NCBI GenBank assembly: GCA_038496445.1 | Contig: JALMLS010000507.1 | Coordinates: 558,001 to 622,000, forward strand | Source: Trichosphaerium sp. ATCC 40318 | Lineage: Eukaryota; Protista; Tubulinea | Length of the DNA stretch: 64,000 bases | Direction of reading: 5' to 3' | In this document: positions 1 through 64,000 of the stretch, in pieces | Layout of the letters: each line of letters starts with the position of its first letter | How positions within the stretch are numbered: position 1 is the first letter of the stretch | Position numbers and translations under genes: made by a program | Notes under the pieces: generated by a model | What the model saw: only the letters and a program-made list of their open reading frames with translations | What the model was told of the DNA's origin: nothing | Databases searched by the model: none

Positions 1-1385
1 GCGAGGAGTATTGGAAACACGGCAAACGACACGGAGAGCACAAGATGTGGCATAAGAACGGTGTATTAGAATTACAGTGTAATTTTGTGGACGGTAAGCG
101 AGAAAAAGAGTATAAGAGTTGGTATGAAAACGGTCAATTGCGTGAAGATCGTACGTTTATCGAAGGTAAACAAAATGGACACTATAAGAAGTTCCATGAC
201 AATGGTAACTTGCTTGAGGAATGCAGTTATGTTAATGGTAAGCGAGAAGGGGAGTGCAAGCGCTTGTATAATGATGGTAAGTTACTTGATGAGTGTTTTT
301 TTGTCAACGGTAAGCGAGAGGGAGAGTATAAGAGTTGGTATGCCAATGGACAGCTTCTTGAAGATCGTATGTTTGTTGAAGGTAAACAAATTGGAGAATA
401 TAAACGTTTCTACAATGACGGTCACTTGTTTAAGGAGTGTGATTATGAGGATGGTTACCGAGAAGGAGAGTATAGGATTTGGCACAATAACGGTCAATTG
501 AATGTACTTTGTAAGTACATCAATGGCGAGCTGAATGGACGGTACAAAGTGTGGTCTAGCCGTGGTCAGGTTATTGAGATGAGTGACTATGTTGATGGTA
601 AGAGAGAAAGAGATTATACACGCTGGTATGAAAGCGGCCAAGTACTTGAAGAGTGTGAATTCGTAAACGGTGAACCAAAAGGAGTTTACAAAAAGTGGTT
701 TCAAAATGGTCAATTAAATGAGCAAGTTTATTGCTTAAATGGTAAACAGCATGGAGAATATAACAAGTGGCATGATGATGGTCAGTTAGTAGAACATTGT
801 AATTTAATTGAAGGAAAACTACATGGAGAATACAAACAATTCAATGTCCTGACTGAACAGTTGATTAAGAAATGTAATTATCTTGATGGTAAGCTTGATG
901 GTGAGTATAGGACTTGGTATTTCAATGGAAACCCAAAAACCCAATGTTATTACATCAACGGCAAAGTAAATGGACGGCTTAAAGCATGGGACTGGGTTGG
1001 TAGATTGCAAGATAATGTTATTTGTGTCAATGGTTATAGAGCTGGAAATGCTACTAGTTTCCAATGTAAACGTGTTAATGGTAAACTACATGGAGAGTAT
1101 AAAAGAATGATTAAAGGGCAGTTAGTAGAGAAAGGTCATTTTGTACAAGGTGAACGTCATGGAGAGTGTACATTTTGGCTTTGTGATGGTACATTATCTG
1201 AACAGTACAATTATGCTAAAGGTAGACGAGAAGGTGTTTATAAGAGTTGGTATGATAATGGTCAGTTGTATGAAGAGTATAGTTACATTAATGATAAGAA
1301 GGAAGGAGAATGTAAGCGTTGGCTTAAAAGTGGTAAACTGTATGAGCACTTCAATTACATTAATAATAAAAGAGAAAGTGACTGA
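1..1385 (+). CDS. MORN-variant (MORN_2/YwqK-like) repeat protein, intronless, 5'-truncated by the window edge
   Basis: About 24-aa repeats G-K-R-E-G-E-Y-K-x-W-Y-x-N-G-Q-L throughout; the frame is open from position 3; AATAAA follows the stop. Confidence 0.9.
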   Translation, partial: EEYWKHGKRHGEHKMWHKNGVLELQCNFVDGKREKEYKSWYENGQLREDRTFIEGKQNGHYKKFHDNGNLLEECSYVNGKREGECKRLYNDGKLLDECFFVNGKREGEYKSWYANGQLLEDRMFVEGKQIGEYKRFYNDGHLFKECDYEDGYREGEYRIWHNNGQLNVLCKYINGELNGRYKVWSSRGQVIEMSDYVDGKRERDYTRWYESGQVLEECEFVNGEPKGVYKKWFQNGQLNEQVYCLNGKQHGEYNKWHDDGQLVEHCNLIEGKLHGEYKQFNVLTEQLIKKCNYLDGKLDGEYRTWYFNGNPKTQCYYINGKVNGRLKAWDWVGRLQDNVICVNGYRAGNATSFQCKRVNGKLHGEYKRMIKGQLVEKGHFVQGERHGECTFWLCDGTLSEQYNYAKGRREGVYKSWYDNGQLYEEYSYINDKKEGECKRWLKSGKLYEHFNYINNKRESD

Positions 1386-1506
1386 GGTTGCAACACGCAA
1401 TAAATAATGTACCTGTGTTTTATAAAAAGTCTAAAAATAAACTCAACCTTGAAGTACTCTTAGCTAAACTTTTTCAAAGCTATTTAAGTTTATTTTTGTC
1501 CAAGAT

Positions 1507-2736
1507 TTATTTACCATGAACCCACATGTATTGTCCTTTAACTTGTCCATTTTTGTACCATGATTTACTCTCGCCATGTAGGTTACCATCAACCCATGTG
1601 GCTTGATATTTTAGTTTTTCATCTTCATACCATCCTTTACCTTCACCATGGCGTTTGCCATGAGCCCACATGAACTGGTCCTTGAGTTGTCCGTTTTCAT
1701 ACCACGATTTACTTTTGCCATGTATTTTACCATTAACCCACATGGATTGAGTGAGTAGTTGTCCATTTTCATACCATGATTTACGTTTGCCATGTCTGTT
1801 ACCATCAACCCACATGGATTGACTTTTTAGCTGTCCATTGTTATGCCATTCTTTAAATTCACCATGCTGTTCACCATTAACCCATGTGGATTGAGTTCGT
1901 AGTTGTCCATTTTCATACCATCTTTTACATTCGTTGTGCTGTTTATCATCAGCCCACATGGCTTGTTTTTGAAGTTGGCCGTTTTCATACCATTCTTTAC
2001 TTTCGCCATGGCGATTACCATGAGCCCACTTGAATTGTCTTTTAATGTGTCCATTATCATACCAATCTTTGTGTTCACCATGCCGTTCACCATTAATCCA
2101 TGTGGATTGATTTTGTAGTTGTCCATTTTCATACCAACTTTTACATTCACCGTGCTGTTTATCATCAGCCCACATGGCTTGTTTTTGAAGTTGGCCATTT
2201 TCATACCATTCTTTACTTTTCCCATCTATTTTACCATCAACAAACATGCATTGTCCTTTAAGTTGGCCGTGATTATACCATATCTTCATTTCACCTTCTA
2301 GTTTACCATCTACTAATATGTACTGCTTCTTAAGTGATCCACTATCATGCCACTCTTTATACAAACCGCTCATTGCATATTGATGAGACTGTACTTTTCC
2401 ACTTTTATACCATCTTATCCATGTACCTTTTCTTTTTAATGTTTCATCAAAATGTGTATTTGTTGCTGCTCTCTTTGACAAAGTGTGGAATTTTGTGAAC
2501 GCTTCTATATTGAAGGAACAAATATACGTTTGAAGTTCACATGGAATATCCAATAACCCCAAAGAGTCCAATTCGCTGCCCGAATTTTTTATACATTTGG
2601 GATGTGACTTAATAAAATGTATAAGCCACAATGTAATAGTACTATGTGCAGGCACAGGGTTTATGTGCAAAAATATTTGTGTTTTTAAGAAGTTACACCC
2701 CAAGTATGCACTACTTCGATTTGAACTGTACAACAA
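1507..2736 (-). CDS. F-box-like + MORN-variant repeat protein (true start uncertain)
   Basis: LLDIPCELQTYICSF F-box-like motif, then 24-aa WYENGQL...W..G..HG repeats. Confidence 0.85.
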   Translation of the reverse strand: MLYSSNRSSAYLGCNFLKTQIFLHINPVPAHSTITLWLIHFIKSHPKCIKNSGSELDSLGLLDIPCELQTYICSFNIEAFTKFHTLSKRAATNTHFDETLKRKGTWIRWYKSGKVQSHQYAMSGLYKEWHDSGSLKKQYILVDGKLEGEMKIWYNHGQLKGQCMFVDGKIDGKSKEWYENGQLQKQAMWADDKQHGECKSWYENGQLQNQSTWINGERHGEHKDWYDNGHIKRQFKWAHGNRHGESKEWYENGQLQKQAMWADDKQHNECKRWYENGQLRTQSTWVNGEQHGEFKEWHNNGQLKSQSMWVDGNRHGKRKSWYENGQLLTQSMWVNGKIHGKSKSWYENGQLKDQFMWAHGKRHGEGKGWYEDEKLKYQATWVDGNLHGESKSWYKNGQVKGQYMWVHGK

Positions 2737-3920
2737 AAGGCATTTAAAACACGTGATTTCTTAGAAATAACAATCTGCCGATTCACAACATGTAGGTAAA
2801 CCCTTACATTTGTCTGACGATAATTCATGTTCGGCGAAAAAGGAGACCATTTATTCTCTGATCACGGATTTGAAGATTTAGCTAAATGTCGCGAACAGTC
2901 GAACCCTTAATTTTGCAAAATGCAGCGCAAACCCGTTCCAGGTGAATTAAATTTCGAAAAGTAGTGTCACACCAAAGGAAAATACTTGTTTACAGCAAAT
3001 CAAATAAATTTCTGATAAATTTGTTAATCTCGTTACGACTAAGTTGTAGCTGTTGTATACCACGTGTTTTACGTACCATAATGAATTAATACTATTAATC
3101 CTATTTAACGTGTTCGTTAAGGTTTAGCGTTGTCTTCGTTGTCTTCAATAGAAAGTACACGAAAAACGACTTTTGTTTTTCGCTTGTTTTTATGCAGAAA
3201 TTGAAATAAACTTCACCGCTAGTCAAACGCATGTGTAGCAAAATTCCATCCCTGCTCGTTACAAAAGGGTGTATGCTGTGATCCTCTTCAAGTGGAATGA
3301 ACGTGTTGGTATGTTGCATCATTTCCTGTATGCCCGTTATCTATAGAAATACCCGTGGCGTATTCCTTATTAACTTTGAGCCAGTAGTACACTTTGTTCG
3401 TTCTCTAAAAATATCAAGTAAGTGCCGGAATATTGACTATGCGGACACGCTATAAGGAAGTATCTAGCATATAGCTAGGCTAAAAAGACCACGTTGCTGT
3501 AGCTGCCATTTTTTATAAAGTTAAGTTGTGAGAGTTGCTCGTATTTTTGACTTACATTGTTGGATCCTTATGTGAGCAAAACATTTTTATTTACAGCAGA
3601 ATACCCGACGATACAGATATAAAATAGCGTGGCTACTAAAAATTACAGTAAAGTGGCTCTGAGCAAAGTTGCTTTTTCATTCAAAAAGTTGAGATAAAAA
3701 CCATTGGTTCAGAAAGTAGTGTAAACAATGTATATCGTGTTTTACCCACATGTTTTTAACATCACATGCTTCCAATATTGTTTTAGGGAGATGAACACTA
3801 GTTTTGTTTTGATAATACCTCGCTCGAATGACCTCTTGGCTAGTTTCATAACACTTTGATAAGTCGCTGTAGATTATGACTTACGTTGGCCTCATAGTAC
3901 ATAGTGAACATATCTATACA

Positions 3921-4879
3921 TCAAATACCTTGTTTCTTCAAATAAGATGAAATATACAATACACTATGACGAGATTTGGCTGACATTGGTTCCATGGCAT
4001 TATCATAAACTCCTAACACGCATGCATTGTTTGCTCTGCAACAAATGAATCCTTTTGTACCACTATGACCATGAATAAAGCCTTCAGTGACTGCAAGTGC
4101 AACAAACCTTGTTTCAAATTCAGAAAACAAACAGCAAAAAAAAAAAAAAAAATTTCTTTTCAATAGGTAATCACGTGTCATTGAAAAAAAACAAAGCCAG
4201 TTGAAAGAAAAAAGAAATTACTACCCAGGCAACTTTGATAGTGTCTTCTAAAAATCAGTTCTAGCACGTGTTGTTGAAGCAAGATCAAGAAAGAAAAAAA
4301 TAGTGTCAAAAATAAATCGTACTTTGTGTCAAAGAGTTCTATTTTATCCTTTGTCAAATGATCAAATCTCGCTGATAAATCAGCCAGTTGACGTTTGGTG
4401 ACATTTAATAACTTTGATTTTGCCCAAATCGTTCCATCCAAACCGAAAACAGCACCAAATACATTGTTTGAACGGTTTTTACCTATGATCATGCGTACAT
4501 AGCCCCTCCAACCTCCTGTCATAACAAAAAGTCATTAATTTCATTCATAATGTACAACATACGCGTTCCCTCCACGTCGCTTGCTTTAAAGTATTGCTCT
4601 TGCATTTTTTTAGTTTCGTAGTACCGTTGCTTGCTATTTAGCTTATAGTTTGTCGTCATGGACATTAAATACGTGTCAAAGTCTCTGTGAGACAGATAGG
4701 CCCATACCTGTACATTTTTTGGTTTATAGATATTACAAAGCGATCTAACGCACTTTATCATCGTTACCAACCCTAAATGAAGCCCAACAGACATAAGAAA
4801 CGGATAGTAAATCCGTAGATGTCAAACACTTGAAAATATTGATAATAACCTCATCAGGCAACGACAGTAATGTATTCAT
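3921..4879 (-). CDS. F-box-profilin fusion protein (spliced)
   Basis: Exon 1 MNTLLSLPDEVIINIFKCLTSTDLLSVSYVC (F-box); later exons GWRGYV...GAVFGLDGTIWAKS...FIHGHSGTKGFICCRAN...YLKKQGI (profilin); GT-AG introns keep the frame. Confidence 0.7.
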
Positions 4880-5148
4880 AGCGTTATCGTTACTCTGCCA
4901 ACATTTACTAAACTACAAGCGGTAATTAAGCCAACATGTGGAGATTCGAAAGCGAGAAACATGTACCACTGGTGCTAACACAGAACCTGATTATAGCCAC
5001 GCTTGAGCAACAATACTGATCAAGGTAGAAGGTTCACCCACATGCATCAATACTCAACAAAGTCAATTTTTGTTTCCAATTTGATCTTTCGTTGTTCTTA
5101 TCTTTATTTATTTCTTCGCCATCGTTTACACTCCTTTTCATCCACTGC

Positions 5149-6060
5149 TTAAAAGCCCTCAATATCAATATTATGATTTGTTTGGACATAATCAGCATAA
5201 AGTGCTTTCTCAACTTTACACGGAGTCCAAAACTTTGTATCAGCTAAGGCATTAAGAGATTTCGCCTTTTCAGACACCAACGTGTGGAATTTGGTGTATT
5301 GGCTTATGTTGTACTTTAACTTCGGTCCCAATTCTGAAATAGAGAGCATAGCTTCATCAGACATGAAACAAACATCGCCTTTTGTCATTGCAGTCAAAAC
5401 GGCCGAAGCTGTAGCAGGTCCAACTCCCTATTGTAAAAAAGAACAAAATTAAAAGGCTGTCACGTGATAAGAGAAAAACAATTGTATGGATCAGCTTCCA
5501 CTGTTTTTTTTGTCTTGCAATCACGTACCTTTAACGGTTTTACAAGTACGTTTATCGCTTCCAATAAGCTTGGCAAGGTATTGTAGGCTTCAGTAGAGAG
5601 CTTTTTAACCTAACAAAGGGTTGGCGGGTAAAGATAAGTGTTAAGGCGAACCAATTCGTCGTCTTGTGCCTCAGCATGCTGAACTAGGCTACATAGCATG
5701 AGTACGCGTTATTGTAACAAAGAAAAATGTAAAAACTAACCCAGGACGGAATTGACCCTTCAAAACCTTCCAATTTACTATTTTTACTAGTTCCTGCTTT
5801 GTAATGAACTTTGGGTCGCGTTTGGCAATAACCGATGGTAATTCGTGTCGATACCATCTATCAAGTTCAGCGAGCTTCAAATAACGCTCCTTGTATGCTG
5901 CAACCTTTGTTCCTTTAACAAAATAAACACAACTTAAAACAATTAGAAAGTGACACCCACTTGACGCTTTAAAACTTGCAACAGCCTTCACAGTACGATC
6001 ATATGTCGCTAGCTTGTTTTGCCACACCACAACGTCAGTTGATGTAAAGATGGTGTGCAT
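5149..6060 (-). CDS. Conserved uncharacterised protein, helix-hairpin-helix glycosylase-like family
   Basis: LAELDRWYRHELP...ITKQELVKIVNWK..KGQFRPGL, GVGPATASAVL, FMSDEA, WTPCKVEKAL motifs across exons. Confidence 0.7.
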
Positions 6061-6204
6061 TTGTACTTTTTGTAGATTTGTAAACAAAAAAATAAACGAA
6101 GTTTCACTGATGGTTCTAACAACACTCGTGAAACTGAGAAGTACAATAGAAAGCGTAACAATGTAGTAAGAAGCACAAAATTTTCTTGTTGAGGTTGTAC
6201 AAGC

Positions 6205-7177
6205 TTAAGATTGGGAACGGTACAATTTGAAAGATTTTCTGTTGCGTCTTCTCCATGAAGCACGTCGGGAAGGTCTGTTCTTGTACTTGATACCTTTTCC
6301 GCGGTGTCCACGTCCTGTAATAAAGAAGTAAGTATTTGTAAACAGACAACACATCAAAAAAATAAGAAAAACAGCGAAAAAAGTTTTCTCTTGGAAAAAG
6401 TTTTTGCAGAGTTCAAACGGACCTTTCTTTCCAGCGGAGGTGAGTCCTCTGCGTTCGCGTCCTTTGTGGTGAGCGTGGCAGATCCAGTTAATACGTGGGT
6501 CGTTACGGATAACTGGGTGATGTGGGTCTACGAGAATGACTTCGAAATATTTGTGGGAACCGTCCTAATGGAGAGTGTCAAAAAAAAATGGAAATGTTTT
6601 CTGTAACTTGTCACAAGCGTAATTACGCGTTGCGCTTGAGTTTGAGTAAAGCACGTACAGCGGCAACCCAGTATGAGTTGAGGACACGGAGTCCATTCAA
6701 AGCTTTACCAACACGGGTCTCAGCAATAACTTGGTGAGACATAGGGTGTTTTCTGTGGCGGATGCTGTGGTTAATTGGTTTGCGGCGAGGCATACCACGA
6801 GACAACATAACACCATCACGACGACGACCACCCTTACGGATTCTGATACGGTATACGAGGAATCCTGGCTTTGTTTTGTATCCAAGTCGGTGGGCTTTAT
6901 CGGTACGGCTAGGGCGTACGCATTTGTGCATGGACTTGCGTTGCCTTGTTTATGTAAGCTTTTGTCAGGCGATCAGTAGTTTTTTAATTACCTGTACTCC
7001 CAAGCGCGGAAACGTAGAACGTAGCGCATGGAATCGCTTTGCTTCTTCCTCCAGAGCTCGCACATGTACTTGTAAGCCCCTGAGAAAAATCAGTGATGAA
7101 GCGCTTTAATGGCATAATTTGGGCATATAAGTGCATAATATCGCTTTTGAGAGTGATTGTAGTAGCAACGTACCCAT
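6205..7177 (-). CDS. RPL15: 60S ribosomal protein L15
   Basis: Spliced [17 protein letters not shown]...[14 protein letters not shown]...LRVLNSYWV...[10 protein letters not shown]...RGLTSAGKK. Confidence 0.97.
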
Positions 7178-7336
7178 GGTTAGTGATGAGAATTTACAGA
7201 GAACCTACAAAAAAAATATGAAGCAAAAGAAAGTCAACATATTTTCGCTGCGCAAAAAAATTCAGAGTACTTGTCAATTATTCTTGTTGACTCAGCAGCT
7301 TTAAACTGACGTGTTCTCGGCGTAGTAAACCAAAAT

Positions 7337-7693
7337 ATGGCAGTAAGCAACCTTACAAGTACTCTACAGCGTTATTTGCTTTACAATTATTGTAGGGACT
7401 TGCAGATAGGGCGCTTGGACTGTTTTTATTGATAGTCAGTGTTGTCGTTTACGTGTATTATACATTCTGGGTTTTAGTTACAGTACACGCTCTTATTCTT
7501 ATTGTATATTCACAAAAATTAGCCGTTCATTGCTGAAGACCACCATGTACAAAGTTTTTTCCTACCAAGGACATACGCCGTTAAAATCCCTCTGATGATA
7601 TTCATACTCGCTGGCGTGATTGTACTGACGTTTTTGTCGTTATTAATGATAAAAACTGGTATGGACGCCCGAAAGAAAGAAAAGAAGGCTTAG
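7337..7693 (+). CDS. DPM2: Dolichol-phosphate mannose synthase regulatory subunit
   Basis: Three exons give MAGLADRALGLFLLIVSVVVYVYYTFWVLVTPFIAEDHHVQSFFLPRTYAVKIP...KKEKKA (YYTxW and PF motifs, two TM helices, KKxx-like end). Absent from the ORF track. Confidence 0.92.
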
Positions 7694-8738
7694 GCCACAA
7701 TGTACACCAAGTAACCTAAAAAGTATAAATCAATACCCAATGTCACTTCTTTTTAAAAAAGAGTGCGATGTACCAAGATCTTCTAGTTTATTCTGAATAT
7801 CCATCGTGTCACAATTGCCCAAAATATTAGCAGTTTCCTTAGACGCATCGAATTCAACGTCACAGCCAACCTAGAGGTACGTTAATTTTGTTTGAACGGC
7901 AGCAAAAAAAAAAAGAGAAAAAAGGTTGGTTGCATACAGCGTGTTTTTTGAGAGCTGTAAGTACTTGTTTCTCGCACGATTCATTCATCATGCCTTTAAT
8001 ATGTAATACAGCACGACTTTGGGACTATGTAGTGTTAGCGTAGTGTTAGCAATAGCTTGCAAACTACTGAAATGGTTGACATGTGTCAAGTTCTTACCAC
8101 TCCATTAAATGAGGTGGATATGAGTAACGCATTCATCCAAGAAGCTATGAAGAGTTAGTGGTGTTATGGTGCATTCATAGCGCAGAGCGTATTGTGTCTG
8201 CTCGTTCAAGCGTACCCATTGCCTCTTCAGTGTCGGCAAACAGGAATAAGACTCTTGCACGCGTATTTATGCTGAATCCGTTTTCTTTGTCATCCATAGA
8301 ACTGGTTTCTATCATTGCCTCATTCAAAGATATTTTACCAACGTGGTACTCATCCTGCAGATGTAAGCTTTGTACAGGTATACGCGAATAATCACCTTGT
8401 GACTCTTGTAATAATATAATTCGTTGTTAATGAGGCGAAACCACCGCCGCTTCCATGTTTTGAGTCTATTACCGCGTTTTGTTAACCATCCTTATTCTTG
8501 TTTAGCACAACTTGGTTAAACCTAACCAAAACATACCCTCCTTTTTAGAATTGATGATGTCAGGCATATTTTCGTCACTAGGTGGTGTCTACAATAATCG
8601 GTTACCAAACAATAACATAACGCAACGTACGCCATAATTACTTGTATAAGAGTCTCTGGACCATTCGGAATCGCGTCTTGTTGTACCGCGTAGTTTATCC
8701 GACAATTTGTCTGAAACAGCAGTTATTCTCCTTCTCAT
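7690..8738 (-). CDS. PH domain + C-terminal HMA-like domain protein
   Basis: GWLTKRGNRLKTWKRRWFRL...LFLFADT...WMNAL (PH); LHIKGMMNESCEKQVLTALKK...VEFDASKETANILG...IQNKLEDLGY (HMA pattern). Confidence 0.8.
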
Positions 8739-8844
8739 TGCGTAGTGTGTGCCAACGTGATACAGCAATGCGATCACAATTTTGTGGTTTTGCTTAACTG
8801 CAAAACGTGACTGTAACCAAATCTACAAAAGGGCAATACCTCTC

Positions 8845-11722
8845 TATGAGCAAACGAAAAAGAACTAATGACGATGAGGGAGTACAACAACCCAAACGCC
8901 CAAAACGTACCTTCAAAACTGTACGCCATGCATCACATGGATTCTACACTAGCATAGAGCTATAATAGCAAGTTTTACGCGCTTCCGTTACAGTGTAACC
9001 TTGCTTCGATTTCTTCACTATTTCTGATTTTAAATCGCGTGTTACAGTACATAAATCTGATATACTTAGTGTGTAGAACATGGTGGCGCTACTGACCCAG
9101 GTGTACGTCTTTACGAAACTCAATTCTCTCAATTTTTCCTTAAAACTCCATTTTCATTTTGAACTGTACAACATGTATCCATTGTGACACTTGATGTGCT
9201 GTTGTAGAAAAAATCTCCCGTATTTTGTGAAGCAACAACACCACTCGTTTTTTGCCGTTATTGTTAGCGTATTTACTTTCAAGCGCGGCTTAGTATATCT
9301 AAGAATTCATACATCTAGATACTCAACACCATGTTTGTTCCAACTTTTGTTTAAACACATAAATCTAGCGTCGTTTATGCTTTTTGGAGTTATTTTATGG
9401 TTCTAAAAAGCGAAAGAACAGTAATATTTTGATTTTATGGAACTGTTGAATTCCATTTACGCCTGAACGCGTTCTTTAAACCTGTAAAGCGCGTAAACAG
9501 CGGAAAAGCGTATTTTCAATTTTTTTTTTCAAAGTTGTACCTTTTTCTAAAACATCACGTGTAGAGCCGCTATGGTGATCTTAACCAGGACGACTACTTT
9601 GTAGACAAGTTCTTGACCCCAGAGGGCTACATACACTTGTTCTGTGTCTTTGATGGTACGTTATTGTCTTGTAGATTGGAGACTATCATCGTTCGCCAGT
9701 ATCACGTGTAACTCAACTATTTTTGTTTCTCTCACGTGATTTTTTTTTAAATGTTGCGAAAACTTTTATAATAATGATTATGTTTTCTAGGTCATGGAAA
9801 GAATGGTGAAGTGGCGTCAAAAGTAGCAAAAGAAGTGAGTACCTCGTTGGTTTTTTTTTTGTTCCACACTTGATAGTTTGTACTTGCTTTGTCCTTATGC
9901 TTATTTCTGAAAACAGGAAACAAGGAGTTTTTTAAAGTCTGAGTTGCAAAAGAATCCAGCTCCTTCAAAGAAAGATCAAGATGCTATGATCAAGACAGCG
10001 TTTAAACGTGCTCATGATGTACGTAAAATATATACCTTTTAGTTTTTATGTACCAACATCCGAAATACTCTTTGCATCTCGTAAAACAATTGTCTCATTG
10101 TTCTAGGCTATTATAAAAGAGTATCCTAAACTACAAACAATTACAGATAATGGCGTGGAGTATAAGCTTACAGATGGCGAGGATGGCCAGTATGAGTATA
10201 GTGCCGAAAATGGTGGCATATTTTTCTTACATGACTTCGGTAAGGAGTTGTTAATTCTTCTTTTTTTTGAGCCATTGGTTGATCTACCTAATCATGTTTA
10301 ATAGGCACAACAGCCGTAATTGTGATTTACTTTGAAAATAAACATAAAATGGTGATCGGAAGTGTTGGCGATTCATTCGCTGTTATTGGAAGCATAAAGC
10401 AAAGACGTGATGTGATGGGCAAGACTGATGAGTGGGATTATAGCGCACATACATTGAATGAAAACGACAATTGTGAAGAGGGCCTTCAAAGTGAACTAAA
10501 GCGTATAAGAAGATCATTTAGAACGTACGTGTAACACCTTTATCCAAACAAAAACCAAAAGAAATCGAAAGAAAAAAAAAAGAGTTTTCAAGCAGAGCTT
10601 GGTTGCTAGGACACAAAAAATGAATCTATCAAAGCCAAGGTTTTCAAGCACAAAGAACAGAGTTTTCCATCAGAGCCTAACCTTGTCGGTTTACATCAGA
10701 AGTTCTTTTTTTTTTTTTTTTGAAAAACAAACTGTTCTGCCTCAAAGATTCTAACGTCTTTTTTGGTTTTCTTTTCCCCTTGTACAGATTTATGATATCT
10801 GAGCTGAGTGGGAGACGCTAATATTTGTTTATTTAGAAAAGCTGCTATTGATAATGGATACATACATCCTATAAACTCACCTTATGACTGGCACTGCCTA
10901 GCGATGACTAGAGCTCTAGGACATAAGTACCTAGTAAAATGTGGCGTCATATGGGAACCACATATAACATATTATACAACACTACCAGAGGACTTAACGT
11001 TGAGTACGTCAAGATGAAAGTTTTTGGTTTTTTTCAACAAAAAGACAAGCGGCCAAAAAGTTCGACGTGTCAAAAACCTAGATGGTAAAAGTCACTACTT
11101 TTCGTTGAGTATTTTATAGATATCTAGACTATACATACTTAACGAAAGACGTCTGCCGTCTAAGTCTTTATCAGCGTGGGCAGTTCAGACTGTTATTTTT
11201 TCGCTGAATGTTTAAATTTTATTTTTTTTGCATTTTATTATTTTATTGTCTGTTTATCTAACCTTCTTTACTAGTTGTTGCGTCTGATGGTACGCTTATA
11301 TACATTAACAAAGTTGTTAGTTCATTTTAAATAATCAACAGCCAGGTCTTTGGGATGTTGCCATACGTGAAGATGTAGTACAATACGCACTCTCTGAGGA
11401 GCCTCAACAAGCTGCCCAAACATTAGTCGACAAGGCTTTGGAATGGTGAGAACTTTAAACAAGTCACAAGGCGTAATCTAACCACTTATTATTTAGGTGG
11501 AAAATAATGCCTACCTACGATCCAGAGGAAGATTCGGATGATGAGCATGATGAAAAAGAAGGTGCAGATAAAGATAGAGAGGAATATGATGATTCTGAGG
11601 ATTCTGATGAAATGCCAGTAACAAATAAAGCAGATAATACGACTGTTGTGGTTGTACGACTACAACCAAAAAAAGATATAAAAGAACTCATTGAAAAGTG
11701 CAATGGGAATACAACCGAATAA
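8845..11722 (+). CDS. PP2C/PPM protein phosphatase with acidic insertion
   Basis: QDD, CVFDGHG, GTTA, VGDS, LAMTRALG, VASDGLWD and DNTTVVVV motifs over many exons; basic NLS-like N-terminus. Confidence 0.93.
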
Positions 11723-12580
11723 AAAACACCTACAAAAGGGTTTGTGTATTGTAATACTGTAGTTGTTTATTTGTCTAAAGATATTTGTGCTGGTGTTCTC
11801 GGCAGTAAACAACACTAGCCATAAGTGCGTAGAAACTATTAACTTTTCATCGCAGAGTTTTGTGCATCGCGAACGTAGTCAAATCTCACGCCGCATAGCA
11901 ACGTTACTACGATTTTCAAAAAGATTCAAACATCCACTGTAATTGAGTATTGTATCAGATTGCCTTTTAAGGTGATTAATTTTCTTCACAGCAATGTCGC
12001 AATTGTTGTTACTGACCAACTGGAGACAAGATAAAAAGCAATCTGTATTGTCGCTAGATTGCACCTCTTTGGTTCCGGAAAAGGTCAAAGCCTGGTAACT
12101 AGGTAAATAGGGCGCAAGCTAGTTAAATTTTTTTTGGTGCCATTAAACCTCAATTTGGTTCGGACGGAGTCTGTAAACTTTGAAAATCATTCTTGCGCCC
12201 TAGGTCATGGCGGCGACACTACCACAGAGGCACCTCATACCACATAAACGCCGCTCCTTCATTTTCACGTGTAAAGGATCGTGTACTGTAAAAAAAAGAA
12301 AAGATAGACTATTTATTTAAATCCTCTTCTTTTTTTGGGCGTTGTTAATCCAATTCGCATACCTGTGGAGAGCCAATTTAAGACAGCAGTAAATTATCCA
12401 ATTTGAGTTTTACCGCCAAATTCTAAAACCAAATATTCACCTTATTTGCGGTACACTTTTTCACCCATTTTGTTAGCGGACATGAAGAAAGTACTTTAAC
12501 GGCATTAGTGTTCTATGTAAATAAGGTAACTTAAACTATATTACGAAACTTAAGCTGTCTACCGTACTTCACTTTTTCCC

Positions 12581-13602
12581 ATGAACGCAGAACTTGCTAA
12601 CTACGAGTTAAATATTACTACTAATTTCATCGAGTACAAGGCACGTATCTATGATATAGCACTATGAAAACGGTTTGCGTTTGGATCGTGCGTACGCGAC
12701 CTTAACCGTCAACTGCCTGGTAACGCAGGTTTGCTGGAAGTGATGTGTTGTCACTACGTTTTCACACTTAGCGCGCCCAACGATCCAATCAGCGGCTACA
12801 GCAACTCCTACTGTGGTGTACGCGACCTTAACCGTCAACTGCCTGGTAACGCAGGTTTGCTGGAAGTGATGTGTTGTCACTACGTTTTCACACTTAGCAC
12901 GGATCTCAGTAGGATGCGCAACAACTTGTTTTTACATTTGTTTTCTAGTGTGAAGTTAAAATCGAGCCAAAACAGAGCACTACGCAGGAGTGCTTTAGGC
13001 CTGAGCAAAACTTGCGTGGCGCCCTGTTTCGGCGCATTTACGCGTGCATACCTTTTAATGGTACTTTTTAGGCTTTGGTAGATGCAGAACTACGTCGACA
13101 ACTAGCTTTAAAAGACGCCGAGGTAGAGGAGGCTAGAGAGAAGGCTAGAGAGCAACAAGCAAAAGATGGCGCCAAAATACAAGCGCTTCTGGCTAAAAAC
13201 CGCAAATTAACACAAGCAAGAAAAAACGTAAAGCGCAAGTACGCACAGCTCATCAAACAGTGTGGAAAGTGGGAAGATCGCGCGAGAGAAATGAAACGCC
13301 AAAAAATTGCCATTGAGGAAAATTCGTATACTGCACTGTGCTGCAACCTACACGGTTCGCTTGCAGAACAGGAAAGAAACAAACAGCGAGCGGATTGGGG
13401 CGCTGATGAAGAAAAGAAGCCGCGTGAACTACCAGAAGGACTTGACTACGATTCTGAAGATTCTGGCGAAGACTACCACGATACGAATGATGGTGATTAC
13501 CGGCAACCTGTTGAGGATGTCCACTCAGTACGCAAATAATTCTACGCGATATTCAAACTTTGTTTTTTTTTTTTGAAACTAACCGTCCTATTGTAGGAAT
13601 AA
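12581..13602 (+). CDS. Uncharacterised coiled-coil/acidic-tail protein, paralog A. Exons 12581-12640, 13072-13527, 13597-13602
   Basis: Phase-0 GC-AG intron 12641-13071 joins MNAELANYEL...YK to ALVDAELRRQ; shares WE.RAREMKRQKI, RADWGADE and NDGDY.QP with the gene at 42420; last intron and SE-stop conserved. Confidence 0.75.
12692..12898 (+). repeat. Two identical 81-nt direct repeats (12692-12772, 12818-12898), period 126
   Basis: GTACGCGACC...CACTTAGC occurs twice exactly. Confidence 0.97.
12966..13033 (+). ncRNA. Candidate long intronic hairpin (pre-miRNA-like)
   Basis: GCC-A-AAACAG-A-GCACTACGCAGG pairs with CTTGCGTGGCGC-C-CTGTTT-C-GGC; covaries with 42813-42881. Confidence 0.55.
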
Positions 13603-13950
13603 TCTTAGTGCTTTGTTCTCTATTAGTTTTGATCTGTACAGTGTAATTTAAAATAAAGTTGTAATATTATGTAATTTAGAACAGTTATTGAGTTGTGTTT
13701 CTTTGTTTTACTGGCTCGGATACAATTTAACTAAAAACAACTCTTTTTAACGCGTCAGGCTATCATTTTTTGAAGTGGTGTTAGTGCCCTTTTGGTGGAC
13801 TAGTAGTCGGAGTAGATACCATAAGTATACGATTTGTGACAGTGTAGTTTCTAACATAACAAACGTTCTTTTCTGCAGTTAAAACGCGTTACGTCCATTA
13901 TTTGTAAACTGGGAGATACATAGGGGTTTAGGTAAAATTGCAAAAAGACA

Positions 13951-14024
13951 TGATTCCGTTGGGGATCGAACCCAAGACCTTCTGCGTGTAAAGCAGATGT
14001 GATAACCAACTACACCACGGAATC
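13951..14024 (-). tRNA. tRNA-Val(TAC)
   Basis: GATTCCG acceptor, TCTGC-TTTACAC-GCAGA anticodon arm, GGTTCGATCCC T-loop, T5 terminator downstream. Confidence 0.97.
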
Positions 14025-14100
14025 ATTTACATTCTTTTCAGCAAAATTTTAACCTACCGATTCGGCAAAAGACTACTAATGGACCGCAATCGCGTAACTA

Positions 14101-15432
14101 TCAATCTTTTAATCTTCGCTCCTGTTGGTGCTTTGAATGGAGTAAGAAATCCAAAACCATCTTAGCTCTTTCTCCATTGAATCCGTGTCTGGCGTTTTGA
14201 AGCTCTATGAATGATACATTCCAACCACATTCTTTAAATACTTCGTGTGCATAATGACAAGGAGGTCTATTATCTTCTGACCGAGAAGTAACTATCAGCA
14301 GTGGTGGTTTCTCTTTCGCATTGGCTATCGCTTTTCGTTGTTTTTTAGTTTTCTCTTCATCTTTGTACTTCGTCAAACCACCCATGTGATTCACGAGTGC
14401 TGTAAATTCATTACCTAGACGAGAAGCAATCTCTGATATGAACAGACCTCCATTTGAGTGACCAATAGCGTATACACTGCCTAAAGTAAGAAAGAATTAG
14501 TGCCTCTCTTTTCTTGTTTGGCATTGTTAAACAATGAATACGCACTGACGTCAACTGGGAATGCTTGTTTAGCATAAGACACAACAAATCGAATATACGG
14601 AATGTCGGTTGGATACCATAATGCTGATATAAGGTTTGGATTGTAAACAACAGGTTCAAACGTAGACTCTAAAGAAAAAAAATTAATAAATAAAGTCAAA
14701 CACGTGCTCATTGGAATGAAAGAGTGCGATTTAAGCAAAGACTCGCTATAGCCGAGTCATGTAAAGGTTGTTGTTAAAATAAGGCATGCATGTCGCAGCA
14801 AATAAATGGTAATTATTACCGTTTACCTGGTACAAGGTTGCACTAATTTTGTTTGCAAAAGAAAAAACCAAAAAAAAGTTATATGTCGGTATCCGTACCA
14901 CACCAAATTAAAATTATCCTATGCTTGTTTGCTAATTCTTCCCATGACTCTTCACCCTTCTTACAAGAACGTAATGAGTTATAGTAAGCGTGTCCATCCG
15001 TTCCATGAAGAAGTAATAGCACAGGTATCTAAAAATTCCGTTACATACTATTTCATTAACGAAGTCGCACTCAACATACCTTTGGCAATCCAAGACAAGG
15101 TTCTGGATTTGGCGAATAGTTCTTAGGAAAATAAGTTACAAAACGTCGTCTTTGAATACCAAACAAGCCAACCTTAAATAGAAGAAGTTAAGTCACGTAA
15201 AAAAACCTCAAAACAAAAACGTACAGGAAACAAGCACTGATACTCAATGTTGCGTCGTGATGGACCTAATATTGCGTAAAAATTAACATGGTTTATATTT
15301 CATTGTTGATCACTCCGTACCTTTAATGACTTTAACTGTGCGGCTGCGTTTGTAGATAAAGAGTAAAGCCGCTAAAAAGAATAGAGAGCATGATGAATAC
15401 GTGATCAAAGAGGCACATAAACTGTATGTCAT
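14101..15432 (-). CDS. Alpha/beta hydrolase (esterase/PHB-depolymerase-like) with N-terminal hydrophobic segment
   Basis: LLLHGT oxyanion motif, VYAIGHSNGG nucleophile elbow, C-terminal ARHGF His. Confidence 0.8.
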
Positions 15433-15725
15433 GTACGAGTAAAGTGACATTAGTGTTGTTAACCAGGTGGTCTTGAGTGAAATAACAAGTATTAAGTCTA
15501 GTGACAGCTTCGCCTAAAGCAAATCCTCCGCAATTCACTGAAAATGTTATTCGGCCGATTCAAGGTTAGCTAATATCCATGCGTTTTTCTGCAAAATTAT
15601 TCAAGCTGAGCATGATAAAAAAAGTTTTAATAAGGGGTGGTTATGCACGTAACAAGTTAAATACATTGAGGAAATAATGTTTCCCACAGAGAATGTTAGA
15701 GGTTTGATATCAGTTAGCAGTTGTA

Positions 15726-17054
15726 CTAACAAATATCATCATCGGAGTCGATGTTTTCCAAATCATCCCCTCCTTCGGTATCGAGTGTGTTCTTCACCTT
15801 CAATAGTAGAGACGTATGCCATCGATCAAGTCGCGTCAAAGAATCGTAGTCTCGTACAGCCTAAAAAAAGTACTTAGAAAAACCTCTCCCAGTCTTTTCT
15901 TTTTTACCTTTTGGAAGGCTTCCAAGTCATAAGCTTCAACGGCTTCTATACAATCCTAAACATTGATAAATATGTAATGTATGTGTATTAATAAGCAATA
16001 GAGGCATACTTGGAGTAGTTTATATTCGCGTTGTCCGCCAAATTCAAGTTGTATGTTTACATATTTTTCAAGCGCTTTCTTAGCACCAACGACATCCTAT
16101 TCACCCACATTAATATGTGACAGAATAACTATTAATCATACCTTTACCAAGTGACATAAACCGGCCTTTAGAAAGTATTTTTTAGCTCCGAATTTGCCCA
16201 AGTTTGACCCTATGTAAAGAAAAAGAGTCAACAATAAAAAATGCAATAGTTCGTTTAGAAATACCTGACGCATCTGTGGCACATTTTTCATATATGGCAA
16301 TAGCAGTTGTATAATCGTCTAATGTTACACTTAGATCTGCAACTTCAAGTGAACATTTATTGGCCTGTATTACAGATCCTTCACCCTAACAAAAAAGTAA
16401 GAATAACTTTGTCTTTTTTTTTTTCCATTTTTAATTTCTCTTGCACACCTCAAAGAAATCTGCGGCTGATTGGTACGCCTCTATGGCCTTCTCTACTTCT
16501 GATTCAGCTTTAAGTAAATCTCCAACGTCCTTGTGTAATTTCGCTGCCATGGCAAATCGACCGTCCTCTACACAATAGAGGTAAGTGGAGTGAACAATAA
16601 AAAAAAGAAATACGCGTAAACGTTACAGAAATGGAATTGGCTTTTTACAAAACGCTTGAATGTTGCTTATTAGGTAGGTTCGTACCGACATATATATTTA
16701 GGGCTTGAGAGTAAGCTGCTACTGCGTGGTTTGGTGATTCTTTTACAAAACACTTGGCTGCAGTGACGTAGTTGGAACTGGCATCGTATCTGTTGTCTTT
16801 TGACGCTTGAAGATAAATCTCAGCAGCTTTTACATAAGCACGCCCTGCTTCTTGTACTATAACGCGTTAGGTACTGCAGACGCGATAAATAACGACATAC
16901 GTTCTTTTGCTACCTTCAAAGTATTACCCGCTTTTATAAATCTCTCTGCTAGCTCCTCCCATTTACTTCTACCTGGACGTAACCATTTACCCTGCATTGA
17001 GGCTTCCTTTGCTTTTGCTTGATTAAGCATTTCTAGTCCCTTTGCTTTAGCCAT
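15726..17054 (-). CDS. NAPA: Alpha-SNAP (Sec17)
   Basis: KWEELAERFIKAGNTLKVAK, GRFAMAAKLHK, KFGAKKYFLKAGLCHL motifs. Confidence 0.92.
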
Positions 17055-17309
17055 GTTCTGTTTTATTTATGCCACGTTGCTTTGTAATAACCGTTGTTTC
17101 AAATAAAATCCATTTTTTTTGAAAACCCGTTGTCATATTCCATGATTTTCAAACATAGCTTTTCAAAGCCAAATAAGTATTGTTGGGCGCTACTTTAGTT
17201 TCTGCGGCCATACAAAACGTTGTACAATTTTTAAGAATACTTCATGTCACTTTGTCACGTGACGTTGATGAGAAGTTGCTAAGCAAATAGCTAGTTAAAA
17301 GATGTGCAT

Positions 17310-18674
17310 TTATTGCGAAGGTATGTTCTTTAACAACTTGCGTTTATGGAGTTCTTTTACTTTGAGCGAAGTCCAATCTGCATCTGTAAGTTCGGTAAGG
17401 TCCGATGCTACGTCTACACCGAAATCTGATAGAACCTTTTGGTACTGTGGTAGATTTAACCTTGCCAAGAAGGTTGAAATGTTCTGGTCATTTTGGTTTT
17501 TTACAGCTTTTTTCTTGGGCTAAAAACCGCTTAGAGAGTTGCACAAATGCCCAATTAAAGATCAGTGTACCATTTTTGATTTGATTGCCTTATTAATTGT
17601 CTTAGAGGGTGGTTTTTGTTGTTTTTTTTCGCTTGATAATTTAGTTTTGGTTCCTTTTTTTCTAAGACTTGTTCTGAGCTCTACTAGCAATTTTCCTAGC
17701 ATATTCTTTCCAGAACCATCACCGCCATCTGCCTAACGTATTTCATTAAAGGACTTGCGTTAAACTCAACGACAATTCATGTAACCAAACAAAGAAAAAA
17801 ATGAATACCCAATATTTATCACGTGTTGTGTGTTCAACAAGAATGTCATCTCCAGTAGACATTAATTTCTCAAGCAAAAAATCATTTTGAGTAAATTTTG
17901 CTCTTAGTGCTTTCTTCATGACTGTTATTGCTCTATCACCTTTCCATTTAGGATCTATCTTCACACCTGTTTTTTTTATTGGTCAGAAAATCAAAAAATC
18001 TCAGCTACAAGCGTTTCAATCGCTTTGTACCTTTGCTCAAGAACTCATCTATTATGACATTGAGATCAGTACGCCATTTATAACCACCTGCCTTCTTTTG
18101 ACGTGCTGAAATTTCGTTAACTTTTCCAAAAAGGAATTCACCTTTTAAATTGTACCTAGTACAGCTGCCTTGTTGGGAGTACTCTGAGACCTCACTAATT
18201 CAGCGTATTCTTCAGCAGCGGCACCAGCGCCTTTATAGATGAATTTGTTGGCTTGAAAGTAATGTTCACTTGTCATCCATTCTTTACCGTCTATTTCAAG
18301 CGTGAATCGCTTGTCTGAAGGCGTCAACAATTGCTAAATGTAAAACAAATAATGCGCACCTTGTTTTGGCCCGTAGAAGTTAGAAAACTCTCCATGTTCC
18401 TACTACAATTAACGATAACGCGTTATCACGATTGAATGTTATTTCAACAGTTGACATACTTTTTTCTCGTCGTAGAATAGCGTTGTTGACGTTTTTTTTC
18501 GCTTTTTACGAGGCTGAGAGGAAGCTTTGGAGGTTTATAAATATTGACACCGTGTTTAATTACAAACTTAGTTGCTCTTTAGGCAGTACCTGTGGAGCTA
18601 CCTCGTTTCATTTTGGTGTAACTGGTACCACGGATGAAGCAGTTTATACGCCTGAAAGATCTGAGGGAAAGCAT
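17310..18674 (-). CDS. NADAR (YbiA-like) domain + C-terminal SAM-like domain; start uncertain (18610 or 18674)
   Basis: FSNFY, TSEHYFQANKF, MKKALRAKFTQN, LVEHTTRDKYW, DGGDGSGKNMLGKLL; C-terminal FLARLNLPQYQKVL...LTELTDADW..LKVKELHKRKLL. Confidence 0.88.
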
Positions 18675-19148
18675 ATTTAGTCAAAGCCTTTCAGAGAGGC
18701 AGAAGGTTTGGCGGGTTTTTTGAAATGAGCAAAAGCGATGTACGTGCTTATTTTGTTGTTGCTAGTAACATCGGTAGAACGTACTGGTAATTGAAGACAT
18801 TGAAGGGTCTGTACCAACGATACGATACGAATTTGAAAAGGGAGGCGTACCAGTACTAGATATGGATGCCCCTCAAGGCAAAACGCTGTTCCCAGCGTCT
18901 GATGCGATTTCTAAACAGTTAGCTTTAAACAAACTACAAAGTATGCTACCACGCGTAAAATAGTACTAACATTACTACCAGACGCATCAAAACAACCTAC
19001 TAAACCGCTAAAATAAGTATTGAGTCATGGCGCTATTAAACAGCGTAAAACACTCCAAACCTCTATAATGTAATTTTTAAATTGATACAAAGTGTATTTG
19101 TAAAATAATGTACGAAATTTTTGAACAAAAAATTGTTATCTACCAAAC

Positions 19149-20482
19149 TCATCCAACAGTTTGGCTACTTTGAGGTCTGAGTCTCTCCAACTCCTCTTTT
19201 AATACTTTATTATGACGCTCTATATAAATTAAAGTTATAAAATGGCGTTATATAAGTACACGAAACGCTTTTTTTACACGTGTTTTTTTAATTTGAAAAT
19301 ATCGAAAAAGAACGTACTCAAGCTATCAATGTAATTACTTATTTTCCTCTGCTCACGTTTCTAAAATGTTGTATTAATAAACAAATGTATGTTATTCCAC
19401 AAGGATGGAAAATACTTCAGTGAGCGAACTGGCTTGGAGACAAAAAATGATGAGAAAAAATTACCCTCTTGGCCTTTTTTTGTTCTCCCACACTCATGTA
19501 AACACCTCTGGCAATACGTAACAGACGCCAAGCACGGAATATGACAAGGAGTGATCCAACAATTCCCATGTTCAGAGCAAGGTCTAGAATGAGAGAAATT
19601 GTAACCACGATGAGATCCAGTACATAAAGAGCTTGATAAAATTATTAGTTCAATGTCAACCAGTTTTGTGAGTTTATGTAACGGCCAGGTTACATGTAAG
19701 GTTATAAAGTACTGGCAAGCGAAAATTGAAGCCATCGTAATGACACAATTGTCTATGTTTGTACCAACTGTGTTGGTTTTTCGTACCTTTCTTGAAAAAA
19801 GACAAGCCATAGCAGAATATCAAAACCACTAGTTCTATGCCAAAGATACACAAAATGACTATACTCATAATTTGCAATCCATTAGTCACGTTCTTGTATA
19901 AGGGCTTCGTAAAGTCGTACACAAACTAGGGTCCATGTAAGTACACTTGTGAACAAAGGTAACAATATCAAAAATAAAAATAAGACAACCGTTGAGATTC
20001 TGCTTTCTCAAATCACGTGCTTATTCTTGATGTTTTGGGAAACTATTTTGGCTGGCTTACCTGTAACTCTTCTGGTGTTGCAGTGCTATTAAAAGGTACT
20101 GAGGGGTCTAATTTACATGCTCTGTTGGTTTCCAGAACAACTTTTGCTATTACAATGACAATATCCAAAATGAGTAAAAATATGAGAGCAGTCTGTACCA
20201 AGCGACTCTCAACGATTTCAACAGCTGATTTCCTAGTAGGCCTAATTGCGAATGTTACTTCCGGTATCTTGTTGTCCACGTGATTAGAGATACATACCCG
20301 CAGATAGCATTTTCGAAGTGTTTCTGTTTGGTCAAGTTTCCACCGTCCAACCAAGACGGTAATTGTTTGGTTTTTACCTTCTCTTCGGCTTCAAGACGCT
20401 GTGTTAAAGCTTCGTATGCGTCATCTACGCTTTCTTCATCTTCTGTGAGTAGATTCGCTCTCATTGAATCGTTTTGTATCAT
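19149..20482 (-). CDS. HVCN1: Voltage-gated proton channel Hv1-like
   Basis: Four TM segments, S1 LILD, S2 F..E, S3 LD...LD, S4 FRAWRLLR (RxWRxxR), C-terminal coiled coil, no pore domain. Confidence 0.85.
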
Positions 20483-20817
20483 TTATGTCGTCTGGCGTAG
20501 TTTCGCAATGGTTTGGGTTGCTTTGGGAATTACAGTGTTAAAGTGTACGAAACAGGCTGCCAAGCTTGATTTTGGTTACTTTTCGCGTAGGTACGTTCAA
20601 ATAGATACTGCTTTAGTCTAATTGACAACCACAGAGTTTGGTGTCCTAAATCTCGTAAAAAGGCTAACAAAAAAACAGCAATTCACTGACATATGTCAAA
20701 CTAGTTTCTAACTTTCGTAAAACCACAGCATTTCTTTTTCGTGGTCATATTTAACAAAGAACTCTACAATACTTGTTTATTGACTGGTTTCTATAGTTTG
20801 AGGCTTGGCACTGCTAA

Positions 20818-21637
20818 TCACGGGTCTCTTTTCATAACTGTACCCATTTTGTAGATATTGACACTTTGAAGTATACCTGTGATACCCCACTCTCTAAACT
20901 CTCCATTTCTTACTCCTTTTTTAAAATGACATTTGGCTCTTAACTTACCATTTGGATGCCATTGCTTTGCCTCACCTTCTTTTAACCCTTTAACTTTAGT
21001 ACAATAATAAGTTAATTGACCATTATCATGCCAATTCTTTACATCACCTTCTGCGTTATCATCCTTCATAAAACACTCAATATGTAGCTTTCCATTCGGA
21101 TGCCATTGTGTGAATACACCATCTTCCTTTCCATTCTTCATTGTACATTTTACATGTAACTGTCCATTTGCATGCCACTGTGTATAATCACCTTCTTCCA
21201 AGTCATTGATATAAGTACTTATGCAATGAACTTGACCATTCTTGTGCCATTTTCTTAGTTCTCCTTCACGTTTATTATCTTTATAATGCGTCCTACTATG
21301 TAACTCTCCTGTACTGTAGTATCCATATGATATACCATCCATTTTACCATCTTTAAAATGTGTTGATTGACGTAAACGTTCTCCGTTTTTGGACCATTTA
21401 AGCCAAATTCCATTTTTATCAAAAGATGAATTAAAGTGAGTTAAAGTCGCTGCACGTTTACATAAAAGGTGCCAAGAAACGAATATTTCTGGGTCTAAGG
21501 AACAGGTTTTACGTTGTAATTCTGGCAGGAGGTGTAAGAGTGTAGAACATACTGGCGAAAGCGAAAGAGCTGGAATTCAACGTTAGTTTATAGGGTAGTA
21601 TGCGTTACGTACTGCGCTTTTGTTCTTTGGCACTCAT
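20818..21637 (-). CDS. F-box-like + MORN-variant repeat protein (one 5' intron)
   Basis: N-terminal LLHLLPELQRKTCS...KRAATLTHF...GIWLKW is homologous to the gene at 1507-2736; W-H-x-N-G-Q-L repeats. Confidence 0.88.
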
Positions 21638-21904
21638 GAGACAGTCTGTGGGTGTAAACTTTTCTCTTTGCGAAATCTGTTTTAATCAGGCTGGTTCGCA
21701 GTGGTACGCGTAAAATTCTTAGTCAACGAGCTACAAACGAAATCGGTTTGCCGTTGTCACTAAAGGCGTTTTTTCGTTAGAATATTGCGCTGTGAAACGC
21801 TGATAGCTTTATGACGAATCTACAAACTAACTGTGACGTCTTCGTAGAAAATACGATAAAAAAAACGAAAAAAAGCATTTCGAGCTTTTTTTGTCAACAA
21901 TCGT

Positions 21905-22835
21905 CAAACACAGAATGCGTGCCAAGTTGAAAGCCAAAGCGGAATCCGTATTGGCTTTCCTAGTTCCACCCCTACATACTCTCATAACTAACTCAACAGC
22001 TCCCGATTACAAGTACGAAATTATACAATACCCAACAGAGCGTCCAGATGCTGTATACACGAGCGAGTTTCTAAAAATACCACCAGAAATACTTGTTCTT
22101 GTGTTTGAAAACTTATCAAACCGAGACCGGTTCAAAATGAAGCAAACTTGCATAAGATGTGCCTGTTTAATACGTGATAATATTGGCTATACAGATGTAT
22201 ACATTTTACACCCATTACAGGATGTACCACTCCTTCTGAGTAGCAAAGGCAACTTGAACAATGCAGTTGTTCATGTAGGCAACTTTGGTTCCTACTTCAT
22301 GCTACATCACCTAGGATCTATAAGACACATAAACTGTGCGAATACTTGGGTATTAGATGAAGATATAAGTGCTCTAACAAACCTAAAAACAGCAGACTTT
22401 GAGGGAACAAACTTGACTTCAAAATGCCTTGAAAATCTAAGTGGTATTCAAACACTTGTGCTAAGGTATTGTCCTTACATAGATGACTCTTATATGCACT
22501 TCCTGAAAGGCATACATACAATAGATCTGTGCTTAACAAACATCACAGACAAATGCTTAGAACACTTGAGTGGCGTTCATACTATCACTCTAGATGAAAC
22601 TGCAATTACAGATTCAGGTCTCAAGCACCTTGCAGGTGTACATACTATCTCTTTGAAGCATGTTACACAGGTTACTGATAAAGGTATGGAGTTTATTGTG
22701 GGTGCACATGAAGTATATCTTTTTGGAAGCAGTGCTACTACAGAAGCTATTAATATTCTAAAAGGAACGATTGTTCATTTAGAAGAAGAAGAAGAAGAAG
22801 CAGAAGAAATAGAGCTCATTGATATCTTGATGTGA
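21905..22835 (+). CDS. F-box/LRR protein, intronless
   Basis: LKIPPEILVLVFENL F-box; ITDxxLxxLxG(I/V)HTIxL leucine-rich repeats. Confidence 0.9.
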
Positions 22836-22939
22836 GTTCTCACCTAATTAGTTTTTAGTAGTTTTGAGGGTATGGTGTACATAATAAATAATTTTGTAGA
22901 TAAATAGCAAGTAGGTTAGCCTATGAATCTTCTAATGCA

Positions 22940-25900
22940 TTAAGGTACAGGCGTTGCTATTATATATGGACGAACTCTTTGGCTTATACAGTGTCTTTTG
23001 TTGTACAGTTATTTTTATTCGTTCTTACAGTTAGCCTTGCAAATTACCCCCAATTGGTATTTGTAAATGAACTCAATTTTTTTTGCAAATAAACATGAGG
23101 CTATGATGCTGACACCTCTACAGTTATGTTTCCAGAAGAACAGGGTGCCATGAGGCAAGATGTACGGTTGCCTAAAAGTAATTATTGTAAAAGGGTGATA
23201 TCATTAATTTCTACATACTTTTTGATAGCGTTGGTCGGCGTATATCCTCTTCTCTCATTGTAAGTAAAGGGTTTGTCCCAGGCTTGAAGTCTACCTCTAT
23301 CTCAGGTAGAAAGTATTTTATTGTAGCAAGGATAGAATCAACATCTCCATGCCACCAGTACGGTATGGGTACAAGGTTTATACCTAAGGAAAAATATGTG
23401 AGTTTTCTCCTTTTTATTTTTTTGTCAAAGAGCTTACCGTTTTCTTTACAATGTTCAAGTTTTTCAGCATCTCTTTGAACGAATGATTCTGATTGATTAT
23501 ATACAAATACATCATGGTAATGTTGCTCACCTATAACAATACTTTTAATACAAATAGAAGGGGTGCAGTTTGAAGGTCATAAAGAGTGAGATTAATGAAA
23601 GAAAAGCAAAGACAAAGAATGTTGTTTACCTTGGTATTCAATAGCAAGATTATACTCAGAAACAAATACGTCAACAGTTAAAGGTGTTCCAGTTGAAGGC
23701 CTTATACCAATATAATGTTCTTCTTCAACATGACAATCAGGAAAAGCTTGCTCGAGCATAGAATGAATCAATCTTCATGGAATATATTAGTACAAAGCAA
23801 CTTGCTGGCATACATATGTATGATTTGAAAAAATCTGAGAAATATACAAGCAGTTGGAGTTGCTCATTTTTAGTAAAAACGCACCTCTGTTTACTCTTTT
23901 TTTGAATGACGGTGAATTTCTTCCAGTTCCAATTATAGGCTTGATCAAGAAGTCGTAACGCTTTTGGAAAATATGTTACTAAACCACTGTAACCTAGGTC
24001 ATTTATTTGCTCTTCTGATACACGATACCTAAAAATGACATATAAGAACAAACAACAAAGACTCCGAACTCAGTTTTTTTCACAGTGAAATCTACTTGGT
24101 TCGAAATAACGAAGTTACCACTGGACAAATAATCTAATATTTCAAGTCTCTTTGTTATTGTTGGTGAATTTAGTACATACCAGGCTTCAGGGTTTGTAAT
24201 ATGCAGCTGTGATGCAACCCGCCTCAAAAACTTTGCTTGATTGGTTTGATGTTGCCAAAACTGTCTTGGTTTTTTTGGCCTGTGTGATAGAGTCCAAGGA
24301 TGCTCAGGGTATACATTCTTAAGAGCAACAGGCACTGAACCATACCTAATATAGGCACAATAAGAATCACATGAGCCGTAGTAATATTAAGAACCACGTG
24401 AGGTGTTTTGAGATATCGGAATAAAATAGGAAAAAGAAAAACTATCAAGAAAAAGATACGAACTTGTGCATAACAGGAAGTCCTCTATATTTGTATATCT
24501 GTTTACTAGATATCTTTATCCAATCATCTAATGATTTTACATTTAATTGTTGAGCAATGTCATCAAACCGTCTACGTTGATTCTGCACATCAGTCCAGTA
24601 ATGGAGCCTGTGATTACTGAACTCAAAAAAAAGTTAAATCAAACCAAAAAATAGATTTTACATACAGGAATTGTTCTTCGTCTATTTTAAACTTAGGATA
24701 TATCGTCTTTAATGCTTGCGCAAATGATGGGTACCTTTATTTGAAAAAATGTGTTAATGCAAGCGTAGTACAATAGCAAAAAAGTAAAAGGACACTATTT
24801 TTTTGATAAAACAACTTACATGCGCAATACGCCTTTACCTCCACGTGTCTCTATAGACTTTGCCTTAACATTATACCTTTGGATGTAAGAAAAAAACATA
24901 AATGAATCAATTTCAAGAATGTACCATCCTTCGATTGTTTTTAATCCGAGATCTTCAGCTATCAACTCAAATTTAGCTCGTTGATTTTTTACATCTAGCC
25001 AACATCCTTGAGGCGCAATACTAATATCACAATAAGTACAATAAACCCCTCTATGAATAAAACGATAGCGTACTGAAACTTATAAGCTTGCCAATTAAAG
25101 TCGGGATACAATGACTATTGATGCAAGTTAGCTAACAGACAAAATGTTCACAGCACTAAACTCTGTACCTCTAGCATACGAAAAGGAGAATCAGCGTATA
25201 AACTTTTAAGAGGACCACCACCATGTTGCATAAGAAGATATCCTGTAAGATTATACAAATCATCCAGTGTCTTATAATTTAACGACTCACAAACATCATT
25301 TAAAATCACACGTTGATTGTACTTTAAATTCCAATGGCCAGAAGGAGACCTCCTACAATAAGTGTGAGTAACAAAGTGCATACATATTTTTAAAATGCTC
25401 CAATTTGATAACAACACGTGAAACTGTTGCATCCACGTGTTAAAATGAAATTTAGTGAAAAAAGAAAGATAGACTAACCCAAACTTCCATTTTCTGAAGT
25501 CGTACTCATCATATATGTATTCCAGAGCTAGAATGATGGAATGATGATGCCTAAGCATTATTAAGGTACTATTATCTTTACAAACAAAAGTGCTAATCAG
25601 AGTCATACTTGTTAAGAATAGAGATACCACCAAAGTGTGAGAACTGTTGGTAAGTGATATTATACCAATCATCAAATGTTTTGACACCTAAGCACTTTCC
25701 AATGGCGTTAACTCTTCTAACTTGGTTTCCTTTATCTACCCAATGACGTTGAGGAACACTCCTAAAACATCATTGACTACTAGAGCACAAAAACAGACAA
25801 AATTTGATTCCGAACCTGAATTCTGCAGTCCATGGGTATCGAGGGAAAACATCTTTCAATGCAGATGATATAGAGTTATTGTAGGTGCTTGTAGACGTAA

Positions 25901-26223
25901 GAATAGGCGCCCAATAGAAAAACTTTCCAAACTAGACACTGACTTGATTTTTTAACGCACTTTAGCAATCCACCACCTCCTGCTTCTACGATGTCGTTCT
26001 TGGTCTTGTCGTACCAGTCATCTAATGTCTTGACTTCAAAGACTTTGCCTACTTCTTCAAAAAACGCTCTTTGTGCTTTGTAAGTATTCAATTACGCAGT
26101 GGCATGACTGAAATTGATCCAAGAACAAAAAAGCGGCTTTGCACACAAAATGATTTACGTAGCAACGTACACGCGATCATTATACTCCCAAGTCTGTTTT
26201 GCGCGTCGTATCACAGCTTTCAT
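22940..26223 (-). CDS. Tryptophan-rich helical-repeat protein with C-terminal PD-(D/E)xK-like nuclease domain (boundaries approximate)
   Basis: Repeats of W....NQR.F...L....LDDWY...GG.GLL...YP...W; C-terminal LTVDVFVSEYNLAIEYQGEQHY...RDAEK...GINLVPIPYWW. Confidence 0.75.
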
Positions 26224-26408
26224 GACATTTCGTCAACGGTTCACTATTAACCTTTCTTATGTGTCAAAAACATGCCACCATGCCTGCAAATTCAAAAATC
26301 AAGCGCTTTATTGTATTTCTGATTTAATTTGACCTTATAACCAACTTAGTCCTGACAAAACCCAGTACCATTGCAATTACTAGGTGTGGAATCTACATAG
26401 TTGCTTCT

Positions 26409-26943
26409 ATGAGCAATGAAGTGGCTAAACAATCTGAGCCGCCAGAAGGTAACGTCTTATTAGCTCTTATTGGCTACAAATTGCTGGAAAGTACGTAACG
26501 TAACGTTCGTAGGCCATTTGGTAAAACGTGAACCAAACAACCCACCACCACGCCCCTGTGATATATACGTTACCAAAAAAAGTAATGTAGCAGCTGTATG
26601 CCGCAAAGCAGTAAAAAAACTTGAAAAGTGCGTTAAAACTGCCCGTATACGTTTGTTTACGCGTTTTAGTAATGAATACGTTGTAATACACGGTCTTGGA
26701 GCGGCTGTCAACAAGGCAGTTCAAACCGCTTTACAACTCAAAACACAGAGCTGTGGCTCCCTAGAAATATGGCCCAGAACATCAACAGTTGCTCTAGTAG
26801 ATGATTTTGTGCCGTCAAACAACTCTAAACCGATTACATCAGCAATTCGTAATAGTTCTGCAATACACATCAAAGTTGCTCACAAATACGCACCGAAGCA
26901 ACGATTCTTAGTTCGATACGACAGAACGTACGCACTGAAATAA
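26409..26943 (+). CDS. POP7: RNase P/MRP subunit Rpp20 (Alba fold)
   Basis: KREP...DIYVTKKS...IHGLGAAVNKA...TSTVALVDDF...RNSSAIHIKV. Confidence 0.9.
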
Positions 26944-27261
26944 TGTGTTTTTCAAAAAAAGGTCTAAATTGGAGTTAGCACTGGGCGTATTGTTGATGAT
27001 GACGGAGAAGGATATAATAGGCGCAAGGGCAAGAAACCAAAGTAAACAACTGCTGTCAAAAAAAAAAGTGAAAAGAACCACGTGATTTACCTGTAAGGAC
27101 AAAAAAAAGCCATGACGTGCTTCGCATTCAGCACCACTATAACTTTCTTATGTGGTTTACGGAGACTACCTTACAAGGCGTGACTGTAATAACGTACAAA
27201 AGGATAAGACGAAAAAAAATCCGCTTTATTCTATCCTCTTTTCTCTATCTCTAGTCTTATT

Positions 27262-29117
27262 CTACTTTCTGGCAATACCACCTTTTCTTGTTGGCATGTA
27301 CTTTTTGGCTTCGTGTAGCTCGCGCTCTACCCACCAGATATGACCTCTTTGGACAGCGTTCTTCTTGACCTCTTCAAGGTACGCCTGAAGTAAAGTTACG
27401 AAAAGGTACTGTAAGAATTGTTTTATAGCATACCTCTGCTTCTTCATATTTTGCAATACAAGCGTCTACAGCAGCGTCGGCTTCATCTCTGGCAGCCGCG
27501 GCGGCAGCGGCAGCGGCAGCAGCAGCTTCAGCTGCCTGTTCGGATGCTTGGCGGGCTTGGGTGGCTTAACAAAATAATTAGTATGTTTGAAGGGTGGAGT
27601 TAACAAAAGTTGTACCAGCGTCTGCGGCAGCAGATGCTTCTGCAGCGGCTTGATCAGCAGCTTGTCGAGATTGAATAGCAGCAGCGTGACTCTCATCAGC
27701 TTCTTTTCTCTTTGCAACAGCAGAAGTATGAGAAGCGTCAGCAGCAGCTTGTGTCTACAAATAAACAGAGTAAGAAATAGATCGATTGTAACAACCAAAG
27801 TGGTACCTTCTCAGCCTTACGAGTTGCAGCCTCTGTGGTGAGTTTAGCTGTGCGAAGAGGAAGAGGATCTTCTTCAAGGTGCTACATAGACTTTAACACC
27901 ACAAAACTTGATTTAAAAATACTTACCTGAGCTAGCTCGTTCTTTGCTCTGTTACGAGAAACAACACCACCAGTCTCACTCTATTAAATACGTTAACACA
28001 AGACCAGTACTATTGAAACCTTGCCTTTTTCTTCAAGTCTTCAGTCTTGTTGTTGTATGCATCCTCTTGTGCTTTGAGGTCAGCCAAAGCAGCACTAAAC
28101 ATATAGTTAACTCAATGTAAACATTTCCTGATAAAACTTACCGAAGTTCGTCAGCAGCAGCTTTGGCTGCAGCTGCATCTTGAGCTGCTTGAGCTTCTTG
28201 AACCTTAGCAGCGGCAGCATCAGAAGCGGCTTGTTCTTCCTTTTCTTTGGCTGCAGCGGCGGCAGCAAGAGCAGCTTCTTTTTTAGCTTTAGCTTCGGCT
28301 TCTCTTGCCTTTGCTTCCTCAGCTGCTGCTTTTGCTTCTGCTGCTGCTTTTTTAGCTGCTGCTTCGGCTTCACGAGCTGCTTCAGCTTTTGCCTTGGACT
28401 CTTTCAAAGCGGCTTGGACTTCCTCCAAGAGAGCTTGTGCGCGTTCTACTTCAGAAGGATCTCCCTAAAAAAAACCTGAATAAGTATGTTTTTCAATAAT
28501 TTGTTGTTTCGTACTTGAGGTTTAGCTAAAAAGTCGTTGATGCCTTTTTTATTTTTCCAGAGGCAGTATTCTATTAGAGCAATACCTAATAGTAACATAT
28601 TAGCATTAAGAGGTCAAGGTTTTTTTTCTTTTTGCCCACGTGCGTTTGTTAAAATCCAAATCGGTTTCTTTTAGTTGCTGTCTCATTTCTTTGACCGTAA
28701 GGGTTTCTGAGATAGATTCCAAAAACCGATGAGCGTTGAACTAGAACGTTAAAGTTTAGACTCGAGGAAAAAGACAAATAAGGTATCTAGGTTGTACCTC
28801 ATCAAGATCACAACCTTCTTTCTGTTTATCAAGATCAAGCTCTGCGAATTTATTGGCCCATTCCCAAACACTCTCAGCCATATCCTCTACATGACATTAG
28901 TTATGACTGTTTAAAATATCACGTGGTTTCAAAAGGCGTAATGTAGTTTTTTAAACGGCGAAAGACGTACTTCCACATTCATCCCAATAGGCGTTCAAAA
29001 ACGCTAGTGTTGCGTTAGTACAGGCGAACAACAGCTATTATAACTTCCTGAAACCGTACCTTTCCCTTGGTTGGCGTAGCTGAGTTGTGCGAATTCGTTC
29101 CAAGAGAGGTTAGCCAT
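27262..29117 (-). CDS. Calcium-regulated actin-bundling protein (ABP34-type) with Ala-rich coiled coil
   Basis: FLNAYW, LDEFNAHRFLE, SETGGVVSRNRAKNELAQ, EEDPLPLR, WWVERELHEAKKYMP. Confidence 0.85.
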
Positions 29118-29364
29118 TGTAAGTATTGTTTTCTTTGTTGTTGAACTTGTGGTGTAAAGCGAGGAAAAATTGAAAAAAAGTAGCACATGGCACACATTTT
29201 GTTGAAAGCGCGACGCTTTCATTTCTTTATAAACACTCAAAACCATCAGTTTACAGTTATATCATTTACTACATGGTCTTATCTATACCTTTACATCTTC
29301 ATCCAGCGCGTTTACGCTTCTAAGAGCGAACCTCAGTTCATTTTTTTGTTTTGATTTTCTGTAT

Positions 29365-32300
29365 TCAAGCAAAGAACTTTCGCAACCTTTTTTTCTTCTT
29401 TTTGCTCTCATTATTTGTTGATGCAGTTGTTCTCACAGGCTGAGGAGAATTTTTCAGTGCTGTAGAGCCGTTACCTGCGTGAGAAGGACCAACAGGCTCG
29501 TAGGTGTCGATGATTTGCTTCAACTTGTTCAACACCTTCAAGCAGAAAGTTAAAGAAAACGAAAAATGGGAGCTGAGCCGTAAATAAAGGAGGTAGCCAA
29601 CATAGGCTCAATGTTTTTATCTGGATTGTAGGGAATCCCGAAAAGAAGTAGACAGCCTTAAAAATGAGGAAAAGTTTGGCGTACTTCGACTTCTCCTTTA
29701 TCTTCAAGATAACTGTACAGTTTCTTAGATCCATTGCGTATAGCCTTATGTATCTTATCTGTCGCAGTCAGCAAGTCATCAACAGATATAGGTTTATAAT
29801 CTGCTAATGGGAGACAAGACAAGTCATCCGGCAAGGACTAGTAAAATGTTAGAGTTGCGGGGATTTCTACCATTTTTGTACGTACAGCGACTCTATCAAA
29901 GAACTGTTTGTTAAGAGATATTTGTTCTCGTATGAAGGGATTAATCTCTTTCATGTATAACTCTTTTTTGAACTCTAAACCATTTGAAACGTTTTGCATT
30001 ACTTTAGAACAAAGTAATAATCCGCGTCTGTTCCATGCCGATAACTCAGCTAAACGGTTTTAGATGCAAGAAAATAATTGGAAAATGGCTTATTTTGTAG
30101 ACTTTGAAAAAGGACACTTACCCGTTCTTATCTTATGTATTCTAGGGGTCACTAAAGCAGGAACAATAAACCTAAGGAATAGGAAACCTCCTATGGCTAT
30201 ATGACTGCTCTGAGGAAACTTTTGTGACACTTGAGTTTGAAGCTCATTACAAATTCTTCTGAACTGTCTAAAGAAAAAAAACCACATTAGTATTGACGCT
30301 ATAACAACTTTACACCAAAAGAATAATATGTACCTTGGCATAATGCTCACTGAACCATTGATAGTATCAAGCATTTGCTGACAAGCACTAGTCAAATTCT
30401 TCAAATTTTGATCTCTTCTCTGGCCACTCTGCATTTTGGTATCATCGACCTAGTAAAAAAATTATAATTCCTTTCTTGAAAATACTCACGTACTTCAACA
30501 GCCTGCTCAAAATCACAAATGCTTTGAACACCTTCAGCAAGAATATTTCTTAAGTATTCCCTTCCAATAAGCTGAGCATAAAACTTCATTACTTTAGAAG
30601 CAAGGCAATTATTACGCAGCAACGTATTAGGGTTCACTAAAAGAAAACTTAATCATTTAAAAGACCAACAAAACTACGATAAACTGTTGTACTCACGTGT
30701 TTTATCAACTTCTCTAGAGATACAACGTTGAACGAGGTGATGAGTTTGATCAACGAATTGATACAAGTGAACCTTACAAATAAATCAGCATCCACATACG
30801 TATTCCACGCTTTCCACGCGGTAGAAAAAAAAGATGATTTCTATACCATTGACTTTGCTACAGAGTCCATATCAGCTGCTCCAGTTACAGTTGTTCCTAT
30901 TGCATCAACAAGAACACCATTCGTATCCAAAACCAACTAAGTGTTTACGTTAGTACTGATTTTAAAAGAGACAAAGGTGATGTTGTACCTCCATCAAATT
31001 TTTACACATAGGGTACTCTTTGAAAAATCCTTTTTCTAGTTTTTTAGCAATCTGATCAATACGATCTTCAGTTGTAGGCTCTTCATCGGCGTCGGTAGCC
31101 TATAGGAACATAAAAAAGGCAAAAAACAAAAACTATTTAGTACCGGATCCCATACAGCAAGTTGTTTCATGCGTTCATCAGTGCGCTTTGCCATCATTGC
31201 TGCTGGAGTCCTACCCTAGACGAGAAACCATTAGGAAAGCTTCAGAGCCAACACTTACTTGTGCATCCTTCATGTCTCTGTTTCCTCCTTTTTTAATCAA
31301 AAGCTTTGCAATATGATAGTTCTTTGATGCACAAGCAGCAACATGAAGTGCAGTCTCACCCTGACTTCATTGTTAATAATAAAATAGTCGATTGAGATTT
31401 GCGGACGTACCTTTAGATTGGCAATGTTAACTTTACCTCCATTCTGTACTAAAATAGATACAATCTCTCCCATGCTTCTTAAAGTAGATAAATGAAGAGC
31501 TGTCATTCCTACAACAACAAAATGTTAAAAAAACAACTCAGAAAAAACAAAAGATTGCTTCACATAAGTCAACGTGCCTTGTTCGTCTTGGATGTTTACA
31601 TCAACTTTTTGACCAAGTAAAGCTCTAGTCACTTCGATATGACCTTTATACACTGCAAAGTGAAGAGGCGTACGCCCTAAAAACCAGGGTCAGAGGGTTT
31701 TAATTGAATGAGAGTAAATACCTTGCTTGTTTTGTACATTCACAGGAATTCCAGCAGCTATCAGTTCTAATACAGCACCTTTATGACCACTCCCAGCGGC
31801 GAAATGGAGGCAAGTAGAATTATCATTGTTCAAAGCTGAAATATTAGCACCTTTACTAGCGAGATACCTAAAACCCAGAAGTCATAAATAAAGCTCTAAA
31901 ATTTTATAATATCGGATTCTTACTTTATGACATCCACGTGTCCTTTGAAAGCAGCGTTGTGGAGTGCTGTTAGACCAGCACTATCAGGACAATTTGGTTT
32001 GCAGTTAAACCTCAACAACATATCTACAGCTTCTCTGTGACCCTAGTTTTTTAGTGAGGTTAGCAAAAAGGTTGTTAAGCTGAATAATAGGCACCTTGTA
32101 TGCGCTGTTATGAAGAGCTGTTACTCCTGTACTATCTGGTATATTTGCAATTGCTCCATTATCAAGTATTACTTTCATACAATCAATGTTTCCGTTGTAA
32201 GCCGCATTATGAAGAGGTGTACATCCCTTTATTGGTAAAAATAGATTAAAACTAAGAAAACATAGAAAGAACTTTGTACCTCATTATCTTTTTCATTAAC

Positions 32301-35300
32301 ACGTGCTCCCTTGCGTATGAGCTACAAAGAAACCCAGTTAATTGCTTGTTATTTAAACATAGTATTATATATGCAATGTACCAATGAAACGCAGTCTGAG
32401 TGACCATTAAATGCTGCTTTATGAAGAGGTGCTGCTCCTTCTGTATCTTTAGGAGATACTGTTGCACCGCTCTTGATAAGTTTTGATATTGTTGGTGCAT
32501 GACCATTGTAAGCTGCCTAAAATAACAAAGATTAACAGCCAGGCTGTCTTCCATTTTAATAGTACTTTATGTAAGGCTTTAGACCCTTCGTCATCGGCAG
32601 CATCTACATCAGCGCCCTTTCGGATTAGATACGTCAAACACTCCAAGTTACCGTTAAATGCAGCGATATGAAGTGGAGTACAACCCTTAAGACAAATAAG
32701 TTACATCAAGCACAATAGAAAAATATAAAATTAGATAGAACTCTACCTCATCATCTTTGCTGGCAATATTCAGTCCTTTCATCAACAAGAACCTTATACA
32801 CTCAACACTTCCGTTATACGAGGCACTGTGTAAAGCATTACCACCTTCTCTATCACACGTGCTAATATCAGCACCCTTTCTTAGCAACAACTTGGCACAA
32901 TCCAACTTTCCTACAAAGAACACCCCTTTAGAAACAGCAGATACTTAAATTTTATTTCCTACCTTTGTTGCACGCATGGAGTAATGGTGTAGCTCCCAAG
33001 TTATCTGTCTTATTAACACTCGCACCATATTTTATCAAAAGTTGTGCTGCATCGAATTGACCATTAGCTACTGCCATGTGCAATGCTGTAGAACCCTAAA
33101 ACAACTTAACTTTACACTCTTAACAAAAGGAAGGGAAAAACGCACAACTGGCTGATCTTGTAGCTTTATATCAGCCTTATTATTCAATAATCTACGCAGT
33201 ACTATAAGGTGGCCGTTGGATGCTGCTCTGTGCAATGGCGTAGCGCCTTCCTATAACAACTTATCAGTGCCTCTAGAAAGCTACTAAGTACGTACTTTAT
33301 CAGCCAAATTAACATTAGCACCGGCTTTTAGTAGCGCATTAATAATAGGCTCTCTTCCTTGTCTTGCTGCCAAATGTAGTCCCGATTGCATATCATCATC
33401 ACATGCATCAGGGTTTATCTTTAATGTATCCAAGTAGTATTTTACAAGGTTCTCAGATCCAAAGAAACATGCTGTAAGGAAAGGCGTAGCACCGTACAAG
33501 TCAGTATGTGTTGGAACAGCACCCTAAAATAATTCCGTTACAAAACATCCGGAACACAAGTTGCTTCGCTTTATTTTTCGCGAGGAGTAAAGATTCTTAC
33601 TTGGTCTATGAGATACATCGCTACTAAATAACCTCCATCACCTGCCATAGCGGCTTTGTGAAGAGGTGTTGACTGCTCTACAAGAACAGAGGGTTAACAG
33701 AAGAAGTGATTACAAATAAAAAGCAATACCAGCATCTTGGTGTTTGACGTCAGCTCCTTTTTGAATCAAAGCCTTTACTATCTTCAAGTTTGCATTTAAT
33801 GCAGCGCCATGTAAAGGTGTTGTATTTTTTGGTCCTTCTATGTCTACAATACATTTTGGAGAATCCAACAGAATTTCCACTGTTCTATTTGGTGATTTAA
33901 CAAAAGTTTGAAATACCATCTCCAAGCGTACTCTAAATGTTGGTTCCATACTGCTCCATGCAAAGCTGTCCACCCTTGATCGTATTCAGGTACACCATCA
34001 TCATCACAATCGTCAAGCTCCCAGTCAATCAATGATTGTCCTCCATTATCCCTGTAGCAATGGATTAGACTCATTTATTCGTTTACTTCGTGTTTAACCC
34101 GTACCCAATTGATACATCAACGCCTTGTGCAAGTAAAAATCCAACACAAGCATTATGACCTCCATAAGCTGCGAGATGAAGTGCTGTGGCTCCTGTAGAA
34201 AGTCAATGGCACCTCGCCTTAAAATACTCTTTAAACTTAAAAAAAACGTACCAACACCATCCACCATATTCGGATCAGCACCTCTGCTTACCAAAACCTC
34301 CACGCACTAAACAGTTAATAAATAATAAGATTTAATAAAAATTAGTACCTTTAGATGTCCATCTACTAGGGCCAGATGGAGTGATGTCATATTCATATTC
34401 TGCTTGGAATTTACCATAGCTCCTTTAAAAAGTTAGTACTACAGCTTTTTTTCTGTTTCTAACGCGCATACATACCTTTCTTTAAAAGGTATGAAACTAT
34501 TTCATGATGCCCGTTATACGACGCATTATGTACAGGTTCCCATCCCTAGTGTAAATATTCAGCAAGTGTAAACAACACAATCGTTTTCTTAATAAGATTT
34601 TTCTTGTATTTCTAGTTACCTCTCGGTTTTGGGCATTGACGTTTGCTCCTGATTTTATAAGACTTAACATTGTGGAGTGGTGTCCATTGAAACAGGCGAA
34701 ATGAAGCGGTGTAGCGCCTAGAATCTTCGTGAGAAATGCCTTTAATTAATCAGTTGTTATTGTAGTAACCTGTATTATCTTTAACAGCAACAGATCCTCC
34801 TTTTCTAGCTAAATATTCTACAACCTTATGATTACCAGCAAAAGACGCCTAAAAAAAAACCGTTTGAGACAAATAGATCCTTTTATTTCAAACGCTCTAT
34901 AATACTTTGATATAAATTCCGCGTCAGAAAAAGACAGTTTGTCTAAAAGGAGTTTCGGGAAAATTCTGTTTTTCAAAAAAGAAAAAAAAACAACAATTTG
35001 ATTAAGAACCTTATGTAAAGCCGTAGCTTCTGTTTTGTCTACACTCTCAACCCTTGCTCTATGTTCTACTAAAAGCTTTACAATCTAATAAAACTAAATT
35101 AGTTCCTTTGTGACCAATTAAACAAAAAAAAATTATCGCGACAAAAAAAATGTTCGAAAAAAAAGTACTACTTTTTTACCCTTTTTCATCACTCGCGTGA
35201 TCAAACTCGCAAAAACGAAAAGTGTATCGAGATATTTTGTTTGAATAAAAATAAAACAAAAAATAAATTCTGATAGAAAAAGCATTTTGAATAAAAGCAT

Positions 35301-35732
35301 GCTCAGAGCACGTGATTTATCGAAAAAAAAAAGTAGATAAAGCCAAATTTTCCGAATTCTTCTTTTAACAAAATATACAAGTACGCGTACTGTATGGCTA
35401 CCATTAAAAGACGCTGCCATGAGTGGAGTGTATCCTTCAGTGTTTTGGTAATTTACATTCGCTTTCATTTTTATAAGATGGCTACACGCCTCAAAATTCT
35501 TTGCAAACGCTGCATAATATAATGGCGTGTTTGAATGGTTATCGAGAGTATCAACAGCTTTTCCTCCTTGTACAAGGCGTACAAGTGTTGTCATATCTCC
35601 TGTAGAAGCCGCTGTATGTATTGGGTAGGATCTACTTGCTCGGCCATTATCTCTGGAAGCTCCAGAAGAATTAGTCTGTACTTTGCCCCTTGGTTGGAAG
35701 GCTCTCTCCGACCAAAGCGAAACAGAACTCAT
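29365..35732 (-). CDS. Ankyrin-repeat RasGAP
   Basis: Many TPLH/TALH ankyrin repeats; NTLLRNN, GGFLFLRFIVPAL, KVMQNVSN and KELYM RasGAP motifs. Confidence 0.93.
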
Positions 35733-36294
35733 AGCGAGACGTGCAGAGCGTTAGCACACGTGATATTTTTATAAAAAAGTCTAAAAGTTTCGTTCTGACA
35801 TTTTAGCCAAAGATACTCGCGTTCAGTATTTACGCCTCCAATCGGTACAAGATGCATGCCGTAAATGATGATATAGCACGTTCAAACTTTTCAGACAAAA
35901 CGAAAAACTCAAGTCTAATGTAACCTCTGGCTCCTTTCTACTCCTACCATAGTTGATAAGTACCTAATGCTCGCGCAGACAGGACAGCGTCTGCCTACTA
36001 ACAAGTAGAAATTAGAGCGCACAGTGAAGTTTGTCATGCATAGAGACCAAAAATAAACGTAGAGGGTTAACAGTGAGCGTTTGCTAACGTTTCGGGTAGA
36101 AACGAATGAACAATTGTAATAGAACGCAGTACGCTTTCTGTTCGTTCACTAGCGCGAAAATTGGTTGTACTAGCCTATAAAATTGCTTGTTCAGGACTCG
36201 TTAATGAAATAAAATAATGTACGTGCAAAAACGGATTTGAGTGTCAAAATCTTGTAGCCGTTGAACTTCAAGCCTGTATTTTTAACGTTTAATC

Positions 36295-37960
36295 ATGACA
36301 GGGTTTCTTGACGGACTTGTTTTTTGTGTAGCAGGTGCAGTTTCAAAATACGACTCACGAACGGATCTATACGGTGCTATTACAGCCGGTGGAGGTTCTA
36401 AATCGACAAAGGTCACAAAGCGGGTACCTTTTAGCAATAAACGGCTTCTTGCGATTAAAAACACCTGTTCTAACCGTATGCCGCTAAGGTGACGCATGTG
36501 GTATGCTGTGACAACTACGAGAAGTCGAAAATTTACACAAGCGCGCAAAGACGTTCAGACGAAATTCACTTTGTGACAGTGCGCAGAATATTTCGCTTTA
36601 CCTAACCTACGCGCTCACATCGATTATTAGGAAGATTTCATTGTTGATTGTATTGATAACGACGAACTACTTTCAGAGGAAGACTATGGTCTTGACGCAA
36701 GCAGTGATGAAGAAAGCGGCAGCGAAGAAGAAAGTGGAGAAAGTGACAGCGAAGAATCATCAGGATCAGGGGAGAGGAATTCACCACGCAAAGCTACACC
36801 TAAAAAGCGTGCAGCGAAAAAAACGCCGTGCGTGTTTGTTTTTTTTGGCGGCTTTTCTTTTTTACAAGAAGATTGCTTTCCCGCGATCCCTTTGAGCTTA
36901 TAAGAGTTAGTTTGCCTAAACCAAAAATCACAGCGAAGAAAGGAACAAAGAAAAGGTAGTTAGGCATTATTATAATTAGTTTAAAATTTTTATTTGTAAA
37001 AACTGTTTTCTCTCCTACAGGTTGATTAACGGTTGTGTTAGTTCTCCCAAAAAGAAGCCTACAAAGACACAAGCCCTAAAAGGCATGATTTTTACCTTAC
37101 ACGGAAGGTTTAGCTCAGCACAGTCAGAGACAATAGAAAAAGTTGAAAATAATGGTGCCACTGTTGTTAAATCGTTTACATCCTCAGTACGTACTGGTTT
37201 TAACCGCTGTTGCTTATCCTCTATTACAGGTTACACATTTATTATGCAACCAACTAGAAGGAACCTCGAAGAAGCATGAGAAGGCTGCTGAGCGTAATAT
37301 TCCTGTAGTTGACGAAGGTAATTGTGCAATCATTGTTTTTTCTTGACATTTTTTCACAACGAACCCAAAAAAAACGTACTGAGTATTTGTAGATTACATT
37401 GAGGATGTTATATCAGAGTATATCGATTCAATCTTAGATGCAAGAGCAGCTACACCATCAAAACGCCAAAAGAAGACCGCACAAGTTGAGAAAATTGTTT
37501 GCAAACGCATTGTCCGGTAAGTACCAACTACAAGCGTACCTACAATCTAATTTCTTGCGCGTAGAGGCGAGTTGTGTTACGTGGTTAAATTCAAAAAAAT
37601 AGACGCTGCTCATAACGAAGCATGGACGCGTGCGCAGGCTGTGTCTAGACTTGGCGCCAAAAAAATAGAATTGTTTGATAAGAAATTCGAAAAGGACCAA
37701 AAGCGAGTATTCGGTTTCTCAGCTGGCAAAAAAATAGAACGAGAAACAGGCGATAGTACGTTTTATACTGTATTTCTTCTCGTATTTCACGTGTTACATG
37801 CCTTTATGTTAATGTTTCCCTTATCGTAGCTCCTATAAAGAAACGTCCTACTAAAAAGGTAGCCAAGAAGACTACGAGTAAAGCTACAGAGAGCAGAAAG
37901 CGAGCAAGATCGAGTAAAACAAGTAGTTCGCCTAATAAGAAGCGCAGGGTTAAAAAATAG
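36295..37960 (+). CDS. Tandem-BRCT protein with acidic and Lys-rich linkers
   Basis: LDGLVFCVAG...GG and LKGMIFTLHG...NNGA...VTHLLC...KHEKAAERNIPVVDEDYI. Confidence 0.75.
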
Positions 37961-39740
37961 AAGAAAACAAACCACAAAGTTGAGAAAAGTTTTTCGGGTT
38001 ACGAATCCCGCTACGCTGTAATAATCCGTGTAAATATTAATGAAAAACGACATAGCCAGAAAGATTTGTATTTTGAAAATATGACACGGAATATTTATTA
38101 TTTTCGTAACAATAATAGCGTTATACATTGTTATAACCAACAGGAGGGTGATGTTATTTTTTGTTCTTCTTGTGCTTTGATCATCTCTTCCTTTTTGGGG
38201 ATAGACGATGGAGTTTACGCAATATTATTTTGTTTTATTGACATACCTCTTGATGGGTTTTTTTTGTGTGTTTATGTACAGTGTAAGAGTGATAGCGATG
38301 TAACCTGATGTGATCATTGACTTTGTTCGTTTTTAGTAAGGTCGAGCTTTGTTAATCGCCAAAGTTGGAAACTTTGTGAGGAGTAATTACAAATAGACCC
38401 CAATAGTTATTATCAAGGCTATAGTTGTGTTTTTGTATTGTTGGAAAATTGTTTTCGTATTTGCAAGATCTGAATAATGGACCGTTTTCGTCTTTTTTTC
38501 ATTTCTCGTGCAGTGTGAATGGTTTGAAAGGTAGATTAGAGTATTTGGTATCATTTTTCCCCTTTTTTCCTTTTTTGCTTTGGCATGGTTCGAACACGAA
38601 AATTGGTACTTCAGATGCGGGAGCTTGGTACCATGGGTTACAATTCGTTTTTTGACGGAAAGTGTCAAGCTGGTAGTTTCCCTTCTTACGCCTAGGTGCC
38701 GTTGTGTAATCCACCTGTCTTCCGTTAGCCCTTGTAGGTGGTTTGTTGTTCCTTATATTAAATTTGAAACCTATTTGTACTTGCAATTAATACTGGGTAC
38801 TTTTTTTTTTTGCGAAGAATGTGCGTACTTTGGTTTTCTTGTGTCCTGTTCGTAACTCGTTCTTCGTTCCTTACATCGTTACTCGTTATCTCTACTACTC
38901 GAGGATATCTGACGTTGTTTATGCCTTTATAGTGGGTACAAGTGGCCAACTGCGCTTGTGTATACTGTAAAGGAACAGCAGTATTGTTGCAAGCGTAAGA
39001 TCGAGGATTAGTTTTGCAATGCATCTTGCTGTGATGTGTGAGTGGGTGTGGGAATAATTTTTGCGGAGAAGTGGTCGTAGCGGATATCTTAATCGTTGGC
39101 TTAAGTGCCAAATTTGGTTTCGTTTTCCAAAATGATCTAGTTATTTTATTGGGTGTCCCGCTAACAAAAATGTACACGGTTGGTTTCCAGTAATAGAAAG
39201 ACTTTATTTCGGGTAGATTCTACGTTTTCTTAAAATAAGGAATCGCGACAACAGAAGGAAATCGTGCTTTATGCGGTTTTCTTTCCTTACAAGTATTGAA
39301 AATTTACCTACCATTTTCAGAAGTTTAGTATCGCGCAGGTTACGGTTTTTTTGTGTCTACGTGAATTTACATTTTTGTTCGTGGGTTGGTGTGGGTGTTG
39401 TATTGTGGTGTGCACCTATTACGGAAATAGCAATTCAACCAAAACAGTATTGCTGTTGAAAGGAGGGAGTTGCAAACGTACAAAGTCCAAAACTGCGGTC
39501 TACAAGAAAAAAAAACTACTTTTCCATATTCTGGTTAAAGGCGCAGTGTCGCTATGTACCACAGGCGCAGTCAACAACCACTACACACAAAAAAAAACCG
39601 ACTAACCGATCGCCAATTTTATAAATTGAAAGGAGAAATTCTCTTATTGGGTCATTTAAAACCGCACAAATGATCAAGTAAGAACCAAAAATTATTTCAA
39701 GTGTGGTCTTTTTTACTAGTGTACAGGTAGAGAGGAGTAA

Positions 39741-41237
39741 TTAACAAACAGAAACTTTCTTTCGTGGTTGTTGTATTGGCATATCATCAACTACAATTTG
39801 ATCCTCTGACATGCACTCTACAAAAGAATCCCATTCTCGTGTTGTAGGGTTAAATTGTAGAACGTATTGTTGCCAATACTCTCTTCTGCTTCTATCAATA
39901 TCGAAAGTTATAACGTGTGGAACTTCGCCATAGTGACCAGAGAACTCGAGTTCTATCTTCGCTGTACCTTCGCAATATTTATCCTAATCAAAAAGATCAA
40001 TATACACGTCTCCTATACCTCGTATCGTACCATCTTTATGCTCATTGGTTCATTTGGATCCTCTACTAGGCTCTTTGGACTGTTTTGGCCAGGGAGGAAC
40101 ATACGTACACGAGGTAGAAACTTGTATGGTGTACCATCAGAATCAACTCCACGTACGATTAAAGATCGTTTTTTCTTTACAACTCTTACTCTTCTTGTCA
40201 ACAAAAATGGAGGTATACGAAGACCCAGCGCGTCGGTGATTCGTGTAAGAGCCTCGTCACACTTCATATGAAGTTTTACGTCCGCTAGTTTATCTAAAGG
40301 CGTATTCTACAAAAAAATATCAGTGAGTACATGTCATGTACGCGTTGGAAGTAATACCTGCAAATTAATTATTACAAGCTTTCCATTGCTCTGTGCGGTG
40401 ATTTGAGGCATCTCATTAGCTGGAGAGACAGTACAAGACGATCCCAATACAATGTGTAAGTCTGCTTTGTAAGACCATCCATAAGCTTTGTTTAGCGGTT
40501 CCTCTGGGAGCTGTTCTCCAAAATTAACAATTGTGTCAAGAAGCTCGCCGCCACAGTTTTCGCATTTATTGCCAGTATGATGTTCCTTCACTCCGCAAGC
40601 AGTACGTACTCTTGTGTCACGTAAGAATTCTTTAGTACAAAGTTGGCATCGTTCAAGATTTGTGTTGCCATGTAGCTGAGGGAAAGTGTCAGAAAAAACC
40701 ATTTCAAAAATCAACTGATTAAGCCGCTTGTCCAGTGGTTTAAGCGTACCTCCGATATTTGTTGACCGTGTACACCGCTTCGCCTGTGTAAACCATCTAC
40801 GTTTTGTGATATCACATAGCTCAAGATACCCTTATTTAGCATTTCTACAATTGCCATATGTGATGGCGTAGGTACGGCCTTCAGAGTTGAAACGCCGCCT
40901 TTACAACGTTTTCCTTGCGCTCGAAGAGTCCAAACTCCCTTTGGCCCTCTGAAATCTACAAAACTACCATTAACGCGATACAGAGTCTTGGTGGCTTACC
41001 TGGAATACCAGCGGAGGTACTTAAACCTGCACCAGTGAATAGAACGGTGGCTCTGCTGTTTAGTATCAAATTTACAATCCTTGCAATCTACAAAGTCATA
41101 TGTAAGTGCTGGAAGTATTATTGATTGGTCGTAACGGCAAGTAACATAAAGTAATGACTTACCTTTACATCAACGTCCTTTGGGTTGTCAAAACGTTCCA
41201 GCAAATCTTCTTTGTTTTTATGAGCTGTGTGTGCCAT
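39741..41237 (-). CDS. NAD-dependent sirtuin (class IV, SIRT6/7-like)
   Basis: [31 protein letters not shown], LHGN, CxxC..CxxC, GSSCTVSPA. Confidence 0.95.
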
Positions 41238-41573
41238 TGTGTTAGTTCGGTAGTTATAATGCTAGTGAAAAAAAAAAGCACCAATTAAAACGGTTCACTG
41301 AACTGATCTAATGAGCTGTTCGCTGATGTAACAACTAAAGTTATATTAATAGACCCAATGCATACCTCTATTTCTTTTACAGCTTTGTTATGCTTGACAG
41401 CTTATATACGACGTACTGTAACAGCTAACTGAACAAAAATAGAAAAAAAAGTGTTCATAGCAATTGCTGGAAGATAAAAAAAAGAGATGATTGCGTCTCG
41501 TGCCCTACACCGTTTCCTTGTTTGGAATCGGCCTAGGCGCTAGCCAAACACACCGGACCACGAAGTATTAATA

Positions 41574-41654
41574 ATAAATTAAAAGTTTATCGCTCTACCA
41601 CTGAGCTACATCCCATAGTTTTAGCTGGGATGGTGGGAATCGAACCCACGCACA
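41574..41654 (-). tRNA. Circularly permuted tRNA-Lys(TTT): 3' half at 41654-41625 precedes 5' half at 41615-41574
   Basis: Minus strand reads TGTGC GTGGG-TTCGATT-CCCAC CATCCCA G [CTAAAACTA] TGGGATG TA GCTC-AGTGGTA-GAGC G ATAAA-CTTTTAA-TTTAT; all four stems pair perfectly. Confidence 0.8.
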
Positions 41655-42419
41655 ACATATATGTTTTGGCATATTGACTGCTATTAGATAATAGGACACG
41701 TTGACTTTTAGTTTGCATCTCAGTATAAGGTAATGTCAAGCCAATTTTATAGTCGAACAATGGCCAAAGAAATTAATTGTGGGATTAGAGTGTGCTCATT
41801 AAAATTTGTAAAGGTGGAATACTTGCCAACTAAATTTAATAAGAAAAGTTAAAATTAAGTGAAATTGTACAACAGTACTAAAGAGATACAGTTGAATAAT
41901 ATTAATGAAAAGTACCTGTTGGCAAGCGTTAGAATAGTCTCAAGATAACATGCAAAAATCAAGAAACCCTGAATAAACAATCGAATTCTCGGTTTAAAAC
42001 GTCATTGTTGGCAATTTTTACATGCCATCTGCAAATACACATCATCGTATGTTCTGAGAATGAAAAGAGTCCATGACACAATTTACAATATAAATTGTCT
42101 GTTTAAAATTCGACACTAAAAGAAGTCTATTTACGCCGAAACGCTGTCGAGGTCAACTTGGTTAAATTTACACATTATTTTGCATAAATCTAAGACATTA
42201 TAAAGTGTTTGCACAATTAACACGCTACTGTTTGCTAATTAACAGTTTAAAGTATGGATGCTCAGAACCATATAAATGCGAGTGAGATATGAAATTCGTT
42301 TGCCACGAAGGCATTTTTTTAGCCTATTTTCATTGATTTCAAAAGTCAAAAAAAGCGCCAAATGTTAAGTGAGTTTTAAGTCTTCTCCTCAATTTCGCGC
42401 CAAGCGAATAACATTCAGA

Positions 42420-43451
42420 ATGGACCAAATTGCTAATTACGAGCTGAAGGTTACTACTGAAAGTAATTTTGCCGAATTCAAGGCACGTATCTACGATATA
42501 GCATTATTTAAACGGCCTGCGATTTGATCGTGCGTACGTAACCCTCAACGTCAACAGGCTGGTAATGCAGCCTGGTTGGAAGCGATGTGTGTCATTACGT
42601 TTTCGCACTTAGCGCCCCAAACGATCGAATTAATGGTTACATGCGACTTCTACTGGCGTGTACGTAACCCTCAACGTCAACAGGCTGGTAACGCAGCCTG
42701 GTTGGAAGCGATGTGTGTCATTACGTTTTCGCACTTAGCACAAGTCCAGTAGTAGAAAGAGCAGCCACTTGTATTTTATACATTTGTTTTCCTAGTGTGA
42801 AGTTCAATTCGAGCCAAAACAGAGCGCTATGCAAGGAGTGCTTGAGATCTCAGTAAAACTTGCATAGCGCCCTGTTTCGGCGCCATTTGCGCGTGCATTA
42901 ATGGTGTTTTTTTAGGCTTTAGCTATACAAGAAATACGTAACCTGATAGCTGCGCAAGCTGCCAAAGATCGCGAAAGAGACCAACAAGACACAAAAACTG
43001 CTGCCAAAATAAAAGCGCTGGTCGCTGACAACCAGAAACTATCAAAGTCTAATGCCCGTTTGAAGCGTAAACATGAGCAAACCGAAGAAGAATTATCACG
43101 TATACGCATAGAATGTGAGACGTGGGAGGAACGCGCAAGAGAAATGAAAAGACAAAAAATAAGCGCAGAGGACCGCGCAGTTAATGCTGTTCGCCGTAAT
43201 CTACGTGGTTCACCTGAAGAGGAGGCAGAAGATAACCGCCGAGCAGATTGGGGTGCCGACGAAGTACGAAGGGTGCGGGTTCCTAGAGTTGCTAGAGCTG
43301 AGAGGGAGGACTCCTCGGACGATTCTGGTGAAAGCCGGCAAGATATCAATGATGGCGACTACAATCAACCTGACGAAGAAGCCTATTCAGTACGTCACTA
43401 ATACTACTTCTTCATGTTTTTCTATTTCGTGTAACTCTATTGTAGGAGTAA
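42420..43451 (+). CDS. Uncharacterised coiled-coil/acidic-tail protein, paralog B. Exons 42420-42482, 42916-43389, 43446-43451
   Basis: Same exon-intron layout and motifs as 12581-13602; GC-AG intron 42483-42915. Confidence 0.75.
42534..42739 (+). repeat. Two 80-nt direct repeats (42534-42613, 42660-42739; one mismatch), period 126
   Basis: GTACGTAACC...CACTTAGC occurs twice; homologous to 12692-12898. Confidence 0.97.
42813..42881 (+). ncRNA. Candidate long intronic hairpin (pre-miRNA-like)
   Basis: GCGCTATGCAAG/CTTGCATAGCGC is a perfect 12-bp stem, extended by AAACAG/CTGTTT and GCC/GGC. Confidence 0.55.
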
Positions 43452-43616
43452 TCTTGTTCTTCTTCATGTTATTAGAGTCGAATATTGTTGTTCTTGTTGT
43501 CATAATGTAAGATATAAAAAAGAGTGTAAATTAAAATAAAGCTGTACATAAACTAACAAAGTTCTTGGGGTTTTTTTTGTGACACTTTTTTATTATTTTT
43601 TTTACAAGCCAGTCTA

Positions 43617-45668
43617 TTACATATGCACATCACCATGGGCGTGACCATGTCCGCCATGTGAATGACCATGGCCACCGTGGGAGTGTCCATGACTGTATTG
43701 GCCACCATAACCGTCTGAACCACCTACAACACTTAGAAAACAAACGAAAATAAATTACGCACGATAATCTCCGTAGCCATTTCCTTGGGAACCATGTTGA
43801 TGTGCTGTTGGATCCTGAAAAATTTTATTAATTTGCTTAGTTGTCATGTGTTTTGTTATGTACCTCCTTTGGCTTCTGTGGGAGACCTTCAGTTGCTGGT
43901 AGAGTATCTACAAAGTCGTTTATAAAGTCTGCGAGCTGTGTAGGTTGGTCTTCTTGTGGAAAGTGTTTACTTTCAAGAATAGCTGATTGTTGTATCATAA
44001 AATTTTGTTCGATGTACTCCTTTTGTCCTTTAAAACAAACCAATTAAACACTAATCTTATGCGATATGATCGCTTTAATTTACCTTGAGAATCAGGTATG
44101 ACGTCATCATCTACCCAAACAAGTTGTGTAGGTTTATCGATTCGTTGTAATCCATCAAGAATAAATTTCTACAAGAGAAAAATTAGGTAATGCATTGCAA
44201 CTTTTCAAAAAAAGAATGTTGGCGTACGTTGTGTTCTTGACTCGTTTGAAAACTCTTCATTGTTTTCAAGAAAGCTTTTTCTCCTTTCTTTGTACTTAAT
44301 AGGTATTGGTACGCATAAATATCCTGTAAGTAAAACTTAGAACTCTTTGGCATTCGAAGTCAAATAGTAACGCCAAAAAGCTTTGCTAGCACGAAAGGAG
44401 CAACAGCGGAATAACCCGCTAATAAGAATGTTGGATAAACACCAACATATGTAAGTTCTTAAGAAGAAGGCTAGGTAAAGCCAGAAACGTAAGGTAACGG
44501 AAAAGAAGATTTACCTTTTGTGTGATGGCATTTGAACCAAATATTCTGAATATAATAGTTGTCATAAAATTAAGCATTGGTGTTGTCATGAGCTTAAATG
44601 TTATACTATCAACGTAAGGAATTGTGAATAGATTCATAGGGAAAGGAGGTTCAAAGTCCTTAACATTAAGCATTGTATTACAGATTGTAATACTAGCAAC
44701 TTTTTCAGGATTTTTAATTGCAAATTCTGCACCTATTGGTCCTACACATAACAATGAATAACATTGAAACATCATGCCATTTTTCTCTTTTTTACATACC
44801 TGCAATATCATGGACTACGATATGAGATGGAGGCAAGCTCATAACATCAAAAACGCTCTTTGTAATGTCTGCAAGCAAAAGCGCAAAAAACTTAGTAATT
44901 GTCACAAGCTTTTGTCTTAAAATACCTGCAAGGTCTGACCATGAATATGAACCATCTGGTGCTTTATCTGATAGCCCTTTATTGTATAATGAGTCCACAA
45001 AAAAAACCAAAAAAAAAAAACCAGACAAAGGCGATCACGTGACACTTACCCATGCTTGGAAAATCAAATGCAATTACTCTTTTATTCCTTTTTGCAAGAA
45101 GGGGGATAACTTTACGGTACAAGAAGCTTGATGCAGGCACCTAAAATAGTTCATTTAACCAAGCGTGAAAAATCCAAGCATTTTGAAAAAAAACACGTCA
45201 ACAATTTTTTCTGGTTGTAAAAACGAAGTTTTCCGCGTCTGCGATACGTGTTGTTCTCGTTGACACGATCTGTGGTATATTTATGCTTATGTTTTCTAAA
45301 ATACTTACGCCATGTAGGAGGACGATTGTTTCTTGCCATGGGTTGCCCTCAGCACGTATGAATATTTCGACTTGACGTTTACCATCCCAAACTTGAATAA
45401 ATTGTCCCTAACATACCGTTAATATCTATTTTTTCACTAAACCTACGCGTTGGGTATGTTCAGCAACGCTGACGGGCATTTGGAAGTATTCTGCCTTTTG
45501 AGCTGTCATTAACATATAACTCACGGCAATAAGGCCAACGAGCACTGTTACAACAACGCAGTAATTAATTCCAGGCTTCTCCTGCTCCTCTGCTTCTTCA
45601 TCAACTTCATCTACCTTCTCTTTTCCAGGCCTTAACGGCTCAGATTCTTCCTTCTTACGCTCTGCCAT
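43617..45668 (-). CDS. Membrane-anchored alpha/beta hydrolase (epoxide-hydrolase/MEST/AXR4-like) with His-rich tail
   Basis: N-terminal TM; LLHGVPASS, AFDFPSMGLSD, VHDIAG, SKHFPQED; tail GHSHGGHGHSHGGHGHAHG. Confidence 0.82.
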
Positions 45669-45802
45669 TGGCTTGTACAATAAATTCTCAAAGACTAACT
45701 TAAACCCAACAAGTTAAGTTCAACAAAAACGTTTACTTGTCTTGTAGAACAATCATTAACAGTACATATTAAAGCATAAGTATGTGTTACTCTTCCATCG
45801 GA

Positions 45803-48358
45803 TCATCTTAAACAAGTGTTATAATCAATATAAAAACGCGTAGTACCTTCAAATGAGTCGCTCAAACCATCCATAAGCGCTTGTAGTTTTCTACCAGCGA
45901 GCATAGCCAAATCTGTCATTTTTTGCCTATGAGGCATTTGACTACTCTCAAGCATACCTGCAACACAGTAAAAGAGAATAAAACACAAGAGATGAAGTGT
46001 ACCCGACAACCGCTCAGTTACAGATTCAAGGTCGGCCTGTAGATACTCAAACAACTCCTTTTTTGCTCCAGTCTTCAAATAAAAAGCGTACACATACGTA
46101 TGCTTTAACGTTCGTCGACACTAAACAACAAAGGTTAAAAACCTCATTCTCATAGATCATTTGTTGTTGATTATGCGAACACGTACTTCTATCAGTTGCT
46201 CTGTTGCTTTGTCTACAAAACTTACATCAAATCCTTGAATATGACCTCTAGCTTTACGAAGTTTCATCATAGTGCTAATAGCCTTCTCACGTAGACCAAG
46301 CTATTAAGGTCGTTACAAATCAAGATCAATGAATTGTACAGCTCTAATTACAAACCTCCAGTTTCCCTGAGCTCTCATGTGCACTGTAACGCATCCAGTA
46401 ATGTAAATAACGCTCTAATTTTTCTCTACCAGAAGCTTGACTATCCAACACTTCTTTCGCTTTGTACGAATTCTTTAAATTGTTAGTTCCTTAAAAAAAA
46501 AGGAACTGTAAGGTTTCCCTCTTTACAACTTACACACGAACTATGACCCCTCCAATCACCCATACATAGCCAACAAAATTCCCCCTTACATTTACGACAT
46601 GTCATATGATTACCTAAATACCACTGTGAGTTCACCAACACTTGGAAACTGAGATTACAACTTACATCCGCCATTCTTCTCTATAGAAGAATTACACTTT
46701 GGACAGTCTTTTGTGTTTGCTGAAAGCCAATTAAAAGTTTCAGAATCATCTTGTGCTTTCTTCTCCCAAGCACTAAGCATCTTGCACTGTAGAAGTATAC
46801 CAGTTAATGTGCTGATATTCTTTTAAGTATTTGTCTTACTGTTGATGGTAAATGAGCTTCTGCAGAGCAATTGAAACAAAATTTATGACCACAACTACAT
46901 ACAACATGCTGTGACAAAAGAAGTTAAAAACCAATGAAATTTCTCCAATTTTTTGTACTTGAGCAGCCTTAGTTTCAGTTCGAACTGCATTTCCACAGTC
47001 TTTAGCAGGACACCTGTATACAATGTTAGTTTTATCAACGATTAAAAAAAGAGGTTTCAAGCACCATTTGACGTATGGGTTATCATCTACAAATAGCTGT
47101 GTTAAGAAGCGACCATACTTGGCATAAATCTCTGGAGAACAAACTTTACGAACAGTTTCCTACAAGGTAAAACAAATGAGTGTTGTTGCTCTGAAACAAA
47201 ATCCGAAGTACACTTACTTCGTCAACGTTTGCATTACATTTATGAGCCATGCAGGTTAAATCAAGTGATCGACCTTCATTAATATGTACTTCAAGATAAC
47301 CTTTCCAACTAAAGGTTTGTTAAGAAATAGAAGAAATAAGTTGGTAGTGCACCAATCTACACAAAATAAATGACCACAACCAAGAGCTCGCTGAACAACA
47401 CAACAATTAGGTATTAATCATATACGCGATAGTTTCTTACTGTATTTTCAGCTGTCAGGTCATCAGCACAGACTAAGCACTCTGATCCAGGAGGTATGTG
47501 AGTAACTTGTGCAGAAGAAGCTGTTTCTAAATAGAAAACTGTTTAGCGAAAACACGTGAGTAACAATCTTAATCATTACCCTTTCTCTCAACTCCAATAG
47601 ATCGTAGAAGCTTCCTTGGATTATCAAAAAACATCTAGATGTAGTAGATTAGCGTAAAAACAACTTTTAAAAAAAGTTGTTTTACCTCCATTAATCTTTG
47701 CTTATCCCATTTTGCCTTTCTCAGCAATGCTGCTGCAGCTGTAATATTAACCTCACATACCTCTACGACCTCTATAATCTCATTAAACATTTGTTCTGAT
47801 ATTTTATCTCTACTAATAACTTCATTTTGACATGTGTCAAGACCTTTACAATGGTTAATACGTGCATTGGAATGAAGCATTTTTCAGAGAAATAAACAAT
47901 AAAAATATGGTTGTTTATGGAAAATAAAGATTCGCGTCTACCTACCCACTACTTTGAAGTGATCTCTTTCAAATTGCTCCATCTCGAATGCTTGGTCTAT
48001 ACTATCGTATCCAGACTCGTATATTTCACCAGAAGCGCTTAGGCCAGAAATAGACGACTTTAATTCAGGCTTTCGTTTTTTGACTGGAGGCTCTCGTGGA
48101 GGATATGTAGGTGGTTTGTATTCGGGTTTAGGTGCTGGTTTTGGTTTACTAGGCGCTGGAGATAGATTCGACGGTTGTGGGTTCGCGAACATGTGGTTAA
48201 TAGCAGCGTCTACGCTTGTATTGCCTTTGACAGTTACATTTTTTTAAATAGTTCCTGTAAAATGTACCAGTAGCACTGAGGGCGCTTTTAGACGCGCCAA
48301 CATCGAATCCCATACTCAATAACGTCGCCAGTAGCATATCATCAACATAATCGCCCAT
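45803..48358 (-). CDS. Ariadne-type RBR E3 ubiquitin ligase with N-terminal UBA
   Basis: LLSMGF UBA; RING1 CLVC...GCGHLFC; IBR; NTKDCPKC...EKNGGCNHMTC..C..EFCWLC RING2; ERYLHYW Ariadne domain. Confidence 0.92.
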
Positions 48359-48537
48359 TTTGTCTAATTTAGCACTATACTATTGGGTGAGGTAAAACTT
48401 TACACAATCAACTGCTTTTTTGCGTTTATTATCTAAATACTCGCATTGACTCGGGTTTGTTCTTTTTTGTAAACCAAAGAAAAACTGAAAGACATTCTGG
48501 AGGTTTATCTTAATTTACATTGCTCACTTTTTAATGT

Positions 48538-51500
48538 CTACTCTACTGTGTACGCATGTACTTTCTTAGACTTAGTTTCTTTTGTTTCTGGTGGATTCAC
48601 AGATAACGTCAAAATAAAGCTTCCAGATACTGTATGAGATGTTCCCGACTTGGGATTAATACCACTCACTTGATCAAAAATAATGGACACAATGTCTGAC
48701 TCGACCTCTACAACCTTTGTTAGCATGTAACACAAAGCCTAGCTATGAAGTAAAACATAGAGTACGTACCTTCTTGTATGAGGTGAATAATAGAGGGTTG
48801 GAGCTTAACAGCACCCTATAAAAGTTGTAAGAAAAAAAGCGGAATAAAAGAAAAAAACATAAAACAAAGAAGTGACTGCTTGGTGCCATACCATGAACTC
48901 GTCTTTGCCGAATTTATCATAATCAAATATAATGACATGAAGGTTTTCAGTATAAGGAACTTGTGTGATATACTGCTCAAGTTGCCAGGAAGGATTACAT
49001 GTCTTTTTCTTTGTTTTTGATTTCCAAAGTTTGTTTTTCATATCAGGTGTATACATCACAATGTAAGGATCAGAACTTCCTGATAAAATCGTCATACACA
49101 AAATCTTGCACGTACATACTAACAAGTACAAGAGAATTCGACAAAATAATTTCGATGACGAATTCTGCGCTTCGAAGAAAAAATCCGGAGTAGACAATTT
49201 TTTTTCGCATGCTACAACAAAAAAACAAGTTCCAGTTCTCATTCAAACCCGAGTTTCCTCCAGCCCCACAGAAAGATACTACGTTATTTCGCTGAAAGAA
49301 TGGTATTTTTCAAGGCGTGGGGGAAAAAGAAGATGAAGAATTTGAATGATTTGAACCGTCACGTTGATGAGACAACACTAGGCAATTTCTTGCTTAGGGT
49401 TAGCCTTACATCAAGGTATAAAAGAAAGGTTTTTGCGCTATATACATACTAGCTCTAGAGCTTCGTTTACCATTGATATCCTTAGCAGCAAGCTCAATGC
49501 CCTTCATTCCCCATATTGTAATATCACATGTACTATTTTTAGGATAATTGTCTTCAAGCTTGTACAACCTGTCCATCATTGCAGGAGATAAATGCTTTGC
49601 ATTCTCGGATTCTACTTCAGAATTTGGTACTCTGATCTCACTTGATAATCTCTGGGTATTGATTGGATCTTGAAATTGTAAAAGACAAATATTGAACGAA
49701 ACTTCAGAATGGTAAAAAAGGGTAAAAAAGGATACATTCCAATTCGTCTTTACCAAAACCAAAGGTTTTAATTAACCCTTCGCACTTGGTACATGTCTTG
49801 ACTGGATCATCAATACCAAATAGCGCTGGTACACAGTATTCCTCAGGTGTGAAGCACGTTTTCTTGTCACAGAGAATGCAACTGCAGATTGGACAAACAA
49901 ACTACCACAAGATTAAAATAACTACAACCAAAAAATACAACGTACTTTCTTCTTGCCTAACTTTTTACTACAGAGATTACATTTCCTCTTATTCTTATTT
50001 GGATTTCCAACTATCACAAAGTTAACAACGTATATATACTAAAACTTTAATATAAAGCATACCAATAACTTGAGAACGAAGCTTAGTAGCAATAGAAGAT
50101 GATAACATTGGTAATGCAACCAATTTATAATTACTATCTCTCTTTTCTTTAGCCTTAATAGCCTGGACGTTATCTCTAATGTAATCAATACACTTTTTTC
50201 TAAAGCAAGCATTAACAAATAAACTATAAGTATTATCAATACCTCAAATGTTTAGCACCAATATTATGTGCAGCTATAATAATTCTTGTAACATTTTCTG
50301 GTTTTAGATCCTTAGAACATTCTCTCTCGTAATGTTGCTGTTTTTTCTGTACCACAAGTTTCGTTAGTGAGGTTATTATAACGTTGTAATAACGCATACC
50401 TTGTCTTTAAATGTATGTGCAAGAACCATCAATGCTAAATCTTTCTTTTCCTTCATCTTCAAGTGTGCGTCAACGTAAGCCATGAAATCGGCTTTAAGTT
50501 CATATGGCCAACTATCTGTTTCACCAGCCTTAACAAGGGCGGTTAAAAAAATGCTTCTCATAACTTCTCGCTCTTTTGCTCGTACCTGCTTTGGGATCTC
50601 TATCAATTTCTCAAGGAGGTACTTAAGTACACCTTGTTGAAAGTTGTAGAATGGGTTGTTTTTCGGCAAGGCTACCCATTTATAAGCTTTCACTCCCCTC
50701 CCCAAGTTACGTACCGATAATGTGTGATTGGATAGCTGGTTGAACAACAGGTGAATTAGCTGGTTGCGGACTTCCACGCAGAATTGATGACGCTGATCGT
50801 ACTGGAGGTGCATCCGAACCACTATTGCAGCAATTAGAAAGACAAATGAAAATCTAAATGAAAGAACATACGGTAGTACTTGAGGCATTTGGTCACCAAG
50901 TATTACCGACATTCTAAGATTACGTTACTACACTACTTTTTTTTTTTAATCACGTGCTTTCTTGCTGAAGGAGAATGAGAAACTGGTGCCATACCAGCAA
51001 GTGGATTTGGTACGCTAGTTACTGTAGTTGGGTCGTGAATTTGTTGCCACATTTGTCCTTCTGTAAAAGAAAAGAATATGAGCTTAACGTCGTAATACAA
51101 ACTTCTCAATTGTACGTACCGCGTATTAATAGATCATAAACATAACCTATGCCTGCTACATCAACCTCAATATCATAGATATCCTTGACAATGAAAGATA
51201 TAGCTTTAATTTTAAGTGCTTCTTCGTTGTAGTTTCCTGCAATATACACAAACTCTTGCATGTCTATTGGAGCGCCTGGGAACAATCTAACACCCAATTA
51301 GCGACACCCAAACAGTACAGCGTACTTCATTGGTATTAAGCATTCTTCAAAGTTCAAACTATACAAACACTTGATAAAAGCACCAAATGAAGGTGGATCA
51401 ACATCAGTAACCTACCAATATTAATCAAGACGAAAAAAATAAAAAGACTTACTGTAATTTGTCGATTTTGGCTTTCAACCATTCCGTGGCTCAACATGCG

Positions 51501-53550
51501 TCTATTTCAAGTTGTGAGCATCCTTTCTGCTTTATAGAAAGAAAGAAAACGTACGAATAGTATTCTGACGATGCGTGTAGTATGGCACGATGAGCTGGGA
51601 TATCAAAACGACCAACTTTGAATGTAATATCATGATACCTTTTAAGGCAAGCTACACTGTGCAAAGACAATTCGTTAAAACTAACTCTTGCTGGGAAGAC
51701 ATTATTTGTCAAAACCATTTCTGTATGCCTACAATTAGGTTAACCCTAAAACCATAAAACAAACGATAAACATACCTAAAGATTTGACCGATTTCATAGT
51801 CTTTAGCAATTCTCTGAATTTGATTAACAAGTGTTTTAGTTCTGGCCAAACATTGTCCCGTGTAAAGCAATTCTAGAGAAAAGAATAAGCTACAGCGTGC
51901 ACTTACCGTCAGATCTACCTATGAACAACAAGAATGCATCATATAACCTACAGAATGGATCTGGTAGATCTATAACGACAATTTGATCCTCTACATATTT
52001 TGATTTAAAATTAAAGTACTTGGCTAATCCTCTTGCACTACAAAAAAGTAATCGGTTTAGAAACACTAAACATAAAAATTTTTAGGTACCTGAGGATAAC
52101 TTGATGTGCGTAAATATAGTCATCATTCTTGAATACGAACTTGACATCAGCGTACAATTCTTTGTTGTTCACTAATTCTTTAAATTGTGCGCCAAATTCG
52201 AGCTCTTTTGTTTTTGGAAGAGGTGGAACATCAGCCTCTATAGGCTTTGACTCCACTTCTTCTTTTTTCGGCTTCTCGATTGCTTCTTCATCAGGAACAA
52301 CTACATATACTATTAGAGGCGTAAGAAACCAAAATACCATACCTGCTTCAGGACAGACCCAAACATCAGATCTTATTTTTGGTTCACGGGTTGGTTCTTT
52401 TTCAAACATTGCTTGAGATTCGTCCGAGTCAGATTCACTAACATACGCAGATCTACAAGAGCATTAAGTATTTTTGCAGAAAAAACAAGGTCTCAATCAT
52501 ACGCTGATGCCAAAAATTCGTCAACACCCATGTGATGTGCTTTAGCAGTTGTTGGACTTGCGGAAGTCGTTCTTTTAATAGTACGCTGAAATTTTGTTCT
52601 GTGACATGTGTAAGAACGCTTATGTATTTATTCAACCCGTACTTGTTGTTTACTTGTTTATTTGTAGCAAAGTTTATAGTATACGGACCACCAGCAAAAA
52701 AACCGTGTTTTAAGATCGTTGTACCTCGAGAACTACCAAAATATTATTTCAGATAACAATAAAAAAAAGTTTTCGGGTATTAGTTGATTTTTAGTTAACC
52801 TACTTGGCCTGCCACGCTGTTTCAAGTAATTGTGTTGTATAGTTATCATAGTCAACCCACACTTTATCATTTTGCCATTTCCAATATATTTTTATTGGTC
52901 TAGGAAAATGGGTTTTAATACTTTCCAAAAAAACACATTGCATGATGCACTAGAAAAAAATAAAAAAGTACTTACGCTTTTTTAGGAGCTGCAGGAGTAA
53001 CATTTGATGAAGATCCATGGCGCTTACCGCGTACTTTGTCCAATCCAACTGGCTTACGCGATGGTTCGCCACGTTTGACGCCAACTTGATGAGCATTAGT
53101 TAATAGATTGAAATGAAAAACAAATTGTGCCAAATGTTTAAATTACGTACAGCTGACCAATTTAATGTTACCAGGTATTTTCTTTGTAGGATTCTTCAAT
53201 GTAGCTGGCTTTGCCAGATGCAAAGGTACTCTAGAAGGCGGTGGAGCTTGTCTCACAGGTGCTGTGTGGAGTACGTTGGTATTTATTCTACCTCCTACAC
53301 CAAGAGGTTGTGATGGCTGTGTTGTATTAAAAGCGAATGCTGGTGGAGCTGTATGCGTCGCCGTGGGGACAGACGCAACCCTGCGAGGGGCGCCAGGCAT
53401 TGCTGGAGCTGCTGGTATCCCACCATGAGTTTGGGCGTAGTGAGCAACTGCGTTTGAACGGAGACCCGGTTTAACTGTTATAGTGTAAGAACGATTTTCG
53501 ATTTTTAGTGGTGCTAGTTGAGTAGAACTAGTTCTTACGTTTGGGTCCAA
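48538..53550 (-). CDS. Multidomain WWE + tandem BTB + Cys-rich zinc finger + C2 protein (start not resolved)
   Basis: WKWQNDKVWVDYD (WWE); YADVKF...AHQVIL and YHDITF...AHRAIL...SEY (BTB); CILCDKK...CTKC; LAAKDING-SSDPY...NPSW...FDYDKFGKDEFM (C2). Confidence 0.75.
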
Positions 53551-54090
53551 CCCGATTCACATCGCGTTGATAGTTGGAGGCTGTATTTATTTGTACCATT
53601 CTATTCAAGTCGACACTGTATTTGCCATTTGCTGTGCTCTAGATGCGTTTTAGACTGAAACCCAAAAAATTGGGGTAACTGGACATTTTATAGCACCCTA
53701 TACCAGCACCACCTATATGTATACGATTACGTACAACTGAAGGCGCTCCATGAACAAAAGCCATTTCAATAGCAACAGTTGTAGCCTGATCATAGTTCTG
53801 CCAAGCTTTGGAGTCATTTTTCCACTGCCACTTCAGCTTACCTATTTGTGTTTGAGCATAAAAAGGAGTTTTGTTTCATTTGCACCTGCTCGTGCTCCGC
53901 GTTGTATATTAACCAACCACGCATTTTGTTTCTGGCTGGTGTAACGTTCAGTTGTAAAATTATATTTAGGTTATTTTCGCGTACGCTTTGCCAGGAGGCG
54001 GAGGTGGACGCGCGAGCATGCTCTGTGCACTGCGTTTAAATGTATAGTAGTACTATTGTTGACTTGTATTTTTAAAATCGGCGAACTAAC

Positions 54091-57000
54091 ATGTCGTTCG
54101 ATGGAGATGATCCACCGACGTCTGTTTTCTCTAAACCAGGAGGAGCAAGTAGTAGACTAGAGCAAATTGATGCGGACACCGATATTTTTGGTCTCAACAC
54201 TCAAAACTACGACACAGATGATGTTAGTAGCGTAATTTTGACTTTGGGAGTCTTACAAGCCTTAGAATGTTGTTGTTGGGTTAGAAACCTCTCAAGACGA
54301 TAGCACAACTGCCGAAGATAGCTATGAAACAGAAGACATAGTAAGTAAAAACATTTTAGGTTTAAATCTGACTCGTCAGGTGATTGAACAGTTGGAAGTG
54401 GTAGATGACCGCGCAAGCACCTCTGCTTCGTTTAAAAGCAAACACCAAAAGGCACGAGCGCCTTTAACGCATTGGTGGGGATCCGTGAAGGAGTCTGTAA
54501 AGAAGGTTTTCCACCGCCCAAAGCATTACCATGACAGGTAAGCAACGTTGACAGCAATCAAAAAAAAGCTTTGTTATCGAAAACTTTTACCCGAGTTTTA
54601 CGCGTATGCGCTTTATATTTATCGCATAGGTTAGGCGCTAGCGTTGTTTTTTCTAACTTTTATATAGGACGGTAGAATTCACTAACGGACGGGTGACAGT
54701 AGTTACTCAGCAGCGTAAATTACCCGCAAACGTTATTAAAAATCAGAAATATAGCATTATAACATTTATCCCTGGTACGCTCTAAAATCCTCCCAACACT
54801 CGGTAGATAACGCTATTGTTTGTTTTAAAAATCTTCGTCTCATTACTAGCCTCTGATAACGTTTTTTAGTCGTGCTTTACGAGCAATTCAAGTTTTTCTT
54901 GAATCTTTACTTTTTGATTGTTGCACTATCACAGTTCATCCCAGCGTTGCAAGTTGGTACGTGACATTAGCACGCGATTTTATTTAGTGGTTTATGACAA
55001 GTTGCCGACTTTCAAATAAAGTGGGTATCAAATACCCGTTAATGTTGTTATTTTAGGGTACCTGTTCACTTATGTGGCTCCTCTTGTATTTGTACTCACT
55101 GTGAGTATACTTAAAGAGGCGTATGATGATTTCCAGCGTTGGTTACGTGATAAACAAGTAAACAATACAATGTATAAGAAACTGACACCTCATGGATTTG
55201 TTGCTATTCCTAGCTTTGAAATTGAAGTAGGAGATCTTGTACAGATAGAAAAGGACCAAAGGGTACGACAACTGTTTTACCTTCTTCTTTTTTGAGTTTG
55301 TATACTCACTTACCACGTAGGTTCCTGCGGATTTAATAATGCTTCGTACCACAGAAAAGAGTGGCGCATCATTTATTAGAACAGATCAATTAGATGGTGA
55401 AACAGATTGGAAATTGCGTAGAGCTGTTCCTTTTTGTCAAAAATACGATACTGATAATGATCTATTGACAATGAGCGCTAGTATTTATGGTACCATTAAA
55501 ATACTAGCGAGTTATCTGAAGAAACTAACTTATTATTAAAAAGTTGAAAAACCAAAAAAAGACATCTACAGCTTTGAAGGGAACTTTACTCATTTTACTT
55601 CTGATTCTAAGAAGGCACGCTTGTTTTTGGTAATAAAAGTCAGTCTACAAAAACTAAATGATGATTTCAGGATGAAGTAGAACCTCTTACTGATGCTAAT
55701 ACTATTTGGTCGTCAACTGTTGTTGCTAGTGGTTCGATTATTGGTTGTGTACGTTGTTTTTTTGATAATGTATAATCTTATTAGTATGGTTAGGTCATTT
55801 ATACCGGTTCTGAGACACGTTCTGTTATGAACACCACACAACCAGGGTCTAAGACTGGAACACTTGATACTGAGCTTAATAATTTATCGAAGGTATGTGC
55901 ATGAGCGTTTATTCTAGTCTATAAGTTTCGCGTTAATGACTTCTTGCAGGTTTTGTTTGCTATGATGGGTGTATTGTCTTTTTTGATGATTGCTTTGAAT
56001 AAATTCCGTGGTATATGGTATATTACATTCTTCCGCTTTGTATTGCTCTTCTCTGCTATCATTCCAATCAGGTGCGTGTGGCTCATATGATGTTGTTAAT
56101 TAAAATATCTCTAATGATGTTACAGTTTACGTGTAAACTTGGATATGGCCAAGACGTTGTATTCGTATTATATGATGCGTGATGCAAAGATTGAAGGCAC
56201 AATTGTTAGAACGAGTACAATTCCAGAAGAATTGGGTAGAATCAATTACTTGTTGACAGATAAGACTGGCACTCTTACACAGAATGGTATGGCTGAATTG
56301 TATTTTTTATTTGATTGATTTTCTTGTAGAAATGATTTTCAAAAAATTACATCTCGGCTCTGTGTCATTCAGTGGTGATACTTTAGACGAAATTAGAAGT
56401 TTATTGAAACAAACCTATTCTACTGATAAGAAAGCAGACCTTTCCACCTCTTCTGTGTTCAGTACGTGGCAATTACATAGCGCAATGTCATTTCATTATA
56501 CCGGTTACTTATTTTTGAACTTTAGCCAAATCCAAGATGGCTAAAACGACTGAAAACCGTATAAGTGTTGCACTACATGCTATGGCATTAGCACATAACG
56601 TCACTCCTACTGTTGATTCAGATGGTGTACGTAGAAACGCGAACTACGTTGTCTTACTCATCCTTTTTTTATAGGTTGTAGAATACCAAGCTAGTAGTCC
56701 TGATGAAGTGGCTCTTGTTAAATTTACAGAAGAAGTTGGTTTAACGCTTTCAAATCGTGATATGAAGACAATAACATTGACAAACCCTAAAAATCGCACC
56801 CAGGTACACATTGTGATTGTACTTTAGTATAGGCATAACTCTAGTACTTAGTCGTATACCATCTTGAATGTATTTCCTTTTACTTCGACTTCTAAACGTA
56901 TGGGTATTATTGTTCGTGATGAAGCTACAGATATAATCACTTTTTATATGAAAGGTATTGCTCATTGTGTTTTTCCTTTAGTTGCAACTATTCTAATGAA

Positions 57001-58977
57001 TTTGATAGGTGCTGATGTAGTAATGAGAGAAATTGTTAAGGCGAACGATTGGTTAGATGAAGAATGCGGTAATATGGCTCGTGAGGGCCTACGTACACTT
57101 GTTTTCGGCAAAAAAGATTTGACTCAAAAGGAGTATGATGCATTTGCTGCCAAGTACGGTCTTGCCTCTTACTTGTGATTGTATGGCTGACGCTGGTTTT
57201 TTTAAGGTTAAAACAAGCGAAGGTTGCAATTAAGAACCGTAAGGTTAATGTGCAAAAGGTTATTGAAGGCTTAGAGAAAGGACTTGGTACGTCATTGATG
57301 GGTGCTCTTTTTTTGCTTACATTTATGATAGATCTCATTGGTTTAACTGGTGTTGAAGATAAACTCCAAGAAGGCGTTAAAGAGACACTTGAAACACTCA
57401 GAAATGCTGGTATCCGTGTTTGGATGTTAACTGGTAAGTCTCAATACTCTTTTGCTTCATCAAGACTGTCCATGCGTTAACAATGATACTTAGGAGATAA
57501 AGTGGAGACTGCAACATGTATCGCTATATCAGCGCGTCTTGTGTCTAGACATCAAACAATCTTTCAATTTCAAGTTAAATCAGCAGCTGATGCACAAGAT
57601 CTTATCGATAAATTCGCTACTAAAAAAGATGCAGCGCTAGTTATTGATGGAAAGTCATTACAAATGTGTCTGGATAACTTTCCAGAACATTTTGTAGAAA
57701 TAGCTTGTAAAGCACCATCCGTACGCACCTTTTAACTCTTAATGTTTTTTTTTTTACTAGTAACTTATATTTTTAACTTAGGTTGTTTGTTGTCGTTGTA
57801 CACCAACACAAAAAGCTGAGATTGTTAAACTTATCAAGGACCATACTGGTAAGAAGACATGTGCTATTGGAGATGGTGGTAATGATGTATCAATGATCCA
57901 AGCAGCGGATGTTGGGTTAGGTATGTGAAAGGATTTTGGTTGTATTTCATTAGCTTATACTTGTGTTTTTAGGTATTGTAGGAAAAGAAGGAAAGCAAGC
58001 TAGCCTTGCTGCTGATTTTTCAATCAATAAATTCCATTACATCAAGCGTCTCATTATTTGGCATGGAAGAAACGCCTGTGCGTTCTTTTTTCTTTCTTCT
58101 CTTTAAAGTCTTGCACATTTTTTTTTTGCTTATGTTTGTATGTTTAGACAAACGCTCAGCCAATTTGGGTCAGTTCGTTATTCATAGAGGTCTTGTAATT
58201 GCTTTTATTCAAGCTGTGTTTTCTGCCATTTTCTACTTTGCTGCAGTAACCATCTATAACGTACGGACCTTTTGACCCCTCATGCAATTTTATTTTTATC
58301 ATTTTTACTTATTCATATCGTAGGGTTGGTTGATTGTTGGGTACAGTACTTTCTATACTATGATGCCAGTCTTTGCTCTTGTATTTGATAGTGATGTATC
58401 AGAGAGTATTGCTTTTCAGTACCCCGAACTTTATAGGGAGTTACAAAAGGTATAAGTTGTGAATTCGTTAAGTAACTCTGATGGTTGTTAACTTTTTTTT
58501 TTCAGGGTCGAGCGTTGTCGTATAAAACCTTTTTTGTATGGGTATTACAAAGTTTGTACCAAGGCGGTGTTATTATGGTTTTGGCTATTGCATTATTCGA
58601 AAGTCAATTTATTAATGTGGTTGCTATTACGTTTACAGTATTGATACTAACTGAATTGCTTAATATCGTTCTGGAGATTCACATTTGGAATCTGATCATT
58701 ATCTTGAGTTTGGTTCTCTCTGTGGTAATTTACTTTGTTAGTATGGCTGTTCTTAAGACGTACTTTGATCTATCATTTGTATTGACGCTGCCATTCTGGT
58801 GGAAGGTACTTTCTCGTTGCTTTGACGAACAAAATTCGAGTTTTTTTTTTGATTGTTCTTACTCTGACGCTTTGTTAGGTTGCTACGATTCTAGCAGTTG
58901 CAGTAATTCCAGTGTATATTATCAAGATCGGCAAGCGTAAACTCGATCCTCCAGCTTACTCAAAACTCAAAGAGTGA
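54091..58977 (+). CDS. ATP9: P4-ATPase phospholipid flippase, class II (ATP9/NEO1)
   Basis: [58 protein letters not shown]. Confidence 0.95.
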
Positions 58978-59220
58978 GAGGTCTGAGAAAACGAAAAAAA
59001 CCAAAAAAAAGATACTATTTTTTTTTGTGCACAACTTACTATCAAAAAAACTCCGTTGTGGCATTAAAATGAAATAGACGCATAAGACAATAAAATGTAC
59101 GCACTGTGTGTGCTCTAAACTAAAAATAAAAGAAAAAAAATTTAACCTCTTGTACACGTGAGAAAGTGAAGTTTATTTGCGGGTTTTCTTCGTGTACACG
59201 GGATTGCGTGGCATGCGTGT

Positions 59221-59781
59221 TTATACGCCAAGTTTTGCTTTGATGGTCTCTGCCTCGTTGAAGTCTTCAAGATCCTATAATCAATCAGAAATACTCCTTT
59301 AGTGGTTTAACGTACGTCTACGGTGCCTACGAAGTCATCTCCTTTGAAGATCAATGGGTAGGTTCCTTGTACAGGTGAGTTTTATAAAATCTTTGTCTTA
59401 TCGGTACCTTTCTTGCCGGAAGTATCCCAGACGTGTTGCTATGAAATCTTTAGCAAATACGAAACAGAGTTAACGCCATAGATTGGCTTTTGAAAAAAAA
59501 AGAGTAATCTTCAATTCACAATCGTTGTGCTTTTTCAGTGGTCGTACCTTCTTTTCGCCTTCAATATCGAGGTAGACTTTCTTACAGGTGGCTCCTAAGC
59601 AAAAAGGTTGGCCCTTTTTTCGTAACCGACTTTCGTACCAGCTCCCTTGATCAATAGTTCAGCTCTGGCTTCACCCTTTTGAGCGGCGGTGCCTCCGGTG
59701 GTCTTTTATTTTGAGGGTTAGTCTTCATTTCAATGCATTACTTTTGGGGCGTACCGTTGAGTAGATAATAATGTCGCACAT
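59221..59781 (-). CDS. SH3BGR/glutaredoxin-like small protein (6 exons)
   Basis: Reconstructed MCDIIIYSTTTGG...CKKVYLDIEGEKKQHVWDTSGKKGTYPLIFKGDDFVGTVDDLEDFNEAETIKAKLGV; no CxxC. Confidence 0.8.
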
Positions 59782-60077
59782 GAGAGTTGTTGTTCACTTC
59801 GTTGAGATGTTGAATACTTGACTGGTGTAAGCGCTATCTCGCTTAACACTGTTTTAAAGATAAGTTGCCTAGCGCCATCATGACGCATAAAACCTTGTGT
59901 TCTTACTCAATCTTGTAGAGCTACAGGACAGGTTCACATTCAGAAATACGAGTTTGAGCAGAGCCTTACGAGGCCTTTGTACTCTTGCAAGCGGTATTTT
60001 TATCGATTCAAAGCTAGTTAAGTAATAAGGAAATCCTTAAAGATCTCTAATCTGAACAAATACAAACCGAAATTGAA

Positions 60078-61201
60078 ATGGGTTGTTGCCTCTCTGCCTC
60101 AACAACAAGAACTGTTCAACAACAGTCTTCGAGACAATTAAAGGTAGTTCTCGTTGGTAACATTAATGTTGGCAAAAGTACGTTAGTATGTTTGTCTTAC
60201 ACCCGTTTTGCGTCGCTTGACAACACGTGGGTGACCATAGGTCTTTTTTGATCCAAAGAAAATTAAAAAACTCGAAATAGCCAACAAAAACACGTGCCTG
60301 TGTATAAAAAAGTTAATGTTGTTGTAGCTTCGCTTATTATTAGATTTGCTCAAGACCGCTTCAAGAACGAAAAAGAAGAAATTGAAAACAGTACTGTGAG
60401 GTATGGTAACAACAAAAAGAACAAAAGAGAAAAACAACACGAGTATTTTTCTCTTGTTTTTACTCACAGAGAATCACTATTGAAATTGACGGAACTTCAG
60501 AAAAACTGTGAGGTCTATAGGAGGTAATAAAGCTACAATAGATATGTACGTTGTTATTATAAATGGTCACGTGATGCTTGACTAATAATTTTGTTAAATA
60601 AGATACGATACAGCAGGCGAGGAAAAGCATAAAATGATAACAGTACGAACCAGTTATTTAGTCCTCTTACTGACTATCTACGTCAAAGAGTAGTCTATTT
60701 AGGAACGCTGCGGGTATTATCCTTGTGTTTGATTTAAAGAATCCAGACAGCTGGGAACAAATAAAATCTACATGGTACGTCATTATATCGTGATTATTTT
60801 CAGGAGGTCTTTTTTGCAAGGTGTATCTTAATGATATTAAAAGGGATGAAGTTGCGTTTTATCAAACTAAGGATATACGCGTTAACAAAATACTTATCGT
60901 ACGTATTAGCATTACTTCAATAAAAGAAGAAATCGAACAAGTTACTTCTAAAAAATTGACGTATTTTTTATCAGGGAAACAAAACTGATCTTGGCAAGGC
61001 TGTTGATTCTGAAGTAGTAAAAGCGTGGGCAATGGATGTCGGTGTTGAATATTTTGAAACAAGCGCAAAGACAGGTCACGTGATTTTGACAAAAAAAACA
61101 AAGAAAAAAAAATTAAAGGTTAATTAGGCAGTGGCGTTTCTGATGCTTTTACTAAACTGGTAAGTAGAATGGTTGATGATAACGATTACAGTGATATGTG
61201 A
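60078..61201 (+). CDS. Rab-like small GTPase with N-terminal MGCC acylation motif
   Basis: KVVLVGNINVGKT, YDTAGEE, GNKTD, ETSAK; no C-terminal Cys. Confidence 0.88.
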
Positions 61202-61475
61202 AGTGCAAAGATCAAACAAATAAAAAGCCCAAAAGGGCGTTGTATTTTTAGAACCAAACGACACCAAAACTACGTCCCACGCACTGGAACTCGCCATAAT
61301 GGTGGCTTGTAGGATAGTTTGCGTGGTAAATTTTCGTCAAAAAAGATCTTTGCTTGCCTTTATACCATGCTTGATAAGCCGATGCGTGTAGTGAAGATTT
61401 CGCTTTTTTAGTTTGTTTTGTCTAAGTCAGCGTCCTTCGCTTTTTTTAGCCAATTTTAGCAAAAGTGATTAGCCA

Positions 61476-62969
61476 ATGGATTATTTCCGCTATTTATTAG
61501 TAATTTTTGCGCTAACATTATGTTGTCTGGCTATCCAGAGCTCACCAGAGGTGACGTGCTCTGAATACGCTCATTGTGACACTTGTGCTAAAGCAGCTTC
61601 TTGGATAAGCAACTGTAGATGGTGCCCACGTGATCAGAGATGCCATGCGTTTGGTTCTCTTTTGAATCCTTGCCATGCAGATGAAAACATAAAGAACCCA
61701 AAGTATTGCCCACCTAATCGTACGCACACGTGATTTTTTATTAAACAGTAAAGTTTTTATGGCGTATTGTGGAGAAATTATTAAAACAAGAAAGGAAAAT
61801 TTATAATACTATTCGCTTAGGCAATCACACAACAGAATACAACGCTCAAGTAGCGTACCAAATGCTTCGTTATTCAAAATCAGCGTATTCTACAGACAAG
61901 GAAGGTGATCCAGATCCTTCGAGTTCACCTTACTTTCCAGCAAATGCTACGTACATTAAGGGATGGACATTTAAACTCGTTGGTTCGGGCTCTTCTTTTG
62001 GGTTTTTGGCAATAGACAAAGAAAATGAACAAGTTGTTCTATGCTTCCGTGGTTCAACAGACTATTATCAAATCGTTGATGAAGTGCTCCACTCGTACGT
62101 TAAAATAATAAAGACGAAAGTTATTAACACATTTCGTAGGTACGGTGTTAAATATCCATCGTTCCCAGGTAAGTATCCAACCAACACTGTTTTTAGAAAC
62201 TTTATCTTTGCCGTATTTCACCAAACCTACACGCTACAGGCGCATCAAAATACCGCTTGTGACCTTTAAAGGCATCATTTTTTGTTAACTTTTTTCTTCA
62301 GGATTTCCTGCACCTCCTGGAGTCACTGTAGTCGATTACTTTTTAAGTGCGTGGAAGGGAATATCAGGAGACCTAGAAGCAAGTCTTCCGCAAGTAATGA
62401 AAGATCATCCTACCTATAGACTTTTAATCACAGGCCATTCTTTTGGTGGAGCAATAGCGTCATTGACAGCTTTTGGTTTAGTAAGAAGAAACTTAGTAGA
62501 CTCCAAAAAAGTATCCCTCTATACCTTCGGCCAACCTAGAACAGGAAACATCGCTTACGCTAATATGCATAGTAAACTCATACCTGATGCTTATCGGGTA
62601 GTAAATAATCGTGACCCTGTTCCTCACGTGCCAATATGTACACCAAAAGCAGATACAACAAAACAAGAATGTGAATTTACACTTGATTCTTTCCAACCTT
62701 GGCATGCAAAGACAGAGATTTATTACGATAAGGGTGAGTATGAAAAGGGAATAATGTGTACTTACAGAGAGTGCGTATTACCGCCAATGGGTGAAGATCA
62801 CTCATGTTCGGATGGACTTATTGATTTCCCTGCTGAAGTGTTTTTACCTGGTCTTACGATTGTGGAGAGGATAAAACTGATTGTTGATTGGGCAGGTGAT
62901 TTAATAGATCAACATTCTGAGTACTGGGATGTACTTGAATACGGATTTTGTGGTATAAGAAAGCCATAA
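61476..62969 (+). CDS. Secreted class 3 lipase with N-terminal PSI-like Cys domain
   Basis: Signal peptide; C..C......CRWC....RC; FRGS, TGHSFGGA, YTFGQPRTGN, RVVNNRDPVPHVP. Confidence 0.92.
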
Positions 62970-63005
62970 AGAATAAAACAAAAAACTTTGTTTGTTTTTT
63001 TTTTT

Positions 63006-64000
63006 CTAATTGTTTGAAATGTTTTTACTCACTATGAACGAAATAACTGGTCCTAATGCCTCGTGCAAGCGAGTTACTAAGTATTTAACGTACCCTTATC
63101 CAATATATATCGGCTCATAAGATACATAGAGGTGTAAGTAAGTGAGATTACCAAACCAAAATTGTTTTAGTTATCCCAATTACTTTGTACATAGTTTTTT
63201 CTGTGTGCCAGTCTCTGGAGGGACGTTGACGTTGTTGTATCGAATTACACTTGTACCACTTAATTCTCGATTGGGAAGGGCACTGGAAAAGGTCAAAAAG
63301 ATGATGGCGAGTTTGAAATTATACAGAATTTCGCTAAACGAGGCGAAGATAATTAGAACCCTGAGCGACTGTACTAGTTCGTAGTTAAAGAAAAAAAAAA
63401 CAGAAACGGCTAGCGCTTGCAACGAAAAGAGACAACATGACGCAAACAAGCGTTTGGGGAATCAATATAAACAGCAAGAGACATTAATGCGGCGTACGAC
63501 TAACTTACGCGCGTAGTCACTATACATGCAGCAACGTTGAGAACTACACAACAATAAGACCTACAATGTACTATCTTCCTTCTTAGGACATTTTTTACGA
63601 TAAAACGAGTTTCGAAAACAACGACTAGTGTGTGAATATACCTAATCAATAGTAGTAACACGTCACAAACCTTGTTGGCTAACAAACAAAGGTGAGTTGT
63701 ATGTTCGTTTTTTCACTTGACGCAGTTCTGACAGTTTTTTCTTTTGCTTTCAAAACCTCTAGAACGCAAGTGTATAAATGTGGCTAGATGTATCTACCAT
63801 GTATTACCTCAAAATTTTAAGCTGTTCCTATTTAGTACGTACACAGTTGATTTTGAGGTTAGTTTCCTTATTAGTAAACACAAAACTTATACACGGCGAA
63901 AGCAATTCTTGCTCTTTATCGTTAACTCAAACATCAAATACGTAGTAGTTAACCAATATGAGCACAACGGACCTTGACAGTACGTATCTCTCTTCTTGTG
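63006..64000 (-). CDS. Probable 3' part of an unidentified spliced gene
   Basis: Minus-strand GTACGT/GTAAGT donors and TAG acceptors flank short open segments; no recognisable domain. Confidence 0.3.

Follow-up and report, generated by a model that had tools for sequence, protein, structure and literature searches.

Two paralogous genes with long GC-AG introns

Two small genes lie 30 kb apart on the plus strand of the window, that is, the whole 64-kb stretch of DNA analysed here: 12581-13539 (locus A) and 42420-43401 (locus B). In locus A, an ATG-initiated coding exon 1 of 20 codons (12581-12640) ends with AAG in phase 0 and shows a coding-type substitution pattern in comparison with the paralogue. 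It is followed by a GC-AG intron of 431 nt (12641-13071) and by exon 2 (13072-13539, 155 codons plus stop), and the frame is continuous from AAG to GCT. The corresponding elements of locus B are coding exon 1 (42420-42482, 21 codons), a GC-AG intron of 433 nt (42483-42915) that aligns with the intron of locus A, and exon 2 (42916-43401, 161 codons plus stop). The assignment of a phase-0 GC-AG intron to both loci rests on reading-frame logic: AAG|GCACGT ... TTTTTAG|GCT is the sole splice common to A and B that keeps the frame continuous across both. The donor AAG|GCACGTATC, which an earlier note on this DNA had given for both loci, is indeed identical in A and B.

The host gene is a fast-evolving orphan. 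Its product is a coiled-coil protein with a basic stretch and an acidic tail. No match was found in either of two large protein libraries, no Pfam family and no RNA-binding signature were observed in the protein, its atlas neighbours have low confidence only, and a search of metagenome contigs with the protein profile found none. Four RNA-type sequencing runs contain 7-36% of the sampled words of the region 12300-13700. Locus A, in whole or in part, is present in those four libraries. The gene for Rpp20 sits nearby, and the single relative obtained for it has 47% identity.

The introns had been described as several times longer than is typical of their surroundings, and this is the case. The local set, 19 introns read in the P4-ATPase gene at 55.2-58.5 kb, ranges from 42 to 82 nt. 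Nine of these introns begin with GTACG, two begin with GTGCGT, and three end with ACTTAG. Given this 5' consensus, the outer donor GCACGT is its GC form. At least three other plausible short GC-AG introns with the GCACGT donor (50957, 32306 and 31577 on the minus strand) join long open frames in the window. The GC donor is not special in this genome; the intron length is.

The introns were also said to align over their full length and to be better conserved than the exons. Both statements hold: 353 of 422 aligned positions are identical (84%), with 20 gap columns, as compared with 48.5% identity of the host proteins and 55% identity at four-fold sites (17 of the 31 such sites inside codons for identical residues). 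The first, second and third codon positions of the exons are identical in 68%, 70% and 50% of cases, respectively. The Jukes-Cantor distance is about 0.18 for the intron and about 0.7 for silent sites, and thus the intron has changed about four times more slowly than silent coding sites. In sliding windows of 20 columns, the identity is 0.60-0.95 throughout the insert, including the 25 nt past the donor and the tail, but no more than about 10 nt from the acceptor it has gone down to 0.50-0.65. High identity is confined to the intron, ends at its boundaries and does not reach into the flanking exons.

One explanation of this pattern requires no RNA function: gene conversion between the loci could be confined to the intron, while the exons diverge under selection. 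Homogenised introns beside divergent exons are known in other gene families, the two loci are close to each other (merely 30 kb), and conversion is clearly active within each locus, where the cores of the twin repeats described below are 99% identical. However, the divergence of about 16% is spread evenly and does not fall into tracts, the boundaries of identity match both splice sites, base pairing is preserved by the substitutions to a far greater degree than in slid or shuffled controls, and the strand asymmetry of the folding energy favours RNA. We consider this explanation very unlikely.

Twin units with the splice code of local introns

Each intron contains two units, repeated at a period of 126 nt in both loci according to a repeat search and lying 51 nt and 177 nt inside the intron. 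In locus A, unit 1 together with its clamp occupies positions 12681-12788 and unit 2 occupies positions 12806-12914; in locus B, the units are found at 42521-42631 and 42648-42754, all on the plus strand. The units are 99% identical within a locus and about 80% identical between the loci.

The earlier note overlooked one feature of these repeats: every repeated core extends precisely from a GT to an AG and contains the whole splice code of the local introns. In the alignment of the four units, identity within a locus covers columns 15-95, from GT to AG plus one base. The cores consist of GTACGY, an interior, CAYTAC, a T-run (T4) and ACTTAG. In locus A, the core of unit 1 (12692-12771), delimited by a regular expression and by comparison with the local introns, is a candidate mini-intron of 80 nt with GTACGC at its start and CACTAC, the T-run and ACTTAG at its end; the core of unit 2 (12818-12897) is identical to it. 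The candidate mini-introns of locus B (42534-42612 and 42660-42738) have 79 nt each. Judged by sequence, each core has the make-up of an intron of the local type, with the 5' consensus, a T-rich tract, a YAG acceptor and a length in the local range. Across both strands of the window (128 kb), the only matches to the pattern GTACG, 35-85 nt, ACTTAG are the four units and a single real intron (57721-57781), where 0.8 would be expected. No further copy of the unit was found within the 64-kb window by nhmmer (--max).

Between the units lie 46 nt (A) or 47 nt (B), with a strong acceptor on one side and a strong donor on the other; this segment is the least conserved part of the intron (about 76%). 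Read-through from exon 1 meets a stop after 8 codons in A and after 14 codons in B. Given these stops and the length of the inter-unit segment, use of the internal splice sites would be unproductive, since every product would acquire a premature stop or a frameshift. A coding function of the units themselves was rejected: no frame survives a 1-nt indel between the cores of A and B, and the loci are unlike in the ORFs that cross the units. The identity of the twin cores within a locus, combined with a divergence of about 20% between the loci, needs only local gene conversion.

Structure of the intron RNA

The stems that had been proposed to enclose the units are all present in both loci, at the positions given for them. 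In locus A, these clamps (P1) are formed by 12681-12689/12780-12788 for unit 1 and 12806-12813/12907-12914 for unit 2; in locus B, they are formed by 42521-42531/42621-42631 and 42650-42656/42746-42752. Each unit is laid out as a three-way junction. Firstly, the P1 clamp of 8-11 bp is continued by P1b of 4 bp (12690-12693/12771-12774 in unit 1 of A and 12816-12819/12897-12900 in unit 2), which pairs the G and U of the core donor with the G of AG and the base after AG. Secondly, there is the P2 hairpin of 5-7 bp with the loop GUAAYG (12715-12719/12726-12730 with the loop GTAACG in unit 1 of A; 12841-12845/12852-12856 in unit 2). Finally, P3' of 4 bp (GYGA/UCRC) is formed by 12740-12743/12762-12765 and 12866-12869/12888-12891, respectively.

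In the alignment of the four units, 93.7% of the cells are paired; a shift of the partners by 1-3 columns reduces this to 30-43%. Both sides have changed in eight pairs, of which five belong to P1 and one each to P1b, P2 and P3'. The covariation that the earlier note had assigned to the hairpin with the GTAAYG loop is the change of C-G to G-C between the loci. P1b also covaries: in both loci, a C-G pair of unit 1 (GCGU/GCGC) is replaced by U-A in unit 2 (GUGU/GCAC), and in locus A both P1 and P1b of unit 2 differ from those of unit 1 by compensatory pairs. The folding of the unit interiors is weak: the z-scores are -0.5 and -1.2 for the units of A, which is no better than shuffles, and a modest -2.9 and -2.5 for units 1 and 2 of B.

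A three-way junction with conserved junction and loop nucleotides could belong to a ligand-sensing aptamer or a self-cleaving ribozyme, and the order of the units resembles that of tandem aptamers. Eukaryotic TPP riboswitches act through alternative splicing, and the splice sites within P1b recall them. However, the introns match no riboswitch or ribozyme of Rfam at E=10 and contain no hammerhead core, the interior folding is weak, and the host is not a metabolic gene. Besides, 5 of the 19 positions in the junction are different in A and B, more than one would expect of a ligand pocket. Of the explanations considered here, that of an intronic tandem riboswitch or ribozyme is the least probable.

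Two further helices are predicted outside the units by the consensus fold. The donor GCACGT of locus A (12641-12646) forms the 5' strand of a candidate closing helix with GCGTGC (13042-13047), and in locus B the donor 42483-42488 would pair with 42891-42896. This helix (GCACGU/GCGUGC) is predicted in both loci, with its GCGUGC strand 19-24 nt from the 3' splice site. In the single-sequence minimum free energy structure of intron A, the donor has an alternative partner, CGTGC at 12686-12690. The second predicted helix pairs the leader with the linker and encloses both units. Its leader strands in A, GCACTA and AAAC (within 12659-12671), have TAGTGT (12946-12951) and GTTT (12940-12943) as the linker partners; in B, the leader 42501-42506 pairs with the linker 42793-42798. 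This helix tolerates one C-G to U-G change in B. As all strands of the closing helix and most of the leader-linker helix are invariant, covariation lends them no support. The tail of the intron in A (13048-13071) comprises a branch-like TTTTAAT, a T-run and the acceptor TAG, and covers the 24 nt from the closing helix to the 3' splice site.

Such an arrangement might serve compaction and nothing else. Here, the units would be old duplicated introner-like insertions, and the helices would let a spliceosome accustomed to introns of 40-80 nt remove 430 nt and pass over the internal sites, with neither regulation nor an RNA product. The local introns are short (42-82 nt), the closing helix leaves just 19-24 nt to the 3' splice site, and the clamps loop the units out. 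Intron-like, structured and repeated elements are also known among fungal introner-like elements and symmetrical stwintrons (PMC8469720). On the other hand, deletion of a unit would be an easier escape than its upkeep, and there is no other copy of the unit in the 64 kb. Outside the splice signals and clamps, about 80% of the unit interior is conserved, whereas silent sites are near saturation. Thus compaction alone seems improbable.

The thermodynamically strongest element of the intron is a long hairpin between the linker and the closing helix. In locus A (12964-13035, plus strand), it has about 25 bp with 1-nt internal loops and resembles a pre-miRNA (minimum free energy -35.2 kcal/mol, z-score -3.6); in locus B (42813-42881, plus strand), it has about 27 bp (-39.4 kcal/mol, z-score -6.7). 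The arms are conserved and the apical loop is divergent. The stems of A and B differ by one compensatory change of C-G to U-A, one A-C mismatch that becomes G-C, one U-G to U-A change and one G-C to G-U change; no change is disruptive.

RNAalifold, which had been suggested in the earlier note, was run on the two whole introns and yields a consensus fold far better than that of shuffled alignments: -106.4 kcal/mol versus -69.1 +/- 5.9 in 200 column shuffles that preserve mononucleotide columns only (z-score -6.3). This fold contains 7 compensatory pairs, as compared with 3.5 +/- 1.6 in the shuffles, 7 of the 200 reaching this number, and 13 one-sided changes that preserve pairing. Folded alone, intron A is marginally better than shuffles (z-score -1.3); for intron B the single-sequence z-score is -3.8. 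The consensus energy of the minus strand is -83.1 kcal/mol and the fold of the plus strand has 39 G-U cells, and therefore the structure belongs to the sense RNA. By the same two observations, the worse energy of the minus strand and the many G-U pairs on the plus strand, an antisense RNA was rejected. The evidence from covariation between A and B is real but thin, because there are only two independent sequences, the units within a locus being 99% identical.

The earlier suggestion of a selected RNA structure without an Rfam family stands, the structure being that of the sense strand; nothing points to a known ribozyme or aptamer. At gathering thresholds, Rfam 15 has only two matches in the whole window, both of them tRNAs located elsewhere. 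At E up to 10, both introns have generic matches to miRNA models only; these have 15-21 bits against thresholds of 70-100 and all fall on the 3' hairpin.

Several specific identities were considered and rejected. For a box C/D snoRNA, RUGAUGA is absent from both introns, and the single CUGA is that in the hairpin loop of A. For a box H/ACA snoRNA, ACAGCA in the spacer and ACA after unit 2 are found in A only, B having ACATGC and no ACA at the matching places, and the unit interior consists of two hairpins, not one upper stem. The units are not mirtrons, as the core ends are not complementary and the interior forms two short hairpins. They do not make the intron a stwintron as defined in (PMC8469720), as the external donor GCACGT and the tail with the acceptor are intact. 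Hammerhead and other self-cleaving ribozymes and the TPP riboswitch were dismissed, given no Rfam match at E up to 10 and no CUGANGA. The intron DNA pattern has no match among metagenome contigs and the hairpin pattern has none among prokaryote genomes; one match in a viral contig is a chance match of 21 nt with no similarity around it. Judging by these searches, the intron belongs to no described family, and neither it nor the host protein has a homologue in the collections searched.

Candidate roles of the intron

This is a real, statistically supported intron conserved at the RNA level, and it is akin to conserved structured introns that are regulatory or act as hosts. The intron RNA probably has a function, as indicated by its slow change, the conserved RNA helices, the two intron-like units and the pre-miRNA-like hairpin. 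It has changed about fourfold more slowly than silent sites since an old duplication and has retained its pairing, which makes it a strong candidate for a functional intronic RNA. The splicing-control cassette and the small-RNA precursor, both mentioned in the earlier note, remain two live readings.

The reading that we tentatively prefer, while giving it less than an even chance, is that the intron is a cis-acting, structure-gated splicing cassette for its own gene. On this reading, the whole intron is a sense-strand RNA structure maintained by purifying selection. This reading is suggested by the constraint, the sense-strand structure, the local splice code in the cores, the position of P1b on GU and AG and the unproductive character of the predicted internal sites. 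Two precedents bear on it. In introns of yeast ribosomal-protein genes, a zipper stem is accompanied by an alternative regulatory structure or by cross-regulation of paralogues (PMC12311795, PMC5755908, PMC4838235), and intron retention is enforced by decoy splice sites (PMC6097662).

The cassette could operate as follows. With the clamps and the closing helix formed, the internal GT/AG pairs would be held shut and looped out, and the closing helix would bring the GC donor, weak-looking but locally normal, within the local range of intron lengths from the branch region; productive mRNA would result. If the helices are absent, or if the twin units are bound by a factor at their conserved, unpaired nucleotides, the spliceosome would be engaged by the strong internal sites. 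Each product would then have a premature stop or a frameshift, and the output of the gene would fall. One may speculate that the factor is the coiled-coil host protein itself, which would explain the two identical sites in each locus.

There are several arguments against the cassette. A gate has no obvious need for 80 conserved nucleotides per unit with P2 and P3' covarying on their own, and it needs no pre-miRNA-like hairpin; the unit interiors and the hairpin fit RNA products better. Intron A alone is close to shuffles and the unit interiors fold weakly (z-scores from -0.5 to -2.9). The host is an orphan protein without an RNA-binding signature, and the identity of the twin cores can be explained by plain gene conversion.

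The main competing reading is that the intron hosts RNA products, namely mini-introns of 80 nt excised by nested splicing and a small RNA of Dicer size derived from the hairpin, the helices only presenting the modules and permitting removal of the long intron. The exact GT-to-AG core is what is predicted for a product that is an excised intron. Inside the units, conservation extends to P2 and P3', which covary, and to unpaired blocks that are invariant, and twin near-identical copies are typical of ncRNA clusters. The hairpin has 25-27 bp, which agrees with the stem criterion for pre-miRNAs (about 22 bp or more with few bulges), z-scores of -3.6 and -6.7 and conserved arms, and every change in its stem keeps or gains pairing. 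A fast-evolving orphan host gene is also often observed for snoRNAs and miRNAs. However, no known small-RNA signature is present (no conserved C/D boxes, H/ACA elements in A only, ends unlike those of mirtrons), and blastn-short found no complementary target within the 64-kb window. The conserved donor-proximal leader, the spacer and the tail are left unexplained. Thus this reading accounts for the unit interiors and the hairpin better than the cassette does, and for the leader, spacer and tail worse. We consider it somewhat less likely than the cassette. The hairpin found here resembles intronic pre-miRNA hairpins in its stem of some 25-27 bp, in its small and symmetric internal loops, and in having arms that are conserved and an apical loop that is not. 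The difference is that this predicted hairpin fits no miRNA family, its 15-21 bits being far under the gathering thresholds.

A more general interpretation would be a new class of intron-borne RNA modules, either mini-introns of 80 nt presented by clamp helices, several of which one host intron could release as functional RNAs excised by the spliceosome, beside a small RNA from the hairpin, or twin sensors through which a dimeric factor would switch the host gene from productive to unproductive splicing and back. With both variants, the module would co-evolve within each paralogue, its twins being identical within a locus and about 80% identical between the loci. Taken together, the two variants and this co-evolution are doubtful. 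Co-evolution with a locus-specific partner is an attractive but speculative reading.

The architecture is unusual: a pre-miRNA-like hairpin is combined with two copies of a full splice-site pair, each enclosed by a clamp helix. Splicing of the units, if it takes place, would provide a clean natural example of nested splicing, serving regulation or the release of RNA products, and it would show how a spliceosome of short introns handles a long one. If the units are masked decoys, this would be structure-gated unproductive splicing outside fungi and animals.

Several known systems share some of these features. In fungal stwintrons and introner-like elements, an intron-like sequence also lies inside an intron, the repeats are near-identical and an inverted-repeat or symmetrical structure joins the ends (PMC8469720). 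However, the internal intron of a stwintron interrupts the external donor, branch or acceptor, whereas the external signals are intact here; and stwintrons and introner-like elements spread to new genes and decay fast, whereas the units described here occupy one position in two old paralogues and are constrained. Decoy or poison exons of detained and retained introns, such as those of SF3B1 and OGT, also involve conserved internal unproductive sites (PMC6097662, PMC12017769). Unlike those, the putative decoy exon here is the least conserved segment (about 76%), the flanking 'introns' are the most conserved, and the RNA clamps around the units have no counterpart.

The closest parallels are found in the ribosomal-protein introns of yeast, where a conserved intronic structure is likewise common to paralogues and splicing is the regulated step. 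In RPL7B, with a zipper stem and an alternative structure, and in RPL22A/B, with feedback between the paralogues, a long intron similarly occurs among short or few introns (PMC12311795, PMC5755908, PMC4838235). In contrast to the yeast genes, the host here encodes an orphan coiled coil and not an RNA-binding ribosomal protein, and the intron has two complete internal pairs of splice sites and a long hairpin. The counterpart of the zipper stem would be the predicted GCACGU/GCGUGC helix, both strands of which are invariant and which has a competing partner at 12686-12690.

Splice sites and GC donors

The P4-type phospholipid-flippase ATPase gene (55074-58940, plus strand) serves as a local reference for splice sites. 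Its introns number at least 19, each 42-82 nt long; GTACG is their commonest donor, and they often end in ACTTAG or TTAG. On the minus strand, candidates for short introns of the GC-AG type, 44-69 nt in length, were observed at 50957, 32306 and 31577. Since all three have GCACGT donors and join long open frames, GC donors look routine in the Trichosphaerium sp. genome.

Alternative pairing of the outer donor in locus A

The 431-nt GC-AG intron of locus A (12641-13071) starts with the outer donor GCACGT (12641-12646). The borders of the two units within this intron carry recurring CGTGC/GCACG boxes, at 12686-12690 and 12896-12900, and thus the GCACG of the outer donor has two potential partners, 12686-12690 and 13042-13047. 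The helices formed with these two partners may be mutually exclusive. The box at 12896-12900 is not conserved in the paralogous locus B.

Database matches

At its 3' end (CACTAC ... ACTTAGC), the unit A core, which is the 80-nt GT-to-AG stretch present in each unit of locus A, matches IMG/VR contig L001 (1921-1941, minus strand) exactly over 21 nt. No similarity was observed around this match, and the identity was therefore ascribed to chance.

Among 5.8 billion protein clusters, the Rpp20/Alba-type RNase P/MRP subunit ORF (26470-26943, plus strand) has a single relative, with 47% identity. Beside this may be set the observation that public protein data hold very little of the source organism.

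Neighbouring tRNA genes and MORN repeats

A canonical tRNA-Val(TAC) gene lies approximately 400 nt downstream of locus A (13951-14024, minus strand). Another tRNA was called by Rfam approximately 800 nt upstream of locus B (41522-41615, minus strand), with a score of only 32.5 bits and with 42 nt inserted following the anticodon arm; ARAGORN made no call whatever at this position. Two ORFs, at 45-1385 (plus strand) and 1507-2736 (minus strand), encode long arrays of MORN-type repeats with a period of 72 nt (24 residues), and an additional MORN_2 ORF occupies 20818-21342.

Follow-up and report, generated by a model that had tools for sequence, protein, structure and literature searches.

Why should two copies of a sequence of about 80 nt sit side by side in a protist genome, identical to each other yet plainly different from an equivalent pair elsewhere on the same contig? 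The question is raised by the 64,000-nt stretch of Trichosphaerium sp. ATCC 40318 DNA that was analyzed here (contig JALMLS010000507.1, positions 558,001 to 622,000; hereafter, the window), which holds two such pairs (Table 1). At locus A, the two copies are identical over 80 nt, counted from GT to AG (81 nt with the next C), and start 126 nt apart. At locus B, about 29.8 kb downstream of A, two 79-nt copies with the same start-to-start distance differ by a single base, which lies inside a hairpin loop. The sequences at both loci thus agree with the first-pass annotation, which had described twin units that are identical in A and one loop base apart in B, and its further statement that the A and B units differ at many sites with opposite indels likewise stands (81 to 82% identity, with -1 nt in the unit and +1 nt in the spacer).

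Table 1. Coordinates of the features in the window (position 1 is its first letter), followed by the dimensions of the twin units at the four loci; a slash marks an exon-intron boundary
Feature	Position	Strand	Length (nt)	Description
Gene A exon 1	12581-12640	+		ATG plus 19 codons, ends ..YK; ORF kept in four paralogs with in-frame indels
Gene A outer intron	12641-13071	+	431	GC-AG, phase 0, AAG/GCACG ... TTTAG/GCT
Gene A helix 1, 5' arm	12681-12689	+		Pairs with 12780-12788; -14.8 kcal/mol, 15/1000 shuffles as good
Gene A unit 1	12692-12771	+	80	Intron-like module, GTACG...CACTTAG; donor matches the genome's intron consensus
Gene A spacer	12772-12817	+	46	Contains helix 1 3' arm (12780-12788) and helix 2 5' arm (12806-12813)
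Gene A unit 2	12818-12897	+	80	Identical to unit 1
Gene A helix 2, 3' arm	12907-12914	+		Pairs with 12806-12813; -14.6 kcal/mol, 19/1000 shuffles as good
Gene A outer intron, tail hairpin	12966-13033	+		Long, conserved; C-G to U-A compensatory change in B
Gene A exon 2	13072-13539	+		155 codons plus stop; coiled-coil, acidic tail
Gene B exon 1	42420-42482	+		
Gene B outer intron	42483-42915	+	433	GC-AG
Gene B unit 1	42534-42612	+	79	
Gene B unit 2	42660-42738	+	79	One loop base unlike unit 1
Gene B exon 2	42916-43401	+		161 codons plus stop
Locus A, dimensions				Unit 1 80, unit 2 80, spacer 46, period 126 nt; units identical
Locus B, dimensions				Unit 1 79, unit 2 79, spacer 47, period 126 nt; 1 difference
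Locus C, dimensions				Unit 1 80, unit 2 80, spacer 47, period 127 nt; units identical
Locus D, dimensions				Unit 1 125, unit 2 131, spacer 43, period 168 nt; 81% identity

The distribution of the units was determined by searching the eukaryotic genome assembly (70 Mb, 642 contigs). A DNA search of the genome recovered a third locus (C; contig 46, L002), and a protein search with the downstream exon recovered a fourth and much older one (D; contig 27, L007). BLAST and four motif patterns, run over the whole 70-Mb genome, returned no unit beyond the resulting eight, all of which occupy the same two positions of four paralogs, so that every locus (4/4) has exactly two. A single pattern scan for metagenome relatives, too loose as formulated, yielded only single chance matches, none with the full unit anatomy. 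The spacer between the units is orthologous across loci, with 76 to 87% identity among A, B, and C and recognizable homology in all four; because of this homology, the twin layout must be older than the gene family. The spacers of A (12798-12806) and D (L007, about 1925-1936, minus strand) also have in common the string TACAG(A)CAAC between the bracket helices described below, which in D overlaps a helix arm in part. Identity at 80 of 80 positions, where paralogous units differ at 12 to 15 sites, is far beyond chance, and the existence of four independent loci makes an assembly artefact implausible.

The first-pass annotation had also attached weight to an invariant period of 126 nt, from which it deduced a length constraint and for which it offered three readings, namely 42 codons, phasing in multiples of 21 nt, or an integral number of helical turns. 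The number of units, which it had singled out for checking together with the period, is indeed constant, but the period is not kept at 126: the four loci have periods of 126, 126, 127, and 168 nt. The value is a coincidence of two of the four loci, and a tempting numerological reading is hereby corrected; no constraint on length can be derived from it, and the phasing and helical-turn ideas lose their basis because the period varies. The reading as 42 codons fails on other grounds, as no frame is conserved and C shifts frame. A coding tandem repeat of 42 codons was also rejected in its own right, with D having stops in all frames and B being frame-shifted relative to A for 55 nt. Near-identical copies, and the fact that 126 equals 42 × 3, are what might recommend a mobile introner or MITE-like element, a 42-codon coding repeat, or an assembly artefact as the source of the pairs. 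We give such explanations almost no credence, considering the restriction of the eight copies to two positions of four paralogs, the differing periods and unconserved frame, and the locus-specific sequence in each of the four loci. Furthermore, the inverted repeats that flank the units differ from copy to copy and covary, marking them as RNA helices rather than the ends of an element. Eight copies in 70 Mb likewise speak against the LTR-like or repeat-spacer-repeat copying that had been proposed. Of the suggestion that the units are introner-like, the mobile copying falls for the same reason, and what survives is the resemblance to introns, in that the units carry the splice-site consensus of the genome.

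The four loci are paralogs, each a two-exon gene that encodes a small coiled-coil protein, with an acidic C-terminal tail in A, B, and C. They share a common layout: an exon 1 of 20 to 22 codons that ends in (Y/F)K, an intervening sequence of 426 to 435 nt, and an exon 2 of 88 to 189 codons. The boundaries of the intervening sequence (Table 1) are invariant and provide the sole in-frame join common to the four paralogs, defining a phase-0 GC-AG intron; RNA that is left unspliced, or from which only the units are removed, reaches a stop after 6 to 61 more codons. An alternative GT donor for this outer intron, located 4 nt further in and used with a later AG, was rejected, as D is without a GT there and without an AG at the matching acceptor position. 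The lead, spacer, and tail were similarly dismissed as exons, their lengths (51 to 52, 43 to 47, and 75 to 177 nt, respectively) not being consistent multiples of three and their frames meeting early stops. A profile made from the four exon-2 translations was searched against 1.84 billion representative proteins and recovered a single match, P0001 (111 aa; source, a 1139-nt JGI contig), which is D exon 1 joined exactly to exon 2 at the GC-AG boundary. The sole cluster mate of this protein, P0002, derives from an MMETSP transcriptome, where it forms a complete ORF, and has one residue different. Because a prokaryote-style gene call on genomic DNA could not yield the joined protein, the outer intron of D, nested units included, is removed in RNA. 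Thus, the outer intron combines a GC donor, an AG acceptor, and a restored reading frame with an RNA-derived join in D; the same profile search of 1.84 billion representatives returned member D only and hence no joined-protein record for A, B, or C. The encoded family matched no Pfam family and no homologue in word searches, and its neighbors in the ESM atlas are only generic coiled-coil proteins. The dN/dS ratios among the paralogs (0.23 to 0.52) point to purifying selection on the protein.

To place the units among the ordinary introns of this genome, we sampled reference introns from its intron-rich HSP70 paralogs; automated calling recovered about half of these, and the consensus combines that half with direct reading of the gap sequences. 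The sampled introns are about 45 to 120 nt long, start with GTACG[T/C/A], contain a T-rich run, and end with TTTAG. In the window, GTACGT is among the ten commonest GTNNNN hexamers despite containing a CpG in DNA of 37% GC. The donor consensus of the genome is thus GTACG[T/C/A] and not GTAAGT, with an unusual C at position +4 that presumably implies a matching change in the U1 snRNA. All eight units start with GTACG, contain a pyrimidine run, and end with CACTTAG at a length of 79 to 131 nt (their ends being recorded as TTTTCRCACTTAG or CTCTCTCACTTAG), and they therefore display the donor consensus, normal length, pyrimidine run, and YAG acceptor of a U2-type intron. The D units are only 49 to 54% identical to those of A, B, and C, and the survivors of this divergence are the GTACG start, the block GGAAR(Y)GATGTG, and the CACTTAGC end. 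The units lie 51 to 52 nt after the outer donor and 75 to 177 nt before the outer acceptor, and their removal creates no new canonical site.

The branch site is where the units depart from this standard. The CTNAY branch motif lies 12 to 25 nt before the AG in the sampled introns, whereas in the units the CTNAY-like TTCAC or CTCAC is only 6 to 8 nt from the AG and is missing in B. The GAU in the conserved GGAAR(Y)GAUG block is the sole shared candidate and could be a possible substitute branch site. The GAU block is followed directly by a helix, namely, GUGU/ACAC in A and C, GUGUG/CGCAC in B, and GUGAGA/UCUCAC in D, the 3' strand of which abuts the UUAG. The extra 45 to 50 nt of the D units lies wholly inside this GAU-to-UUAG hairpin, so that the GAU and the acceptor would be juxtaposed in all eight units.

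Beyond their splice-site-like ends, each of the eight units is bracketed by its own helix of 7 to 11 bp, with arms located 2 to 4 nt before the GT and 5 to 9 nt after the AG. The cognate bracket duplexes have predicted energies of -8 to -18 kcal/mol, and shuffled sequences do as well in 0 to 22 of 1000 cases in seven of the modules and in 99 of 1000 in the eighth. Because the two helices of one locus have different sequences, and because those of D share no sequence with those of A, B, and C, these appear to be four independent helices at the same architectural positions. In an alignment of A, B, and C analyzed with RNAalifold, a helix 1 pair is kept in B through a change from G-C to U-G, and one pair of a hairpin internal to the unit occurs as C-G, G-C, and U-G in A, B, and C, respectively. 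Because G-U pairs are many, we place the RNA on the plus strand. The same RNAalifold model predicts that the outer donor pairs with a segment near the outer branch region and that a helix between lead and tail may enclose both modules. In the long introns of yeast, end-bridging stems bring distant splicing signals together. The bracket helices resemble these in joining distant splice signals in a short-intron genome but differ in that they lie outside the units and loop out pieces that themselves carry splice signals. An alternative pairing of 7 to 8 bp, which would enclose both units and compete with helix 1, can be drawn in A (12682-12691 with 12897-12906) and in C; it is weak in B and absent in D and may be no more than a leftover from the ancestral duplication.

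The tail of the outer intron, downstream of both units, is its most conserved segment (94% identity between A and C). It contains a long hairpin in A, with counterparts in B (42805-42889) and C (L002) and only a short hairpin at this place in D. Three A·C mismatches in the tail hairpin would be G·U pairs if read on the minus strand. When the whole intron was folded and compared with shuffled sequences, D gave a strong signal (z = -7.6) and A an unremarkable one (z = -1.3).

In most genes, the introns are under less constraint than any other part. At these loci, however, the intron segments of A, B, and C are 81 to 94% identical, against 60 to 76% for exon 2. Among the same genes, 23 to 50% of the four-fold sites differ, and dS is 0.48 for the pair A-C and 1.6 to 1.9 for the pairs with B, of which the B-C value of 1.9 is near saturation. 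On these estimates, the intron evolves several times (3 to 8) slower than silent sites. Besides changing more slowly than the silent coding sites of its own gene, this intron carries two full intron-like segments, and each of them has a covarying helix of its own as insulation.

An intron better conserved than its exons is also a feature of snoRNA host genes and, together with the presence of helix-closed modules, might suggest that the units encode small RNAs (of a snoRNA-like, miRNA-like, or other hosted ncRNA type) that are released from the host intron, with the bracket helices serving as processing signals. We regard this as unlikely. There was no Rfam match in A or D, either at the gathering score or at E values up to 10; no C/D or H/ACA boxes were seen on either strand when read by eye; the module folding z-scores of A and B are not significant; and the unit ends are those of the splice-site consensus. 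Separately, a likeness of the spacer's TACAGCAAC to a motif of the dictyostelid Class I RNA was considered but not upheld, as that motif is found inside a stem-closed 60-nt RNA of a class reported only in Dictyostelia (PMC7919456), and there was no match in Rfam.

The units themselves are not the slowest part of the intron, diverging by 15 to 19% between loci, yet in A, B, and C they show 0 or 1 difference within a locus. Overall, unit identity within loci A, B, C, and D is 100, 99, 100, and 81%, respectively, compared with 49 to 85% between loci. The immediate 44-nt flanks group differently. At position 1, 34 to 38 of the 44 nt are common to A, B, and C (20 to 22 with D), and at position 2, 19 to 25 of 44 are shared, compared with 9 to 16 for flanks of different positions. 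Because the units cluster by locus and the flanks by position, the concerted evolution is confined to the unit. Without homogenization, units 1 and 2 of A would be expected to differ at least at the A-C level (about 12 sites), and the observed number is 0. The gene conversion or concerted evolution put forward in the first-pass annotation was thus borne out, by the very comparison that it had recommended, i.e., within-locus clustering of the units across all paralogs. In arrays of rDNA or snRNA genes undergoing concerted evolution, copies are more alike within an array than are orthologous copies between arrays. The units follow this rule, although here there are two 80-nt members 46 nt apart, with splice-site-like borders and a copy number of two in all loci.

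The limits of the homogenized block bear on how the copying might occur. In A, B, and C, the block runs from the first G of the GT to one base past the AG, i.e., almost exactly an intron, and both units sit in what would otherwise be hairpin loops. These two features would suit an RNA-level route, in which an excised unit would insert at the sister position by reverse splicing and, after reverse transcription, return to the gene through recombination. The D units nevertheless make this route very improbable. Their first 57 nt are 95% alike and their last 14 nt are identical, but compensatory changes and indels have set their middle hairpins apart, and replacement of whole introns cannot produce units that are alike at the ends and not in the middle. 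In D, the match also extends 2 nt further upstream. In addition, there are no copies elsewhere in the genome. The flanks still share C-R-C following the AG and, beyond it, GAT(C/T)C, a remaining likeness which indicates that the ancestral duplication took them in as well. The mosaic in D would fit short DNA conversion tracts, and the pattern as a whole suggests gene conversion between 80-nt repeats 46 nt apart. Since the middle hairpin of D differs between the two units, identity of the units is not needed for function.

Taken together, we think it probable that the two units of each gene are nested introns, or mimics of introns, that are clamped by helices within a conserved GC-AG first intron and kept alike by short-tract gene conversion. 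Under this explanation, the spliceosome would most likely recognize the units as nested introns to be excised separately, or at the least as mimics of splice sites, and in either mode they would manage the removal of an outer intron with a weak GC donor and 4 to 8 times the normal length. As the spliceosome of this genome handles introns of about 50 to 120 nt, the strong inner donors might otherwise join the distant outer acceptor, and the resulting RNAs would be dead ends. A bracket helix would hold the two ends of its unit together and apart from the other module, presenting the inner donor to its own acceptor 80 nt away. One outcome could be that the units are removed first, by which the outer intron would shrink from about 430 to between 170 and 275 nt; the other could be that the units hold splicing factors as decoys and so pace the productive GC-to-AG join. 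Meanwhile, short-tract DNA gene conversion or unequal exchange between the direct repeats would let one copy keep overwriting the other. The flanks, having diverged into two different and non-interchangeable helices, cannot convert, and the simplest reason for the sharp limits of the process might be that the unit is the only shared homology left. The mature mRNA looks identical whether or not the units are removed first, and we infer the splicing of the inner units, and what it would achieve, from their anatomy.

The second of these outcomes can be taken further, to units that are never spliced and act as splice-site decoys or protein-binding RNA modules, to which U1/U2AF or a dedicated factor would be bound, thereby slowing or gating the removal of the outer intron much as in detained introns or decoy-exon control; the sameness of the units would still be explained by gene conversion. 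Several features are congenial to it. The branch site of the units is poor by the genome's own standard, which leaves the explanation some probability; the outer donor is a weak GC in 4/4 paralogs; and the spacer, in the manner of a decoy exon, has an acceptor on one side and a donor on the other (PMC7373989). Likewise, the GGAAR(Y)GAUGUG block and the hairpins are conserved beyond what splicing demands, and the internal hairpins and the conserved 12-nt motif, exceeding the needs of a plain intron, also count against reading the units as nothing but introns. Against this, every one of the intron features persists in D, at an appropriate length, although most of the remaining unit sequence has changed there, and the additional sequence of D lies in a hairpin that keeps the GAU by the UUAG, as expected of a working branch-to-acceptor distance. 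As even D retains the complete anatomy of an intron, we rank nested splicing, which seems to us reasonably probable, ahead of such decoys, which we consider a minority possibility.

Nested splicing, or intrasplicing, is known, and complex introns have been described in fungi (PMC4829307; PMC5639578; PMC12403724). The present units resemble these in having an inner GT...AG within a larger intron, such that consecutive reactions are possible. They are not stwintrons, which are defined by an inner intron that splits one of the outer intron's own signals (donor, branch site, or acceptor). They further differ from nested introns and stwintrons in being two tandem copies, each clamped by an outside helix, that stay identical within one gene and are conserved in all four old paralogs, and in residing in an outer intron of only about 430 nt rather than of kilobases. 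Introner-like elements (PMC3609843; PMC4457414) are comparable as near-identical intron sequences with predicted secondary structure. However, introners are scattered, in tens to thousands of copies, over new positions in genes unrelated to one another and are alike genome-wide, whereas these eight copies occupy two fixed positions of one gene family and are alike within a locus. Decoy exons, which promote intron retention and have been described for large human introns (PMC7373989), similarly present a short intronic segment between an acceptor and a donor; here, in contrast, every decoy-type site is matched, at a distance of 80 nt, by a cognate partner, and a helix pairs the two.

More tentatively, the whole arrangement might constitute a splicing device, in which the ordered removal, or the occupancy, of two helix-clamped mini-introns, acting as self-contained nested introns or as stalled mimics, determines how fast the weak GC donor joins its acceptor at a distance of 430 nt. 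If so, such a device would have been conserved for longer than it takes silent sites to saturate and would represent a new conserved cis-regulatory intron architecture in a genome that otherwise has short introns only. Were the inner units spliced, the genes would offer a compact natural system in which to study how RNA structure encodes the order of intron removal, how a spliceosome attuned to short introns copes with a long one, and how gene conversion shapes intron sequence, with the eight units of the four paralogs serving as a mutational series already at hand. Were they not, a protist would have conserved decoys of splice sites, of interest in their own right.

Some minor features of the window may be recorded here. 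Gene A is followed after 410 nt by a tRNA-Val(TAC) gene of eukaryote type (13950-14025, minus strand; ARAGORN, and 67.5 bits in Rfam), and a tRNA-like match with a 42-nt insertion lies about 800 nt upstream of gene B (41522-41615, minus strand; 32.5 bits in Rfam, missed by ARAGORN). Long ORFs at 45-1385 (plus strand), 1507-2736 (minus strand), and 20818-21342 (minus strand) contain arrays with a period of 72 nt (24 codons), the consensus of which resembles the MORN/YwqK type. Finally, the palindrome CACGTG occurs 40 times in the window (both strands), compared with about 20 occurrences expected from its sub-words.
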